The notes under the pieces are model-generated. The model did no database searches, was not told the origin of the DNA, and was given only the letters and a program-made list of their open reading frames with translations. A stretch of DNA of 63,952 nucleotides, counting the filler, from Licmophora abbreviata (lineage: Eukaryota): assembly GCA_900291995.1 (NCBI GenBank). It is 8 parts of 8 records of this genome, joined end to end, with 100 filler letters (N's around TTAATTAATTAA, not from the genome) between each part and the next. Parts side by side here need not be neighbours in the genome. Positions count along the whole stretch, not along the records: positions 10,865 to 34,000 come from OLMU01002069.1; 7 more parts are not named here. The stretch is one strand, 5' to 3'. Made by a program: the position numbers and the translations under genes. Positions 1-63,952 of this stretch are shown one piece after another. Each line of letters starts with the position of its first letter. The first letter of the stretch is position 1.

Positions 1-1348
1 GTGTTGACAGCTGCGGGTGTCGGCAATGCCGAAGCGACCGCCATGAGTGCCGCCATGGTATGTAAACACTCTTTGCTGTAATCTTGCTAACGCATTTCCC
101 ACTGTAACTAGTGCATCTCTAAACATCGCTCTACCAACCTTCAAGACGTGGGCCATGCGTGACGGTCTCGGAATGATCGGGGGGCTGCTCTTTTCGTATA
201 CTGCCTCGTCGTTGTTTGATTCCTATGTCAAAGAGTTTCGTTTGTTTGCGGATATCATCAATGATGTAGGATTGACCCTCGATATGGTGGCGCCCTTTAC
301 TGGAAGCAAGTATGTCTTGCACGTTACGAGTCTGGCGACTGTTTGCAGAGTCATGTGCGGCATGGCTGCGGGTGCCACCAAGGGCAGCATCACGCAACAT
401 CTCTGTTTGCGAGGTAACATGGCAGATCTCAATGCAAAAGAGTCCACTCAGGAGACACTAGTATCATTGGTTGGTATGCTGTTGGGAATTGCGTTGGCGC
501 GGTATCTGCATCATTTGGAACAAGACGAGCGGACGGACGATGCACCATCGTTGGCGACCACCGTGTCATGGACAATATTCACTGCGTTGACGCTCGTGCA
601 CGTATGGGCAAATTACGTCGGTGTCAAGGTATTGCATCTTCGAACACTGAATCGAGAGAGAGCCAAGAATGCGTTGGAAGGAATCGTTCAGCAAGTCGCG
701 GGTGAGAGCATGTGGACGACCAAGGACTCGTCGGTTTCTCCGTCTTACAATATCAGTTCAATCCGCGCTCCAGAGGAGATTTCCGAGTCCTTATGGGGAT
801 CTACCTGCAACATATTGTTTTCTGGAAAGATTAGGCTTGGGACGAGTCTGAAAACGACCTTAGTAGGGCTCTCGTCTGAGGAGATGCTAGATCGTCTGCA
901 GGGGGAGTTTTCATCGGAGAACTATGTGCTAGGGATCGTTGGCCGGGGTACGGTCTCCGTTTCGCTCCGAGTAGGAGCGACAGAACGGACTGAGCTTAAG
1001 GCCTATGTTCATAGCTTGGTAATCCGAAAATGTATCCAACAAGGAGCACTTGTCGGGAAGAACGATGCGTCGTCGCGAACGCAGCTAATCTCGAGGTGAG
1101 TCGTCTCATTCTTGTCGTCTAGAGAGAAGTGGCGCTCAGCGTTGGACATGGCGTAGATCATAGATTTCACACGTGTGCTCTTTAGAACACACGAGCAGGT
1201 CAACAATCTATTTGGTATGACGGGCAAGACAGCTAAGGGGGGCGTTCTATCGTTGGCGGCACTAGAGCAAAATGGCTGGGATGTAAACCGACTGTACTTT
1301 GGCTACGGTCGGTGGAGGATTCATTGGAGCTCTTCCAAAGTAGATTGA
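1..1348 (+). CDS. RUS1/DUF647 (root UVB sensitive, C16orf58-like) family protein, 5'-truncated. Exons ~1-57, 146-1095, 1186-1348
   Basis: The spliced product reads VLTAAGVGNAEATAMSAAM|TWAMRDGLGMIGGLLF...FRLFADIINDVG...GNMADLNAKESTQET...HVWANY...TLN, the RUS family motifs. GT-AG introns at 58-145 and 1096-1185 keep the frame. It ends ...NGWDVNRLYFGYGRWRIHW..stop at 1348. Confidence 0.85.
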
Positions 1349-1646
1349 AGTCTATATATGTAACTTACGGCGTTGGAACAGAGGAAACATAGAAAGTGTG
1401 ATCAAACAGTGTATAGTAGACCAGCTCTGTCTTTGCGAAATAGACTGCGTCGAAATACTAGAGTCCGTCGTCGCCCGGCAGGCATCACGGTCAACATCTC
1501 ACAGCATCACATTTCTTTTTCGCGTTAACATCAAACAAACATCATGACATGACAAATTTACCAAGAGAAAACATCGTACACTGAGTTAGTCGACGGTATT
1601 CGAACGTAACCGCGACGTGATCTGCGGTGGGGCGGTTTTTGGGACA

Positions 1647-3218
1647 ATGTTGGTGAATCCTGAGGCAGCAGCGCTGCTACTACCGTCGGTGTCGATCGCG
1701 ATCTCGTCTGTCCTCGGTGACAGTATCCTTCGTTCGGACTTGTATCTCGATCGAATTAGGATTCAGGTACTTCTTTGGCTAGCAGCGTCTTTGCAAAAGG
1801 CACCCAGGGATAGAGGAACTGCTGTTTGGATCCATATCGTCTTTCTTTCGTCGATCGCTTCCATAGCGACGAGGGCATGGACAGTTCATTTCCGATGGAA
1901 TGTCGTGACAGAACAGAGACCAGAGCTTGTCAGACTCGTACCTCCTTCTGTGCTTGTAGCGGTTCTTTACAGTTTCGCAAGTCAAGTTGGGTCCGCCGAC
2001 GGGTCCGCTGTATCTTGGCAGTCCGCTACCACTATCGCGTTAGGGACCTTCCTTCTGTTCGGTGCATGGAGGGTGCGTACGCATCGACGTATGTTGGCGA
2101 AGAGGGAACTTGTTGGGATGCCTACAGTCGTGAGCAGTTACGCCTTGAATACTCGCTCGGTTGATGAAAGTGCCTGGCCGCATTGGTCTCCCTCCGATGT
2201 CCTGCAGTGGATCTCTTCTCTCCCAGATCAAGCAGCAGCAATTGACTGGAAGAGCGTCTGCCGAATACTTGCGCCAGAGCGTATTCCTGGTTCGGTGTTG
2301 GATACGCTCACGCTTTCGGAGCTGCGATCGGTGGGAATAGGAATAGGACCTGCGCGGTGCCTCGTAGACAATATACAAACTTTGACGAGACGCTACCCAG
2401 CTAGACGGAGTCAGGCCTATGATAGAACTCATGACATGCTTGAAGCCGAGGGCTGGCTGACAACAGAAAAAAACGACAATCAGCATCAGATGCCCGACCA
2501 GACGAGCCTGTTTGATTTGGGAGGAGTGCCTGGTCCGCCGGATGAGTCAGTCGTTCAGCGTGCTCAAGGCCTCATGCAGGAGCGGTACGGCATCGAGCNN
2601 NNNNNNNNNNNNNNNNNNNNNNNNNNNNNNNNNNNNNNNNNNTTAATTAATTAANNNNNNNNNNNNNNNNNNNNNNNNNNNNNNNNNNNNNNNNNNNNAG
2701 GCCTCATGCAGGAGCGGTACGGCATCGAGCTTCCGGAGATGAAGGCTGCTAGTTCTCCAAATGGATCAACAGGAACGATGATGTCGCGTGACATTGGCAA
2801 CTCCAGAGACATTGTACCTACTCTTGACGATGATCGAGCAGACGCTGCATCGCTCGCTGATCCACTAGACGGGCTGCCGCCTGAGCTACTAGAGTCGATG
2901 CCCCCGAGTATTCGAGAGATTGCACGTCGAAAGCCGGATGTTGTAGCTAAGATTTTGGAAGCCAAAAAGAGTCAAGCGGTGCCAACATCGTCGTCCCAGA
3001 TCACAACTCCTGGAGAGAAAGTTCGGCTACAGAGCCACGCGTACCTCAAAACCCGGATCGGAGCACAAGAGCGGGCCCAGCTGGCTGGTATTTCGCCTTT
3101 AGTCGCGGAATCCAAAGACCATGTCGTGGTGGGAGAAACCGACGTTGACGAAGACGGTGAGCAAACGGGACTCCTTCGAAAGCGCGCTGGTAGGTCTAAG
3201 TATGCATCTATTCGTTAA
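1647..3218 (+). CDS. Multi-pass membrane protein with a SAM (sterile alpha motif) domain, interrupted by a scaffold gap
   Basis: Several hydrophobic segments precede WSPSDVLQWISSL...ERIPGSVLDTLTLSELRSVGIGIGPARCLVDNIQTL (SAM pattern). The ORFs on either side of the gap overlap by 32 identical nt. Confidence 0.6.
2599..2698. other. Scaffold gap (N44-TTAATTAATTAA-N44 linker). Identical gaps at 10765-10864, 34001-34100, 35501-35600, 41618-41717, 45510-45609 and 55401-55500
   Basis: 100-nt N runs with a central stop-in-all-frames spacer; an assembly artefact. Confidence 0.97.
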
Positions 3219-3227
3219 GTTCAAAAT

Positions 3228-6200
3228 TTACGGCATACAGGACGGGACAAGAAAGCAGCACTTGACGAGTCCTTCTCTGGTGTCTTGGTCCCCCTTTGCA
3301 GCAGAGGCGAGAACAATGAGTGCCTCGAGAATACAAGGGTGCATCGTAGTGCTATCGCTGCGTCTTTCAACCAAGTTGGTGATACGTTGTGCTTGCTCTC
3401 GAACCCTCGATGTGTCGTCAGCGCCTCCATAGATCACAACGATGCTCGCAAGGATGAGTGAATGCAGCATGGGAAAAGCTACATTGTTGCGGGTGATCTC
3501 GTGAGCGATGTCTTCGTATAAAGTGCACTGCATCGCCAACATTCTATCAAGCAGAACTTGACACAGCCGAAGAATCTCTCCGTGGGTGGAGTCATCGCTT
3601 ACAAATGAAGAGTCACTGGACAGAGCCACAGTGACGGCAGCCAGTTGGTTTGTCGGTAGCATCTCTTCAAAGGTGTTGCTTTCTTCTTCCTCAAAAATCT
3701 TTCGATCGGTTCCCAAGTTATGTAGATCTCGCTCGGATTTGGGATCGAGGCTGTACCTCGTTTCCTTTTCATATGATCGTAGGAAAGCTTCTAAGCCGTT
3801 GCAGCTCTCCAGAATCGTCTTTAGTAAACGCGTGTTCAGCTTCTGGCCACCACATAGAGCAGCCACACGTCTATACGCACTCTCCTGGACGAACAGCGGC
3901 GTCGTCACGACGGCGGCAGATGCCAGCGAGGCTTGTGCAGCAGCTGTGCGAACATCGGCGTCTCCGTCCTGGAGAAGCAGTAGAACCATCTGGAAGGCGT
4001 CAAGTTGAAGCTTTCGAAGATGATCAACGATAGGCGATTCGGATTTCTCAACTGACTGGATTCTCTCTTGAGACAAAAGCCCACTTGTCCCAATCGATAT
4101 CGCCACACTATACCGTAGTCTCCACGATGCGTGTTGCTTCGTGCAGACGAGAAGGAGATCCACGTATGTCGAGACATGCGGGAGGATGTGAACCGTGTCA
4201 CTTTCGTTGCCCGGTAGCATAGAACGAACTGCTAATCCCATGAGCTCGACCGCATTGCCAGTTACAGGGTCGTCGCATTTCACATTTTCCATGTTTCCGT
4301 CGAAGTTGGTTCCTAGCATCAGAAACGCTGCAGCCCATAGGCTTTCAGCTTCGGCCTTCAGCTCCAGTCTGTCAACGCATTCCAACAGGCAGCGAGAGAT
4401 TCGGCGTACAGTTGGTGGGTGTGGAGATGTCTCTACTCCTTTTGTACCGTTTTCCGGTCGCTTTCGACGAATTTCGATGTGCAATGCCCTAAGAAGCATT
4501 TGAAAAATCTGAGGGGAGACGGTATCTCCCTCATCTTCTGATTCCGTCTTGCTCTTATGTTCCTGAAGCAAAACTTTTTTGAATGTTTTTGCCGTGGTGA
4601 GGCGGACGTCGATAGAATCGTGCTCAAGCAACTCTTCGATGTGATCTAAACATTGCCCAACTCGAACTTTGTCATCGCCAGAGCCCCAGACCTCATGGCA
4701 ACATAGCTGACAGGCAACTCTAGCAGCAACCCCTCCCAGCCCAGCCGCTCCGATAGATGACGTCGGACAAAGAACCCTGGTAGTATTGATAGCTAAATCC
4801 AAAACACGGTGCCTTTCTTCGGTGGTAGTATGGGTTCCTCTCGTTGCGACATCAGAAAAAATTTCCAACGCAACTGTCTTGCATGGCGGCGGGAAAAGTG
4901 CACTTCCGGGATCAGCGTAAGACAGAATGCGTTCATAGAGGATATCCTTTGGAAGAAGAAGCCGACCTGGATCGCCGCAGGCCTGGAGTAGATAGTATAT
5001 ACCATACAGCGCGCCGTGACGCGCATTCCAGTTCACAAGCCCAGCCTGGGAAGAGTCGCCATCTAACATTCCCGCACATGTCTGCAAGAGCCCCCTGGGC
5101 GAGGTACTAGTGCCTCTGGTGTCAGACGCAATGTTTGCTAGGGCTCGAGCAGCGACGATCCGGACCTTATGGTTTCGATGGCCAAGGCATTCCACAACCA
5201 TCGGGACGAATGGGTCGGTCAGAAACGCGGAATGAGCTCCTGACAGAGCTACCATCTGCAATCGGGACAAAAGGAGGAGAATAGGATACAGTGGTGGACT
5301 GAGGGAACGCGAGCTCTGATTTCCATCGCTCGCGTGTTGATCTGTGTCGCATTGCATGACGGCGCGGAAGAACAAATCAAGTGACGGATAGCTTTGAAAG
5401 AGTTCGGATGCTGCTATCGCGTTCCCGCTCGTCAAATCTTTCTTGTTTGCATTCTTGTCGGCATCAACAACTCGTAGCATGACAGCAGCGAATACCATTG
5501 TCGACGAGTTGCGTACAGCCCATGAGGAATCGTCATAGCCTATTATGGCTGAAATTAGAGAATCCCCAACGAATGGCTTCACGATGCTCGTGAGAGGCGC
5601 GTCGAGAATAACCAGTCGCAGAATGTTGAGTGCATGCACTCTGCACCGCCACTGGCAAATGAGGGAAGGCATGTCCCGTAAGTTCAAAAGAGCAGTGATC
5701 GAGGTGCCTACAGCAACTATACACTCACCTCGTACTCTAAAACGGGAACAAAATTGCCTAGGCTGTCGCCATGTGACTCCGACAGAGCTATCGGAAAATA
5801 AAAGTTTGGCTCAAACTGTAGTAGAGAAAAATGGTTCGAAACGTCTTTGTCTGAAGGGAGGGAAAGACGGATAATCTGCGCGAGCTGAGAGGCACACATT
5901 CTCTTAAGCTTCGTGGTGTTTGCAAACTCGGCACGCATGAGGGACAGGAATCCGAGCCCATATCCGGTGCTTCTTCTCAGTGTCGAGTCACGGACTCGCT
6001 CTGTCGCCGATACTTCATGCATAAGCCTTGCTCCGCACTCCGATGGAACGCAGGCAAGGGCATCATTCTCGATCCCCGTACACTTGATGCAATGAGAAGC
6101 TATAATCTGAAGAGCTTTGTGAGCTGCAAAAGCCGCTCCTTGATGCTTCAGTGATGTCAATGTATCGATGAGGAGCGAACATGACTGTTCAATAACGTGA

Positions 6201-9200
6201 TGTGACGGGAAGAAATTGTTTGCGGTGATGGTGGCAGACAAAGTAGAGCAAGCCTCCTTTATTAACAACCATGAACCAACAATGACCCGTTGTGCGGCAA
6301 AATGCTCGAGTATGGACTCCTCATCCACCAACTCCACCGAAGAATACGTGGCATTCGCTCCAATTGCCCCAGTGTTCACGTTAAGGGGGGTATGCACTCC
6401 AGCGGTATTTTGCGGCGACACTGACCCACCTGTTTGCATCGGACTGCCAGGACCATTATGCTTACGTCAGCGACAACGTCGAGAGAGACTTGAATCGCTG
6501 TACAACACTTTTGAGCTAGTCGGCAGAAGACGGAGTCGGCGGCAATGTCTTCACCGCCAGTATTTTCGATGATAAGCCTAATCGCATGCAGGAGTCCATG
6601 GCACAGAGGTAAATCGCGCCCATCCACGCCGACATATTCTTGTTGTCGCCCGAGAATATGCGCGAGGCCCTGGGCCATCACGTCGATACGCTCCGACAGT
6701 GCATCCACGAGCTCACGGAGATAAAATCCTCTCTCTCCCTTCGTACTAAGCGAGAGGTATAGTACTGCTAGAATCCGCCCTCCTGTATCAGCTTCTCGTT
6801 GACGAGGCGACGACGCAAGGAAAAGTCCCCTTCGACGTATGGGATCGAAAGTATAATCTGCCGCGAAGAACCTGGAAACCGGCAAGTCTCGTCCATGCGA
6901 AAGAGTAAGGAGATCACATAGTACAGAAAACGCCAAAGCGCGCGTCTGATCCCAAATGGAATGAAGCATAGAGAAAAGGGTAGCCATCGCCTCGTCTGAG
7001 GCCAGTTTATTCAAAATCGCAGTGAGAGTCGACTTCTCAATCGAAGACACGCGGCGACTTTGAAGTTGTTTTGCTCCTCCAGACAGGGTTCTGGGAGACG
7101 CGAAATCCATTATGGATTTGAAAAGAACTAGTGCGAAAGCTTCTTTCTCATAAACGGTACCAGGATATGCTCCCTGCTTCAGGAGCAAAGACGAAATGAT
7201 GAAGTCACAAACAAACGTCGACATCCGTGGCAGAATCTTGATCTCGCTGTTGCCAGAGCAGCACGCTAAGCGAAAATATTCGGCTTCGCATACCGATAGT
7301 CGAGTCAGGAGCGACATCAAGCATGCCTTGAGTCCGGCCGCGAAGTCATTGCAGCCAGACTTTAGTGAGTACGGAAGAGCATACTCATAGAGATCTATCT
7401 CTATCTCGATGAGCTCAAGAAGAGGCGCAGAGAAATTGTTTGATGAAATGATTACCTCCATCGCTCGGAAGGCAGCTAGCCTGATTGCAGATGAGTAATG
7501 CACCAGACAACCGCGCAACACCTCAAGCGGGATACGAGCGCGTATGGAGTCGCGCAAACGCTGAGACGCCGAGGGGAGATTAGAAACCTTGAGCGACAGC
7601 GATTGACGCACAGTCTCTAGATAGGCCCAAAGTATACGGTCCTCCCGGGAAAGATTATCTTCGGTTTGAGCTCCACGAAAAGGAGCGCAGCCGTTTCTCC
7701 CCAAGGTGGACAGGTTTTGGATCTCATCGAGAAGCTCGGCGAATGCAAATGAGGCATCACGGCGATACGTTGGACCACCGACAATCGTTACCAGAAGTGG
7801 GATACAGAATGCAGAGGCTTGTTTTCTTCTAGTGGTGGATGTGGAGAGCAAGGCACTGGCAAAGTACGGTCCCCATTGAGCAACCCATTTACTCACTAGA
7901 GGCGAAGCATCCTCGGGCTGACCATCGGGATCTGTCGGCAAACATGTGAGATGTTAGACGGGCGCCTCAATGAAAACCAGGGCTCTCATTCGATACGTAC
8001 ACAAACGTTCTTTTCCCATCTCTCGCTCCATCCTCCTCCTTGCTTTCTGATTTACAGCCGTCGGGCGATTCTTTCTCCCAGCACGATTGTCCATCTTCTC
8101 CCGCAACTGACAGAGGAGTTTACCCAAGAGATCAGCGATCGCTCCAGCGTTGCTGCCTCGATCGCAAATCCCAGACACTAAGGATGCAACAAGGTTTCCC
8201 CCTGCATGCTCCATAAGTGTCTCCGCCCCTACAGCAGGGAGAAGAATTTCGAGAGCAACGTATTTCCCCTAAACTCCGAAATGATGTGAGATGCGCGGAT
8301 CAAAAGCAATTCTTGGGTTCATCGACACGGGGGTCTCACCTTCCTATTAGGAGACTGCTCGAGGACACGACAGACCAGATTCTCTAAGGACGAGCGCTGT
8401 CCATCACAGGCCTGTAAAAGCCTCACTAGAGCCCTGAATACATTCGGAATCGCGTTCGCAACTGGACGATCTGGCGGGCTCTCCCAAGCCTGCAAAACCA
8501 CCTCAAGAGTGGCATCTGCCAAGCTGTTTACTTCAACAGCAAGGCTGTCATTCGCATGACCGGACACAATTACCGCGCGGAATCGATTAAGCAACGTTTG
8601 AAGCGCACGCAGCGCTAGCAGTCGCGTCGTGGAGTCGGATACATGTCGGCAGTACTGGAGCAAGGACGAACCCATCGGGTCAACAAGCAGCGAAGGAGAT
8701 CTTGTTGCGACAATGTGATCGGGTAATGTGGCGGCAATCCCTTGAATGATAGCAAGAGTATTCAAGGAAGGCAGCCCCTCATTACTCTTCACACCTTCAA
8801 TCATTGCAGAAGCTTTTTTTGCGATGATCTCCTTCGAATCGTCCTCTGTGTATGAACATTTCCACCCAAACAGAAGTGTTTGCCCGTATGCTACACCCGC
8901 CACGCTCAAACCGTCTGAATGAGTTGCGCGACACCATATCAAAGACGACAGGAACGAGCTCAACCTTTCAACAGATTCAGAATGCAGGACAAAAGAGCGG
9001 TCCAAAATGGGCACAATGGGAGTCATGAACAGTTTCAGCACGGTTGCAATCGCCAGACTGTCTTCCACAGCTGCAGACACTGCGTCGCTACTCGCGCCGC
9101 CGATGCGCTTCTCGACGCTGGTATCACGGACTCCATACGACGCGGTATTAAGTACAGGATGTATCTGCTCAGCTTGCTTGCATAGCAGTGCCAATACTTC

Positions 9201-9776
9201 TCCTCGAGGGAGTTCGTCGTTCAAAATGTACGCACGGGTCGGTTCATAGTTGAGAGCCTCGAATAGACTTCCAACAGGTCGTGACCACCAGCGCTGTGAC
9301 TCCCAGATGCATTTCACGGATTGTTCAAGGACGGGTACTACCCCACTACCTATTATTGAAGAAAGAGTTGCCAAGCTCGACTGAACAGTGCGTCGTATCG
9401 GAGTAGGAATTTCAGGAGCAAGTACTAACTCGAGCAGTAACCTGTAGGTTCCCAGGAGCTCGCGCGTTTCTCCAATCTTCCCACTTCGCTCAACCTGAAG
9501 CACAACATTTCGATAGTTTTGAAGAGCATGCAGCTGGTCTTGGATCTGATCAGCATGCGTGACTATGGCCCACAGACGTAACGAGGGCGATTTCACGTCC
9601 AAATCTTTTGGTCCATCATGTTGGGCACGCACAAGCAGATCCAGAGCCTCCCTGATGCCTGCCTCCTTCTCCAGCACTTTCCTCTCATCCAATTCCAGCT
9701 TTCCCTTGAACAGGTGGCAGATGGGACCATCGCAAGGCACGGATATGGCTTTGCCCAACTTGGCGGATCGCACCAT
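3228..9776 (-). CDS. THADA: THADA/Trm732 homolog (DUF2428, ARM-repeat tRNA 2'-O-methylation cofactor), multi-exon
   Basis: Motifs GSWLLIKE, LTSLKHQGAAFAAH, LRRSTG, RVHALNILRLV and WAVRNSSTMVFAAVMLR occur across ORFs 8319-9875, 7954-8214, 6376-7941, 5717-6439 and 3228-5687, which are joined by GT-AG introns. Confidence 0.85.
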
Positions 9777-10006
9777 GGTCAAAATGATGTAACAACATGA
9801 TGCCTGATGAACAAAATTTTGGCGCCAAACTTCGGCTATGGGTGGCGAAGGTGCGTTCAACCGTCTGCCAGTCACTATATTGCACAGTTCGAATGAATCG
9901 ATCTTGATCCAAAGCTAAACTGAGGTAGGTCTCGAATTTCTAATGTTACCTTCTGGTTGCAACATGCGGGCTAATCTACTGCTAATGAAAAATGAAGTCT
10001 TCTTAA

Positions 10007-12219
10007 TCAGTCATGCATCTTGAGCCACTTCCTTGATTCCTGGAGGACCGAGATGAATTGCTCGTCGTTCGGCATCGTCGATTTCACGTGTCCCAGTGGG
10101 AAGTAAAGACTCACGAACTGCCCAACCAAGGGACGTTCTTTTACAAGAGGGCCCTTCACTTCGACATAGTTGTACTCTTGAAACGTTTCTTCTGCCTTGC
10201 GCTGTTCATGTTCCTCTTCGGTATGAATCAGCAGTGGAAGGCTGTGCTTCTTGCAAACGTCGAGGATGCCCTCGTTCGAAGGATCAACCGACAGCTCCAT
10301 CTGATCTCTAGCGTTCGTCGCGTAGAACAACAACAGAATTGGAGAGAGATCATCAAAGGAAGCTGAATCTGAGAGGCGAATGTGCGTTTTGACACCGTCC
10401 ATTGCGGGCGGACGCTGGAGTCCCCATAAAGTAGTGCGAGATGCGCCAAAGCCTCGCTTGGGATTCTCGCTCGTGGCATCTATGAGATAGTTCAGTAACT
10501 CGATGCAATAGCCACGAATCAGCTTGCTTCCGATGCAGTCGAGAATCTGTCTGACAGACTTGGTTAGCGTGGCGGTTGCCTTCAGCGACTCTAGATATTC
10601 GGAAGTGTACGACGAGTCGTAGGATGGATTGGAGCTTGGCACCACGACTGGGTACTTGGTGTAGGTTTCAAGGATGTTTCGAGGCGGAAACTCACCAAAG
10701 ACTTCGGCTTCTTGTGGACGAGCTTGGCATGTCAAGGCAGGAGGAGCGTTCGGGTTGTTCGTGGNNNNNNNNNNNNNNNNNNNNNNNNNNNNNNNNNNNN
10801 NNNNNNNNTTAATTAATTAANNNNNNNNNNNNNNNNNNNNNNNNNNNNNNNNNNNNNNNNNNNNCCCGTTCTCTCGAAAAGATACATGCCGAGCTCCATC
10901 ATCTGGCTACAGCGAGCATTGACCGCAAGAGTAATGGGTTGATTCCGGTTCAACCACTTGGCCAAAGAAATCAATTCCGCTTCACTGTCCTGCCACTCCT
11001 TGCCCGGGGCAATCTGTGAAAAGTCCACCACGACCTTTCGCCAGAACTCGTTGATTCCCGGCTTGGGCAGGCTCCCACCTATTTTGAAGTAGACGTCAGC
11101 CTTCGTGTCATACGTGTATTCATCCTCTGGAGGCCCAACGCTACCATCGTGCTCCGAAAAGATGCCATCAAACACATTTCTCCGCAATGCGTCGAGTCCA
11201 CTCTGCACGGTTTGTGAGTCCCGAAAGACGTCCCGCACTTGATCAGAATCGACCATGCCCGGAATCACGCAATGCCGCAGTGCAGTGCACTGACCAGCGC
11301 ACTCTATTGATGCACTCATACGAATCGCTTCCTTGACCGGATCCGTCCATTCGGTCGTCAACAACGTATTGGGACCACCCGTTGATGCCACCGTATTGGG
11401 ATAGCCTCTCGTCATGTCGGCTGCTAGAGCGCGAGAGCACGTGGCATACAGGTTCCCCGTATGATTTTTACACGACTGTGTTATGTCCTTGATGTCGTCC
11501 AAAGTACAAGACAGATACGTCAGCATGCCTTGGTGCTGAATGCCTTCTTCCTTCATGAGTCTCACCAGCAGTTCCGTCCATCGATAAGAGTGCTGAGTGG
11601 TATTGCTCCGTCCCAGTACGACACAGGGAATGCCCAATTCCAGGCTTCGAACAGTTTTTCGGAAAAGATCGAGAAAATTAGTGAAATTGGAAACGCACGA
11701 CACGTAAATAGGCTTGCGAGAAATGACCAGCTTCTTGTTCTGTTCATCCAATATCAATTGATCATTCAAGTTTCGTTCCACTGCATTGGCCATGACAGCC
11801 TCTTCGATTTCAGTAACACCATCTTGTTTTCCAAAGTCGATCGCCTGATTTCCAATCAAAAAACCGGCATGGTCCGATAGTAGCTTTTGCTCAACGCGAC
11901 GAAGCTGTGGACGAAGGTCGGTATATGGAGACTGCAAGGTCGAAATGTGCTGCTTCAGTACCTCAATTTGTTCGGACGAAGCCATGTACTGGCGACCATT
12001 CGGCTTTCCAAAGGCATCCTTCGTTTCTGTGAGTAAGTCGTCACTGCTTGGCAGCTTTTCACCCCTTAGGATTGTCGTGATGGGGTCCGAATACCATAGT
12101 TTCGGATCAAAGTCGTGTTCAAAGTAGGCGAGTGCAGACTGGCGCAAGGCTGCTGGATCTGCCTCAGGCAGATCGCGGAAGGCAGCCGCGTAAGTTGAGG
12201 AAGCAAAGTTGGGAGACAT
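10007..12219 (-). CDS. Divergent aldehyde dehydrogenase-fold protein (P5C dehydrogenase-like), spans a gap; start uncertain
   Basis: CVSNF (cf. PWNF), ASTGGPNTL (cf. ETGGKN), SASIECAGQCTALR (cf. SAFxxAGQRCSALR) and INEFW (cf. EIFGP) appear in ALDH order. Confidence 0.6.
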
Positions 12220-12793
12220 GCAAATACGCGATGACTGCGAATAGTAGTAGCGGTGATGGAGAGAAACACTACTAGGGGCCTGACGACTGATGACGGTGTC
12301 AACAAATTGGGATGATCTCGAAAAGCTGAATAACACAAGAGATCTTGCTCTTCCTTTCAACAAAGCCTCTGTAACTCTCCAAGAGGACGACCAAGCGACA
12401 AGAGGGCCTGAAGGCATGTACAGAAGGGTTCAAAGTCAAGCACAGAAGAGGGAGTTGGGACGCCAAGAGAACCTAAACCGCGCATGGGATGTTCATGGTG
12501 GATTATGGCGCGGCGTCGTCGAGATTCAAGATGAGAACCGCGGTGATGGTGAGTCGGACGATTCGAACCATCTATGTAACCCGGATCTCGTGTGCAACAA
12601 TGTTTTCCCGCCAAGCACATCGAATTTTGTGCGGCTGTCGTTGGTTTCGAACGAAGGGTGACGCACTAGCAATAGTATCCTTTGCAACATCGTCGTGTGG
12701 TGTTTCGTTTCGCTACAGTTGCAGTCCATGGCGACAAAGATATTCGTGACACACTTCCTTCGTCGTCCTCCTCGCCTTCCTGCTACTTCAAGT

Positions 12794-13630
12794 ATGAAGC
12801 TCTCCACTCCCCTCACTCTCTTGGCGCTCTCGTCCACGTCCGTCTGCTCGGCATGGTCCACGCAGAGCTCGCGCATCACTCGTCGTCCGTATGCTGCTGC
12901 CGCGCTTCACTCCTCTGCTACGGCCGATTCTGTGGCTACGGAACAATCTGGAGAAATCGAGACAGAATCCTTCCGTTTGAACTTCAAGGGCGATAAGGGT
13001 GACATCTCTCCGTGGCATGACATTCCCCTCAAGGGATCGGGCGAGGCCTACAACATGGTGGTGGAAATCCCAAAAATGACCAAGGCCAAGATGGAAGTTG
13101 CCACCAAGGAACCCAACAATCCCATTGCACAGGATATCAAGAAGGGGAAGCTTCGTGATTACCACGGACCCATCTTCTGGAACTATGGATGCCTTCCGCA
13201 GACATGGGAAGACCCGAACGAAGAACACCCGGAACTCAAGGTGTTTGGAGATGATGATCCTATCGATGTTGTGGAGATTGGAAGCAAGGCACTTGCCATG
13301 GGATCTGTCACGGAAGTCAAGGCTCTCGGTGTGTTGGCCATGATTGACGATGGCGAGTTGGACTGGAAGGTTGTGGCGGTCGCGACTGATGATCCTTTGG
13401 CGGATGAGTACAGCGACATCGATGACGTGCCAGAGTCTGTCAAGGCGGGTATCCGTGAATGGTTCCGCTGGTACAAGACTCCCGATGACAAGCCCTTGAA
13501 TGGATTCGGATTCGATGAGAAGTTCTTGGATGCCGCAGAGGCCAAAAAGGTTATTGAGGAGACGCATGATGCATGGAAGAAGCTCAAGTCCGGAGATACT
13601 GAAGCCGGAAAGCTCTGGACGGGAGAGTAA
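12794..13630 (+). CDS. PPA: Soluble inorganic pyrophosphatase (family I), probably plastid-targeted
   Basis: ISPWHDIPL, VVEIPK, NYGCLPQTWEDP, GDDDPIDVVEIG, DDGELDWK and WFRWYK. N-terminal signal peptide ...VCSA-W followed by a Ser/Arg-rich transit peptide. Confidence 0.95.
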   Translation: MKLSTPLTLLALSSTSVCSAWSTQSSRITRRPYAAAALHSSATADSVATEQSGEIETESFRLNFKGDKGDISPWHDIPLKGSGEAYNMVVEIPKMTKAKMEVATKEPNNPIAQDIKKGKLRDYHGPIFWNYGCLPQTWEDPNEEHPELKVFGDDDPIDVVEIGSKALAMGSVTEVKALGVLAMIDDGELDWKVVAVATDDPLADEYSDIDDVPESVKAGIREWFRWYKTPDDKPLNGFGFDEKFLDAAEAKKVIEETHDAWKKLKSGDTEAGKLWTGE

Positions 13631-13867
13631 GCTGGTAGAATCGTACTACCGTAAGAATGGCATAGTCCTGGGTAGCTTTGTGTTCTGTCCTTGCTATGCC
13701 GGTAGGAGATCAGAATCTATTGTGGTACCAGTACCAGATTGGGAATGCATGAGCGCGGCGTCAAGTTGTTCGAACGAAATAGTCGAAGGGGTCAAACAAA
13801 AGTCCCCACGCAAAACCGAAAAAAATAGAATACAAAACACATCATTCGCGGCGACGACATCATAACC

Positions 13868-14931
13868 ATGGCGAGCGGCTACTCGTCAATCCCTTCTTCT
13901 GAGGGAAGCGGCACACCGGTCGCGACGATAGGGACTCAGATGGTCCAAGTTGTAGCTCCAGCGACACTCGGAGAAGGTACGGGCATGGTTCCGTTTTGCG
14001 AGATTCGAAAAAGTGCCGATCCATCCAACCGGCGTGCTTTTCTATTATGATGTGCTTTTGAGGAATGCCAATGCCGACTCTCACGCTGTTCGCCTCATTT
14101 CGACTTTAGGTTACTCCTTTCAGGCCAGTTACCAGGGAACAATATTTCCGGTCACAGTGGTAAGCTTTGCAACTTGGCGACTTGGAGATTCGGATATTGT
14201 TTCCCATTTCATTTCTAACCGTCCGCCGAATCCTCCTTGCGCATACGTCGTACCTTTCATAGCCATCTGGTGGCGTCAAGGAAGGACAAACGATCGTGGT
14301 TCCTTTTCCGTCCCAAACTCCTGCAACCGAACTGACTTCCTTTGCAGCTGTCAGGGATGAAGATGGACCTCATGGTCACTGGAAAGATGGACTTTTCGAC
14401 TGTTGCAAATATAGCGTGCTGCACCCATCTCTCCTCCATTCAGTTTTCTGTCCGCAGATTCTCATGGCGCAGGTCTTGAGTCGCATGCGTATGAACTGGC
14501 TAGGTGCCACCGCGCCTGACTACGAGTGGCGCATGACGTTTCGACGCATAGTAATTGTTGTTGTCGTATACTATGTTGCGAGCGGCCTTCTCGCCCCACC
14601 GTCTCCCGACCTTGACGTCGACCCAGAAGGCAATGTCATTGCCATCACACCCGACATTCCCGTGTGGCAGTCAGTTCTTTACAATTCACTCAGCCTTGCC
14701 TTTGGCCTCTACACGCTCATTGTCATGATTCGATTGCGCTATGCCGTTCGTGCACAGTACGAAATTCCGGAACAGATGTGCCATGGGTACGAAGATTGTT
14801 GCTGTGTCTTCTGGTGTGGATGCTGCACTGTATCACAGCTGGCACGACATACGGCCAATTACGAGGAGAGACGGGCAGTGTGCTGCTCTGATACTGGAAT
14901 GCCTGCGTCGACTCCCGTCATTTTGGTTTAG
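13868..14931 (+). CDS. PLAC8/cornifelin family Cys-rich membrane protein, 3 exons
   Basis: GHWKDGLFDCC, FCPQILMAQV, RYAVRAQYEIPE..C...EDCCCVFWCGCCTVSQLARHT. GT-AG introns at about 13978-14109 and 14160-14261. Confidence 0.85.
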
Positions 14932-14994
14932 TACAGATTCGCCAAAGAGAGCATACATTGTAGTATATTCGGTGTAGCCAAGCTACTTATAGCT

Positions 14995-16417
14995 CTAAAC
15001 CAATGGATGTCCTTCTAGCCTTGCCTCCTCTTGTTTGCGAAACGCATCTACGAGAGTATCGTGGAATATACCGCCGTTGCTCGCCAGGATTCCAGTCACC
15101 TCTCCAGACAACTGTGCCCCAAGCGAAAAGTCGATTGCGTTCCCTTTCACATCCGTCATGACGCCCCCCGCCTCCTCGATTACTACTTTGCCAGCGGCGT
15201 GGTCCCAAATCCACTCTCTATACCCGGGACGAGGTAGGCGCACATAGTATTCAGCCCCGGCCCGTGACAAGATGCCATACTTGGCTTGACTATCGAATCG
15301 GCGGGCCCTTACAATCTCACCGTCAGCGTCTAACGCAGACTTTCCGTGAATAACGAGAGACATTCCTTTGCACTGACCCAAGACGTCGCTGAACTTTTCG
15401 ACACCTGCAAAACAAACCACATTTGTGGGTACGGAAAATGAAACGGGTGAAGCGTGTTGGACCGGCACACGACACATACCTATACAGAAACGAGCTTCGC
15501 TTGGGGCCATGGTGCTCCCATCGATAGGAGTGACATGAATACGTTGGATAGCTGCTCCAGGAGCCAATGGCAACTGATAGCATCCACCATCCTTGCTTGC
15601 CACAAAGATGCACCCTCGAGTGGAAGCATTTTGATCCGAAGATTCTTCCTCTAGCCATTCATACTGTGTGTCCATAGGGTCGCATGGAAGATTGGGGCAC
15701 CCCAGAACACCAATTGTGGGTATCCCATCCTTCATCGGAACGAGCAATGAATCGTCGTTGGTCTGGGGCCAGGTCTCACAACGCCACCCACGAGCCAGAA
15801 CTTACCTCAAGCAACGCCAATGCTACACAGTACTGCCCCCCTTGTTGTTTACCTCGAAGAAATCCTTTTGTCCCATCAATTGGATCCAAGCACCATACTC
15901 GTGGCGGCCGACCGCCTTCGCGCTGGTCCCACAGCGTATAGTCCTGCCCAAAATCGATGCTTTCCCGTAAGTATTTCATGCTCGACATGGCTGTTGCATC
16001 TAGTACCTGCTCTCCCAAATCAGGATCTTCTTCAAATATTTTTGAGCTTTCTTCGGCAATATATGAATCACCATCGAACGCCTCCCTCAAATGTCGTAGC
16101 ACGATCGCTTGAGCACAGAAATCAGCCACCGTAACCGGCGATGCGTCCGCTTTGTTGACGGTCGGTATTGTCGATTCTTTACCCGGCTGCAAGTCGCTCG
16201 TCACCTTGCATGCCTTTCGAACAGCTTCCAGAGCTACCAATACGTCTTGTCGACGCGGAAAGTTAAGAGGAAGTTCCCCATAGTCTGAAGCCTGCAATGA
16301 TGTGCTGGTACGAGATGCCAATAAATTTTGAGGATCGAGACTGGAGCTTGTAAATGCTGAGGAGACTGATAGGCAGACATAGAGCCCCAGATGAGCCATG
16401 TGGCCTAGAAACCTCAT
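14995..16417 (-). CDS. 3'(2'),5'-bisphosphate nucleotidase (SAL1/HAL2-like, inositol monophosphatase family), likely plastid-targeted, 3 exons
   Basis: KADASPVTVADF, IAEE, WCLDPIDGTKGFLRG..GQYCVALAL, GVLGCPNL, DSQAKYG and EWIWDHAAG. Signal peptide ending SSA-F. Confidence 0.92.
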
Positions 16418-16495
16418 GGTGTCTCGGCTTGACGTCTCCACACAACAAGATGATGAAAAAGTGAAGCTGGATTTCTAGTTTCGTGTCGGTGGAAC

Positions 16496-16503
16496 TGACG
16501 TCA
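16496..16503. promoter_or_regulatory. Palindromic TGACGTCA (CRE/bZIP-type element) in the divergent SAL1/ATP1 promoter
   Basis: Exact 8-mer in the ~235-nt head-to-head intergenic region. A second copy lies at 19728-19735 in another divergent intergenic region. Confidence 0.3.
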
Positions 16504-16653
16504 TCGTTCAACATGCCTAGTTGAACCAATCGATCTGAACTCCTGATTCCCTCTTATACATCGAGCAGTAGAATCTACGTGGAAGCGTAGAAAGCATACT
16601 ACTTCAACGGGATGACGATCGTCTCGCGCGCTGTGGGCCACAACCGACCAACC

Positions 16654-18723
16654 ATGGCGCTTCGAACCGCAGTAAACTCTGTTGCTCGGCGGCTGGCTGT
16701 CGCCACCCCCCAGGTAGGTATTCTTGATGCGAGAGGAAGGGAATTGGTGTAAAAACAAGAAGAGAATTCAACGGAGGAGTGCGAAATGCGGGGCTGTGCG
16801 ACAAGTGCCGATGGGCGATAAGCAGGGAATCCGTATCTTGCAAATCCGGCTGGCGGCCATGTTGAGGTTGCCAATTTCGTTGTCAATGCGTCGACATTTT
16901 GAGCCGAAATCATTTTCTTGTATGAATTACATCACAAGGAATGACGAGGAACACACTGATCGTCCATAACGTTTCCTGTGGGACAGCTTTCGCGGTGCAA
17001 AGCACACCATCGTCGTCTTCTCCATGCCTCGTCGGCAAAGATTCCCTTTTTGTCTTTTTGCCGTGATTCCTAATTCCGTTCAAGCCAAACACTCTTTCTC
17101 TCCGATCCGATTCATTCTCACGACGTTTCCCGCTCTTCTGTCGTTCCTTAGGTGGCCCGCCGGGGCGGACCGCTTGTCATGTCCACCCGTGGCATGGCCA
17201 GTCAGACCTTGGAACTCTCCACGTACCTTGAAAGCAAGATCAGCGGTGCCGCTGGTGCCGAGGACTCCTCGGTCAAGTACGCCGAGACCGGATCAGTCAT
17301 TTCGGTAGGAGATGGTATCGCCCGTGTCTACGGTCTTTCCAACGTCCAAGCAGGAGAAATGGTTGTCTTTGCCTGCGGATTGCGTGGTATGGCCCTCAAC
17401 TTGGAAGAAGACAACGTTGGTGTTGTCATCTTTGGTGATGATCGTGACATTCTGGAAGGTGACACTGTCAAGCGTACTGGAGCCATTGTCGACGTGCCTG
17501 TCGGCGAAGAGCTTCTCGGACGTGTTGTTGACGGTATCGGCCAGCCCATTGATGGAGGTGCCTCGCTTGACAAGTGCAAGCGCTCTCGTGCTGAAGTCAA
17601 GGCTCCCGGTATTATCCCTCGAGAGTCCGTCTCCGAGCCAATGCTTACTGGACTCAAGGCCGTCGACGCCCTCATCCCTATTGGACGTGGTCAGCGTGAG
17701 CTTATCATTGGTGATCGTCAGACTGGAAAGACAGCAATTGCCATCGACACCATCATTAACCAAAAGACCAAGAAGGAGCCCCTCGCCTGTATCTACGTCG
17801 GTGTCGGACAGAAACGATCGACCATTGCCCAGCTTGTCGGACAACTTGATGAGAAGGAAGCCATGGACAACTGTATCATTGTCGCTGCTACCGCCTCTGA
17901 CTCTGCTCCGCTTCAGTTCCTTGCTCCCTACACGGGTGCTGCCATGGGAGAGTACTTCCGTGATAACGGAAAGCATGCCGTGATCTTCTACGACGATCTT
18001 TCCAAGCAAGCTGTCGCCTACCGCCAAATGTCTTTGTTGCTTCGTCGTCCTCCTGGCCGTGAGGCCTACCCTGGAGATGTCTTCTACCTCCATTCTCGTC
18101 TTTTGGAGCGTGCCGCCAAGATGCACCGCAGCAACGGTGGTGGATCGTTGACTGCTCTTCCCGTTATTGAGACTCAGGCGGGTGATGTGTCCGCTTATAT
18201 CCCCACGAATGTCATTTCCATTACTGATGGTCAGATCTTCTTGGAGTCTGAGCTCTTCTACCAAGGTCAGCGCCCTGCCATTTCCGTCGGTCTTTCCGTG
18301 TCACGGGTCGGATCTGCCGCCCAATACAAGGCCACTAAGGCCGTTGCAGGTACCATGAAGCTCGAGCTCGCCCAATACCGTGAGGTTGCTGCCTTTGCCA
18401 AGTTCGGTTCCGATCTTGACCCCGCAACGCAGCAGCAGCTCAACCGTGGAGTTCGTCTCTACGAGCTTTTGAAACAAGGACAGTACATGCCCTACGAACC
18501 TGAGGAAGTCGTCGCCTCGCTTTTTATCGGCGTCAAGGGATACTGCGATCGCATCGATGTCGAGCACGTACAAGCCTTTGAAGAATCCTTCTTGGAGCAC
18601 ATGAAGACAGCTCACTCCAAGGTCCTCAGTGATATTGTCGATGCCGGTTACGTCCTGACAGAGGGTGCCGAGGCCAAGTTGCACGAAATTGCTGAGAGCT
18701 TCACGAGTGGCTACTCGCCTTAG
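16654..18723 (+). CDS. ATP1: Mitochondrial F1 ATP synthase subunit alpha, nucleus-encoded. Exon 1 16654-16713, intron 16714-17151, exon 2 17152-18723
   Basis: [27 protein letters not shown] (P-loop), [24 protein letters not shown]. The spliced N-terminus [26 protein letters not shown].. is an Arg-rich, acid-free mitochondrial presequence. Confidence 0.97.
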
Positions 18724-18893
18724 AAGGACGGTCTGATTGTACGTAAGAAACTAGGAACATAGCATTGAAACTAGTGGGTCATTCCTATGATATATATTGT
18801 GCAAGGCATACTATACTAGCTAATGAGGCAGCGGTAGGGGCGGCGCACAACCCCAAGCGCAGTCTCGCGCCTTCGACATTCAACCCCGCCGAC

Positions 18894-19373
18894 TTACAAT
18901 TCGACCAACTTTGTTGGTTCGGAGACGGACGCTTTGGCGCAAGCGGTACAACGTTGTTGGACACGGTACATTCGCTGGACAGCCTTGGTCCAGTGACACC
19001 GTCCCACAGCAAGCTGCAGTCTTCTCTTGACGACTGTGGTGAGCGGGTCATAATTCGGATCCCCAAGACGATTCCGATTGATGCAGTCCCGTACGATCTG
19101 TAGAAATTCGCGAGCACGACTCGACAGCGTTAGCGGAGAAGACAACTGCGATGAAACAATCGTCTGCAGCTAGCGCGTTACCTGTTTGACAGTGATCCGA
19201 AGGGCTGGATCGCATTGCTTGAGGTCGTCGAGGAGAATCATTATCAGAAGAAGCATTTGCTTTCGACGTTGCACGTCTCTACGGACTCGACCCAAGGGAA
19301 ATTGTGAGACGGGGACTAAAGTGGGAGTTATTACTGGAGCCGTCACCGGCATGTTTGTCAGTTTGCACTCCAT
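18894..19373 (-). CDS. Small hypothetical helical protein, 2 exons (intron 19098-19181)
   Basis: A GT-AG intron joins ...DPALRITVKQ|IVRDCINRNRLGDPNYDPLTTVVKRRLQLAVGRCHWTKA, which resembles a diatom hypothetical family from recall. Confidence 0.55.
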
Positions 19374-20002
19374 ATTGAGGTGTTGTTTGTTTTGGTTCTG
19401 GCTAATGGTATCTTCAAGATGTGAACAGAATCGCAGTTTGTGGAGTTCGATTGCCTTTCGGTTCGGATCGCGGCCAAAATGTGAGCTGGGTGACAACTGA
19501 CTTCTCATTCATCATTCATTGTAAGGGTGGCCAGGACGCTTCTGCCAAAAGAATCATCTGAAACGTCTGTTTTGAGTATAAATTGGAACAATTCGGAATA
19601 ATAGATCCAGAATTATACTCTTTTCTTCAATTCCCACCCTTTTCAGCGGTCCTGACAAGGTTCGTGTTTGTACGCCAGCACAAGCTCCCTAAACAAAAGT
19701 GATTATCGAGAAGAGCCTTGCGATATCTGACGTCATTTTATGTTCGAGCTTCCTCAAATTTTGGAGGTTGAATGGAGCTCGCATTTTCAATTTCCATCAG
19801 TTGGACGAAGTGAAGAAAAAGGGGAGGACGCGATGAGCTCGTCCGCTTAAGCCGCGAGACCCGCGACGAACGCCGAACGCGACGAGGTTTCATTCGATTG
19901 ACGAAGCCTACCACCATGTTGATGCCAATTTGCTAATTGATGGGGTTACAGAATCCACCAGCTAGCTAGTTTGGTATCGTTCGAGACAAAAGTCGAGAAG
20001 AA

Positions 20003-21010
20003 ATGAAACTAAACCGACGTTTAGCCTGGACTTTCTTTCTTTGGGTCTTCCTTGAATCTGTCTCAATCCCCTTTGTGGTATCCTTGTCGTCGTCTGATTC
20101 TGCCCAGCAGAAGGCCGTTAGCGTCGTGTCCTGGAATCTGCTGGCTCCCATGTACGCTCTCCCTGCAAAGTATCCTTGGTCCGCACCGGAGGATATTGAC
20201 TGGAAGTTTCGCAAGTCTCGAATTCTAAGTCGCCTCGCTTGTATCGATGCTGACATCGTCTGTCTACAGGAGGTACAGGTCGCAATTTGGGACGAGCTAA
20301 AGGATAAAATGAGAGAGGATCTAGACTATGACGAAGGAATTTTGCAGAAAATGGGCCGAAATCATCCTGTCGCGAATGCCATCCTCATAAAACGTGACTG
20401 CCCCTTGCGGGTTGTCAGAACAGAATCTCGGTCGCGTGTGCTGATTGCAGTACTGCAGGACGATCAAGAGAAGTCGTCTCCGCCATTGTATCTCGCTAAT
20501 GTGCACTTGGAAGCCGGTATGAAGGAGGACGACGTTCGTTTGTCACAATTGCGATCATTGTGCAAGCGAGTCAAACGACTGGTCGCGGCCGATGACGAGG
20601 AGCATCCCGCAGTCGTATTTTGTGGAGATTTTAATTTGATTCAAGGTTCCCCTCTGTACAACTTTCTCCAAACAGGAGCCTATATCACGCAAAGTGACAC
20701 TAGTTCTATCCATACCGAGATTCACTCGCCTCTCCTGCCTCTCCGGGACGCATATTTGGAGTGCGCGCCTCGGTTCGGCCAAGTCCCCGAAATGTCGTTT
20801 CGAAGTGGTCACATACTTGACTACTTTTGGGTTTCGAATGCTGTTGAGGTACTCCAAACTATGCCCATGGGGGATGCAGTGACCGTAGCTGAACCTAAGA
20901 ATTGGCCGTCGCGGGAAAACCCTTCAGACCATGTTCCGACTGGCGCTCTCCTCTCATGGGCTGGTGCTCCCTTGACTGGCGCCGCGCGTCGACGAGCGCC
21001 GTGGCACTAG
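20003..21010 (+). CDS. Endonuclease/exonuclease/phosphatase family protein (CCR4/nocturnin/Angel-like) with an N-terminal hydrophobic leader
   Basis: VVSWNLLA, ADIVCLQEV, ANVHL, FCGDFN, ILDYFW and PSDHVP. Confidence 0.9.
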   Translation: MKLNRRLAWTFFLWVFLESVSIPFVVSLSSSDSAQQKAVSVVSWNLLAPMYALPAKYPWSAPEDIDWKFRKSRILSRLACIDADIVCLQEVQVAIWDELKDKMREDLDYDEGILQKMGRNHPVANAILIKRDCPLRVVRTESRSRVLIAVLQDDQEKSSPPLYLANVHLEAGMKEDDVRLSQLRSLCKRVKRLVAADDEEHPAVVFCGDFNLIQGSPLYNFLQTGAYITQSDTSSIHTEIHSPLLPLRDAYLECAPRFGQVPEMSFRSGHILDYFWVSNAVEVLQTMPMGDAVTVAEPKNWPSRENPSDHVPTGALLSWAGAPLTGAARRRAPWH

Positions 21011-21119
21011 ATGTGCGTTTCCTTCATAGAACATCCCCCTAGGGCTGCTAAATTATTGCTATGGACCGAGTCACCTCGCCTTGCTCAGTTACGGTACTAT
21101 CGTAGTTGTAGTTTCGCGG

Positions 21120-22332
21120 TCACAGAATCGTGCAGGCCGCCGGCAGGAAGCAGTCGCTCGCATCATGATCCACCGCGAGCTGCTTTCGTACAAACTCTGG
21201 AAGCACGAATGCGGATTCATGAACCGCAGTATTGTACCATCGTAGCTGCGCCGAAAGCGCAGGCGATGGGAGTCTGGCAGATTTCTGACAGGAATACGGT
21301 TTGCCCTTGCGCGCCAGCACAAATCCAGTTTGACCACATGGAAAGGATGGTACCAAGGTGCTGGCATATTCAGCATAATCGAAAATATCTCGACAGCACG
21401 ACAGGACATCGCTGATGAGGTCCAAATTGATCCAGAAACACTCCGACTGTACACAGACGATTCCTCCGTCGCTCAATGCATGGTGCATGCTCTCATAGAA
21501 AGCAGGCTGAAATAAGGATTCACCCGGACCTACCGGGTCGAGGGTATCCGCCAGTATTATATCAAAGTCATGTGAGCATTGCTGAATGAATTCGGATCCG
21601 TCTTGATGAATCACTTGCACACGGGGGTCGTCAAAGGCAGATGCAGTCCCAAAGAAATTTTTGGCCACCCGAATGACAGCAGGATCAATCTCGACAACCG
21701 TCACTTGTTGCACACAATCGTGGCGACACACTTGAGATAGAACACCCCCATCGCCTCCACCGACAATCAAGACTCGCCTGGGTTTCGAGTGCGAAAAGAG
21801 AGGCAGATGGGCCATCATTTCATGATAGGCGAACTCATCTCGCTCCGTGAGTTCTAGACGTTCGTTGACCGATAAAAAGGTGTGAGCTAAGTGAAGATTA
21901 TCAGTGACAGATGGAGCTTCCATTCGTTTTCACTTACGAATCACGCCATCCAGCACTAGAACGTGTCCTTTTAGAGTACGCACACGAGAAACAAACACCG
22001 GAAGGTTGTGAGGGAACACGGAGCCACACCATTCTACTTTGAGTTTTTGACCACCAGCTCACCGTATTGTGCGGACAGAAAGACAAGAATAGACTGGAAC
22101 TCAGACTGTTCATGGTGTAGGATAGACTTTTCGGAGAATTCCTAAGTGAGTGTTGAGAGGCGAGAGTAAGCAAAGACAAAATATCGAGGATAAATTCGAT
22201 CCCTCAACTCACATCGAGAGCTAACGAGAACTTCTGTCCTGGCCACATGGAGTCTGTCTCGGTGAACCAGCCATTCGATACGTTGCGAGCAGCGCCCGTG
22301 CTGCCGCCATGGTAGCGTTTCGTCGGCGTCAT
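21120..22332 (-). CDS. Spermidine synthase (aminopropyltransferase), 4 exons
   Basis: Spliced GWFTETDSMWPGQKFSL..|EFSEKSILHHEQSEFQSILVF..YG|HVLVLDGVIQ|LTERDEFAYHEMMAHLPL..VLIVGGGDGG..VEID..DTLDPVGP. Confidence 0.92.
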
Positions 22333-22582
22333 TGGATGGCGTGAGCCTTCTGCCAAAATTGTGAGCATCTCACACTTTTTGCGCGCGCCTGGAAGCATAA
22401 AAAGCCTTCAGTCACGAGGACGACTATAGAAAGATCCAAAACTTCCGCGAAAGATTGTTTCTTCATACTCCTCGACCATGGTGTCATGCTGCTACCACCT
22501 TCACAACAGCATCTTGAGACTTGCTCCCGTTGTCGCGCTCATCATCTGACTCCATTTTCACGCTCAGGATCAACCCGCCATC

Positions 22583-23134
22583 ATGACGTTGAGATTCCTC
22601 CCCCGGTCACTGTTGACCTTGTCGCCTGCTACAAGGCGAAGTTGCCCTTATCGCCGACAGATGATGCGTCTGGAAGTCTGGCACCGCTCTTTCTGGGCGC
22701 CACCCCCGTCGAGTACGGTTGAGAATAGCGGGTCCATTGCACGCGATATTTTGGCTACGGAGCGCACCTTTCTTGCTTGGGCACGCACTGGTCTCGGGTT
22801 CGTCGGAGCCGGAAGTGCTTTGTTTGCGGCCTACCATCGACAACAACCCACAGAATCCACCAACAACAATAATAATGCATCATCTCCTCTCTTGTACAGC
22901 GTTGTCCCCGCGTGTGCCTTGCTCATGGCCAATGGGGCATTCCTATTGGTCTTCGCGACGCGCCGCTACTTGACGGTCGTTGCGGCGCTGCAGCGCAGCC
23001 AGTTTCCTGTTGACATTCGTGGAACACTCACAGCGGTCGTTTTGACGGCAGCGAGTACTATCCTGTCGCTTGGCTTGATTGCTTCCTCCGAAGTTCAACA
23101 AACGAAAAGGCAAGATATGCGGAAGGATGAGTGA
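22583..23134 (+). CDS. DUF202/YidH-like small membrane protein
   Basis: ARDILATERTFLAWARTGL signature plus three hydrophobic helices. Confidence 0.85.
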   Translation: MTLRFLPRSLLTLSPATRRSCPYRRQMMRLEVWHRSFWAPPPSSTVENSGSIARDILATERTFLAWARTGLGFVGAGSALFAAYHRQQPTESTNNNNNASSPLLYSVVPACALLMANGAFLLVFATRRYLTVVAALQRSQFPVDIRGTLTAVVLTAASTILSLGLIASSEVQQTKRQDMRKDE

Positions 23135-23222
23135 AGTCTCTATAGTTCATGAAGCTTCTGCAGTATATACTTCTATAATTTATGTGAAACGCAACCCCAG
23201 GGTAATGATATTGCCCCGGGGA

Positions 23223-24371
23223 TTACTTTCTCAGAAGTCTGTGTCGCTTGTTTCGTCGTCGACCCATTCTGTTGTTCCCCCCGGTGCATTGCGGACATAT
23301 GGAACAGGAATAAGTCCAGTCACACTTGGGATAGGCGTCAGGGTCTGAGGAAATCCACGGGGTTGGAATTAAGGCGCACCACCACTTGCACTCATACAAG
23401 GACGGCAAGCTCGGGTCTTTGTCGACAATTGGTGCCATACTTGGAACGGCGGAATCCCTTGTGATTTGTGTAGGTGTCAACGAGGGGGGTGATGACTCAG
23501 ACAATGAGGGGGGCGATGACTCAAGTATGTTGGACGGTGCGATAGATGGAATTGCAGAAGCAACGCTACTTGGCGTGACGGACACACCCATTGACGGGTT
23601 GGATGGCGAAAGCGAGGGTATCATGGATGCGTCGCCGCTGCTTGGCATCTGACTGGAAGTCGGCGACATCGAAGTGGAAGGAGTCAGGGATGGAATGTTG
23701 GACGTCGACGGTGAAAGTGAGATGCTCGGCTGTGGCGTGTCGCTTGCAAACTTTTCCATCGACAGTTCGTATGAAGAATAGTACCAATCATTTTGTCCCC
23801 CTCCTTGATTGTTGGTCACGACTGTCACCTCCAATAGAGCGCCTGCGGTAGTATCGACACGCAGGTCTGAAACAATCGACGTCTTGTCGACACGAGCATT
23901 GTGAGTTAGGCCGGCGACTCCTGGAGAGCAAGCTGCAGACAGCCCAACTGCTTCTCCAGTACTCGGCAGCAGCCATGTTCGGTTGTCCGTAACGCCGAGC
24001 GCTTCTTGCAGGTCTTCGCCATTGAGGCCGCTAAGTCGGAACAGAAAGCCACGAAACACGGACTGTCCATCGGTCGACTCTAGCGTGATCGTATAGTTCT
24101 CTCCTACCAGCAGATTGGTAGTATCGTTAGAAGTCAATAATCGAGAAGAACCGATCCGTACTTGAAAGCCACCTTCTTGCAGCGAACCACTTCCCTCGCT
24201 ACCGTGCATACCATTGCTGGCGTCGCCGATAGCAGCTCCTGTCTGGCAGTGGCCGGCCTGAGTCGGATATGCAATCACTCTATTGTCTCTCTTGAGACTC
24301 AAGAGTAACAACAAGGTCAAGCATACGTGCTTTAATGACATTATCATGATAAGGCCGTTCATAGACGGCAT
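23223..24371 (-). CDS. Secreted Reeler-like domain protein with a Ser/Pro-rich stalk and a C-terminal Cys/Trp module (start codon uncertain)
   Basis: Signal peptide, YPTQAGHC, FRGFLFRL, AGLTHN, LEVTVV, YYSSY. PS-rich repeats, then CKWWC...W...KCDW..SCSICPQC. Confidence 0.7.
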   Translation of the reverse strand: MPSMNGLIMIMSLKHVCLTLLLLLSLKRDNRVIAYPTQAGHCQTGAAIGDASNGMHGSEGSGSLQEGGFQVRIGSSRLLTSNDTTNLLVGENYTITLESTDGQSVFRGFLFRLSGLNGEDLQEALGVTDNRTWLLPSTGEAVGLSAACSPGVAGLTHNARVDKTSIVSDLRVDTTAGALLEVTVVTNNQGGGQNDWYYSSYELSMEKFASDTPQPSISLSPSTSNIPSLTPSTSMSPTSSQMPSSGDASMIPSLSPSNPSMGVSVTPSSVASAIPSIAPSNILESSPPSLSESSPPSLTPTQITRDSAVPSMAPIVDKDPSLPSLYECKWWCALIPTPWISSDPDAYPKCDWTYSCSICPQCTGGNNRMGRRRNKRHRLLRK

Positions 24372-24637
24372 GATACGAGGAAGAGCACTTCTTTTTGGCG
24401 GGATCAAAGGGAAATTGTGACCCTTGAATTCCAGGACCAATTGTGCAAGTGCGCGGGGCGCGATAACAATGACCCTGACGTGTATCAGAAGGCATTATGA
24501 CATTTATTTAGAGGATGCTGGGAATCAGGAACTTGAATGACCTATAATGCTATGAATCACCACCAGCCACGAAATTTCTCTGCCCGCGGCTCCGAAAACT
24601 CATTTCGAAAGAAACATAAACATCATCGAGTTCGACC

Positions 24638-27600
24638 ATGGCCAAGCGCAAGAACAAGGCCAAGCGGTCGATGGGAGCACTTCCCAAGGGTCTTCCTGGC
24701 AGAAAGAGGGGTCTACCTTCAGATGTGAATCCTTTCGAGACTCTGTCGAGGCAGAAGCGTCCGAAGCATGAAGTTCACAATCGTGGTACTTCGAAGTCTG
24801 CGACTCCACAGCCGTCTGCACTGGCCAAGAGTCTACAGCGCCGCCGGACACAGTTGAAGGAGACAATGAACCGGTCGAAGAAAGTCAATTCCTTCGTGGA
24901 TAGGCGGATTGGCGAGTACAGCTCATCCATGACTTCTGACGAGCAGATGCTCGCTCGTTTGGTACGAGAACGCAGCCGGCGGAGTACGCGCGTGTCGAAA
25001 TACAGTCTGGATGACAACGATCGAGATGAAGCGCCTGTTCTGACTCACAAGGTAAGAGGAGTCACGTTGCTTCTTTGAAAGAGTCTGGTGCGAACGAGGC
25101 AGTTTCTCACATTGTCATTGTGTCGACCTCTTTATACAGGGACGGGCTATCGATGACTTCAATGCCAAAGATCACGTTATGTTGTCAGATGACGAGGAAG
25201 ATGATAATGGCAACTTGGCTGCAGTCGACACTGAGCTCCATTTTGGTGGAGGATCGATGGGAAGAGCAAAGGGTGATGCGTACGGTCCGTCCTCCGAGAA
25301 TAACATGGCAGACGTGTACTCTCATCGCAAGACGGAACTTGATGACTTAATTGCGAGGCGAAAAGTCCTAAAGGCGGAGCGTATCAAGAGCAGAGAGAAT
25401 CAGACGGAAGCATTCGAGGCCATGGACGAGTCGTTTAAAGAATTGTCATCCATGTTGCAGTTTCGAGACAAAGAGAAAGATCGACGTGCGCGGGAAGAAG
25501 CCAAACGTAAGGGATCTGTATCGCAAGAGGAAAAGGAAATGGCCGAATGGGATAAGGAGATGAAGGAATACTTGTATGAACGTCGAGTGAAAGCTACCGA
25601 TAGGACAAAAACGCCTGAAGAGATTGCCAAGGAGGAATCAGAAAGGCTGCACGAACTCGAGACACGTCGCTTGGCACGAATGAGTGGCGACTTTGAGGAC
25701 GACGACTTTTCAGATATATCAGATGATGACGGTCCAGGCCACAAAGGCGAGAAACGCGAGAGAAAAAGACAAGGAAAACAACAAAGACATCGAAATCCGG
25801 ACGAGCTTGATAGTTCTGAGGATGAACATAAGGACGATGGCCCAAAGGCACAATTCACTGCAGAGGGTCTCGTGTACGTGGACAAGGACGGCAAAATTGT
25901 TGAGAATGCTGCCGACAAGGGAAGCTCGAGTGAAGAAGGCGACTCTGATGTAGAGGGCTCGGAAGACTTAAAGTCTGACGGACTATCGAGCAGTGATCAG
26001 TCTTCTTCAGATGAAGATGAGGGTATAAACAGTTCCATACTTTCGGTAGGGGACCGCGTGCAGGGAAACTATCGCATCAATGAGCAGTTTCAGGGACAAG
26101 ACGCATGGCATGATGGTGTCGTGTCGAAAGTGAACACAGTGGCCAACGGGTCCATCACCTATAATGTTGATTACAATGATGGCGATTTTGAGGAGGACAT
26201 GGAGCCCCAGAATGTACGACTGGTCGCGAAGTCTGAAGAAGAGAAGGAAAGGGAGGATAGCCAAAAGGACGAGGCAGTGCGCCTTAAACTCAAGCGTCAA
26301 AAAGCCCAAAAGAAAGCTAGGTACGTGTTGTTTGGAAGCGAAGTTGTCGATGGTACCGGTGCAAGCAATTTTCCGTCGTGCGCTTTGGGCCTATGCCTAT
26401 CTGCCTCACCAGCGACCGGGGAATCGTTGGCGTATTGCCTGTTCGGTTCTCTCGCGACAACCGCGCGCACCCACAAAAAGTCGACGTGCCTCATAGTACA
26501 CGCGAAAAGGTTTCAATTCCGTGTGTCTCCATGGTAGTCACATTCTCATGGTGCGTTATTTTACTATCCTTCTGTTGTAAAAGGCGAGAAATCCCATTTG
26601 TCTTCGAAGTTCCTACAACACTCGAAGCTTTACACGATATGATTGGAAACTACGCTTCGACGGGCGAAGATGCATCGTTGATTATAGAGCGTATTCACTC
26701 CTCCAACTCGGTTAGGTTGAACAAGAATAACAAGGAGAAGATGCAAAACTTTTATGACGTGTTGCTTCGCAGATTTATGGCAGTCGGAGACGCGATCTCC
26801 GCTTCCGGCGACGGAGGCACGACGCTTGGTCGATTCCAGCAACTCGATGCTTTGACCAAGACACTGTATAAAATGTCGCTAGATTCGCCCAATTGTGCCG
26901 GTGCTGTCTGGGGGAGACGCCTCGGAATTCTTCAGAACGCCCATGCAAAGCGATTGCGCGATGCCGCGTTTTCAGCGGAAGACGAGGATAACTTTACGGC
27001 TTGGCCTTCAACGGGAACTGTGTTGCTTCTCCGAGCTATGGGACACATATTTCCTGTCACGGATCATCGTCACATCGTTGTAACACCCGGCCTATTGCTC
27101 CTTGGACAAATTGTATCGCAGACTCCAATAAAATCACTTTCCGACATTGCCACGGGAGTCATTTGCAGCGGTATCATGATCCAATTCACCCGGGATGCGA
27201 AGCGTGTCGCCCCCGAAGCCCATGCATTTCTTGCGGATGCGCTTCGTCTCTTTTCTCCGCACAAGCGGTCCAGCAACAGGTTCCACGCGGTCCCAAGCCT
27301 CGAAGTGGCCTCGTCGACCTTACCTTACCTTCGTGCAGATGTGGCAGCTCTCGCCGGCGATGCCGAGATCCCGCGCTTGAGCTTGGAGAAGGCATTCATG
27401 GACGAGGACACCGCATCTGCTAGTGTTCTTTGTGCTGCGCTCCATTTAGTTGAGAAATCAGCTCAGACTCTTGGGGGGTCGCTGCAAAATGGAGAAGCCG
27501 AGGCTTATGCTGAAATTACGGAAAGTCTGCTTTGTTTAACGAGTAAGAAGAGTATCCTCCCGAAAGCTATTTCAGACAAGGTTGCCAGTGCAGCCACAGC

Positions 27601-28051
27601 CGTCTCCGATGCGTGCAAACTTGACCAGCCTCGTCAGCCACTGAGGAGACGGGCCGGACCATCTGCCAGTGAAAGGGCGATCAAGACTCTAGCACCCCGC
27701 ATAGAAGATCCATCACGATATTCCTTGTCCAAGGACAAGGGCAAGTCATCAGTCCAAACCGCCATGGATCGAACTCGCCGCGAGTACAAGCGCGAGCACA
27801 AGGCGGTTGCCCGTGAACTTCGACTGGATGGCGCTTTCATTGAATACGAGCGTCGCAGAGAAAAGGATCGCAAGGATACAAAGGCGCGTGAGAAGCGTCA
27901 CAAGAACTACGCCTGGCTGGAGGGCGAACAGGCAGTAATGAATCAACAAGTCGCACAAGGTGGGGGGCTGCTATCGGGTGGCGGAATGGGCGCCGCTCGA
28001 AACAAAGCTCGAAGCGGAAAGCTGGGAATCAAGAAGGGAGGAAAATTCTAG
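24638..28051 (+). CDS. NOP14: Nucleolar protein 14 (SSU processome). Exons ~24638-25051, 25140-26320, 26584-28051
   Basis: NPFE, NSFVDRRIGE, LTHK|G, HFGGG, ATDRTKTPEE, LETRRLARM, IPFVFEVP, NKEKMQNFY and REYKREHKAVARELRLD. Confidence 0.93.
26375..26545 (+). ncRNA. Candidate intronic box H/ACA snoRNA in NOP14 intron 2, predicted to guide pseudouridylation in LSU rRNA helix 69
   Basis: The 5' hairpin is closed by GTGCGC(26378)/GCGCAC(26465). H box ACAAAA at 26473-26478. The 3' hairpin has lower stem GAC(G)TGCC/GGTAGTC, pocket TCATAGT (26491-97) and CTCC (26527-30), and upper stem ACACGCG/CGTGTGT. ACA lies at 26540-42, 13 nt after the upper stem. The pocket is complementary to rRNA GGAG-U-A-ACUAUGA. 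Confidence 0.6.
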
Positions 28052-28185
28052 AGCAGAGCAATGGTTGTCGACGATTCTTATTTATAGGTTGTTTCCTTTT
28101 GAATCAACTACAGTAGATAATTTCTTGACCATGCTATTATGCTACGTGTTCTCCCCCGCATACAGACACTCAAACACGTTCACGT

Positions 28186-29799
28186 TTACTTTGCTCCGAT
28201 CGCCACCAAGAGCTTGTTGTTTTCGTCCAATAGCGACTTTTCCATCATACGATAGTCGTGCATCATGACGGCGATCTCTTCTTGTGTCTTTTGGTGTTCC
28301 TCTTCAATCTGCTGTTCTAGCGCCTTGACCTCCATCTCCCCTTGGTCGACACGAGCCATCCCATCACGATGATCCTTTTCAACGTTCAACAATTGCTGTT
28401 GGACGACTTCCAGCGAATCTCCAGCCGCATCCATCTTCACTTTATGCTGCTTGCGCACATGCACCAGTTTTTCTTCGGCACGATGCAAGGCACCCTCAGC
28501 CTCTCCCATATCAGCCTCGACGTCGGCCGTCTTCTTTCGAATGGCAGCCTGTTCCGACTGTGTAGACGCGATTTGGGATTTGACATGCGCCGCTTTTTGC
28601 GCCGTCTCCAATACTTGCTCGACCATGGTCGTCGTTTCAGGGACATCTTGGATGGCTTGCGTCACGTGCAGAATCTTGGTCTTGGTTTTCTGCAGTTTGT
28701 CTTCAAGCACCTTGATTTCCGCGCGCTCCTGCTCGAGTCTCAGAGCATGCTGCTCGAGTTCGTGCTTGCGACGATCCGGAGACGACACAATCTTGGCCGC
28801 CAGCTGCCGTTTCTCTTGCTCTGCCTCTTCCAGCGCCAGTTCGGCAGTCGCCACGTCATCCTTGAGATCATTGGCGTGCTTCTTGAGCTCGGTCGCTTCC
28901 TCCCGCATGCTCGCCTGAATCTTGTTGTGACGTGCAATCTCCACCTCGAGTTCTTCGCATTCGCGCTCGAGATCGTACATTTCTTGGAACTTGGTCGACG
29001 ACTCTTCCTTGGTCTGTTCGAGGGATGCTGTCTTTTGGGCATTTTCCCCGTATACTTCGGTCAAGGCTTCCGACAACAAGACGCGCTACAATGGAAAAGA
29101 GTGACAAGTGCGTTGAGGGTGAGACTTGTCAAGACGATCTACATACGACGACGACGACATCACCCCCACACGTACTTCACTGTTGAGTTCACTGTAAAAG
29201 CGCAAGTGCTCTTCTCGAAACTTGGCGAGATTGATGATTGCCGACAGCTGACATCGAAATCGCTTGGCCGTCGGTGCATGCAGATCTTTCCATCCAAAGT
29301 CGTGGAGTCCGCACGTTTCCATGCACTTGCGAAGCTCAATGTAAAACTTGAGATCACTCAAGTCCTCGTGGACCTCGGGGAACTTGAACTCGGAGGCCTG
29401 GGCTACCGCTTGAGGGGAAGGAGCAAAGTCGTCTTCTGTCAAACCACAGCAAACTTCGAGCTATGAAAAATTGAGAAGCGAGTGAGAGGAGAGTGGGATC
29501 GAACAGGCGAGCGATGGAGAAGGTCAGAAAACGGCATGAGAAAGCACAAGTGAGTCTTCTGTACAAGACACTATGGATAAGACCGAAAGGAGCAACAGCA
29601 CCATCGTTCTCTTAGTCTATGACACACGTACCAGCTTGACAAAGACCTTGCGAACACGCTCCTTGTGACGGTTCGGCTCGGCCAGTTCATTCTTCGTCAC
29701 ATCGATTTCCAGCTCGCTCATGCATTGTAGAATGTCCGAGTGTTTGAGAATGGGAAAGATAAACTGCGTCGGGGTCTGGGAATGCGTCGTTAAGTCCAT
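28186..29799 (-). CDS. NUF2: Kinetochore protein Nuf2 (Ndc80 complex), 3 exons
   Basis: [51 protein letters not shown], then a long coiled coil. Confidence 0.88.
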
Positions 29800-30144
29800 G
29801 GTGAAATCACTGTTTCGTTGTTGCCCTCTTTTTTTTTGTGGAACCTTGCTGTCATTGGTGCAATTCTTGATTTAAATGCTGTCCTCGACTTTTTTGCTAC
29901 GTAAGATGCAGTAGCGATTCTACGACCATCGTATACAACGACTTCTACTTGCTTCGGCTCAGTACCCAATCCTCATGGCCACGAAACCTTCAATTTTCCA
30001 AAGAACAATTCCAGTTTCAATTTCTCCATGTGCCGCGTCCTCATGGAGATCGCATCGCCTTACCATCGCAGCCCTTTTACAGCTACACTAGTTCACCCCC
30101 AAGCCGCTAAAGACGGATTCACATGAGCAATTTTTATATCAACC

Positions 30145-31173
30145 ATGTCTCCAGCCTTCTTTACCAAGAAACAAAAGACGCAGATGCGAAAGCGTCGACG
30201 AAAACACAAACTATTGACCAATGATGATGATGCTGATGGTGGCATCAGTCAGCAGGAATATCCTCCCACAAAGCGACTGCGTCAAGACAAGACCTCCGAG
30301 GGAACTCTTTCGCAGCAGCAACAACCAAAGACGATCACCATACCGGCGAACTTGTCTGGAAAAGCGTCGCGCAAGTTTCGAAAAGACGAGCGTCGGAGGA
30401 CGCGAGCCGCGGGTGGCGAGGAGAGTCTGTTGACGTTTGTCGTGGAAGGACAAGAAGACGATGGGAAGCCAGACGAGCAAATGCATATAAAGCAAAAGAA
30501 AAAGTCATTTCCTCGCATCAACGAGCTACTGCAGCAACAAAAGGAACAAGAACGTCTCGAGCAAGAACAGGAGAAGCGACGCGCGGCGGAGGCTCGCATA
30601 CCGGACGAAATAAAATCACGGTATATTGCACTCGATTGTGAAATGGTGGGCATTGGAGCCAATGGAAAGCAATCTGCGCTTGCGCGAGTCTCCATGGTGG
30701 ACTGGAATCTCGAGACAGTCCTTGACACCTTCGTCCAAGTGCCTTCCAAAGTGACAGACTTTCGAACCTTTGTCAGTGGTGTGCGTGCCGCGGATCTCAA
30801 GAACGCAATGGATGTCGTGCTTTGTCGGCAAAAAGTGTCTGACCTGTTGCGAAATAAGATTTTGGTGGGTCACGCCTTAAAGAATGATTTACAAGCGCTC
30901 CTCTTGCAGCATCCGAAACATGATATTCGAGATACAGCCAAGTACAGACCCTTTCAACGTTCGTCGGGACCGAATGGAGGGAAATGGCGGCCCCGCAAGT
31001 TGCGAGATTTGGTGAAAGAACACGTGGGCAAGTCGATTCAAGTCGAGGGCGAATCGCACGATTCCGTAGAGGATGCGCAGGCAACCATGGAGTTATTTCA
31101 TAGAGTGCGAGAGGTATGGGAGAAGGAATTGGAAGCCAAGCAGAAAAAGAAGAGCCGTAAAGGAAAGAAGTGA
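30145..31173 (+). CDS. REX4: RNA exonuclease 4 (DEDDh)
   Basis: YIALDCEMVG, LARVS, VTDFRTFVSG, ILVGHALKNDL, IRDTA and HDSVEDA, with a basic N-terminus. Confidence 0.92.
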   Translation: MSPAFFTKKQKTQMRKRRRKHKLLTNDDDADGGISQQEYPPTKRLRQDKTSEGTLSQQQQPKTITIPANLSGKASRKFRKDERRRTRAAGGEESLLTFVVEGQEDDGKPDEQMHIKQKKKSFPRINELLQQQKEQERLEQEQEKRRAAEARIPDEIKSRYIALDCEMVGIGANGKQSALARVSMVDWNLETVLDTFVQVPSKVTDFRTFVSGVRAADLKNAMDVVLCRQKVSDLLRNKILVGHALKNDLQALLLQHPKHDIRDTAKYRPFQRSSGPNGGKWRPRKLRDLVKEHVGKSIQVEGESHDSVEDAQATMELFHRVREVWEKELEAKQKKKSRKGKK

Positions 31174-31255
31174 ATCTTTCAAAAGCATGATAGCCATAAA
31201 GATAGCGTTATACACTTATTCTGTGACACTAGTCGATCAATCTACTGGGCCATGC

Positions 31256-34000
31256 TCACGCTGACGCGATCACCGCTTTCTGAACCGTTGAGCCTTCAAT
31301 CTCGTCTCTAGCCTCGCTCTCTTCCGCCAGTGATGTGCTCACGGTGGGACCTAACAGACTGAGGATCACTGGGAGAAGGATCAAGCCATGTCCGAGGCCA
31401 AGAGTTACAAGACCAATAAAGGAAACAAAGACCGTGTAGAAGATGTCGCTCGATGCAAAAGCAAGCGGCATTATTCCAAGAAAGGTACTGAATCCTCCCA
31501 AGAGTACTGATGCTCCGATCGTTGAGAGCATATCTTTTGCTTTTGCATCCCGCCCATCCTTTGTAGACTCGTAGTATCGTACAATCACGTGGATGACAAA
31601 GTCGACAAGCAAACCGATCGACATCACCAACGAGATATAACTGACTGCGATGCAATTAGGGGTAGACAAGGGCAGTCGCAAGTGAGGAACGTAGTCTCGG
31701 GACTAATCAAGATTATGCGAGTTGAACAGTCGATCGACAATGCAATCTCGACTTACCGGCGTTGATACTGATCCCAGCAATTTGCAGAACCCCCATGAGA
31801 TCGACGTACAGTACAGAGATCATTGGAAACACAAACAAGACTGCCGTCCAATGCGGAATAAAGAAAAATGAGACAACTGAGACAGCAGCGACGCCGACAA
31901 TCGTTGTGAATAGCAGCTCCTCCGCTGCGACTCGGTAAAACTCCCAAACGAAGTAGAGGTCGTCGAACGTAAAAAGAGCCCAGTCTTTCCGACCGACATT
32001 GGCGGGTTGTTCGCTTGATACCCGACGTTGGTTTTGCAGACCGTTGACCTGGTCTATAACAGCATCAATGTCCACCTGGTCCATGAACAACTTCGTGCGG
32101 GAGGCAGTAACGTTACCCTCTGCGTTTCGAACGATGTGTTCAGCGTATTCGGCGCCCAAAGATGGATCTGCCAGAAACCGATCCATTTGTTCTTCAAAAG
32201 AAAGATTCTTGACTCCGCTGTTGCTGTCGACAAATGCTCGGAAGTCAGGTAGCCACCATGCAACAGGGGGATCAGATATTTCGTTGAGCTCAACAAGCTG
32301 GTCGACATATGCCAGCATCTCATCCTGAACGTCTGGAGAAGACTGGTCGATATCACGAAAGTATACTCTCGGCGCAGCACCAGTCCTCTGGGTGAAATCC
32401 TGTATGCCATCCACGAATCGCGTGATGTACGAGTCGTCGGGTACGACCGAAGTGAAGTCGAATGCCCGCTCAAGCAGAGAAGCTCTCCATGTAAGAACAC
32501 AACACAAGGCTGCGAAAACCTACGAGCACAATTGCTTTCACCCACGGACGAAGGAGTCTCTCAGCGTACCATGCCATGACGCTATCAGAAATGTGTCTTT
32601 CTGCAACCTCTTCTTGCTCTTCATCTTCGTCCACTCGATTCTGAACCTTACTACAGCAGAAGACATCTCGTCGTTTCGCTTTGATCCTGCGTTCGTCGAG
32701 CACGACTAGCGCGGGGAAGAACGTGATCTGGTACACAAAGTCAATCAGAATCGCCGGAAACAGATAGAGACACAACCAATATACTGCTGGAATACTGCTA
32801 GTACAGCCGAGACCGAAGGCAAGAGTCGACGTGATCGTCGTCAACGCAATACTAGCCCCGACCTCGTCGATCGCTAGACGAATCCTCTCAACAGCATCCT
32901 TCTGGTAGTCAGTCCGTGCATATGCGCCCGAGATCAAGAAGGTGTCGTCAATGCCAACACCGAAAATTATGAATGGTGCCATCTGAACGCAAATAAGAGA
33001 TAAACGAGATGTGTGAGAGCGAGTGAGAGCCTATTCTTTTCCTGACGATTTACAACAGTAACAAAGATTCATTCAATCTTATCTAGTGCTCACCTGAGTC
33101 ATAGCAGTGAAGGGCACTCCAATCGTAAACAGCAGTCCATACGCAGTCATTATACTCAGAGCCACCGTGCAGACGGCGCCAAAGCCAAGCATGCTGCGCG
33201 AGTTGATCCAATCTCGTTTCCAAAAGACAATACCAACAAACGTTCCCATAATCATGAATATTATGGGCACCAGGGGGAGGTCGTTCACGATGCTGCGTTC
33301 GAATTCATCGGCGAAGGAGCGTTCCGCAAAGAACTCGACGCGAAAGATATTGGAGTCGTCCGCGTCCCATTCTTCCTGAAGAGCGAGCATTCGATCAATT
33401 GCATGTTTCTCAAAGGCCTTTGTAGGACCTTCTTCCGCTGGAAGTTCAATAAGGGCGAGATAGGCAAGTCCCGAAGACAGCAAGTCAGTGGCTTGGTCTC
33501 GTTCCGGGTACCCAATTGCAGATTTGGTGTCAATCTTGGTGCCATCCGGGTAGGTCGGCGTCGACAAGACGAATATCACTCTTTGATCACCAGTCAGCAC
33601 CACGCCAAACAGATTGCTATCATCCGCCATTTGTTCTTCAAACAACGTCGTGTTGTGATTCCAGAAGGCTGTCACTCCCGCCAGCCCACACGTTCCACCC
33701 GGCGCATACGTTGCACAGAGTTCTTCATAGCCGTCGGTGTTTCGAATCGTATCGTAGGCTGCAAACATGCGTCGGATCCCTTCTTCGCCCAGAACATTGG
33801 CACCGTCGGCATGAACGAGGAGATTAAAGAATCTCGGATTCCGTGTGAAGCCCGAGTCATGATTGATCCAGTCGCTGTGTCGCAGCGCCCTGCTCGTTTT
33901 GGGGGTCCACAAGACGTCCTCGTCGACATCGACATTGAAATTGGTAGCGAAGCCGATCGTCAACATGCTCAGACTCAAAAGAACGATGCTGATGACATAG
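31256..34000 (-). CDS. Patched/NPC1-like sterol-sensing-domain RND transporter, multi-exon; 5' end lost in a gap
   Basis: PFIIFGVGIDDTF, GASIALTTITSTLAF, YQITFF, SIGLLVDFVIH and GASVLLGGFSTFLG. Confidence 0.9.
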
Positions 34001-34222
34001 NNNNNNNNNNNNNNNNNNNNNNNNNNNNNNNNNNNNNNNNNNNNTTAATTAATTAANNNNNNNNNNNNNNNNNNNNNNNNNNNNNNNNNNNNNNNNNNNN
34101 CTTGGATCTCGCTCAAAGGACCTCATTTCTTGCATTGCTCATATCAGAACTCATCTGAAATGTTATGTTAAAGAATCATTGCAATCACTCAGGGCCTCAT
34201 CATAATCTCTCTATTTTCTAGA

Positions 34223-35182
34223 CTACAGCACTTGCAAGGACTGGGGAATATCACTCTTGGCTCCTTTTCTCTGTTGCTCGACGAGGTTCGCACCTTCGTA
34301 CGTGCCATCGTCCAGTTGCCAGCCTTCATTGGCAATGACTGCACAGTAGACGGACAAGCCAAACCACCCGTTATCCGCAAGCCATACGTCGATTGGGCCG
34401 ACCACAGGTAGGTTCTCCAGTAAACGAGCTGCTCCGGCTTTGGTGATTGCATAGGCATGGGTATGAAATCCATACGTGGGTTTGTATAGCTGAATAGTGA
34501 GGTCATCGTCTACTACTTTGAAACGAGGATGGGACCCACCGCTACGTATCTCTGGCTCCGCTGCGTGTTTGATATAGAGTCTCTCACCCCTCCCCGAGAA
34601 TCCAAGATAGAGCATGTCCCAGTCTTCGGGTAGCTCCTTCCATACCTTGACAAAGGCTGGTGCAAATCGGCTCCTTCCTCTCTTGGAAGTGAACATGGCG
34701 TCATCTTCTAGGATGAGCATGTTCTTGCTAATTCCAACATCATCATTATCGCTTTGACACAATACTAATTCTTTCCACAAGTCAATATGCGACAGAGCAC
34801 ATCCCACTTCCCCCGCCGTCATGATCTTATAGGGATTTCCGTCCGATGCGACTCGTTTGGAGTACCGCGCATTCTGCGTGGAATCCCATTGTCTCTGTAC
34901 ACAGCCGTCACCACACACATCCAAAAGGTTGAGCTTTCTTCCGTCTACAGCAGTTTTGCGTTGTATTGCTCGATAGAATGACGGTCCCACACGTTTCGCT
35001 TGTCGCTCAAACTGTGCCCACTTATCATGTCGATAATCTAAATTGATGCATCGAATGGATGAGAAGGCGGAGCACAACAGTGCGACGTCGTCGTCTGATG
35101 CTGATGCGGTTCTTAAAAATTGATTTGAAGAGGAAGACCCCTCCTGGCCTCGGCAACGACGATGAGGTGGAACATAAGCCAT
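34223..35182 (-). CDS. Glycosyltransferase family 25
   Basis: CINLDYRHDKW, AVDGRKL, GEVGCALSHIDLW, LILEDDA, DWDMLYLG, THAYAIT..GAARLL and PIDVWL. Confidence 0.88.
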   Translation of the reverse strand: MAYVPPHRRCRGQEGSSSSNQFLRTASASDDDVALLCSAFSSIRCINLDYRHDKWAQFERQAKRVGPSFYRAIQRKTAVDGRKLNLLDVCGDGCVQRQWDSTQNARYSKRVASDGNPYKIMTAGEVGCALSHIDLWKELVLCQSDNDDVGISKNMLILEDDAMFTSKRGRSRFAPAFVKVWKELPEDWDMLYLGFSGRGERLYIKHAAEPEIRSGGSHPRFKVVDDDLTIQLYKPTYGFHTHAYAITKAGAARLLENLPVVGPIDVWLADNGWFGLSVYCAVIANEGWQLDDGTYEGANLVEQQRKGAKSDIPQSLQVL

Positions 35183-35600
35183 GGATATCTTAAATCGTGC
35201 AAAAGGCAGCGGATGGTGTGTTTATGTCGTTGTCGATTGTCTTCTGATGATGAGATGCGAGAAGTGATGATGTTGCGATGCTTTTTCTGTTGAGATGGTC
35301 GATCCGTGCTCCATAAGTAGGAAACTGTCAATAGACTGACACCATCAATCTTACTTTCGTCATCACTCGAGCACCACTCACTCACACACACACATCATCG
35401 CGGCCTTTTGCGATGATGCCCTCGCTCCCCTTGTAAACGCCGCATGAGACTGCTTTTGCTTTATACCGCTTCAATGTTTCACTCTTCTTGACACCGACTC
35501 NNNNNNNNNNNNNNNNNNNNNNNNNNNNNNNNNNNNNNNNNNNNTTAATTAATTAANNNNNNNNNNNNNNNNNNNNNNNNNNNNNNNNNNNNNNNNNNNN

Positions 35601-36190
35601 TGTCGAGAGACGTCATCAATGCGGCAGTGGAACGACGTGGGATTTCGTGTACGCACGTCGACGCACTGCGCTACTTTGCTCCCGCCGCCGGACCGCTGAA
35701 CCATCATGGTGCCTCGCTCCGACGGACCGATCAGCTCCGATTGGAACAACCGGCGTGTGTCCATGCGCATATGGATTTGTTGAAAATGTGTCTGAAACTA
35801 CAGCCCTTTGTAGATTGTGTGTTGTTACAGAGAGTGTTGGATGTAGCGCTGCAGGCGCGACGGCTCGATGTGGCCGCCAGTCCGTACGATGTTAGGGCGT
35901 ACGGTGTAGATAGTATCGTGCCAGTCGAAACGTTGGAGGGACGAGCGCAGTACCGAGAGGAACAAGTGAGACTGATGGAACGTGCGGAGCCGGTGCGACG
36001 CGATTTGTTGGAAGCCTATGACTGCTTCTTGAACATGGCGTTTCGAGAGGAGTCTGCGAGCGATGATGGTGTGCGGCGGCACAATGGGGATGCCGACGAG
36101 GAGAGATATGCCAAGGCCGAGCCAGGTGGTCTACCGTGGAGACGAAATCTAGTTGCAGAGAAGCAGATGGATACAGCCTTGTACAGGTAG
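35601..36190 (+). CDS. Conserved hypothetical protein, C-terminal part (5' end in gap). Resembles an actinobacterial family often labelled '3-methyladenine DNA glycosylase'
   Basis: CTHVDALRYF, EQPACVHAHMDL, ARRLDVAASPYD and VETLEGRAQY; family recognised from memory. Confidence 0.55.
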
Positions 36191-36276
36191 TAGTAAAAGA
36201 CATGCGTATATTGCGGCTACAGCGTCTCGTACGCCAGCTCTCACACATCACGATAGCATTTTTGGTGTTGTTGATA

Positions 36277-36924
36277 CTACAAGATATCCGCGGGCTTGTG
36301 ACGTTTCGCTTCTTCCAATATTCGTTTCTTGTATGCATTGTGATCACGATTATAGACTTGTGTCGCCTGGTAGTTGGCAGGATCGTCAAAGTTAGGCGTG
36401 TCCAACAAGTCTTGAATGCCCATGAGAATCTGCTTGACCGTCACACCGGGAACGTAGTTTGCCCCAATGATGCTGAGGCAGATGTTTCCATTCGGGTACA
36501 CGTTGGGGTGAAAGATGGGAGGATGAAAGCGACACGTGGGTGCCACAGTGGGATAGTCGCCAGAGAAAGAAAGCTGAACTTTGTAGAGGCCACCTTCCCA
36601 GTCGGTCCCGTCCTTGCCCGGGATGGAACAGTCCCATTGAAACAAGTTGGTACTGCCATCGCCCCGGCTGCTTGGACGAGCTACAAATCCGATGGGATGG
36701 TCTTTGCGCCACTTTTTGCGTTCCTGCGTGTATACATAGTGTTAGATGGAACGAAAGAAGACTGTAAGAAGCTTTAACAGAACAAAGACACACAACGACT
36801 CGACCGATTGATTGCTCAATAATAAGCATCAGTAGCATCATGTACCGGCGGCGCGGTTCGTGGAATTTCAAAGCGTACTTACCTCCTTAAGACGCCCATT
36901 CGAAATCCCAGTAGACGCAGACAT
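36277..36924 (-). CDS. UBC9: SUMO-conjugating enzyme Ubc9 (intron 36724-36882)
   Basis: GRLKE|ERKKWRKDHPIGFVARP, WDCSIPGKDGTDWEGG and FHPNVYPNGNICLSI. Confidence 0.92.
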
Positions 36925-37253
36925 GACTTGAAAACAATCCTCACAGTACAGGAGACGAAGGCGTCGACAAGCCCAACGCCAGCAGTGCACTGACGGCAAA
37001 TGCAATGCTATGCGGCGCGGCTGTCAGTGATGGTGTGCTGATCGCGTCGCGTCGTCGCTAGGAGCTCGGACAAACAGCAAAAAGATGGCGCGCCATGAGA
37101 CACGCGTCTGTCTGTCATCACGACTGCAGACAAACGGAGCTGTCGTAGGTCAGATGAAGGTCTTCGCCATCATCTACCTGCTAACTTGAGCTCTCAAGGC
37201 GTCGATAGATGTTAATTATAAAAAGGCCAATGGATTTACACTGTTCCAGCATC

Positions 37254-38120
37254 CTATTTCGGATGCCCCTCGACGTCAATGAGGGCTTGATCCTCATCGT
37301 CGCAATCCCCCTGAGACACGGGCAGAAACTGGACGGGGTCTTGAAAGTACCAGATGATAAATAGACTTAGTGGGAGACTCGTGATTGTCAATAGGCCCTC
37401 CACGACGTATCCATTCCACGTTTGTAGTACATACAACGCGATGCCATCCAGTGCCGTGTGGTATAGTATTGCCGCACCGAGCCAGAGACTCCTTCCGTAT
37501 AACACTGACTGCCACACCAGTACTGAAGCACTCAAGTGGAAGAGTATTGCATAGACTCGCTCCAGTGGGCCTAGCAGGACCTCATACCACGGAGAATTCC
37601 AATATTTGACTATCGCCTCCTCCAGTTGTTCCATCTGATCGGCTGGAATACCAAGCTTACTGAGATGACCGTAGTGTTGCAGGACGCTCATCTGGATGAG
37701 CGCAATCAGCGAAAAGACTCCAAATATGATACTTTCTGATCCTCCATGCCCAGCTCCCAACATGATGGCTGATTTGAAGGTTCGCTGGTTTGGTTTCACG
37801 AAGTATCGATACATGACGAGCCGGGAGAACTCCTCAAAGATACCCGCCGACAGACCCAACAAAAGAGAGGCGACCGCTAGTTTCATACCCTGGTCTTGCG
37901 TTATATCAAGTCCCATATGTTCGAGGAGCGGTGACAGTACAAATACATTGAACGGAATGTGCAAGACCTGGGATGCTACAAATGTCCCCGCTCCAACTCG
38001 AAACCACTTCCAAGGCGATGGTACAAATTTCTGTTTGAGCCAGGCAGCAAAAAGAAGAGGCATTCCAATCATTAGGCTGCTAGCCACTACATGAAACAGC
38101 GTCTCCAAAACAAGCGACAT
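37254..38120 (-). CDS. YhfC/PrsW-like glutamic-type intramembrane metalloprotease
   Basis: AGIFEEFSR, GAGHGGSE, ERVYAILFH and AILYHTALD in a polytopic membrane protein; intronless. Confidence 0.8.
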   Translation of the reverse strand: MSLVLETLFHVVASSLMIGMPLLFAAWLKQKFVPSPWKWFRVGAGTFVASQVLHIPFNVFVLSPLLEHMGLDITQDQGMKLAVASLLLGLSAGIFEEFSRLVMYRYFVKPNQRTFKSAIMLGAGHGGSESIIFGVFSLIALIQMSVLQHYGHLSKLGIPADQMEQLEEAIVKYWNSPWYEVLLGPLERVYAILFHLSASVLVWQSVLYGRSLWLGAAILYHTALDGIALYVLQTWNGYVVEGLLTITSLPLSLFIIWYFQDPVQFLPVSQGDCDDEDQALIDVEGHPK

Positions 38121-38426
38121 GATGACGAGCGGCCGTGATTTCAAACGAAGAGAACTGAGTTGCTCTGGATGCGTCGACAAAAGGTGAACAGCTGTTCCCG
38201 GTTCATCATATGCAAATGTGCTTTCAAACGCGATGACACTAAGTGCCAAATTTCAATGTTCGTTCTCGTATCTTCTCACATTCGACTTGAATCGAATCAA
38301 TCGTGACTGGTTCTGAGCCGTCAGTGATTGGCGGGAAAGCCTGGCCGTCCTCCGGCCGTCAGCAAGTTTGCGCCGCCGCCTTGTCGTCCCGCCGTCCATT
38401 CGTTCCGAAACCATGGGGATTTCACC

Positions 38427-40220
38427 ATGACAACGAGCGGCAAGAGCGGTAGCACTTCGCCATCATCATTGCTGTTCCAAGATTTTCACAAGCGTAAAGA
38501 GCAGTGTCTAGGAAAGCGCGACAAGTCGTTTGCGGGGAGGATTGACGTTCGTGCGGTCGAAATTTGCAGTGTCATCAATGACAAGCAAGAGTTCTACACA
38601 ACGTCGAGCTGCAGTGGACGGGCATTCTTGTATCAGGGAAAGGGGATCAAAGCAAGAGACGGGACAGGCGGAGTCTTTCGGAGGTTTCGAATCGCGCACG
38701 ATGTCATAGCTGATCCTCCTAGATACTTTGATCTGAAGACATTCGAGTCAGATCCGACCGGTGGGGGCGACCCAATCCGGACGGTCGGGCAGTTTGAGCA
38801 TGCCGAGAAAGTACGAGAATTACAAAAAAGAGAGGGTGCACTGGCTGAGAAGCAGCCACTGGGCGATGTGAGATCAGATTCGGAGCCCATGGATGACGCC
38901 ACAATCGACGATGGTACTGCAGCCTCGAAGTCCTCTCCATCTGTGATTTGGTTGCGATACGAACCGTTTATTCTACACGTGTGCTGTCGATCCTTAACGG
39001 CAGCGTCGAAGCTCATGGCTGCTGCTCGACCGGCCTTTAAGAATGTCGGGTTGACGTCTTGGAATAGTGACAAGGCGTACTACTTGATCGCTATTTGGGG
39101 TGACGAGGGCCTTGACATGCCCCTGTGCAACCACAGCGGAGAGTCAGTGTTTGACTCATCCCAACGAGAGTGGCTTACTGAGCTCGTCAATGACCGACAC
39201 GAGCGAAATTGGAAGAAGATAGAACGTTTCGTAAAAGCCGTGCGAGAGATGGGTGATGTGGAAGACGAGGCCGACATGTGGTACTCTGATCAGGTCGGCT
39301 TGATGGGCGGATGCGATATCACCAGTAGTAGTAGAACAACGGTTCTTCGCAAGAGTTTTGATGCCATCGGAGACGTCGCTGTGCTTCATACCATGCCATC
39401 CGGAGACAACGAAGAGCGAACACGAGTTGGAGAAGCAATAATGAGAAAGAACAGAGCCTTGAAGGTTTGCGCGGTGCGAACGTCTGCTTTGGAAGGCACG
39501 GAACGTGCTGCCCAGATGACGGTCATCGCCGGATCGCAGCGGTCTCCCCTTGTCACGTCGCATAGCGAGTATGGGATTCGATGCGTCGTTGATCTCAACT
39601 CTACGTTCTTCAGCCCCAGAATGGGTCCGGAGCGACTTCGAATATGTCAACAGGTCGCGAGAGGAGAGAATGTGCTGGTCCTCTTTGCAGGCGTTGGTAT
39701 GGAAGCTTTGCAAATAGCTGGAAGGACAGAGGCGAGTTCTGTTGTTGCGATCGAACTCAATCCCGTGGCCGTGGAATGCGCTCGTCGGGGCCATCGTATG
39801 CTGGAACGCAACAAGGGAGTCAAATGCGTGGGTGCAGCCGATCGACTCCAGATCATAGAAGGGGACGTGCTCGATGTTCTACCGACCATGAAGAAAGGTT
39901 CGATCGATCGCATTCTCGCACCTAGGCCGAAAGAAGGCGCCTTGGATGGGGATCTGGGGATGGGAGATGGCGGGTCCCCCTTCCTAGACGCTCTGCTGCC
40001 GCTACTGAAGGAGGAAGGTGGCGAGTGCCACTGGTATGATTTTGCTGCCCAAACTGAGTTCCCATTGTGCGATCGATCGAGAGGAACGATCCTTCGAGCC
40101 TGCCGCAATCGCGGACTCAAGGCCCCCAAGGTCATCAATGCTATTCGCGCAGGTAGTGTCGCGAAGCGTCAACTGCGGGTATGCATTGATTTCAAACTAT
40201 GTGGACGGGACAATAGTTAG
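38427..40220 (+). CDS. Wybutosine-pathway fusion: N-terminal TYW3 methyltransferase plus C-terminal Met-10/Trm5/TYW2-family SAM-dependent domain
   Basis: DKSFAGRID..INDKQEFYTTSSCSGR and EPFILHVCCR (TYW3). SFDAIGDVAV, FFSPRMGPERLRI, VLVLFAGVG and AIELNP (Met-10 family). Confidence 0.85.
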   Translation: MTTSGKSGSTSPSSLLFQDFHKRKEQCLGKRDKSFAGRIDVRAVEICSVINDKQEFYTTSSCSGRAFLYQGKGIKARDGTGGVFRRFRIAHDVIADPPRYFDLKTFESDPTGGGDPIRTVGQFEHAEKVRELQKREGALAEKQPLGDVRSDSEPMDDATIDDGTAASKSSPSVIWLRYEPFILHVCCRSLTAASKLMAAARPAFKNVGLTSWNSDKAYYLIAIWGDEGLDMPLCNHSGESVFDSSQREWLTELVNDRHERNWKKIERFVKAVREMGDVEDEADMWYSDQVGLMGGCDITSSSRTTVLRKSFDAIGDVAVLHTMPSGDNEERTRVGEAIMRKNRALKVCAVRTSALEGTERAAQMTVIAGSQRSPLVTSHSEYGIRCVVDLNSTFFSPRMGPERLRICQQVARGENVLVLFAGVGMEALQIAGRTEASSVVAIELNPVAVECARRGHRMLERNKGVKCVGAADRLQIIEGDVLDVLPTMKKGSIDRILAPRPKEGALDGDLGMGDGGSPFLDALLPLLKEEGGECHWYDFAAQTEFPLCDRSRGTILRACRNRGLKAPKVINAIRAGSVAKRQLRVCIDFKLCGRDNS

Positions 40221-40348
40221 TGGCGCAGTGGACGGTGGTTAGTGTTACGCTTATACCGTTGGGCCGTGGACTCTATGCATTCTATCTAAGGCATCTCATT
40301 CGACGCGCAATAGTTCTGAAGCTAGCTAAGTAAAGTTCTGCCATAACT

Positions 40349-43300
40349 TCACTCCATTTCGAGTCTAGACAGCAATACGCGGGCATCAACGGCAATATCT
40401 TTCGTCACATTTCGCCGATTAGAATCATCTTCTTGCAAGTGCACACACCCAATTCCCTGGAGACGAGGATAAAGCCGCCAAATGAGAGACCGGCGGCACA
40501 CGAATCGTCGACAGAACCACCCATGAATGTTGCAACTGGAACGTACCATAGTTTCCATCTTAGAATGATCGAGAATGAGACCGATTGACATTATCTCGAG
40601 ATGCATGCGCTTATCGCCTCCCCCTGATGCGAGCGCGTGCAGTCCCATCCAGATTATACCGAGGAGCCTCTCCGCGCAGAAGCCGACGGAGGATCCAAAC
40701 CGGACCAAGTACTGTTTCTCGATTGGCTGCAATCCTTGCGCAGCGCTTCTCCTGGTTGAGGCGCCGGCATCGTGAGATGCATGGATTCTTCCGTGAGTAG
40801 CCTGAGTTCAAACGGTTGGGAGCACAATGTTGTGAGTACACGGAAAAGATACATCATGATCGAGGTCATTGAGAACTTACCCGGGCAACGTCAGTCAGGC
40901 GAAGAAGACCCCTGGCGAGCGACAGCCAATCCACTCGGAAGCGCGAAGGAGTTTTCAGTCTTAGGCAAACGAAGGTAAGACACGCAGTAAGGAGGCGCAG
41001 GCTAAAAATGGCGCACTCGTACTTATGATCTGTCCATCTTCCCGCGAGTCCGGTACCAGCCAATGCCCAGTGATTCAATGACGGTGGATCTGGAAGCTGT
41101 AGCGCATCCGGTCGGACCAGGTCTGTCGCTTCAAGAGCATCCCACCAACTTTCCTCGTCTGTGCCTTCCGAAGAAACGGAAACGATTTGTGACGGTTGGT
41201 CATGGACTTCCGTTGACTTTAGCGGGAACGGGATACCGCCCAGAAAGCGTCGAGGTAGAGGATTCTCAGAGAGATGGTAAGTAAGGCGGAGGATATTCTT
41301 TTCCCAAAGAGAAAACCTGTCATCGTTTGCCAAAACATGTAAGTCTTCACTTTCGCAAGCAAGCGCGAAGCATTCAATGCATTGTAGTAAAATATCGCCG
41401 TCTGTTGGGAACGATCGAAACAGTCGTGAAACCACAGGCGTATAGACAAGCAGACATTTCATTGTTTCATCCGCGATCAGCTTTTCCTGGCTCTCTGAGA
41501 TGTCTCGTGAAGCGATGAGTGTCGTCAACAAACAGACATGTGCAACAAAGAACACCGGCGTCCGAATAGAAACATCTTGATGCTGGTAGGCATTGCTCAC
41601 ACGACGTTCCTCTTTCGNNNNNNNNNNNNNNNNNNNNNNNNNNNNNNNNNNNNNNNNNNNNTTAATTAATTAANNNNNNNNNNNNNNNNNNNNNNNNNNN
41701 NNNNNNNNNNNNNNNNNAGCGGCAGAGTCCAGCAGAGCTGGCAGTACTCGAGCTCGAAGTAGCTGCAGCGACCCGCCACTACACAGCGCGAATTTCTGTA
41801 GAACGAAACACACTTCGACGTCCATCGAAGGAAGAAGCGAAACAAGAGACGCGAGCAAGCCTCTCTGACCAAGAAGGTGCAAGAGCTCACCGAGCGAAGA
41901 GTTCGTGGAAGCGTCGTCCTCTGCGTCCACAAAAACATCAAGAAGAATCGTGAAACAGAGCCGTGCCATTACAACAGACTGAGAATCAGATTCGGTCGGT
42001 GAAACTCTTGCTAATTCAGCCAAGGCCACCACGGCGGGAGCAACGCTCTGTCGCAGGTCCTCAAACGAGAAGATCCTATGTGTCGCCTTGACTATGACAC
42101 CAAGCGCAGTTCCCAGCAGGACGGTGCTGCTGTGATCTTTGCGCGAAGCGGTCACGGAGACTGCTTTGGAGAGCAGACTGGTGATCCTGATCAAGTTTCC
42201 CTCTGAACCAGATTGACGAGCGTCAAAAGAATCACGGACTACGCAGATTCGTTCGACAAGCAGAGAAGCTATCAAGCTCAGGCTGTACGATGTGGATGGG
42301 GATGATACCTTCTCATCGACAACTCGAAAGAGCACTTTCATAAGAATTTCGATCAGCATCTGAGCATCAAACGGAGGGGTGATGGGCGAACTTGCCGAGG
42401 CGCTATGCTCTTGCTGAAATGCAAGCGTATCCATGAGGAAGACAGAGGACTCGAAAAGCGTTTGTAGCGCTGCGCTCAAGTGAGACGACGCGCAATCCCA
42501 AGAGGCGCTTCTATTGAAAGCTCTCGCCCAAGTCAACACTGCTTTGAACTGCTCGGTAGAATTCGTTGTAGCCCACAGGCGCCGCAGTCTCGACTCGTCC
42601 ACAACGCTGTAACCATCGATGACCTCAGGTGCACCTCGCATCGGCTTTCTGGAACGCTGTACGACGCCCATAGCAACTTCAGACAAGCGATCTTCTTCAA
42701 ATCTGTTGACTGCGGTGGGGAGTACAGAAATAAGATTCAAGACAAGCGCATACTGTCGTGAAAAAAGAACGGCGAGAAGTTTCTGGCTGTAGCTCGATTC
42801 GTGCATTCCAACCTGGAAGAGGCCGTGTGTCTTGCGATGAGATGCAAGTAATTCATTCGCTACTCCCTTCAGTAGCCAAGCCACACCATGGAGAACGTTT
42901 TCCTGACCTGCTACGCCTTCGTTCTCGACCACAGAGGCAAGAGCGAAGCGCTCGCTTATCCCTGATGTACCAAGAAAGCGGAGCAAGCTCTGGGTCCAGA
43001 AATCGATCGACGCCAAACGCGACGCAACGTATTGAGAAGCGACGGACTCCTGCAGAGCCGAAAGACTGCTCAGACGACAAATGACTTCGAACCCCTTTGA
43101 AGCCAGCAGCGATGTACTTGGAGAAAGAAGAAATGACTCATCTGACAGAACTTCAAGCACAGCGTCCAGGCAATTGCGCACTGATCTTCCCTTGTGAACT
43201 GAAACATGGGATCCCAAGTGCAAGCTACCAGCGGATGTAAGCGGCAACCCCAAGAGGACTTGAGCCATGCCGACCTCAACGGACGGCGCATTTCGCATTG

Positions 43301-46300
43301 CTCCAAGCATCAGATCCAAAATAAGAACGGCTCGGTCCCGATTTGCACGGCACTCGGCGCGCACAGACGATACATACAGCCTCAATGCCACAGCTTGTGC
43401 GAATCGATCATTCGTGTCTCGTCCACACAAAGCGGAGAGGCTGTCACGTGCTGGAAGTGTCCGACAAATGTACCGAACAATCCCCAAGGCCGCACCAGCG
43501 ATAGTCGAATCCTGCTCTGGAGAAGCACCTTCATAGCGCAGGTACTGGGCAATCGACGGAAGGGCGCTAGCGAATGATACCAAAAGACTGCTTACTTTCG
43601 TAACCTGGACTTCCTTCTCTACAAGTGGAGGGACCTGTAAAGTCTTGGCAGCGAATCTCAGCACAGGGCTCTGGGCAAGCAGCGTTCCTCGACTAGAGAG
43701 TGCTTTAAGGAACGAATCCTCTCGCACTGCGGCAGCGCAGAGTAGCCGAAGGGCCACACTGATTGATTTCTCGCGCCAAAAGACACCGTCATTGACATCA
43801 TTTGTAATAAGGTCCATCGGCGGCGTCCATACAGAAAGCAAGGACTGCTTTGACATCGACGCAGATCTTTCTTGTGATGCGCGCGCGACTGCGAGCGAGG
43901 GTGGTGTAAAGCCAAAAAGTGCCTCAACAAGGCCTTGTTTGTACTGACTCAGTCCGAAGACTGCACGGATTCCACTATGGGCTCCACTGCCTGTAAGCAC
44001 TTCGGCTAGCGCCAAAAAGGACCCTCCTCGAGATGAGCTCAACAAATCCGCAAGCGCGGTGAAGCCGGGCGACTTTGCACGAGGAACGGACAGCTCGGTG
44101 TTTCGATTCGAATGGGTTCGCTGAACGACCTGGACCCCATCATTATCGGTTTCCGCCTTGCTGAGGTGCTCTGCGACCTTTGTGTCTCGGTAGTCAAGGA
44201 CATAATCTGCATTGTCTTTCTCGTCTGCGACACGCACCAACACTTCGGCTACGTCCGAAAGACCGATGAGCTCTGTTGCCTCCTCGAGAGCTAGCTTATG
44301 GTCCTTGAGATCTTTTGCTGAAGGGGGGACACACGCTGTAAAAGGAGGGACGGGATATCTTGACACTACTGACTCGACAACTTCGAGTGCGCGAGCCACC
44401 AGTCGACTCCTATCGCATGGCAGGCGGAAGGGAAACGAGGAAAAGGTTTCCGTCGGTCCCACAGCTCTGGGCAATACGCAGTAAAGCACATACTCAATGT
44501 ATGGCGAACATCCCGTCCGGACCCGAGTTTCCTTGCCAAGCCAAGATGGCGAGCCACCGGCAGAGAAAAGAGAGGAGAGAAGACACAAGAATCCCTCGGT
44601 AGATGGATAGGAGCCCAGTCTTGATTCGATATGTTCCATCTCAAAGATGATGCCATACTTGCTTTCAGCTGGCAGTCGAGAGCCACTCGCGCCATCTCCA
44701 ACCTGGTGGCAGACAAAATGAAAACTGAGATATTGATCGAACGAGCAGGAGTCAGAACACCCAGCGAAGCGATTACGTACCAGCGAGCTCGAGGATGGAG
44801 GAAACATCATGCTTTGAGCATCACGTGCACTGCTATCGGGGTACAGTTCGAACTGGTCCAAATGCGATATCGGAAGAAACCGACATGCCTCCACAAGCTC
44901 CCACGCCTTGACAGCCATTTTCTTGATATTATCTCTTTCGATCGCAGTGACGACACCATCCAAGCGGAGCAACGTAGCAATGGTCGCGAAGACAGCGCCT
45001 CGGACCGTGGGTGTCAATGGGGCCAAGGCCAACAAGACTAGAACCGTAAGGACTGGGTCTTCCCCTGCAACAGACGAGGCGTCGTCTGCAATTACTGTAA
45101 GCTTCATTGATACCAATAAGGACCTGGCGGACGGTAGATTGGCCGCGACAGAAGCAATCAAACCAAGATGAGACAGTAAAATGGCGTTGTTGACCTCACC
45201 CATTTCCTTTGGCCTGGCAGAGGTCAACGTAGAGGTCGATCGCGATCCTTCCTGTCGCCTCTCGTACCCAGTTGAGCCTTCCGTACCGTTGTCTTCAGCC
45301 CCGTAGTAGTACGCTGTCGATGCTTTCCCTTGGACCATAGCAGTGGTGGTGGCCGTCGACTCCTTCATGGTGGTCCCAGGTGCGCGGTAGTAGTCGCCTG
45401 GGCTCATCTCGCGGGTGTACCATCGGATGGCATTCATTAACGATATCCATGTGACTTGTTTGGTTGACGTAGACTCACGCAACAGAATTTCGTTAACGAC
45501 AGCAGCCCCNNNNNNNNNNNNNNNNNNNNNNNNNNNNNNNNNNNNNNNNNNNNTTAATTAATTAANNNNNNNNNNNNNNNNNNNNNNNNNNNNNNNNNNN
45601 NNNNNNNNNACCGTCAGTATGCGGAGGCAATAAAGCGTTACCCTAAGGAAAAAAGTGACGCAGATTGTAAGTTGCTTGTCAAAGTCGGGCAAGAGAGAAA
45701 TACGATACTTTCCACCTTAGACGACATACCTTTCCAAATTTGTTGAATAGACTCGTATTTCGATCAACAAGCTCCTGTCGAGCATCCAATGCGCATATGA
45801 CCGAAACAACGAGAACACTGACACACTGCAACAATTGAGGCTTTCCCCCCTTTTGCCAAAGCGCATTCACAAGCTCCGCCTTCCATTCCAGGGGATCTTT
45901 CTCGCTCATCGGCGGTGCTGCCGACGTGAAGGGACTCGCAGAGGGCATCGCTGGAATCGTGGTATCCTGGTGATTGGCGCTTGGGACGTCACAAAATGGA
46001 TCAAGCATGGGCAGACCAGACTTTTGGTCGGCACCATTACCATTCGTCAAGTCCTTCACCAAGTCAACGAGATCAGCGACTTCGTCGGGAGTAAATTGCG
46101 TGTGATACGCAAGGAAGAAGAGACATTCGGTGGCCATCTGGCGCTGCTGGTAGCAAAACGCCGAATGGACCCTCGCGAAAGTCGGCTTTGCCTTGGTGTC
46201 AAGGGTTGACGTTCGCCCTGCACCAAAGGCCGACTGAGTCGGCGTTGAGGCGTGAATTTCCTTTTCAAGCTGCTCTGCCATTTGCGTCCACTCCCGAATC

Positions 46301-47160
46301 AGAGTCACCAGGTTGGGAACCAATCCCGCTATCACGATCTGATTGCTGGCCGCTAGAAGCTGAAACCCGCCGGGGTCGGAAATAGCGCGAAGCCGCTGCT
46401 GTGCCATAAGAAGAACTGACTCTAAACACTGCCGACGCTCGAAAAAGAAGAGTTCGCGTGCCGCTGTAGGTGTGTCATGACCGAGCACCAAAGGACCAAT
46501 ATCCGTCGTCAAACTGGATTCAAGCATGACTGAATCTACATAGGATCGCTCCAGCTCACCCTCCAACATGGCAATCGTCTCGGGCTGCGCCGCACGTGCA
46601 TACAAGGCCATAGCATGGAGTTCACTTATACGAAGATCGTCGCTGACTCGCCATATTTCTTGCATAATGGCAGGTGTCATGGCCGCCGTGGCCCCATTCA
46701 GAACGACGTGTGGATCCGTCTGTAGTTTTTGTCGCAAGGCCATATCCGCCGTCGTCCACTGCAAGGTCGCCGGTTTAGCTAGAATGGATCCGACGATTGG
46801 ATTGCGAGTTTGATCGGTCGTCGAAGTCTGCAGAAATTCCATGAGCTCTTGACCTGCCAGAGTGCCTTCACGAGAACCGTCCATGGACTTGGGAAGCAGG
46901 TCGCGAAGTTTTGCCTTCATTTTCAAGAAAGGAAATACAGTATCATAGTCTGGTACAGTCACAGAAGTCTGCGACACTGTACTGAGTGGCGAAGCAGCGA
47001 CTGGGAAAGCATTGCCGCTGGCGGAGGGAGCAGCAGGAGCCCCCAAGCTTGGTGCCACTGTGAGCGCCGATGACGATGCTGGAGCGCCAGAAGAAAAGAG
47101 TCCGCCACTTGGCGCAGGCGCCGCCGCTGATTGTGCCCCGAATGTGAATCCACTAGCCAT
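40349..47160 (-). CDS. NUP205: Nucleoporin Nup205/Nup192-like, multi-exon, spans two gaps; 3' end approximate
   Basis: N-terminal GFTFG/GLFS, VSDDLRISELHAMALY, ELFFFERRQCLESV and EMEHIESRLGSYPSTEGFLCLL; about 2000 aa of helical solenoid. Confidence 0.7.
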
Positions 47161-47429
47161 TGGTGGATCAGTACAGGAAAGTTTCCAATCGAAATGCAGT
47201 CACACACTACCCTGCAAAGCTGCAACCGCCATCATTGTGCTGCTGATGCTGTTTTGTTGTGCCCGCAGAGATCGTGGCGCGATGGGATATTGGAGGCTTT
47301 TTGAGAGCGAGGACCTCGTGAAAGCGATGTTTTGACGCCACTTGCTTTCCAAAATTTCACAAGACGGAACTATGAATAAACCAAAGCATTGCTTCTAGCC
47401 TGCGTGTTTTGCTTAATAACAGAAGATTA

Positions 47430-49358
47430 TCACTTTCCAAACACTTTCAGAAACGACCCCGCACCACCGAGTCCTCCAACGACCCCGTAAACCAACGCGG
47501 CCGCAAGTACCGAAACCAAACCGGCCGTCGTCAGGTCGGCCCTTCGCATCACCTGTCGATACGTAAGATTCTTGTCTTGGACCAGCATGATGGATGACTT
47601 TGGGATAAGCCCACCACTGAACTTGTTCAAAACCATCCTCAATACTACATTCATCGTCCACAGAAACCGTCCAACCCGATCCTTCCGAAGTGGCTGCCGG
47701 TACTGATAGGGAGATCCGAATCGCGCCAGGCGAATCAACGAGCGCACCTCGGGCGCTCGCACCCGCTCGTATTCGCGCAGCGCGTCTCCCAGAGTCGGGA
47801 GGGGGGCAGTCGTGTTTTTGAATTTTCCGGTAATCATGTCCTTCCCCTGTAATGCTCGATCCAGTGCTTCGACATCCGCCAGTCCAGCATTGATGCCCTG
47901 TCCTATGTCCGGTGGGAACGCATGTATGGCATCGCCAACCAACGCGACTCCTACGTTTCCATCCGGCGACGATACTTGCAAACCGTCACAGTACTGACAT
48001 TTCGGAAAGGTGGTACCAGCAGCATCTGCAAAGCGATCCCACTCTTTCTGAGGGACAAGTTCGTCCAGTTTGAGGCGCGGAAAGGCACTAGTAAACCACT
48101 GCTTGGTGGCTTGTCCGTCCTTGAGCTTCCAAAGTTCATGGTTGGGACGCGCAATGACATTGGTAGGGCGAATCATCTTGGGGTCCTTCACAGGAAGCAG
48201 TCCCAAGCTAATATAGTTGAGCGGTCTTGTATTGATGGACCGTATCGCGTAAATGGTTTCGCTTTTGGTTTTGATCATGGAATTGTCGGCATCTGGAATG
48301 CTAAAGCCAGGAGGAAACTGCAGTACCTTCATGCGAAGTCCGGAGGCGGGAGACGTCCACTTGTGTACACGGAACTTCTTTGGAGTGACGGTCAACCAGT
48401 TCGTTTTCAAGGGCTTGGTGACATCGTCGGCAAGAAAGTCACGGACCTGGAATGAATCATTCGGCAACGAAACAAAGACCGTCTTGAGCATTTACACATG
48501 CAGGGCAGCAACGCGGTCACTTCAGATATAGATTGCACACATACGCACACCAGAATTCATGCCGTCGGCTCCCACAACAAGACTAGCCTTGTAGGTGCAC
48601 TTGAATCGCTTGTCGTCGTCTATCGTGTTCATGACAGTTACTTCCATCAATCCATCGCCCGTCGGTTGAACAGACTCAAACTTGTTTCCAGGAAGTATCT
48701 GAATCGTACCGATATTATCCGTTCGACTCCGTTCCTGTTCTTCGATCGCATCCTCCAGAAGTTCTACCATGACGTGCCTTGGTACCCAAAAGCTGCTTTC
48801 CGGGGCTCCGCCCTTGGCTTCTGGTTGACTTGAAACGTTGGACGGCTCCGGAAGTGCTTCCTCAGGATTTCCAGGTATAATGACAAAATTTCCCATTCCA
48901 CCGTCCACTGCAGAACCTCGTTCTTCCAATCGTCGTTGTACACCACTGAATCGCTGTGTCCATGTTTGACCACGAAGATTGACTAGGTACAGATAGGCTT
49001 TGGTGGGGTCGTACTGCTTGACACCAATCTCTCGTGAGGCTTGCTCCAGAACTATGACATTGTAAGAATGGGGTGGATTCGAAAGTGTCAATGCGGTCGC
49101 CAATCCAACAGGGCCTCCGCCGACCACAATGACTCGTTTTTCTGTTGCGTCAGCGTTGGATGAAGCAGACGAAAACAGTGCACCATCAGGTCTAACTCTT
49201 CTTCTACTACTACTTCCCGTGATCCCGCGATCGAACGGCGAAACCAGAAGATGGGTTGTTGCCGGACTCGGGCGAGGAATTTGAAGCGCTGAAGTCTCTC
49301 CAATGTTCCAGACTGAAAGTAGCAGCAGAACCTGCAAGCAGGAGCATATAGCTGGCAT
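47430..49358 (-). CDS. FAD-dependent monooxygenase (kynurenine 3-monooxygenase/UbiH-like) with an N-terminal targeting peptide; intron 48447-48548
   Basis: VVGGGPVGL, VVGADGMNSG|VR and LVGDAIHAFPPDIGQGINAGLAD; C-terminal hydrophobic tail. Confidence 0.85.
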
Positions 49359-49828
49359 CCTGGAGGACGTACAATCGCCACTGCGATGAGAATAGAGATT
49401 CGTTGTCACCATCGTCGTCGATGCATCGAGAAGATTTGATCTATCCTGAAATTTTCATGAGAGCGCCAGCAAATTCCAAATTCCTGATGTCTGTGAGTGA
49501 TGTTTCATCATCGTGCTCGTTCCGTTTCAACCTGTCTGTGTTCGGTCACCAATGACGACAGCACTGCTGATGATTGTCATGATGGTGATGTTGACGACGC
49601 CGTCCATGGCGTCAACGCGGCAATGACGGACGAGATTGTACCGTGGGTATAATAACGACGCACGGAGGCGACGGAGGGCGCTCATATGATACGGTGAAGC
49701 TCCTACGATGCTTACTCTAAAAGGATTGATTCATCCTGCAAAATAACTGCATGTACCACACCACGTACCACTACGGCACTGGGGAGGAGGGAGGAGTCAC
49801 ATGTCAAGCACTCCCACGAGTCCATACA

Positions 49829-51214
49829 CTAGACCACTGCGACCATGAGCAACGCAACCATCCAACCCCAAAATTCTTTGTACATACGAATACCGCCACT
49901 GCTGCTGCTGGGACTTGCAGTTGTAGCGTCAGTAGTTGGTGTAGTGGCGGCGTTGCCGGTGTCGTCGCGCGTTGGGCTGTCCGTCTTGGTAAGAGCATCA
50001 GGGGCCGGTGGAATACTGTGTTGGATCTCAGTGCTGGATGGTGAGGCAGTAGGTAGAATGGTCGGTGGTGACTCACCAGTGTGACTAGGTGAGGCACTGG
50101 GTGCCGTGCTTGGCGACGCGGTCGTCTGTATGGAGACATCAGTCGGTCCCATGGAAGGAACGACGGTCGGGTACGTACTAGGGATATCAGAAACAAGAGG
50201 AACGGCCGTCGATGGACTTGTACTGGGACTCTGGGAGGCCATCGATGGGCTATTGCTTGTCAATTCATGTGACGGTTGTCCACTAGGGTGCTCCGAAGGC
50301 GCACGAGTCAACGTCGATGGAGCCTGTGTTTTTATTTGAGCTGGGTCCTTGGTTTCTTCCGGCACGGACACTGACGGGGTGTCCGTCGGACGTATCGACG
50401 GGGACTTGCTTGGAACATGGGTTGGCTGCGCAGTAGGACTCCCTGTGGGACTTGCGGATGGATCTGGAGTCGGCAGTAGAGTCGGAGTCGAAGTCGCTTT
50501 CGATGGAGCGCCTGTAGGGGGTACTGATGGTGAGCCTGAAGGCGTCATTGACGGTGCCTCTGTTGACGGAGATATGGTAGTCGGATTGGGCGTCGATTCT
50601 GGCGTAGGAGATGGAGTGGCGAGTGATTCGACGGCGTCCAGAATATATTCCGAGTAATAAAACTCCGAAATGCCGTCGACGAAAGCATTGCGGACTACGA
50701 CAGTCACATCTAGATACATTCCCACGGCTGCTTCATTCATACGTAACGTCCCTCTCACGCTCGTCTTGTCGTTTCGGTCGGTATGCGTTAGGCCACCAAC
50801 GTGTTCGATGGCCACGCACAGATAGTCTGAAACTTGAATGTCCGTTGCGGACGGAGCAACACGAAGCGCGGATCTAGTGTCCACGGAACTGCTCTCCAGA
50901 CGAATCAGGAAGCCGCGGAAGGACGAAAGCATTGCATCTTTGGCGACCAGTTTCACAGCATAGTCTCTGCCGATTTGAATCTGTTCCGTGACACCAGGAA
51001 CGAGAGCCTTGCTGTCGAGTCGAAGCTCAAGTCCATAGTCAGAGAGATTCCCGCCACCTACTTGCGTCTGATAGACATGTGGGCCTCCCAAAGCATTCCG
51101 TGCTGGACGACAACTTCCTGCTCCGTACGGATAGGAGCAACAGAATGGAAGTAGGAACGCCAACAAGACGAGGAACAGTGGGGGGCTGTTTGAGACAGGG
51201 ACGAACGCCGACAT
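49829..51214 (-). CDS. Reeler-like domain protein with a long Pro/Thr/Ser stalk and a C-terminal hydrophobic (GPI/TM) anchor
   Basis: Signal peptide, YPYGAGSC, FRGFLIRL, GGLTH, LDVTVVVRN and YYSEY. PT/PS repeats, then SSSSGG..WGWMVALLMVAVV. Confidence 0.75.
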   Translation of the reverse strand: MSAFVPVSNSPPLFLVLLAFLLPFCCSYPYGAGSCRPARNALGGPHVYQTQVGGGNLSDYGLELRLDSKALVPGVTEQIQIGRDYAVKLVAKDAMLSSFRGFLIRLESSSVDTRSALRVAPSATDIQVSDYLCVAIEHVGGLTHTDRNDKTSVRGTLRMNEAAVGMYLDVTVVVRNAFVDGISEFYYSEYILDAVESLATPSPTPESTPNPTTISPSTEAPSMTPSGSPSVPPTGAPSKATSTPTLLPTPDPSASPTGSPTAQPTHVPSKSPSIRPTDTPSVSVPEETKDPAQIKTQAPSTLTRAPSEHPSGQPSHELTSNSPSMASQSPSTSPSTAVPLVSDIPSTYPTVVPSMGPTDVSIQTTASPSTAPSASPSHTGESPPTILPTASPSSTEIQHSIPPAPDALTKTDSPTRDDTGNAATTPTTDATTASPSSSSGGIRMYKEFWGWMVALLMVAVV

Positions 51215-51596
51215 GATATAAAATGGTAGTGTGCTGTTCGACGATGACCATGATTGTGAACGAAAAAGCAGGAGAGTGTGACTTAGATCGGAGAATGAAG
51301 TCAGTCTTGCACGAGTTGAGACGGCACTAAATTTTCACGATCGTGGACACGTCTTCGGGATGGGCGGTGCGAAGGAGGTGCATCCTCCATGATTCAGATG
51401 ATCGAAGTCGAAGGGTAGCACATAACCACTGACTAACTCATTTTAAGGATCTGATAAGACAGGTGGAGTGCTTCCATGTGTGTACCCAAACAAGGAGCAA
51501 GTCATGTGAAAGTATCAAATGCCGCTCAAAGGCGCAAGTGTCATCGAGCAATTGGATAGATCGTGGCGATACTCTCAGTCACTCATTTGTGTCGCT

Positions 51597-52331
51597 TTAC
51601 ATAGTGTACGACACCAAGGCACTCAGCATTGCGACCACAGCAGTCCCAAACACCACCATGCTGCTGAATCTACTCGCCGCCGACGTTCCACCGTCCGCCG
51701 GTGTCGGCATTTCCGTCGCCATGGGCATGCTGGCAGGCGGACTCGTGGGCGGAGTCACGGCATTCAGCGTATAGCTGGAGAAGTACCACTGCGAGATATC
51801 TTGCATCACGGAATTTCGAACCACCACCGTCACGTCCAACACCATGCCCTCTTCTGGTTCTTCCAATTGCAGCACTCCTATAGCACTCGTGACGTCTTCA
51901 CGGGAGGGATTATTATGAGTAAGACCACCCACGCTTTCGACATTGATGCAAGTCTCGACCGCCACACGAACCGCATCATCCGCGTCTCTTGGAGCCAGCG
52001 CAGCCCTCGTGTCGACAGTTCCGTCGAGACGCATCAGGAATCCACGGAAGGCGTCACCGCCGGTCGCAGTAATGGCAATCCCATGAGGTTCGCCCGTAAA
52101 CACGTCCTTGGGAGTCGCCGGGTCGAGCGCTTCACCATCGATCGAAAGTTCCAGTCCGAAAAAGGCCAAGGAATCGCCCGCGCCGTCCACTTGGGCGTTG
52201 ACGGCGTGGGCAAGGTTGGGAGTCAAGATTGCCTGTGTGCCAGGAGAGCAGGAACCGGCTCCGCTGGGGAATGCCGTAACAGAGTTCACAAGGAGCGAGG
52301 CCAAAATGAAGAACGCGCTGAAGACTCTCAT
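51597..52331 (-). CDS. Reeler-like domain protein with a short stalk and a predicted GPI signal (tandem paralog)
   Basis: MRVFSAFFILASLLVNSVTA-FPSGAGSC, FRGFLMRL, GGLTHN, LDVTVVVRN and WYFSSY. Ends TSAAS + hydrophobic tail. Confidence 0.75.
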   Translation of the reverse strand: MRVFSAFFILASLLVNSVTAFPSGAGSCSPGTQAILTPNLAHAVNAQVDGAGDSLAFFGLELSIDGEALDPATPKDVFTGEPHGIAITATGGDAFRGFLMRLDGTVDTRAALAPRDADDAVRVAVETCINVESVGGLTHNNPSREDVTSAIGVLQLEEPEEGMVLDVTVVVRNSVMQDISQWYFSSYTLNAVTPPTSPPASMPMATEMPTPADGGTSAASRFSSMVVFGTAVVAMLSALVSYTM

Positions 52332-52813
52332 TTTTGGAACAATATAAGTAAGAAGTACTGCAGTAATCGATGTAACACTTCCGATAGACTTTAGAAAGCA
52401 GCAATCGTTTCTTTGGCTTGAAGATTGCTCGGGCAGACAAAAGACTCGCAGCGTTATGTTGCCATGCAATGAGATCGATTGTGCTTTCTGTCGCTGTGTG
52501 TGCCGGCTGTGATGACAATGCTTTTGTCTCATCGTCTAAGCAAAATGGATCGGCTGGCTCTGTGACAACAATAATTTTTTAAATGTTCTTTGTACATACA
52601 AGCGCGCAGGGTATTTTTTATGCACAATATTTGACGGTCTATAAATACTCACGAAGACAGCATTCGAACTGAGTCAGTTTCGAACACACCACACCACGGC
52701 CACTGCGATGCTGCGATGGCGGCACATGATCAGCGAGCTTCCAGGACGACCATGGTGTGAAACTCACTTTAGGCCCCACCTCCGTACACCCGTCACAGAC
52801 CTAGAAAAGCACA

Positions 52814-53953
52814 ATGTCAAAGGCTTCTAACTCGTCCACTGCCGAAATCTTGACTTCCATTGGCAAGCAACTAAAGGAAGAAGTGATTGACGACAATCCT
52901 GTACCGCCGTCCCTGCAGCGGGGTCAAGAACTGGTAGAGGCACTGCAGGAGGCCGTGGGTGCACCTTCCAACATGACAATTTCGCTGCTTCAAAAGTCTC
53001 ACATTGGAGTGACATTGTCCAAGTCCATCAAAGCATTTCGCCGTCACAAACGAACCGATGCATCGAACAGCCGCGACCTCAATCAGCAGTGGACAGAATT
53101 GATTGATACGAGTCACACTTTGCTGAAGCAATGGAAACAAGCTGCCGACACTGAAAATCACAAACGAAAGGCGTCTGGTAGTGATGTCAACAACGAGGAA
53201 GACGAAGATGATATGGAACAGTCGCACCCAGCATCCGTCTCTGTATATCGAGCTCGATTGACACGGCACGGGAAGGATATGTACAAGGATCCTCCGGCTC
53301 TCCCCCCGCCACGAATTGTAGTGGAAGAAACCAAGTGTGGTTTGCCGAAGAGAGACAAGAAAACTGGACATCTTTCGTTTGCGTCAGGGTGTGACAGCAG
53401 TCTGACGAAACTGCTCAAAGACTTCCATCCAAATCGTACTCCTGAGGAAGTGTTGCGCGCGGGATCCTTTGGAGGAACCTACTTTCGGCCTATTACTTCG
53501 GCAGTCACGAACAAACGATACGTGGCAAGTGAAGTGTTAAGGGAAACTGTACCTTTTAACTGGATTGACGGGCTTGATAAGAAGACGCTGTTAACGTCGG
53601 CCACGTACAGACCGCAAGTCAACAAGTACGGTGTCAAGTGTGGTGGATCGCTGGGCATGTGGGAAAGCAGTGGCTGGATCGCAGACGTGGATCCGTACGG
53701 CTGGTTTCAGTGGTATTGTCGATTTTATCAAGGCCGCCGCTGTTCGGACGACGAGAGACAGATATCTCGTTGGCTCAGGAGTGCAGGGCCCAAGGGACGG
53801 TTCCGCAGCCAACTTTGCAACAAGATTCTCGCGGCCAATACGCGACACGATAACGCGACCATCAGTCCAGTCATTCGCCAAACATTGCTGCATTGGGGGC
53901 TAGAAATCACGCCTACCGTCCTAGACCAGCACAAGAAGCGGGTCAGCAAGTAG
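52814..53953 (+). CDS. Conserved uncharacterised protein: TFIIS-N-like helical N-terminus plus a C-terminal 'FGGTYFR/DPYGWFQWY' domain
   Basis: MTISLLQKSHIGVTL..LLKQWK (TFIIS-N/LW-like). FHPNRTPEEVLRAGSFGGTYFR, NKYGVKCG, DPYGWFQWYCRFY.GRR..DDERQI.RW and RQTLLHW. Confidence 0.7.
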   Translation: MSKASNSSTAEILTSIGKQLKEEVIDDNPVPPSLQRGQELVEALQEAVGAPSNMTISLLQKSHIGVTLSKSIKAFRRHKRTDASNSRDLNQQWTELIDTSHTLLKQWKQAADTENHKRKASGSDVNNEEDEDDMEQSHPASVSVYRARLTRHGKDMYKDPPALPPPRIVVEETKCGLPKRDKKTGHLSFASGCDSSLTKLLKDFHPNRTPEEVLRAGSFGGTYFRPITSAVTNKRYVASEVLRETVPFNWIDGLDKKTLLTSATYRPQVNKYGVKCGGSLGMWESSGWIADVDPYGWFQWYCRFYQGRRCSDDERQISRWLRSAGPKGRFRSQLCNKILAANTRHDNATISPVIRQTLLHWGLEITPTVLDQHKKRVSK

Positions 53954-54153
53954 ATTCTTCGTGTTCCTATCTCTAGTCCATTTCGATTATATGTGTATGA
54001 AAACGTGTAGCTCTAGACACTTTTTTCTCTATGGGAATCATTGCCAGAGCCCACGATCTTTCCAGCAATATAGAAGCAGCTCAAGTTAACACAGTGTAGG
54101 AAACCATGCCAAAGGACGAAGGCTGTCGTCTTGTAGGTCTTAATGTGATCCTC

Positions 54154-54582
54154 TCAAATAGGTTCTGTCTGACCTTTGTCAAAGCCAACAAGCGAAAACA
54201 GCGTTGCAAAGTAAAGTCCTGCGGTGACAAGAATCAAGCTCTTCCCGTCGATCTTCGCCTTGTGGTATTGCTTGTAGAAGAAAACACCAGCACTCGTGAC
54301 ATAAAGCAGTCCAAACGGAGGAGCGATGTCAAACAGAAAAGGAAACGTCTCAGGGAAAAGCTCGGCAGCCGCAACGGGGCACAAGATCGCAGGGGCGATC
54401 CATTTCATGGCAGAATCTTTTCCAAAGATGCCCCACGCTATCTGGATGGGCTGGACGGTGTGTGCCACCGCAAAAATGTCATACCGAAGCGCTATTTTCG
54501 AAGCGACAGAGCTGGAGAGCAGGAACGTATCGATGATGGTACGATCAGCCAAGAAGTGTGGCGCCGTCATCGCCATCATCAA
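54154..54582 (-). CDS. Hypothetical small membrane protein (start uncertain)
   Basis: 142-aa ORF with several hydrophobic segments; no family recognised. Confidence 0.35.
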   Translation of the reverse strand: MMMAMTAPHFLADRTIIDTFLLSSSVASKIALRYDIFAVAHTVQPIQIAWGIFGKDSAMKWIAPAILCPVAAAELFPETFPFLFDIAPPFGLLYVTSAGVFFYKQYHKAKIDGKSLILVTAGLYFATLFSLVGFDKGQTEPI

Positions 54583-54811
54583 TCACATGATCACGTCAAT
54601 CGCGTCTCGTGAGTGAGGTCCGCGCGCCCGGCGACGTACCGCGTAAAGAAAAACGGAAAACGCCGCGGACGCGACCACAATTTCAAAATTGTATGATGTT
54701 GAAGTGCGGACAGCAATAAGACGCTTGACTTTTGCCTATGTGACTTGACTCGTTCATAGAAGAAAACAATTTGAACTTGGTTCAGCGCACGTCACACTCG
54801 ATTCGGGGTCT

Positions 54812-55282
54812 ATGGATTGTTTGAAGGATTGGTCGCCCGTGTACGGACCGAAGAAATGGATCTTCATTAACGGCTTTTGCTGTCTTGCCGCGGCTCTCCT
54901 CTGTTGCTCCGCCATTCTTCATGCCGATAGCATAGACAGGCAGGCCTATGTGTTATACAATATCACTTCAAGTGTGATATGGTTTCTTGAAGCAAGTCTG
55001 ATCATTCGATTTCAGAACGTACACACTTCGTGGGAGCAAAGACTCGAGATGCTCATCGCGGCATATTTCTTTTTCGACTCCGCGGTCGAGATGCTTCGAT
55101 GGAAGCTCACAGAGATACTTCAGTGGCACATCATAGTGGATTCATTGATTGATTTTACGGTCTACGCCTACTATCTTTGGCTGGCAATACGAACGGAGCT
55201 ACATGGATCGACGACTGCCGACGACGAGTACATTAGAGGCGGCATGATTCTTCCGCACCGCGAAGGATTCGTAATGGTGTGA
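54812..55282 (+). CDS. Hypothetical 4-TM membrane protein
   Basis: ATG-initiated 156-aa ORF with four hydrophobic helices. Confidence 0.55.
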   Translation: MDCLKDWSPVYGPKKWIFINGFCCLAAALLCCSAILHADSIDRQAYVLYNITSSVIWFLEASLIIRFQNVHTSWEQRLEMLIAAYFFFDSAVEMLRWKLTEILQWHIIVDSLIDFTVYAYYLWLAIRTELHGSTTADDEYIRGGMILPHREGFVMV

Positions 55283-55500
55283 CAACAATAGTATAGTAGA
55301 GTTGGACGGCCCCTCCTACATAGTAAGTGTACAGTAACAATCAGGCGAGGTAATGTTCTTTTGGTATTTACAGTGTTCGTCCTTCCTCATGCATCGCCAT
55401 NNNNNNNNNNNNNNNNNNNNNNNNNNNNNNNNNNNNNNNNNNNNTTAATTAATTAANNNNNNNNNNNNNNNNNNNNNNNNNNNNNNNNNNNNNNNNNNNN

Positions 55501-56962
55501 CCGCGAAATGGCGTCTTCCGATTGTTGCTGGTGGTACTGGTGTGTGACGCTTTTCAGGCGGCAGCTTGCGTCGCTCTGTTCCACGGTGCGGGGTGGGGGA
55601 TGGTGCTGTTGTTGACGTGCGACAGTGCCTTGCTGGGAATTGACGTGATTTGTCATATTCTTCGCCATGCCGCGCAAGCACTGGAAGAACGACATGGACG
55701 ACACTGTATCGGAATTGGAAGACCGACAGCTCATGTTGCATCGACAGCCGCTTCAACAACAGCAGCAGGGAAATGTTGAGGATCAGCAAGAGAATGAAAC
55801 GTCGCACGACGATGCCGACAACGACTGGGAAGAGGTCGACAATGAGTGGGAGGAAGATGAGTTGAGGCGAGAGGAATCGCGACACTTGGATCGTCGCATG
55901 GAAATCATGGAGACGGCCCATACTCGAAGGCTCAGTGTTCTCGACACGGCCGTCTTTATCATGCAGCTGCTCACGTATCTCATTACGGTGATTCACTTTC
56001 TTCACATTTGGTCTTTGCACGGCTTGCAGTTCACATTGATTGACGGAGTCCTAGCGTTGCATTTGCATTCGGCATTGACAGCGGCAGGAAAGAAGATCAC
56101 GGAACGACGCAACTTGAATCGGATTGCTCGGGATCTAGATGGACTCTTTGACGATGCATCTGAGATGGACTTGCGCAAGGCGAGTGCAACTGGCGACGTG
56201 TGTTGCATTTGTCTTGGCACCATGTCCACAGGCAATGTCAAGAAGGTGGGATGTGGACACCTGTATCATACTCACTGTTTACGGGAGGTCGTGGAGCGTG
56301 CCCGCTCTTTGGAAGCGGCCAAGTGTCCCTTGTGCCGTGCATCAGTGCTAGATGGCAGACCATCTCACAACTCAAGCTCTGCTGTCAACAATAACAACAA
56401 CCCCAACAACGATGCCCCGCCCGTTGATGCGGCGGAGACTGCCCAACAGCAGGTCCTCCTGGGCGAGCGCGCCTTGTTCAGTTTTTCGACCGAGAATATC
56501 ATACCGGCATGGCTTCCTGTTCCTGCCTTCTCCTTCGAGGTGGTCCGACGCGCACCCGCTGCACCGCGTCCCGCTCAGAATCGACAAGCCGTCGATCCAG
56601 CTCGTCAACGTGCGGCGAACGACGACGAGGAGCGACCAGACGCTGACGAGCCACCGCCACAGCAGCCTCAGGGGCAGTCATTTCTGAGACGTCTCTTCAT
56701 GATGAGCGGCCTTGTTTCAATGTCACCAGAAGAAGAAGCGATTGCTTTAGAGCAGCTCGTCGACATGTTTCCTCAGTACGAGCGAGCCGATCTGCTACGG
56801 GAGCTACGGGATCGAGGATCGTCGGAAGCAGTGGTGGAGGCGGTTCTTATGGGACTCTTCATCGGTGTTCCACGGAGAGGAGCAGTTACGGAGGTTGTCG
56901 GAACAAACGCTAATGAGCAAGTTGAGGAAGTGGCAGCGCAAGAGGGGACAGTGACAACTTGA
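55501..56962 (+). CDS. RING-H2 E3 ubiquitin ligase with a CUE domain (gp78/AMFR/HRD1-like, ERAD); 5' end in gap
   Basis: TM segments, CCICLGTM..VGCGHLYHTHCL..CPLCR, and C-terminal LEQLVDMFPQ (CUE). Confidence 0.85.
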
Positions 56963-57262
56963 TCGGGACCAAGAAGGACAATGCTTTTTTGAGGAGGCTA
57001 TCCGTGTACGCTACATTATTAGGTTTATTTCACTTTTATACATCAGAGGCAGAACTTCATTTGTGTCGCACATCTCCTGTTAGTTGGTTGCTTCGGAAGC
57101 CTTACATACAAGTAGGCTCTCTCTATCGAGATCGCATAGAAACATCGGCGCCCACAACAGAGAAATACGAGCTCCGAGTCAGACCTCGCGCGCCGGATTC
57201 AAAAAAGCTTCACACACGACACAAAAAGTAAACACGACATCATCATCGTCGTCTCGTCGACC

Positions 57263-59431
57263 ATGGCGCCACCAACGGGACTGTCGATCGGCCGCGATTC
57301 GCGCAATCCCACATGGCGTGTGGGGAAGAAGATTGGGGAGGGTGTCTGTGGCACGGTGCATGAGCTGAAGAGTACGGATTCGAATGAGAAATGGGCCATC
57401 AAGATGGCTCCCCTTCCCGGAACCGCTAAGGGCGCCAAGAAGAAAACACTCGAACGAAATGCCAATCTTTTGAACATGGAGAAACTCATGTACACTGCTC
57501 AGCTGAACAGTCTTCGTGGAACGATGATTCCACAGATTCCCTCGAGTAAGGGACCGCCCGACTCCGGAGATATCGACGGTAAGTCGCGTTTCGATGGATC
57601 GGGGTATGCACCAAAGCCCCAGCGTATATGCGACCCATACTTGCCAATGCTTGTTGACGTATTTTCGTTCTCTGCAGGTTTTCGTTACCTAGTCATGGAA
57701 CATATGGAAGCCCCGCTCTGGGATGTCGTTCCTGCTTTGTTGAAAAACGCGAAGCAAGGAGGAAAGATTCCCTTTGGCGCCGTCGCTTGTCGCATGCTAG
57801 ATTGCATCGAAGCCATTCACGGGCATCACTTGCTCTTCGTCGACGTCAAACCTGAGAATTTCATGCTCTCCCGTGTCGGTAAGACGGTTGCATCCCAGAT
57901 TCGCATGATTGACTTGGGGTTGCTTCAGGACATGCGTCGCGTCGGAGGCATGCGTCCCAACGAGTCGGGCAAAGACATGGTGGGCACACCGCTCTACGCG
58001 TCGTTGAATGTGCACGAGGGCCATACCATTGGACCGCGGGACGATCTCGAGGCTGTGGGCTATGTCATTGGAGAACTCATTCTCGTGCTGCAAGCCGCGG
58101 TACAAGGGAAAACTCGCAAGGACGACGAGAGTCTCTTGCCATGGAGCAATGGAACATCAGATGAGCATATTCATCAGCTCAAGCAGCAAGAGCTCACTAG
58201 TACTCGATCGTCATTCTTTTCGGGTATGAGCGTCGGTGGAAATGATTCTGTGGAACGCATCATGCGAGAATACTTTAGCACTGTTCAGAGTCTCCGGTAC
58301 AAGTCCAAACCCGACTACGACGCACTTCGAGACTTGTTGAGCGGCCTGGATCTGGTCCTACCGGCAAAGAAGAAGAAAGGCCGTGCTGCGAGCAAGACGA
58401 CGCCTGCCAAGGGTCGCGCAAAGACAGCGGCTCCGCCACCTATCGAAACGACGAGAAGCACCGGTCGAACTACGCGTAGTGGCGCTGCCGCCAAGCGACC
58501 ATCCCCCCGAGATGATGACGATGCTCCCGCCAAGTTCAGACGTGTGATTGACGTGGACCACAGCGACGAGTCTGGGGAAGATTACGTCACATGTCCCGAC
58601 GGAGCCATGGATTGGGAAGCCGTACAGGACGAGAATGAGGAACCATCGGGACCCATGCTTGGAGCAAAGCTGATCTTCACCGAAGGCCCCCACAAGGGCG
58701 AATCGTTCTCCTTGTTGAAAGGTAGAATCGAGACGATTGTTCTCGGTGGTCGTCCCAGTGCAGCCGACGGTAGCATCTTTCGCCTTGACGACCGTACCGT
58801 CGATGCCTCCCACGCAAGACTTGTTCTCAAGGCCACCAAGAGACTCCAGTCGATAGATGTTTTCGACATGAAGTCGGAGTCCGGCACCTACGTGAACCGA
58901 AATCGCGTCGCCCGCGGAAAGGATTGCAAGGCCTTCAACAGCGATATCATTCAAATTGGAGACTCCAAAATAAAGGTGTATGTCGTCAACAAGAAGGGTG
59001 AACCCAAGCGAACAGCTGTGGCCGCTCGAGCGTCGGTTGGATCCCCTTTGGACGAAGACGTCGTCATGCAGGAAGCTAGCAACTCGGCGCCGAGCGGTCC
59101 GCGCATCCAGTTGCTTTTTGTTGAGGGTCCGCTCAAGAATCAATCCATCGTCTTCCAGAAGGGTGAACTTGAGGTACTTACTCTCGGTTCCAATCCTACG
59201 GCGAAGAAAGGCGAGACGCATGCCATCCGTGGCCAGTCCATCGACGCCAACCATGCTCGGCTCGAACTCAGCGTGACGCGTAAGATTCCGAAGGTTGTCG
59301 TGTACGATCTCATGTCCAAGGAAGGAACATTCGTGAAGAACGAACGAATCGCGAAAGGAAAGGATTGCGCTGCTTTTCGAAACGATCGCATCCGCATCGG
59401 TGACAATGTCATGATCCTCAAGAGTGCATGA
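57263..59431 (+). CDS. CK1/VRK-like Ser/Thr kinase with two C-terminal FHA-like domains; intron 57579-57677
   Basis: KIGEGVCG, WAIK, FVDVKPENF, IDLG, GTPLYAS, RDDLE and PDYD. Two repeats of EGP.KG..F....LG....D..HARL...D..S..GT.V. Confidence 0.88.
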   Translation: MAPPTGLSIGRDSRNPTWRVGKKIGEGVCGTVHELKSTDSNEKWAIKMAPLPGTAKGAKKKTLERNANLLNMEKLMYTAQLNSLRGTMIPQIPSSKGPPDSGDIDGKSRFDGSGYAPKPQRICDPYLPMLVDVFSFSAGFRYLVMEHMEAPLWDVVPALLKNAKQGGKIPFGAVACRMLDCIEAIHGHHLLFVDVKPENFMLSRVGKTVASQIRMIDLGLLQDMRRVGGMRPNESGKDMVGTPLYASLNVHEGHTIGPRDDLEAVGYVIGELILVLQAAVQGKTRKDDESLLPWSNGTSDEHIHQLKQQELTSTRSSFFSGMSVGGNDSVERIMREYFSTVQSLRYKSKPDYDALRDLLSGLDLVLPAKKKKGRAASKTTPAKGRAKTAAPPPIETTRSTGRTTRSGAAAKRPSPRDDDDAPAKFRRVIDVDHSDESGEDYVTCPDGAMDWEAVQDENEEPSGPMLGAKLIFTEGPHKGESFSLLKGRIETIVLGGRPSAADGSIFRLDDRTVDASHARLVLKATKRLQSIDVFDMKSESGTYVNRNRVARGKDCKAFNSDIIQIGDSKIKVYVVNKKGEPKRTAVAARASVGSPLDEDVVMQEASNSAPSGPRIQLLFVEGPLKNQSIVFQKGELEVLTLGSNPTAKKGETHAIRGQSIDANHARLELSVTRKIPKVVVYDLMSKEGTFVKNERIAKGKDCAAFRNDRIRIGDNVMILKSA

Positions 59432-59906
59432 AGTGCCTTGTGTCATTGGATCAGGCTGCGCCTAGTGTACTTTGACTCATGTCGATTCAGTAACGTAGGT
59501 TTTCTAGTTTAAACTATACGATAGTATTGGTTTGAAAGCATCACTTTGCCTAAGGTACGGTTCTCCCGGGCTGCAAGGAGCGGAGGCCCTCCCGGTACAC
59601 GGCACCCGTCGAACGCCCCAATAGGTCCGATGAGCGGTCGAGCAACTTTGTAAAAATATTGCAATAGTCCTCATGGACTCGTTAGTATCATATGAGAGCA
59701 CGGCATCAAACTTTGACAAGCAGAAAATGTCAACTGGCATTCTCCACTTATGAGGCGTCTCAAATTCCAAACTTTCCCGCCAAACTCTGACGGCGATCAT
59801 GATGATGAGTCTGACGCATCAAGGAAGCACATTATCAGCTATAGTTTGCCAGCTGCAATTGTTTACCTTTTGCATCCCAACCCCAACTGAAACCGAGCCA
59901 CTAAAG

Positions 59907-60809
59907 ATGCGTTCGACTCTCGTAGCCCTCGCCGTCAGCGAATTGCTGATCCAGGGAGCTTCTGGCTTCTCCTGGAACACGCCGAGGTGCCGCACGGGGA
60001 CAGCGCTATTCGCCAAGGCTTACATCAATCGACGAGATCTACTGGCGTCATCACTGGCTCTCGTTGCATTACCTTTGAGCGGTGCTAACGCTGCTGCCCC
60101 AGCTATACAGGACTCGTTAGACGTCGAAAACTTTCTGCGAACAGGCGTCGACGCGGGCGGCAACATGGGCGTGTCTAGCCAAGCAGGCAAGTCGCGTCCG
60201 CAGACCGGAATTGTCTTTCGGGACGGCAGTGATGTTTTTCAAGACAAACAAGGCTCCGTCGCCGCGGAGATTCTCACGGGCACGAAGGCCGACCCGCAAG
60301 CAGTCTTGGTGAGCTTTGTGAGTCCCTGGAAGCTGGAGACTGGACCGGTGTTTGATGTCGAGACTCGAGATTCGCGCACCGGCGTTGGAGCATTTTTGGC
60401 GGTGACCAAGAGTGTGGGCGGGAAGTCACTTGCAGACTTGCCCTCTAGCTTCTTTCTAGAACGACTCTTTGATTCGACAGGTCGCTTTTCCTTTTATGGC
60501 TCTCCTACCGACGTCAAAGTCAAAAGGAGCACGACCGAGGGAAACACTAGGTTTATCGAGGTAGGCTTCTCCAACTTGTCCCAGTCGACCAACGCCGAGA
60601 TTCCGCGCACTGCCTTGTTGGCGGCTACTATTCCAGAGGGTACTGATAATGCTGTCATGTTGGTGGGAAGTGCCACTGCAGCGCAATGGCGAAAGGGATC
60701 CGACGAGGCGGTTCGAAGAACTGTGGGATCCTTTCGTGCCATTCCAGCTCCCAAGACTAATATGAAGCTGCGGGCCAAGCAACGTGGAGGGGAACCAATC
60801 GAGTTTTGA
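59907..60809 (+). CDS. Thylakoid-lumen PsbP-like domain protein (tripartite targeting)
   Basis: Signal peptide ..GASG-F, transit peptide, twin-Arg NRRDLL + hydrophobic stretch + ANA cleavage site. The C-terminus R..L.AT....VMLVGSATAAQW...VRRTVGSFRA is typical of the PsbP fold. Confidence 0.7.
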   Translation: MRSTLVALAVSELLIQGASGFSWNTPRCRTGTALFAKAYINRRDLLASSLALVALPLSGANAAAPAIQDSLDVENFLRTGVDAGGNMGVSSQAGKSRPQTGIVFRDGSDVFQDKQGSVAAEILTGTKADPQAVLVSFVSPWKLETGPVFDVETRDSRTGVGAFLAVTKSVGGKSLADLPSSFFLERLFDSTGRFSFYGSPTDVKVKRSTTEGNTRFIEVGFSNLSQSTNAEIPRTALLAATIPEGTDNAVMLVGSATAAQWRKGSDEAVRRTVGSFRAIPAPKTNMKLRAKQRGGEPIEF

Positions 60810-61313
60810 TTCTATAGTTAACTAGAGGTGGCATACAACTCTAGGCGGCGTACTTGTCGAATATCAGCCTGTATTCTCAAGAGACGATTCGCCAGATTCA
60901 TACTTCGTATCATTGAGATAATATAGGTCTAGATTTCCGCCATTAAATAACTCTTTGTGACTGTCGATTTATGTGCCCGTCTGACGAAAATGTTGGTGTG
61001 GGTCTATCGGCGAAGTACACTACAACCAATACCTGTTGTAGACCACTAGACCTTCTATGAGTATGGAATAGGTGATCACATCCATGCAATGCCGACACAC
61101 AGACGAATTGCGGTGTGCAGTTCGAAAACAACATCGCTCGAGGTTGCCAAAAAGACAAGCAAGCAAAAGGATCTTTGTCGACTTCCCGCCTTCAACGTGG
61201 CGTAGAAACTATACTGAAGCTTGCGTAGATCACAAGATCGCGCGAGAGAACGGAGGATGATGCTGTGTCAACACACTACGCACATCACATCGCCGCTGAC
61301 TGTGTACTCCACC

Positions 61314-62003
61314 ATGACGAAGCTTGTCTCTTCCGCCGTCGTTCTCGCCTTGCTGGTATGCGCGACTGAAGCGTTTGCTCCCGCTTCACAGACACGATGC
61401 AGCCAGACTGAGCTTGCGGCCACCATGGACCGCCGTAATCTGCTCGGAGCCGTCGGTATAGCGGTCGGCAGTGCGTTAATTGGAGCTGCACCGGCTGAGG
61501 CCGCGAGCAATCCTGCCTTGCAGACCTTTAAAGGACAGAAAAAGACGAAGGGCGCTTTCATTCCCGGAAAGGGCATGCGAGCGCGCGACGAGACGATGAT
61601 TGCGTCGAATCCTGCTCTCGAAACTTTCAAAGGCCGCAAGAGGACCAAGGGCAGCTTCATTCCTGGAAAAGGTATGCGAAAGCGTGACGAGGACCTGATG
61701 ATTGCGTCGAACCCGGCTCTCGAGACCTTCAAAGGACGCAAAAAGACGAAGGGGAGCTTCATTCCCGGAAAAGGGATGCGACAGCGTGAGGATTATCTGA
61801 TTGCGTCGAATCCGGCTCTCGAGACGTTCAAAGGAGGCAAGAAGACAAAAGGTAGCTTCATTCCCGGAAAGGGAATCCGACGAAGCGAGGATCTTCTGAT
61901 TGCGTCGAATCCAGCCCTTGAGACGTTCAAAGGAGGCAAGAAGACAAAGGGCAGTTTTATTCCTGGAAAGGGGATTCGCAGCCAAGGAGAGTTCGCTGTG
62001 TAA
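61314..62003 (+). CDS. Plastid/Tat-targeted tandem-repeat protein (five 33-34-aa units)
   Basis: MTKLVSSAVVLALLVCATEA-FAP (plastid motif), MDRRNLLG..hydrophobic..AEA (Tat/lumen signal), then 5x ASNPAL(E/Q)TFKGxKxTKG(S/A)FIPGKG(M/I)R. Confidence 0.85.
   Translation: MTKLVSSAVVLALLVCATEAFAPASQTRCSQTELAATMDRRNLLGAVGIAVGSALIGAAPAEAASNPALQTFKGQKKTKGAFIPGKGMRARDETMIASNPALETFKGRKRTKGSFIPGKGMRKRDEDLMIASNPALETFKGRKKTKGSFIPGKGMRQREDYLIASNPALETFKGGKKTKGSFIPGKGIRRSEDLLIASNPALETFKGGKKTKGSFIPGKGIRSQGEFAV
61503..62000 (+). repeat. Coding tandem repeat; units start at 61503, 61602, 61704, 61803 and 61902 (99-102 nt)
   Basis: Directly visible. Amino-acid cores are near-identical, with many synonymous differences between units. 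Confidence 0.95.
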
Positions 62004-62161
62004 CGTGTTATGTACGTCAAGATGGATACTGCAAAGCAGGAGGAGGACGGAAACTGTGTTTTCTTGATAATTGAGAGCCACAGATAGGAATGGACGAGGT
62101 TGGTGCCGTGAACTGATGAGTAACAAATAGCTACTACACGAAATGACCGATATGACGTCTT

Positions 62162-63667
62162 TCAACTTGTCGGGGTCGCAATAAGCGGGGGCTTGCACGA
62201 CGGCCAATCGGTCAACGAATCGTACAATTCTGCTATTGATAGGAGCATGGCGTCGGAGTGTCTTGGACCCATTAGCTGGATGCCCATTGGGAGGCCGAGC
62301 TCACCCATGCCTGCTGGTATTGTAACACTCGGTAGGCCGGCAAGGCTGCACGGTACTACCACCGCCATCCATTCGTGATACGTTTTCATAGCGACGCCGT
62401 CGATCGATACAGGCCATCTCTCGTGAGCCGGAAACGGCCATACCTGGGCGGTAGGCAATGCAAGGACGTCATATGTCCCGAAAAGTGACGACGCACACTC
62501 TGACCAGTCCTTGGCCAACAACGAAGCGTTCTCGAGCTCCGATGTCGACACTTCCAAACCCCGCCTCACTTCCCACAAGACTTCCTCTCGAACAGGAGCA
62601 TTGAGCACAGATTCTCGCCCATGCTGAGAAACGAAAGATGCAGCGACTGTACTCGATCGTATAGTCGTCCAGCTTGTCCACAGCTGCTGGGCGTTCCATA
62701 GTGGCTCGGAACTGAGATCGTCGATTCTTGCATTGCGATCAGCTGCCAAGATGCCGAGCGCGTCACGACACACATCTATTATCCCGTCTTCCATGGGAAA
62801 GGCACCACCCCAGTCTCCAAGCCACGCTATTCGCAAGTCCCCAGTAGTCTTTTCTTCTTGGTGGGTTGCAGAGTCCAGATCCGAGCCGGTCATCGTCTGA
62901 AGGAGTCGTCGCAAGTCTCTTGGTGACCGAGCCATAGGCCCCACGGTCGATATTGGAAAAGGCAATGGATTTGCATTCAAGACGACGGGGTCGATTAGAC
63001 CCGCCGTAGGCCGAATGCTGTACACATTGTTCCATCCGGCAGGATTCCTCAGACTTCCCATCATGTCGGATCCATCGGCAAACGCCAACATTCGTGTCGC
63101 AAGTGCTACGGCTGCACCACCACTACTACCACCGGCACTTCGGTCAGTATTGTACGGATTTCGTGTGGTACCCCATCGGGAGTTGAACGTATGCGAACCG
63201 AGGCCACTTTCAGGTGCGTTGGTCTTCCCTAAAATGATGCAGCCTTCCTCTACGAGTCGACTGACGAATGGATCGCTTTGGGTAGGTACGAAGTCATCAA
63301 AGAGGGGCGACCCACCATAAGTGGTCGGGACCCCCTTTACATTCGAAAGATCCTTAATGGCAGTTGGAATACCATGTAACCACCCCTTTCGTGGAGACTC
63401 GTCGGCTTTTCGCGCCTCGTCGAGGAGTTCGTCACGGTTTCGAAGGGAGATAAGCGCACAGAGGGCTGGATTGAACTGATCGATACGATCAAGAGTCACT
63501 TCCATTAGCTTCAGAGCCGTTAAGTTTCCGCTAGCAATTTCTTGTGACAGTCTGGTGGTATCCCAGTCCAAAATTTCGGCGCTGCCTAGGCGATCTGCCG
63601 TAGGTTCGTCGCTGTCGCTCCACTGGTGGTGTACGGAGCTGGATTCTCGGTACGCATCTGCCGACAT
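62162..63667 (-). CDS. Amidase signature family enzyme, bacterial-like, intronless (start uncertain)
   Basis: LHGIPTAIKD, GKTNAPE, TRNPY..SAGGSSGGAA, DGSDMMGSLRNPA and GLPMGIQL. Confidence 0.93.
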   Translation of the reverse strand: MSADAYRESSSVHHQWSDSDEPTADRLGSAEILDWDTTRLSQEIASGNLTALKLMEVTLDRIDQFNPALCALISLRNRDELLDEARKADESPRKGWLHGIPTAIKDLSNVKGVPTTYGGSPLFDDFVPTQSDPFVSRLVEEGCIILGKTNAPESGLGSHTFNSRWGTTRNPYNTDRSAGGSSGGAAVALATRMLAFADGSDMMGSLRNPAGWNNVYSIRPTAGLIDPVVLNANPLPFPISTVGPMARSPRDLRRLLQTMTGSDLDSATHQEEKTTGDLRIAWLGDWGGAFPMEDGIIDVCRDALGILAADRNARIDDLSSEPLWNAQQLWTSWTTIRSSTVAASFVSQHGRESVLNAPVREEVLWEVRRGLEVSTSELENASLLAKDWSECASSLFGTYDVLALPTAQVWPFPAHERWPVSIDGVAMKTYHEWMAVVVPCSLAGLPSVTIPAGMGELGLPMGIQLMGPRHSDAMLLSIAELYDSLTDWPSCKPPLIATPTS

Positions 63668-63952
63668 GGCTCTGGCTACATTGAAATACCTACAGCGTCC
63701 TCTTCTGCAGTTCACGAGTCTCGACCAGGCGCTCAGGCTCGAATAGACCTCTCCCTTGTTGTTTTCGTCTGTGTTGAGGTCGGGACGTGTTGCAGGAGAC
63801 AGATTCAGTGATTCGGATCGTCTCTCAAGAGCGGCAAGAAGAAAGACGGAAAGCCGTGCCCGACGATAGAGCTTCTGAAAGAAAAACGACCGAATCCTTC
63901 GCTTGGGAGCGTTTGACATGGGCAACGATGGTTGCTTTTGCGCTCATCGGCT

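What the first reader, a model, noticed from the sequence alone, without database searches (positions are those of the whole stretch)
26375..26545. Hidden box H/ACA snoRNA in a NOP14 intron, aimed at LSU rRNA helix 69
NOP14 intron 2 (26321-26583, 263 nt) is about three times longer than most introns here and shows a hairpin-H(ACAAAA)-hairpin-ACA layout. In the 3' hairpin the pocket strands TCATAGT and CTCC flank a 7-bp upper stem. They pair (7+4 bp) with the conserved eukaryotic LSU sequence GGAG-U-A-ACUAUGA, leaving UA unpaired, with the ACA box 13 nt downstream. That U corresponds to E. coli 23S Psi1911 in helix 69 (established). Ribosome-biogenesis genes are typical snoRNA hosts. I could not assign a target for the 5' hairpin.
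Basis: partly seen in the sequence, partly recalled or inferred. Interest (0 to 1): 0.7.

Follow-up and report, generated by a model that had tools for sequence, protein, structure and literature searches.

The report
Conserved intronic pseudouridine guide in diatoms
An intron of a diatom ribosome-assembly gene (NOP14) carries a small guide RNA of a well-known kind that most likely directs one uridine-to-pseudouridine change in a key helix of the large ribosomal RNA; it is real and widely kept in diatoms, and its only unusual part is a branched half with a conserved loop of unexplained role.

Summary
Confirmed and extended. NOP14 intron 2 (26321-26583) holds a box H/ACA RNA. Its 3' pocket pairs 7+4 with this genome's own LSU helix 69, exposing the U equal to E. 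coli 1911. All 21 long (223-566 nt) orthologous introns among 44 diatom-type loci keep ATAGT...GTCTCC with ACA exactly 13 nt on, and the stems covary. The 7 short introns lack the RNA and fall in one Chaetoceros-containing clade. Corrections: the RNA starts near 26358, not 26375 (about 188 nt), and the invariant guide core is 5+4 bp. The 5' half shows no shared target. It folds into two arms, one capped by a covarying GC-GU(U/A/C)(U/C)U-GC hairpin 31-41 nt before the H box. Guides for this U are known or predicted in human (SNORA23), Arabidopsis (snoR92) and Trypanosoma; Rfam does not recognise the diatom RNA. Expression and modification are untested. The scan had noted other intronic diatom snoRNAs but not this sequence. 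Verdict: new member of a known class; a second, protein-docking role for the 5' half is possible (about 0.25).

The parts
24638..28051 (+). NOP14 host gene: exons 24638-25051, 25140-26320, 26584-28051
   Evidence: open 1020-aa spliced frame; Pfam Nop14 in each exon; 49 homologues, named ones called nucleolar protein 14
26321..26583 (+). intron 2 (263 nt, GT-AG), host of the RNA
   Evidence: an intron at the same codon position in 28 of 44 related loci
26358..26545 (+). predicted mature box H/ACA RNA, about 188 nt (5' end inferred from the basal helix, 3' end as ACA+3)
   Evidence: model R1 hit 26418-26545 (the window was in the training set)
26358..26471 (+). branched 5' domain: basal helix 26358-26362/26467-26471, stem 26375-26380/26453-26458, variable arm A 26381-26414, arm B 26418-26452; no conserved guide
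   Evidence: in the window this fold lies 2.3 kcal/mol above the minimum
26429..26439 (+). conserved small hairpin capping arm B (loop GUAUU here; GUUUU in 11 of 19)
   Evidence: invariant G-C-G-U and U-G in 19 of 19; compensatory changes in the two outer pairs; pairing probability at least 0.9 in 16 of 19
26473..26478 (+). H box ACAAAA
   Evidence: AnAnnA 0-2 nt after the basal helix in 14 of 19, AnAnnG in 5 of 19
26483..26539 (+). 3' guide hairpin: lower stem 26483-26490/26533-26539, upper stem 26498-26504/26520-26526
26491..26497 (+). 5' pocket strand, pairs with LSU ACUAUGA; invariant core 26493-26497
26527..26530 (+). 3' pocket strand, pairs with LSU GGAG
   Evidence: invariant in 22 of 22
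26540..26542 (+). ACA box, 13 nt after the first paired base of the 3' pocket strand
   Evidence: same spacing in 22 of 22

Best explanation
An intron-encoded box H/ACA snoRNA. It is made with the NOP14 pre-mRNA and released by splicing, debranching and trimming (inferred from the class; PMC9351541 passages). It binds Cbf5/dyskerin, Nop10, Nhp2 and Gar1 through the H and ACA boxes (inferred). Its 3' pocket pairs on both sides of one U in LSU helix 69, the E. coli 1911 / human 3737 position, and presents it for conversion to pseudouridine (pairing and geometry shown by sequence and conservation; the modification itself inferred). The 5' half guides nothing that is conserved; it supplies the second hairpin and H box, and its conserved capped arm most likely serves folding, stability or binding of one protein (inferred). 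Sitting in a ribosome-assembly gene ties its output to ribosome synthesis (inferred).
For: Pocket, ACA and 13-nt spacing kept in 21 of 21 long orthologous introns although the upper part of the hairpin varies from 29 to 287 nt. Invariant columns of the 3' hairpin are the two guide strands, the base of the upper stem, one lower-stem G and ACA (18 sequences, L030 left out). 8 of 11 pairs show changes on both sides; 77% of cells pair against 23-43% in slid controls; 0 of 500 shuffles as high on four of five measures (70 of 500 on the fifth). H69 is the best site in 18 of 19 RNAs and tied in 1, with 9-13 pairs, above the 8-pair minimum in the abstract of PMC6049503. The U lies opposite the 14th base before ACA, as in the class rule (PMC7038934 passage); 13-nt spacers are called relatively frequent (PMC8763049 passage). 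A model built from 16 RNAs finds the three left-out ones (77, 61, 27 bits) and nothing in the other 26 loci. The same U is pseudouridine in human (Psi3737) and has guides in human, Arabidopsis (predicted) and Trypanosoma.
Against: No RNA evidence and no pseudouridine map for a diatom were seen. The whole intron folds no better than shuffles. The H box ends in G in 5 of 19. Two upper-stem positions pair in only 6 and 9 of 18 sequences. One diatom clade has lost the RNA from this intron, and yeast lacks this modification, so it is dispensable or mobile. All targets were scored against this genome's rRNA, not each species' own.
Confidence: 0.88

Rival explanations
1. A bifunctional H/ACA RNA: the 3' hairpin guides the helix-69 pseudouridine, while the branched 5' domain is a docking platform whose conserved U-rich loop recruits a non-core protein and helps hold or fold the pre-60S particle, in the manner of yeast snR37. 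This adds to the best explanation rather than replacing it.
For: The loop hairpin is nearly as invariant as the guide, covaries, sits 31-41 nt before the H box in 19 of 19, and the 5' half has no shared target (at most 5 of 19 RNAs). In snR37 one hairpin lacks a pocket, carries a three-helix junction, and bases of a short branch helix stack on Upa1-Upa2 (PMC13015370 sections 10 and 12).
Against: No protein partner was identified. In snR37 the junction replaces the pocket, whereas here it lies about 17-22 nt above the H box, over the pocket position (my reading). A short stable hairpin can be kept for folding alone. Guide-less hairpins are common: half of the 28 yeast H/ACA RNAs guide one site. 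One clade lacks the RNA in this intron.
Confidence: 0.25
2. The 5' half is a second guide for a site not captured here (another snRNA, a non-canonical pocket, or lineage-specific rRNA sites).
For: Human SNORA23 is listed with two targets, 28S-3737 and -4331. Internal loops exist at about the pocket position in several RNAs. Only SSU, ITS/5.8S/LSU and U2 were tested.
Against: The strands at 12-17 nt before the H box are not conserved in sequence, and no target is shared by more than 5 of 19 RNAs; the shared ones are G/U-rich matches.
Confidence: 0.08
3. A conserved pre-mRNA structure that regulates NOP14 splicing, not a free snoRNA; the match to helix 69 is incidental or a relic.
For: The possible branch point lies only 6-9 nt after ACA in 5 of 19 introns, the window included, so a bound RNP could affect splicing. 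The intron has no stop in one frame in the window.
Against: Selection keeps exactly the bases that pair with rRNA and the 13-nt spacing to ACA, which a splicing element would not need. The intron persists without the element in one clade.
Confidence: 0.04

Closest known systems
Human SNORA23 (ACA23; Rfam RF00319, 184 positions)
   Same: Box H/ACA, intronic, listed for 28S-3737, the same helix-69 U (PMC6466398 table row; spacing 3737/3741/3743/3747/3749); similar length.
   Different: Host is IPO7, not NOP14; a second target 4331 is listed; the Rfam model finds nothing in this genome at E 10 nor in 13 related loci. Same job; common descent not shown.
Arabidopsis snoR92
   Same: Predicted guide for 25S U2244, aligned to human U3737, with no yeast counterpart (PMC8351944 supplementary row).
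   Different: The site is predicted, not mapped, in that table; its sequence and structure were not available here (a text search for snoR92 gave 0 papers).
Trypanosoma brucei TB9Cs2H1
   Same: Guides Psi518, the first of five helix-69 pseudouridines spaced 0, 4, 6, 10, 12 (PMC10662448 passage), hence the same position by my mapping.
   Different: Encoded by a solitary gene, not an intron; single-hairpin form of trypanosome guides is recalled, not checked.
Saccharomyces cerevisiae snR191 in the NOG2 intron
   Same: H/ACA RNA in an intron (PMC9351541 passage) that guides helix-69 pseudouridines; NOG2 as a ribosome-assembly gene is recalled.
   Different: Targets 2258 and 2260 (E. coli 1915, 1917), not 1911; different host.
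Saccharomyces cerevisiae snR37 (bifunctional H/ACA RNA)
   Same: One guiding hairpin and one guide-less branched hairpin (PMC13015370).
   Different: 386 nt, target U2944, the guide is the 5' hairpin, the junction replaces the pocket, and partner proteins are shown; none is shown here.

Membership tests
box H/ACA guide snoRNA | hairpin-hinge-hairpin-tail layout | tested here: met
   basal helix and 3' hairpin supported by pair counts; the 5' half is branched rather than a simple hairpin
box H/ACA guide snoRNA | H box ANANNA in the hinge | tested here: met
   ACAAAA in the window; AnAnnA in 14 of 19 and AnAnnG in 5 of 19, 0-2 nt after the basal helix
box H/ACA guide snoRNA | ACA box directly after the 3' hairpin | tested here: met
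   22 of 22
box H/ACA guide snoRNA | bipartite guide of at least 8 pairs leaving U-N unpaired | tested here: met
   11 pairs in the window, 9-13 in 19 RNAs; minimum 8 from the abstract of PMC6049503
box H/ACA guide snoRNA | target U opposite the 14th-15th base before the box | tested here: met
   13-nt spacer, U opposite the 14th base, in 22 of 22 (rule)
box H/ACA guide snoRNA | stable RNA ending 3 nt after ACA, bound by Cbf5/Nop10/Nhp2/Gar1, nucleolar | not testable with these tools
   no RNA holder listed; the contigs laid do not cover the intron
box H/ACA guide snoRNA | target U is pseudouridine and depends on the guide | not testable with these tools
   no diatom modification map among the listings
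Rfam SNORA23 (RF00319) | match to the covariance model | tested here: not met
   0 matches at E 10 in the genome; none
scaRNA (H/ACA type) | CAB box UGAG in an apical loop and an snRNA target | tested here: not met
   the conserved apical loop is GUHYU; no shared U2 target; other snRNAs not tested
snR37-like bifunctional H/ACA RNA | guide-less branched hairpin that recruits non-core proteins | tested here: inconclusive
   branching and lack of a shared guide seen; protein binding not testable
telomerase RNA with H/ACA domain | conserved telomere template 5' of the H/ACA domain | tested here: not met
   no hexamer of the recalled TTAGGG template in the window intron; scattered hits in 7 of 18 others, inspected only as a list; the 3' hairpin carries an rRNA guide

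The most novel reading that the evidence does not exclude
A diatom-wide bifunctional snoRNA: besides guiding the helix-69 pseudouridine, its Y-shaped 5' domain presents an invariant U-rich loop that docks a dedicated non-core protein, as the branches of yeast snR37 do, so that the RNA also scaffolds or times pre-60S assembly at the future intersubunit bridge. Being made from the intron of NOP14 (recalled as a small-subunit assembly factor), it would couple the two subunit pathways. The Chaetoceros-containing clade, which lacks it in this intron, would be a natural loss or relocation experiment.
Probability: 0.25. Interest if true: 0.6.

Novelty: new member of a known kind. Interest (0 to 1): 0.35.

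Why it matters
Diatom snoRNAs are almost uncatalogued in the papers that I could search, and Rfam misses this one. The RNA gives a specific, testable prediction of a pseudouridine at a helix-69 site that bacteria make with a stand-alone enzyme (recalled), that human, plant and trypanosome cells assign to guides, and that yeast lacks. It adds a stramenopile point to the history of that modification, a new host gene, and a clean case of a snoRNA leaving an intron in one clade while the intron stays. The conserved loop in the guide-less half is a small, easily mutated candidate for a second function. None of this overturns known biology.

Tried and rejected
Rfam: no snoRNA match over the intron at E 10 (two chance hits elsewhere), none in 13 related loci, SNORA23 model blank in the genome. 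Expression: no RNA holder listed; four runs laid as contigs left the intron uncovered; neither is evidence. Second copy in the genome: DNA search gave only the locus itself; the pocket pattern gave 4 matches against 8 in the control; a search of the genome with the RNA model was not possible. The loop as a general signal of diatom H/ACA RNAs: loop-plus-H-box pattern 70 matches against 54 in the control, uninformative. The loop as an antisense element: several rRNA sites pair equally well through G-U pairs (17 of 19 RNAs at five different sites), and its flanks covary as a hairpin, so rejected. A 5' guide: no shared target. Alternative target SSU 1288: 9 pairs against 11 in the window, and the variable base after CUCC favours helix 69 when it is C or U. 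Telomerase RNA and scaRNA: rejected (membership table). RNAalifold on the 5' alignment recovers only the small hairpin, because the arms differ in length and L004 is misaligned at its 5' end; the two-armed shape rests on single-sequence folds. Relocated copy in the short-intron clade: none within the DNA held around NOP14; their genomes could not be searched. Literature: searches listed no paper describing this RNA or NOP14 as a snoRNA host; most subscription papers are not in the library, and a brown-algal snoRNA catalogue that I recall did not appear. In the Ostreococcus supplement the terms Nop14, SNORA23, ACA23 and snoR92 had no hits.

Full report
Observation. The host gene is NOP14: exons 24638-25051, 25140-26320 and 26584-28051 give an open frame of 1020 residues, each exon matches Pfam Nop14, and 49 homologues, mostly diatom where named, align across the second junction. 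Intron 2 is 263 nt; intron 1 is 88 nt. The genome's own LSU rRNA carries the target. Among 1589 U in the SSU and the ITS/5.8S/LSU stretch it is the only site that pairs on both sides by Watson-Crick pairs alone (4+7); 0 of 1500 random pockets reached 11 pairs. Two results do not help the reading: the intron folds no better than its shuffles (z 0.09), and Rfam reports nothing there.

Which U. The diatom helix reproduces the E. coli pairs 1906-1924, 1907-1923, 1910-1920 and 1911-1919 quoted in PMC3973299 (passages), so the exposed U is 1911 (my mapping). Yeast 2258 and 2260 equal 1915 and 1917, and yeast has four pseudouridines in this helix, none at 2254 (bioRxiv 10.1101/2024.02.02.578723, passages). 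Human has Psi3737/3741/3743/3747/3749 (bioRxiv 10.1101/2024.01.08.574649, one passage), with SNORA23 in IPO7 listed for 3737 (PMC6466398, table row). Arabidopsis U2244 is predicted for snoR92 and aligned to human 3737 with no yeast site (PMC8351944, supplementary row). Trypanosoma Psi518 is guided by TB9Cs2H1 (PMC10662448, passages).

Conservation. One metagenome scan with a profile of the start of exon 3 gave 47 loci. Three (L043, L045, L048) begin inside the match and were dropped. Of the other 44, 21 have a long intron at the same codon position (223-566 nt), 7 a short one (69-113 nt) and 16 none (many of these are transcript-sized contigs). All 21 long introns hold ATAGT, GTCTCC and an ACA exactly 13 nt after the first C of CTCC, although the part between the guide strands varies from 29 to 287 nt. 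After dropping three near-duplicates (L015, L020, L042), 19 distinct RNAs remain with the window. In the 3' hairpin (18 aligned, L030 left out for its long insert) the invariant columns are the guide strands, the base of the upper stem, one lower-stem G and ACA. 8 of 11 named pairs change on both sides; 77% of cells pair, against 71% in shuffles (0 of 500 as high) and 23-43% in slid controls; the count of further pair types is not above shuffles (70 of 500), and two upper-stem positions pair in only 6 and 9 of 18. Related sequences can beat the shuffles without structure, so the slid control and the fixed spacing carry more weight. Scored against this genome's rRNA, helix 69 is the best site in 18 of 19 RNAs and tied in 1, with 9-13 pairs; the invariant core is 5+4. 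A covariance model from 16 RNAs finds the window and all 21 long introns, including the left-out L004, L016 and L030 (77, 61, 27 bits), and nothing in the other 26 loci.

The 5' half. A basal helix GGU(G)/(C)ACC closes the domain directly before the H box, which moves the 5' end to about 26358 and the length to 188 nt (173-253 nt in relatives, 441 in L030, with L008 corrected to 174). The H box follows 0-2 nt later, AnAnnA in 14 of 19 and AnAnnG in 5. With three pairs forced, 16 of 19 domains fold with two hairpin loops, mostly as a three-way junction, and in 16 of 19 the unconstrained minimum already contains those pairs. The window's own minimum differs; the family-like fold costs 2.3 kcal/mol more. 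Arm A varies freely. Arm B ends in a small hairpin with invariant G-C-G-U and U-G, loop GUUUU in 11, GUUCU in 3, GUCUU in 3 and GUAUU in 2, compensatory changes in its two outer pairs, pairing probability at least 0.9 in 16 of 19, always 31-41 nt before the H box. The strands at pocket distance are not conserved, and no target in SSU, LSU or U2 is shared by more than 5 of 19.

Distribution. In a quick tree (the careful search did not finish; L031 and L042 skipped) all 7 short-intron loci lie in one clade (SH-aLRT 97) with a Chaetoceros protein, while long introns occur beside Thalassiosira, Stephanodiscus, Fistulifera, Nitzschia and Pseudo-nitzschia proteins. The simplest reading is an RNA present early in diatoms and lost from, or moved out of, this intron once (inference; not tested with a rooted one-clade test). 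Four distant loci have no intron here and no hit. No second copy was seen in this genome.

Mechanism. Shown: layout, boxes, guide pairing, spacing, covariation. Inferred from the class: release from the spliced intron by debranching and trimming (PMC9351541, passages), binding of the four core proteins, and isomerisation of the U that lies opposite the 14th base before ACA (PMC7038934 and PMC8763049, passages; minimum of 8 pairs from the abstract of PMC6049503). In E. coli Psi1911 stabilises the loop-closing pair of helix 69 by about 1 kcal/mol; a like role is expected. In Ostreococcus 33% of hosted snoRNAs sit in ribosome-biogenesis genes (PMC7671301, passage), so the host is of an expected type. 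Confidence 0.88. The role of the capped arm is open. The closest precedent is yeast snR37, where a guide-less branched hairpin and bases of a short branch helix bind Upa1-Upa2 and scaffold pre-60S particles (PMC13015370: abstract, passages, sections 10 and 12). Nothing here shows such a partner, and stability alone could explain the hairpin; I put the bifunctional reading at 0.25.

Novelty. The class, the target site and this kind of host are all known. The RNA itself is in no Rfam family tested, and five searches (listings, plus passages of PMC4247016) showed no description of it or of NOP14 as a host; the library lacks most subscription papers, and supplements of bioRxiv preprints could not be seen. 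Earlier notes of this scan describe other intronic diatom snoRNAs (unchecked), none with this sequence or in this genome. Expression could not be examined. Verdict: a real, well-supported new member of the box H/ACA guide class, functional counterpart of SNORA23 but not a member of that Rfam family by the test run; interest 0.35.

Noticed in passing
window 26040-26190: NOP14 exon 2 encodes a Tudor-like domain just before the host intron (Pfam Tudor_5, E 4e-05, below the curated cut-off); the same family is marked in many diatom NOP14 proteins. A Tudor insert in Nop14 is not something I recall from yeast or human.
   Followed up: partly
L030:1712-1998: The 3' hairpin carries a 287-nt, GC-rich, multi-branched insert between the guide strands, yet pocket and 13-nt spacing are intact; no Rfam match.
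   Followed up: partly
L004, L016, L018, L021, L023, L031, apex of the 3' hairpin: These RNAs share an extra motif close to TTGACCC(T/A)ACT on the 3' side of a lengthened upper stem; most of them group with Thalassiosirales proteins. Role unknown.
   Followed up: no
window 26545-26549: A possible branch point (CTCAT) begins at the predicted 3' end of the RNA; a CTNAY motif lies 6-9 nt after ACA in 5 of 19 introns.
   Followed up: partly
L003, L007, L010, L011, L017, L022, L024: Same intron position but only 69-113 nt and no RNA; all in one clade with a Chaetoceros protein. L012, a 17-kb contig in that clade, has no intron at this position.
   Followed up: partly
window 26321-26583: The intron has no stop in the frame of exon 3 and the exon 2 frame runs on to 26537; retention would still shift the frame, as 263 is not a multiple of 3.
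   Followed up: no
window 28186-31173: Neighbours: a Nuf2-family gene on the minus strand and an RNase T-family exonuclease gene at 30142-31173, the latter resembling REX4 (recalled label), another ribosome-processing factor two genes from NOP14.
   Followed up: partly
window 23223-24368 (minus): An ORF head-to-head with NOP14, with a signal-like N terminus and a Ser/Pro-rich stretch; no Pfam match at E 0.01.
   Followed up: partly
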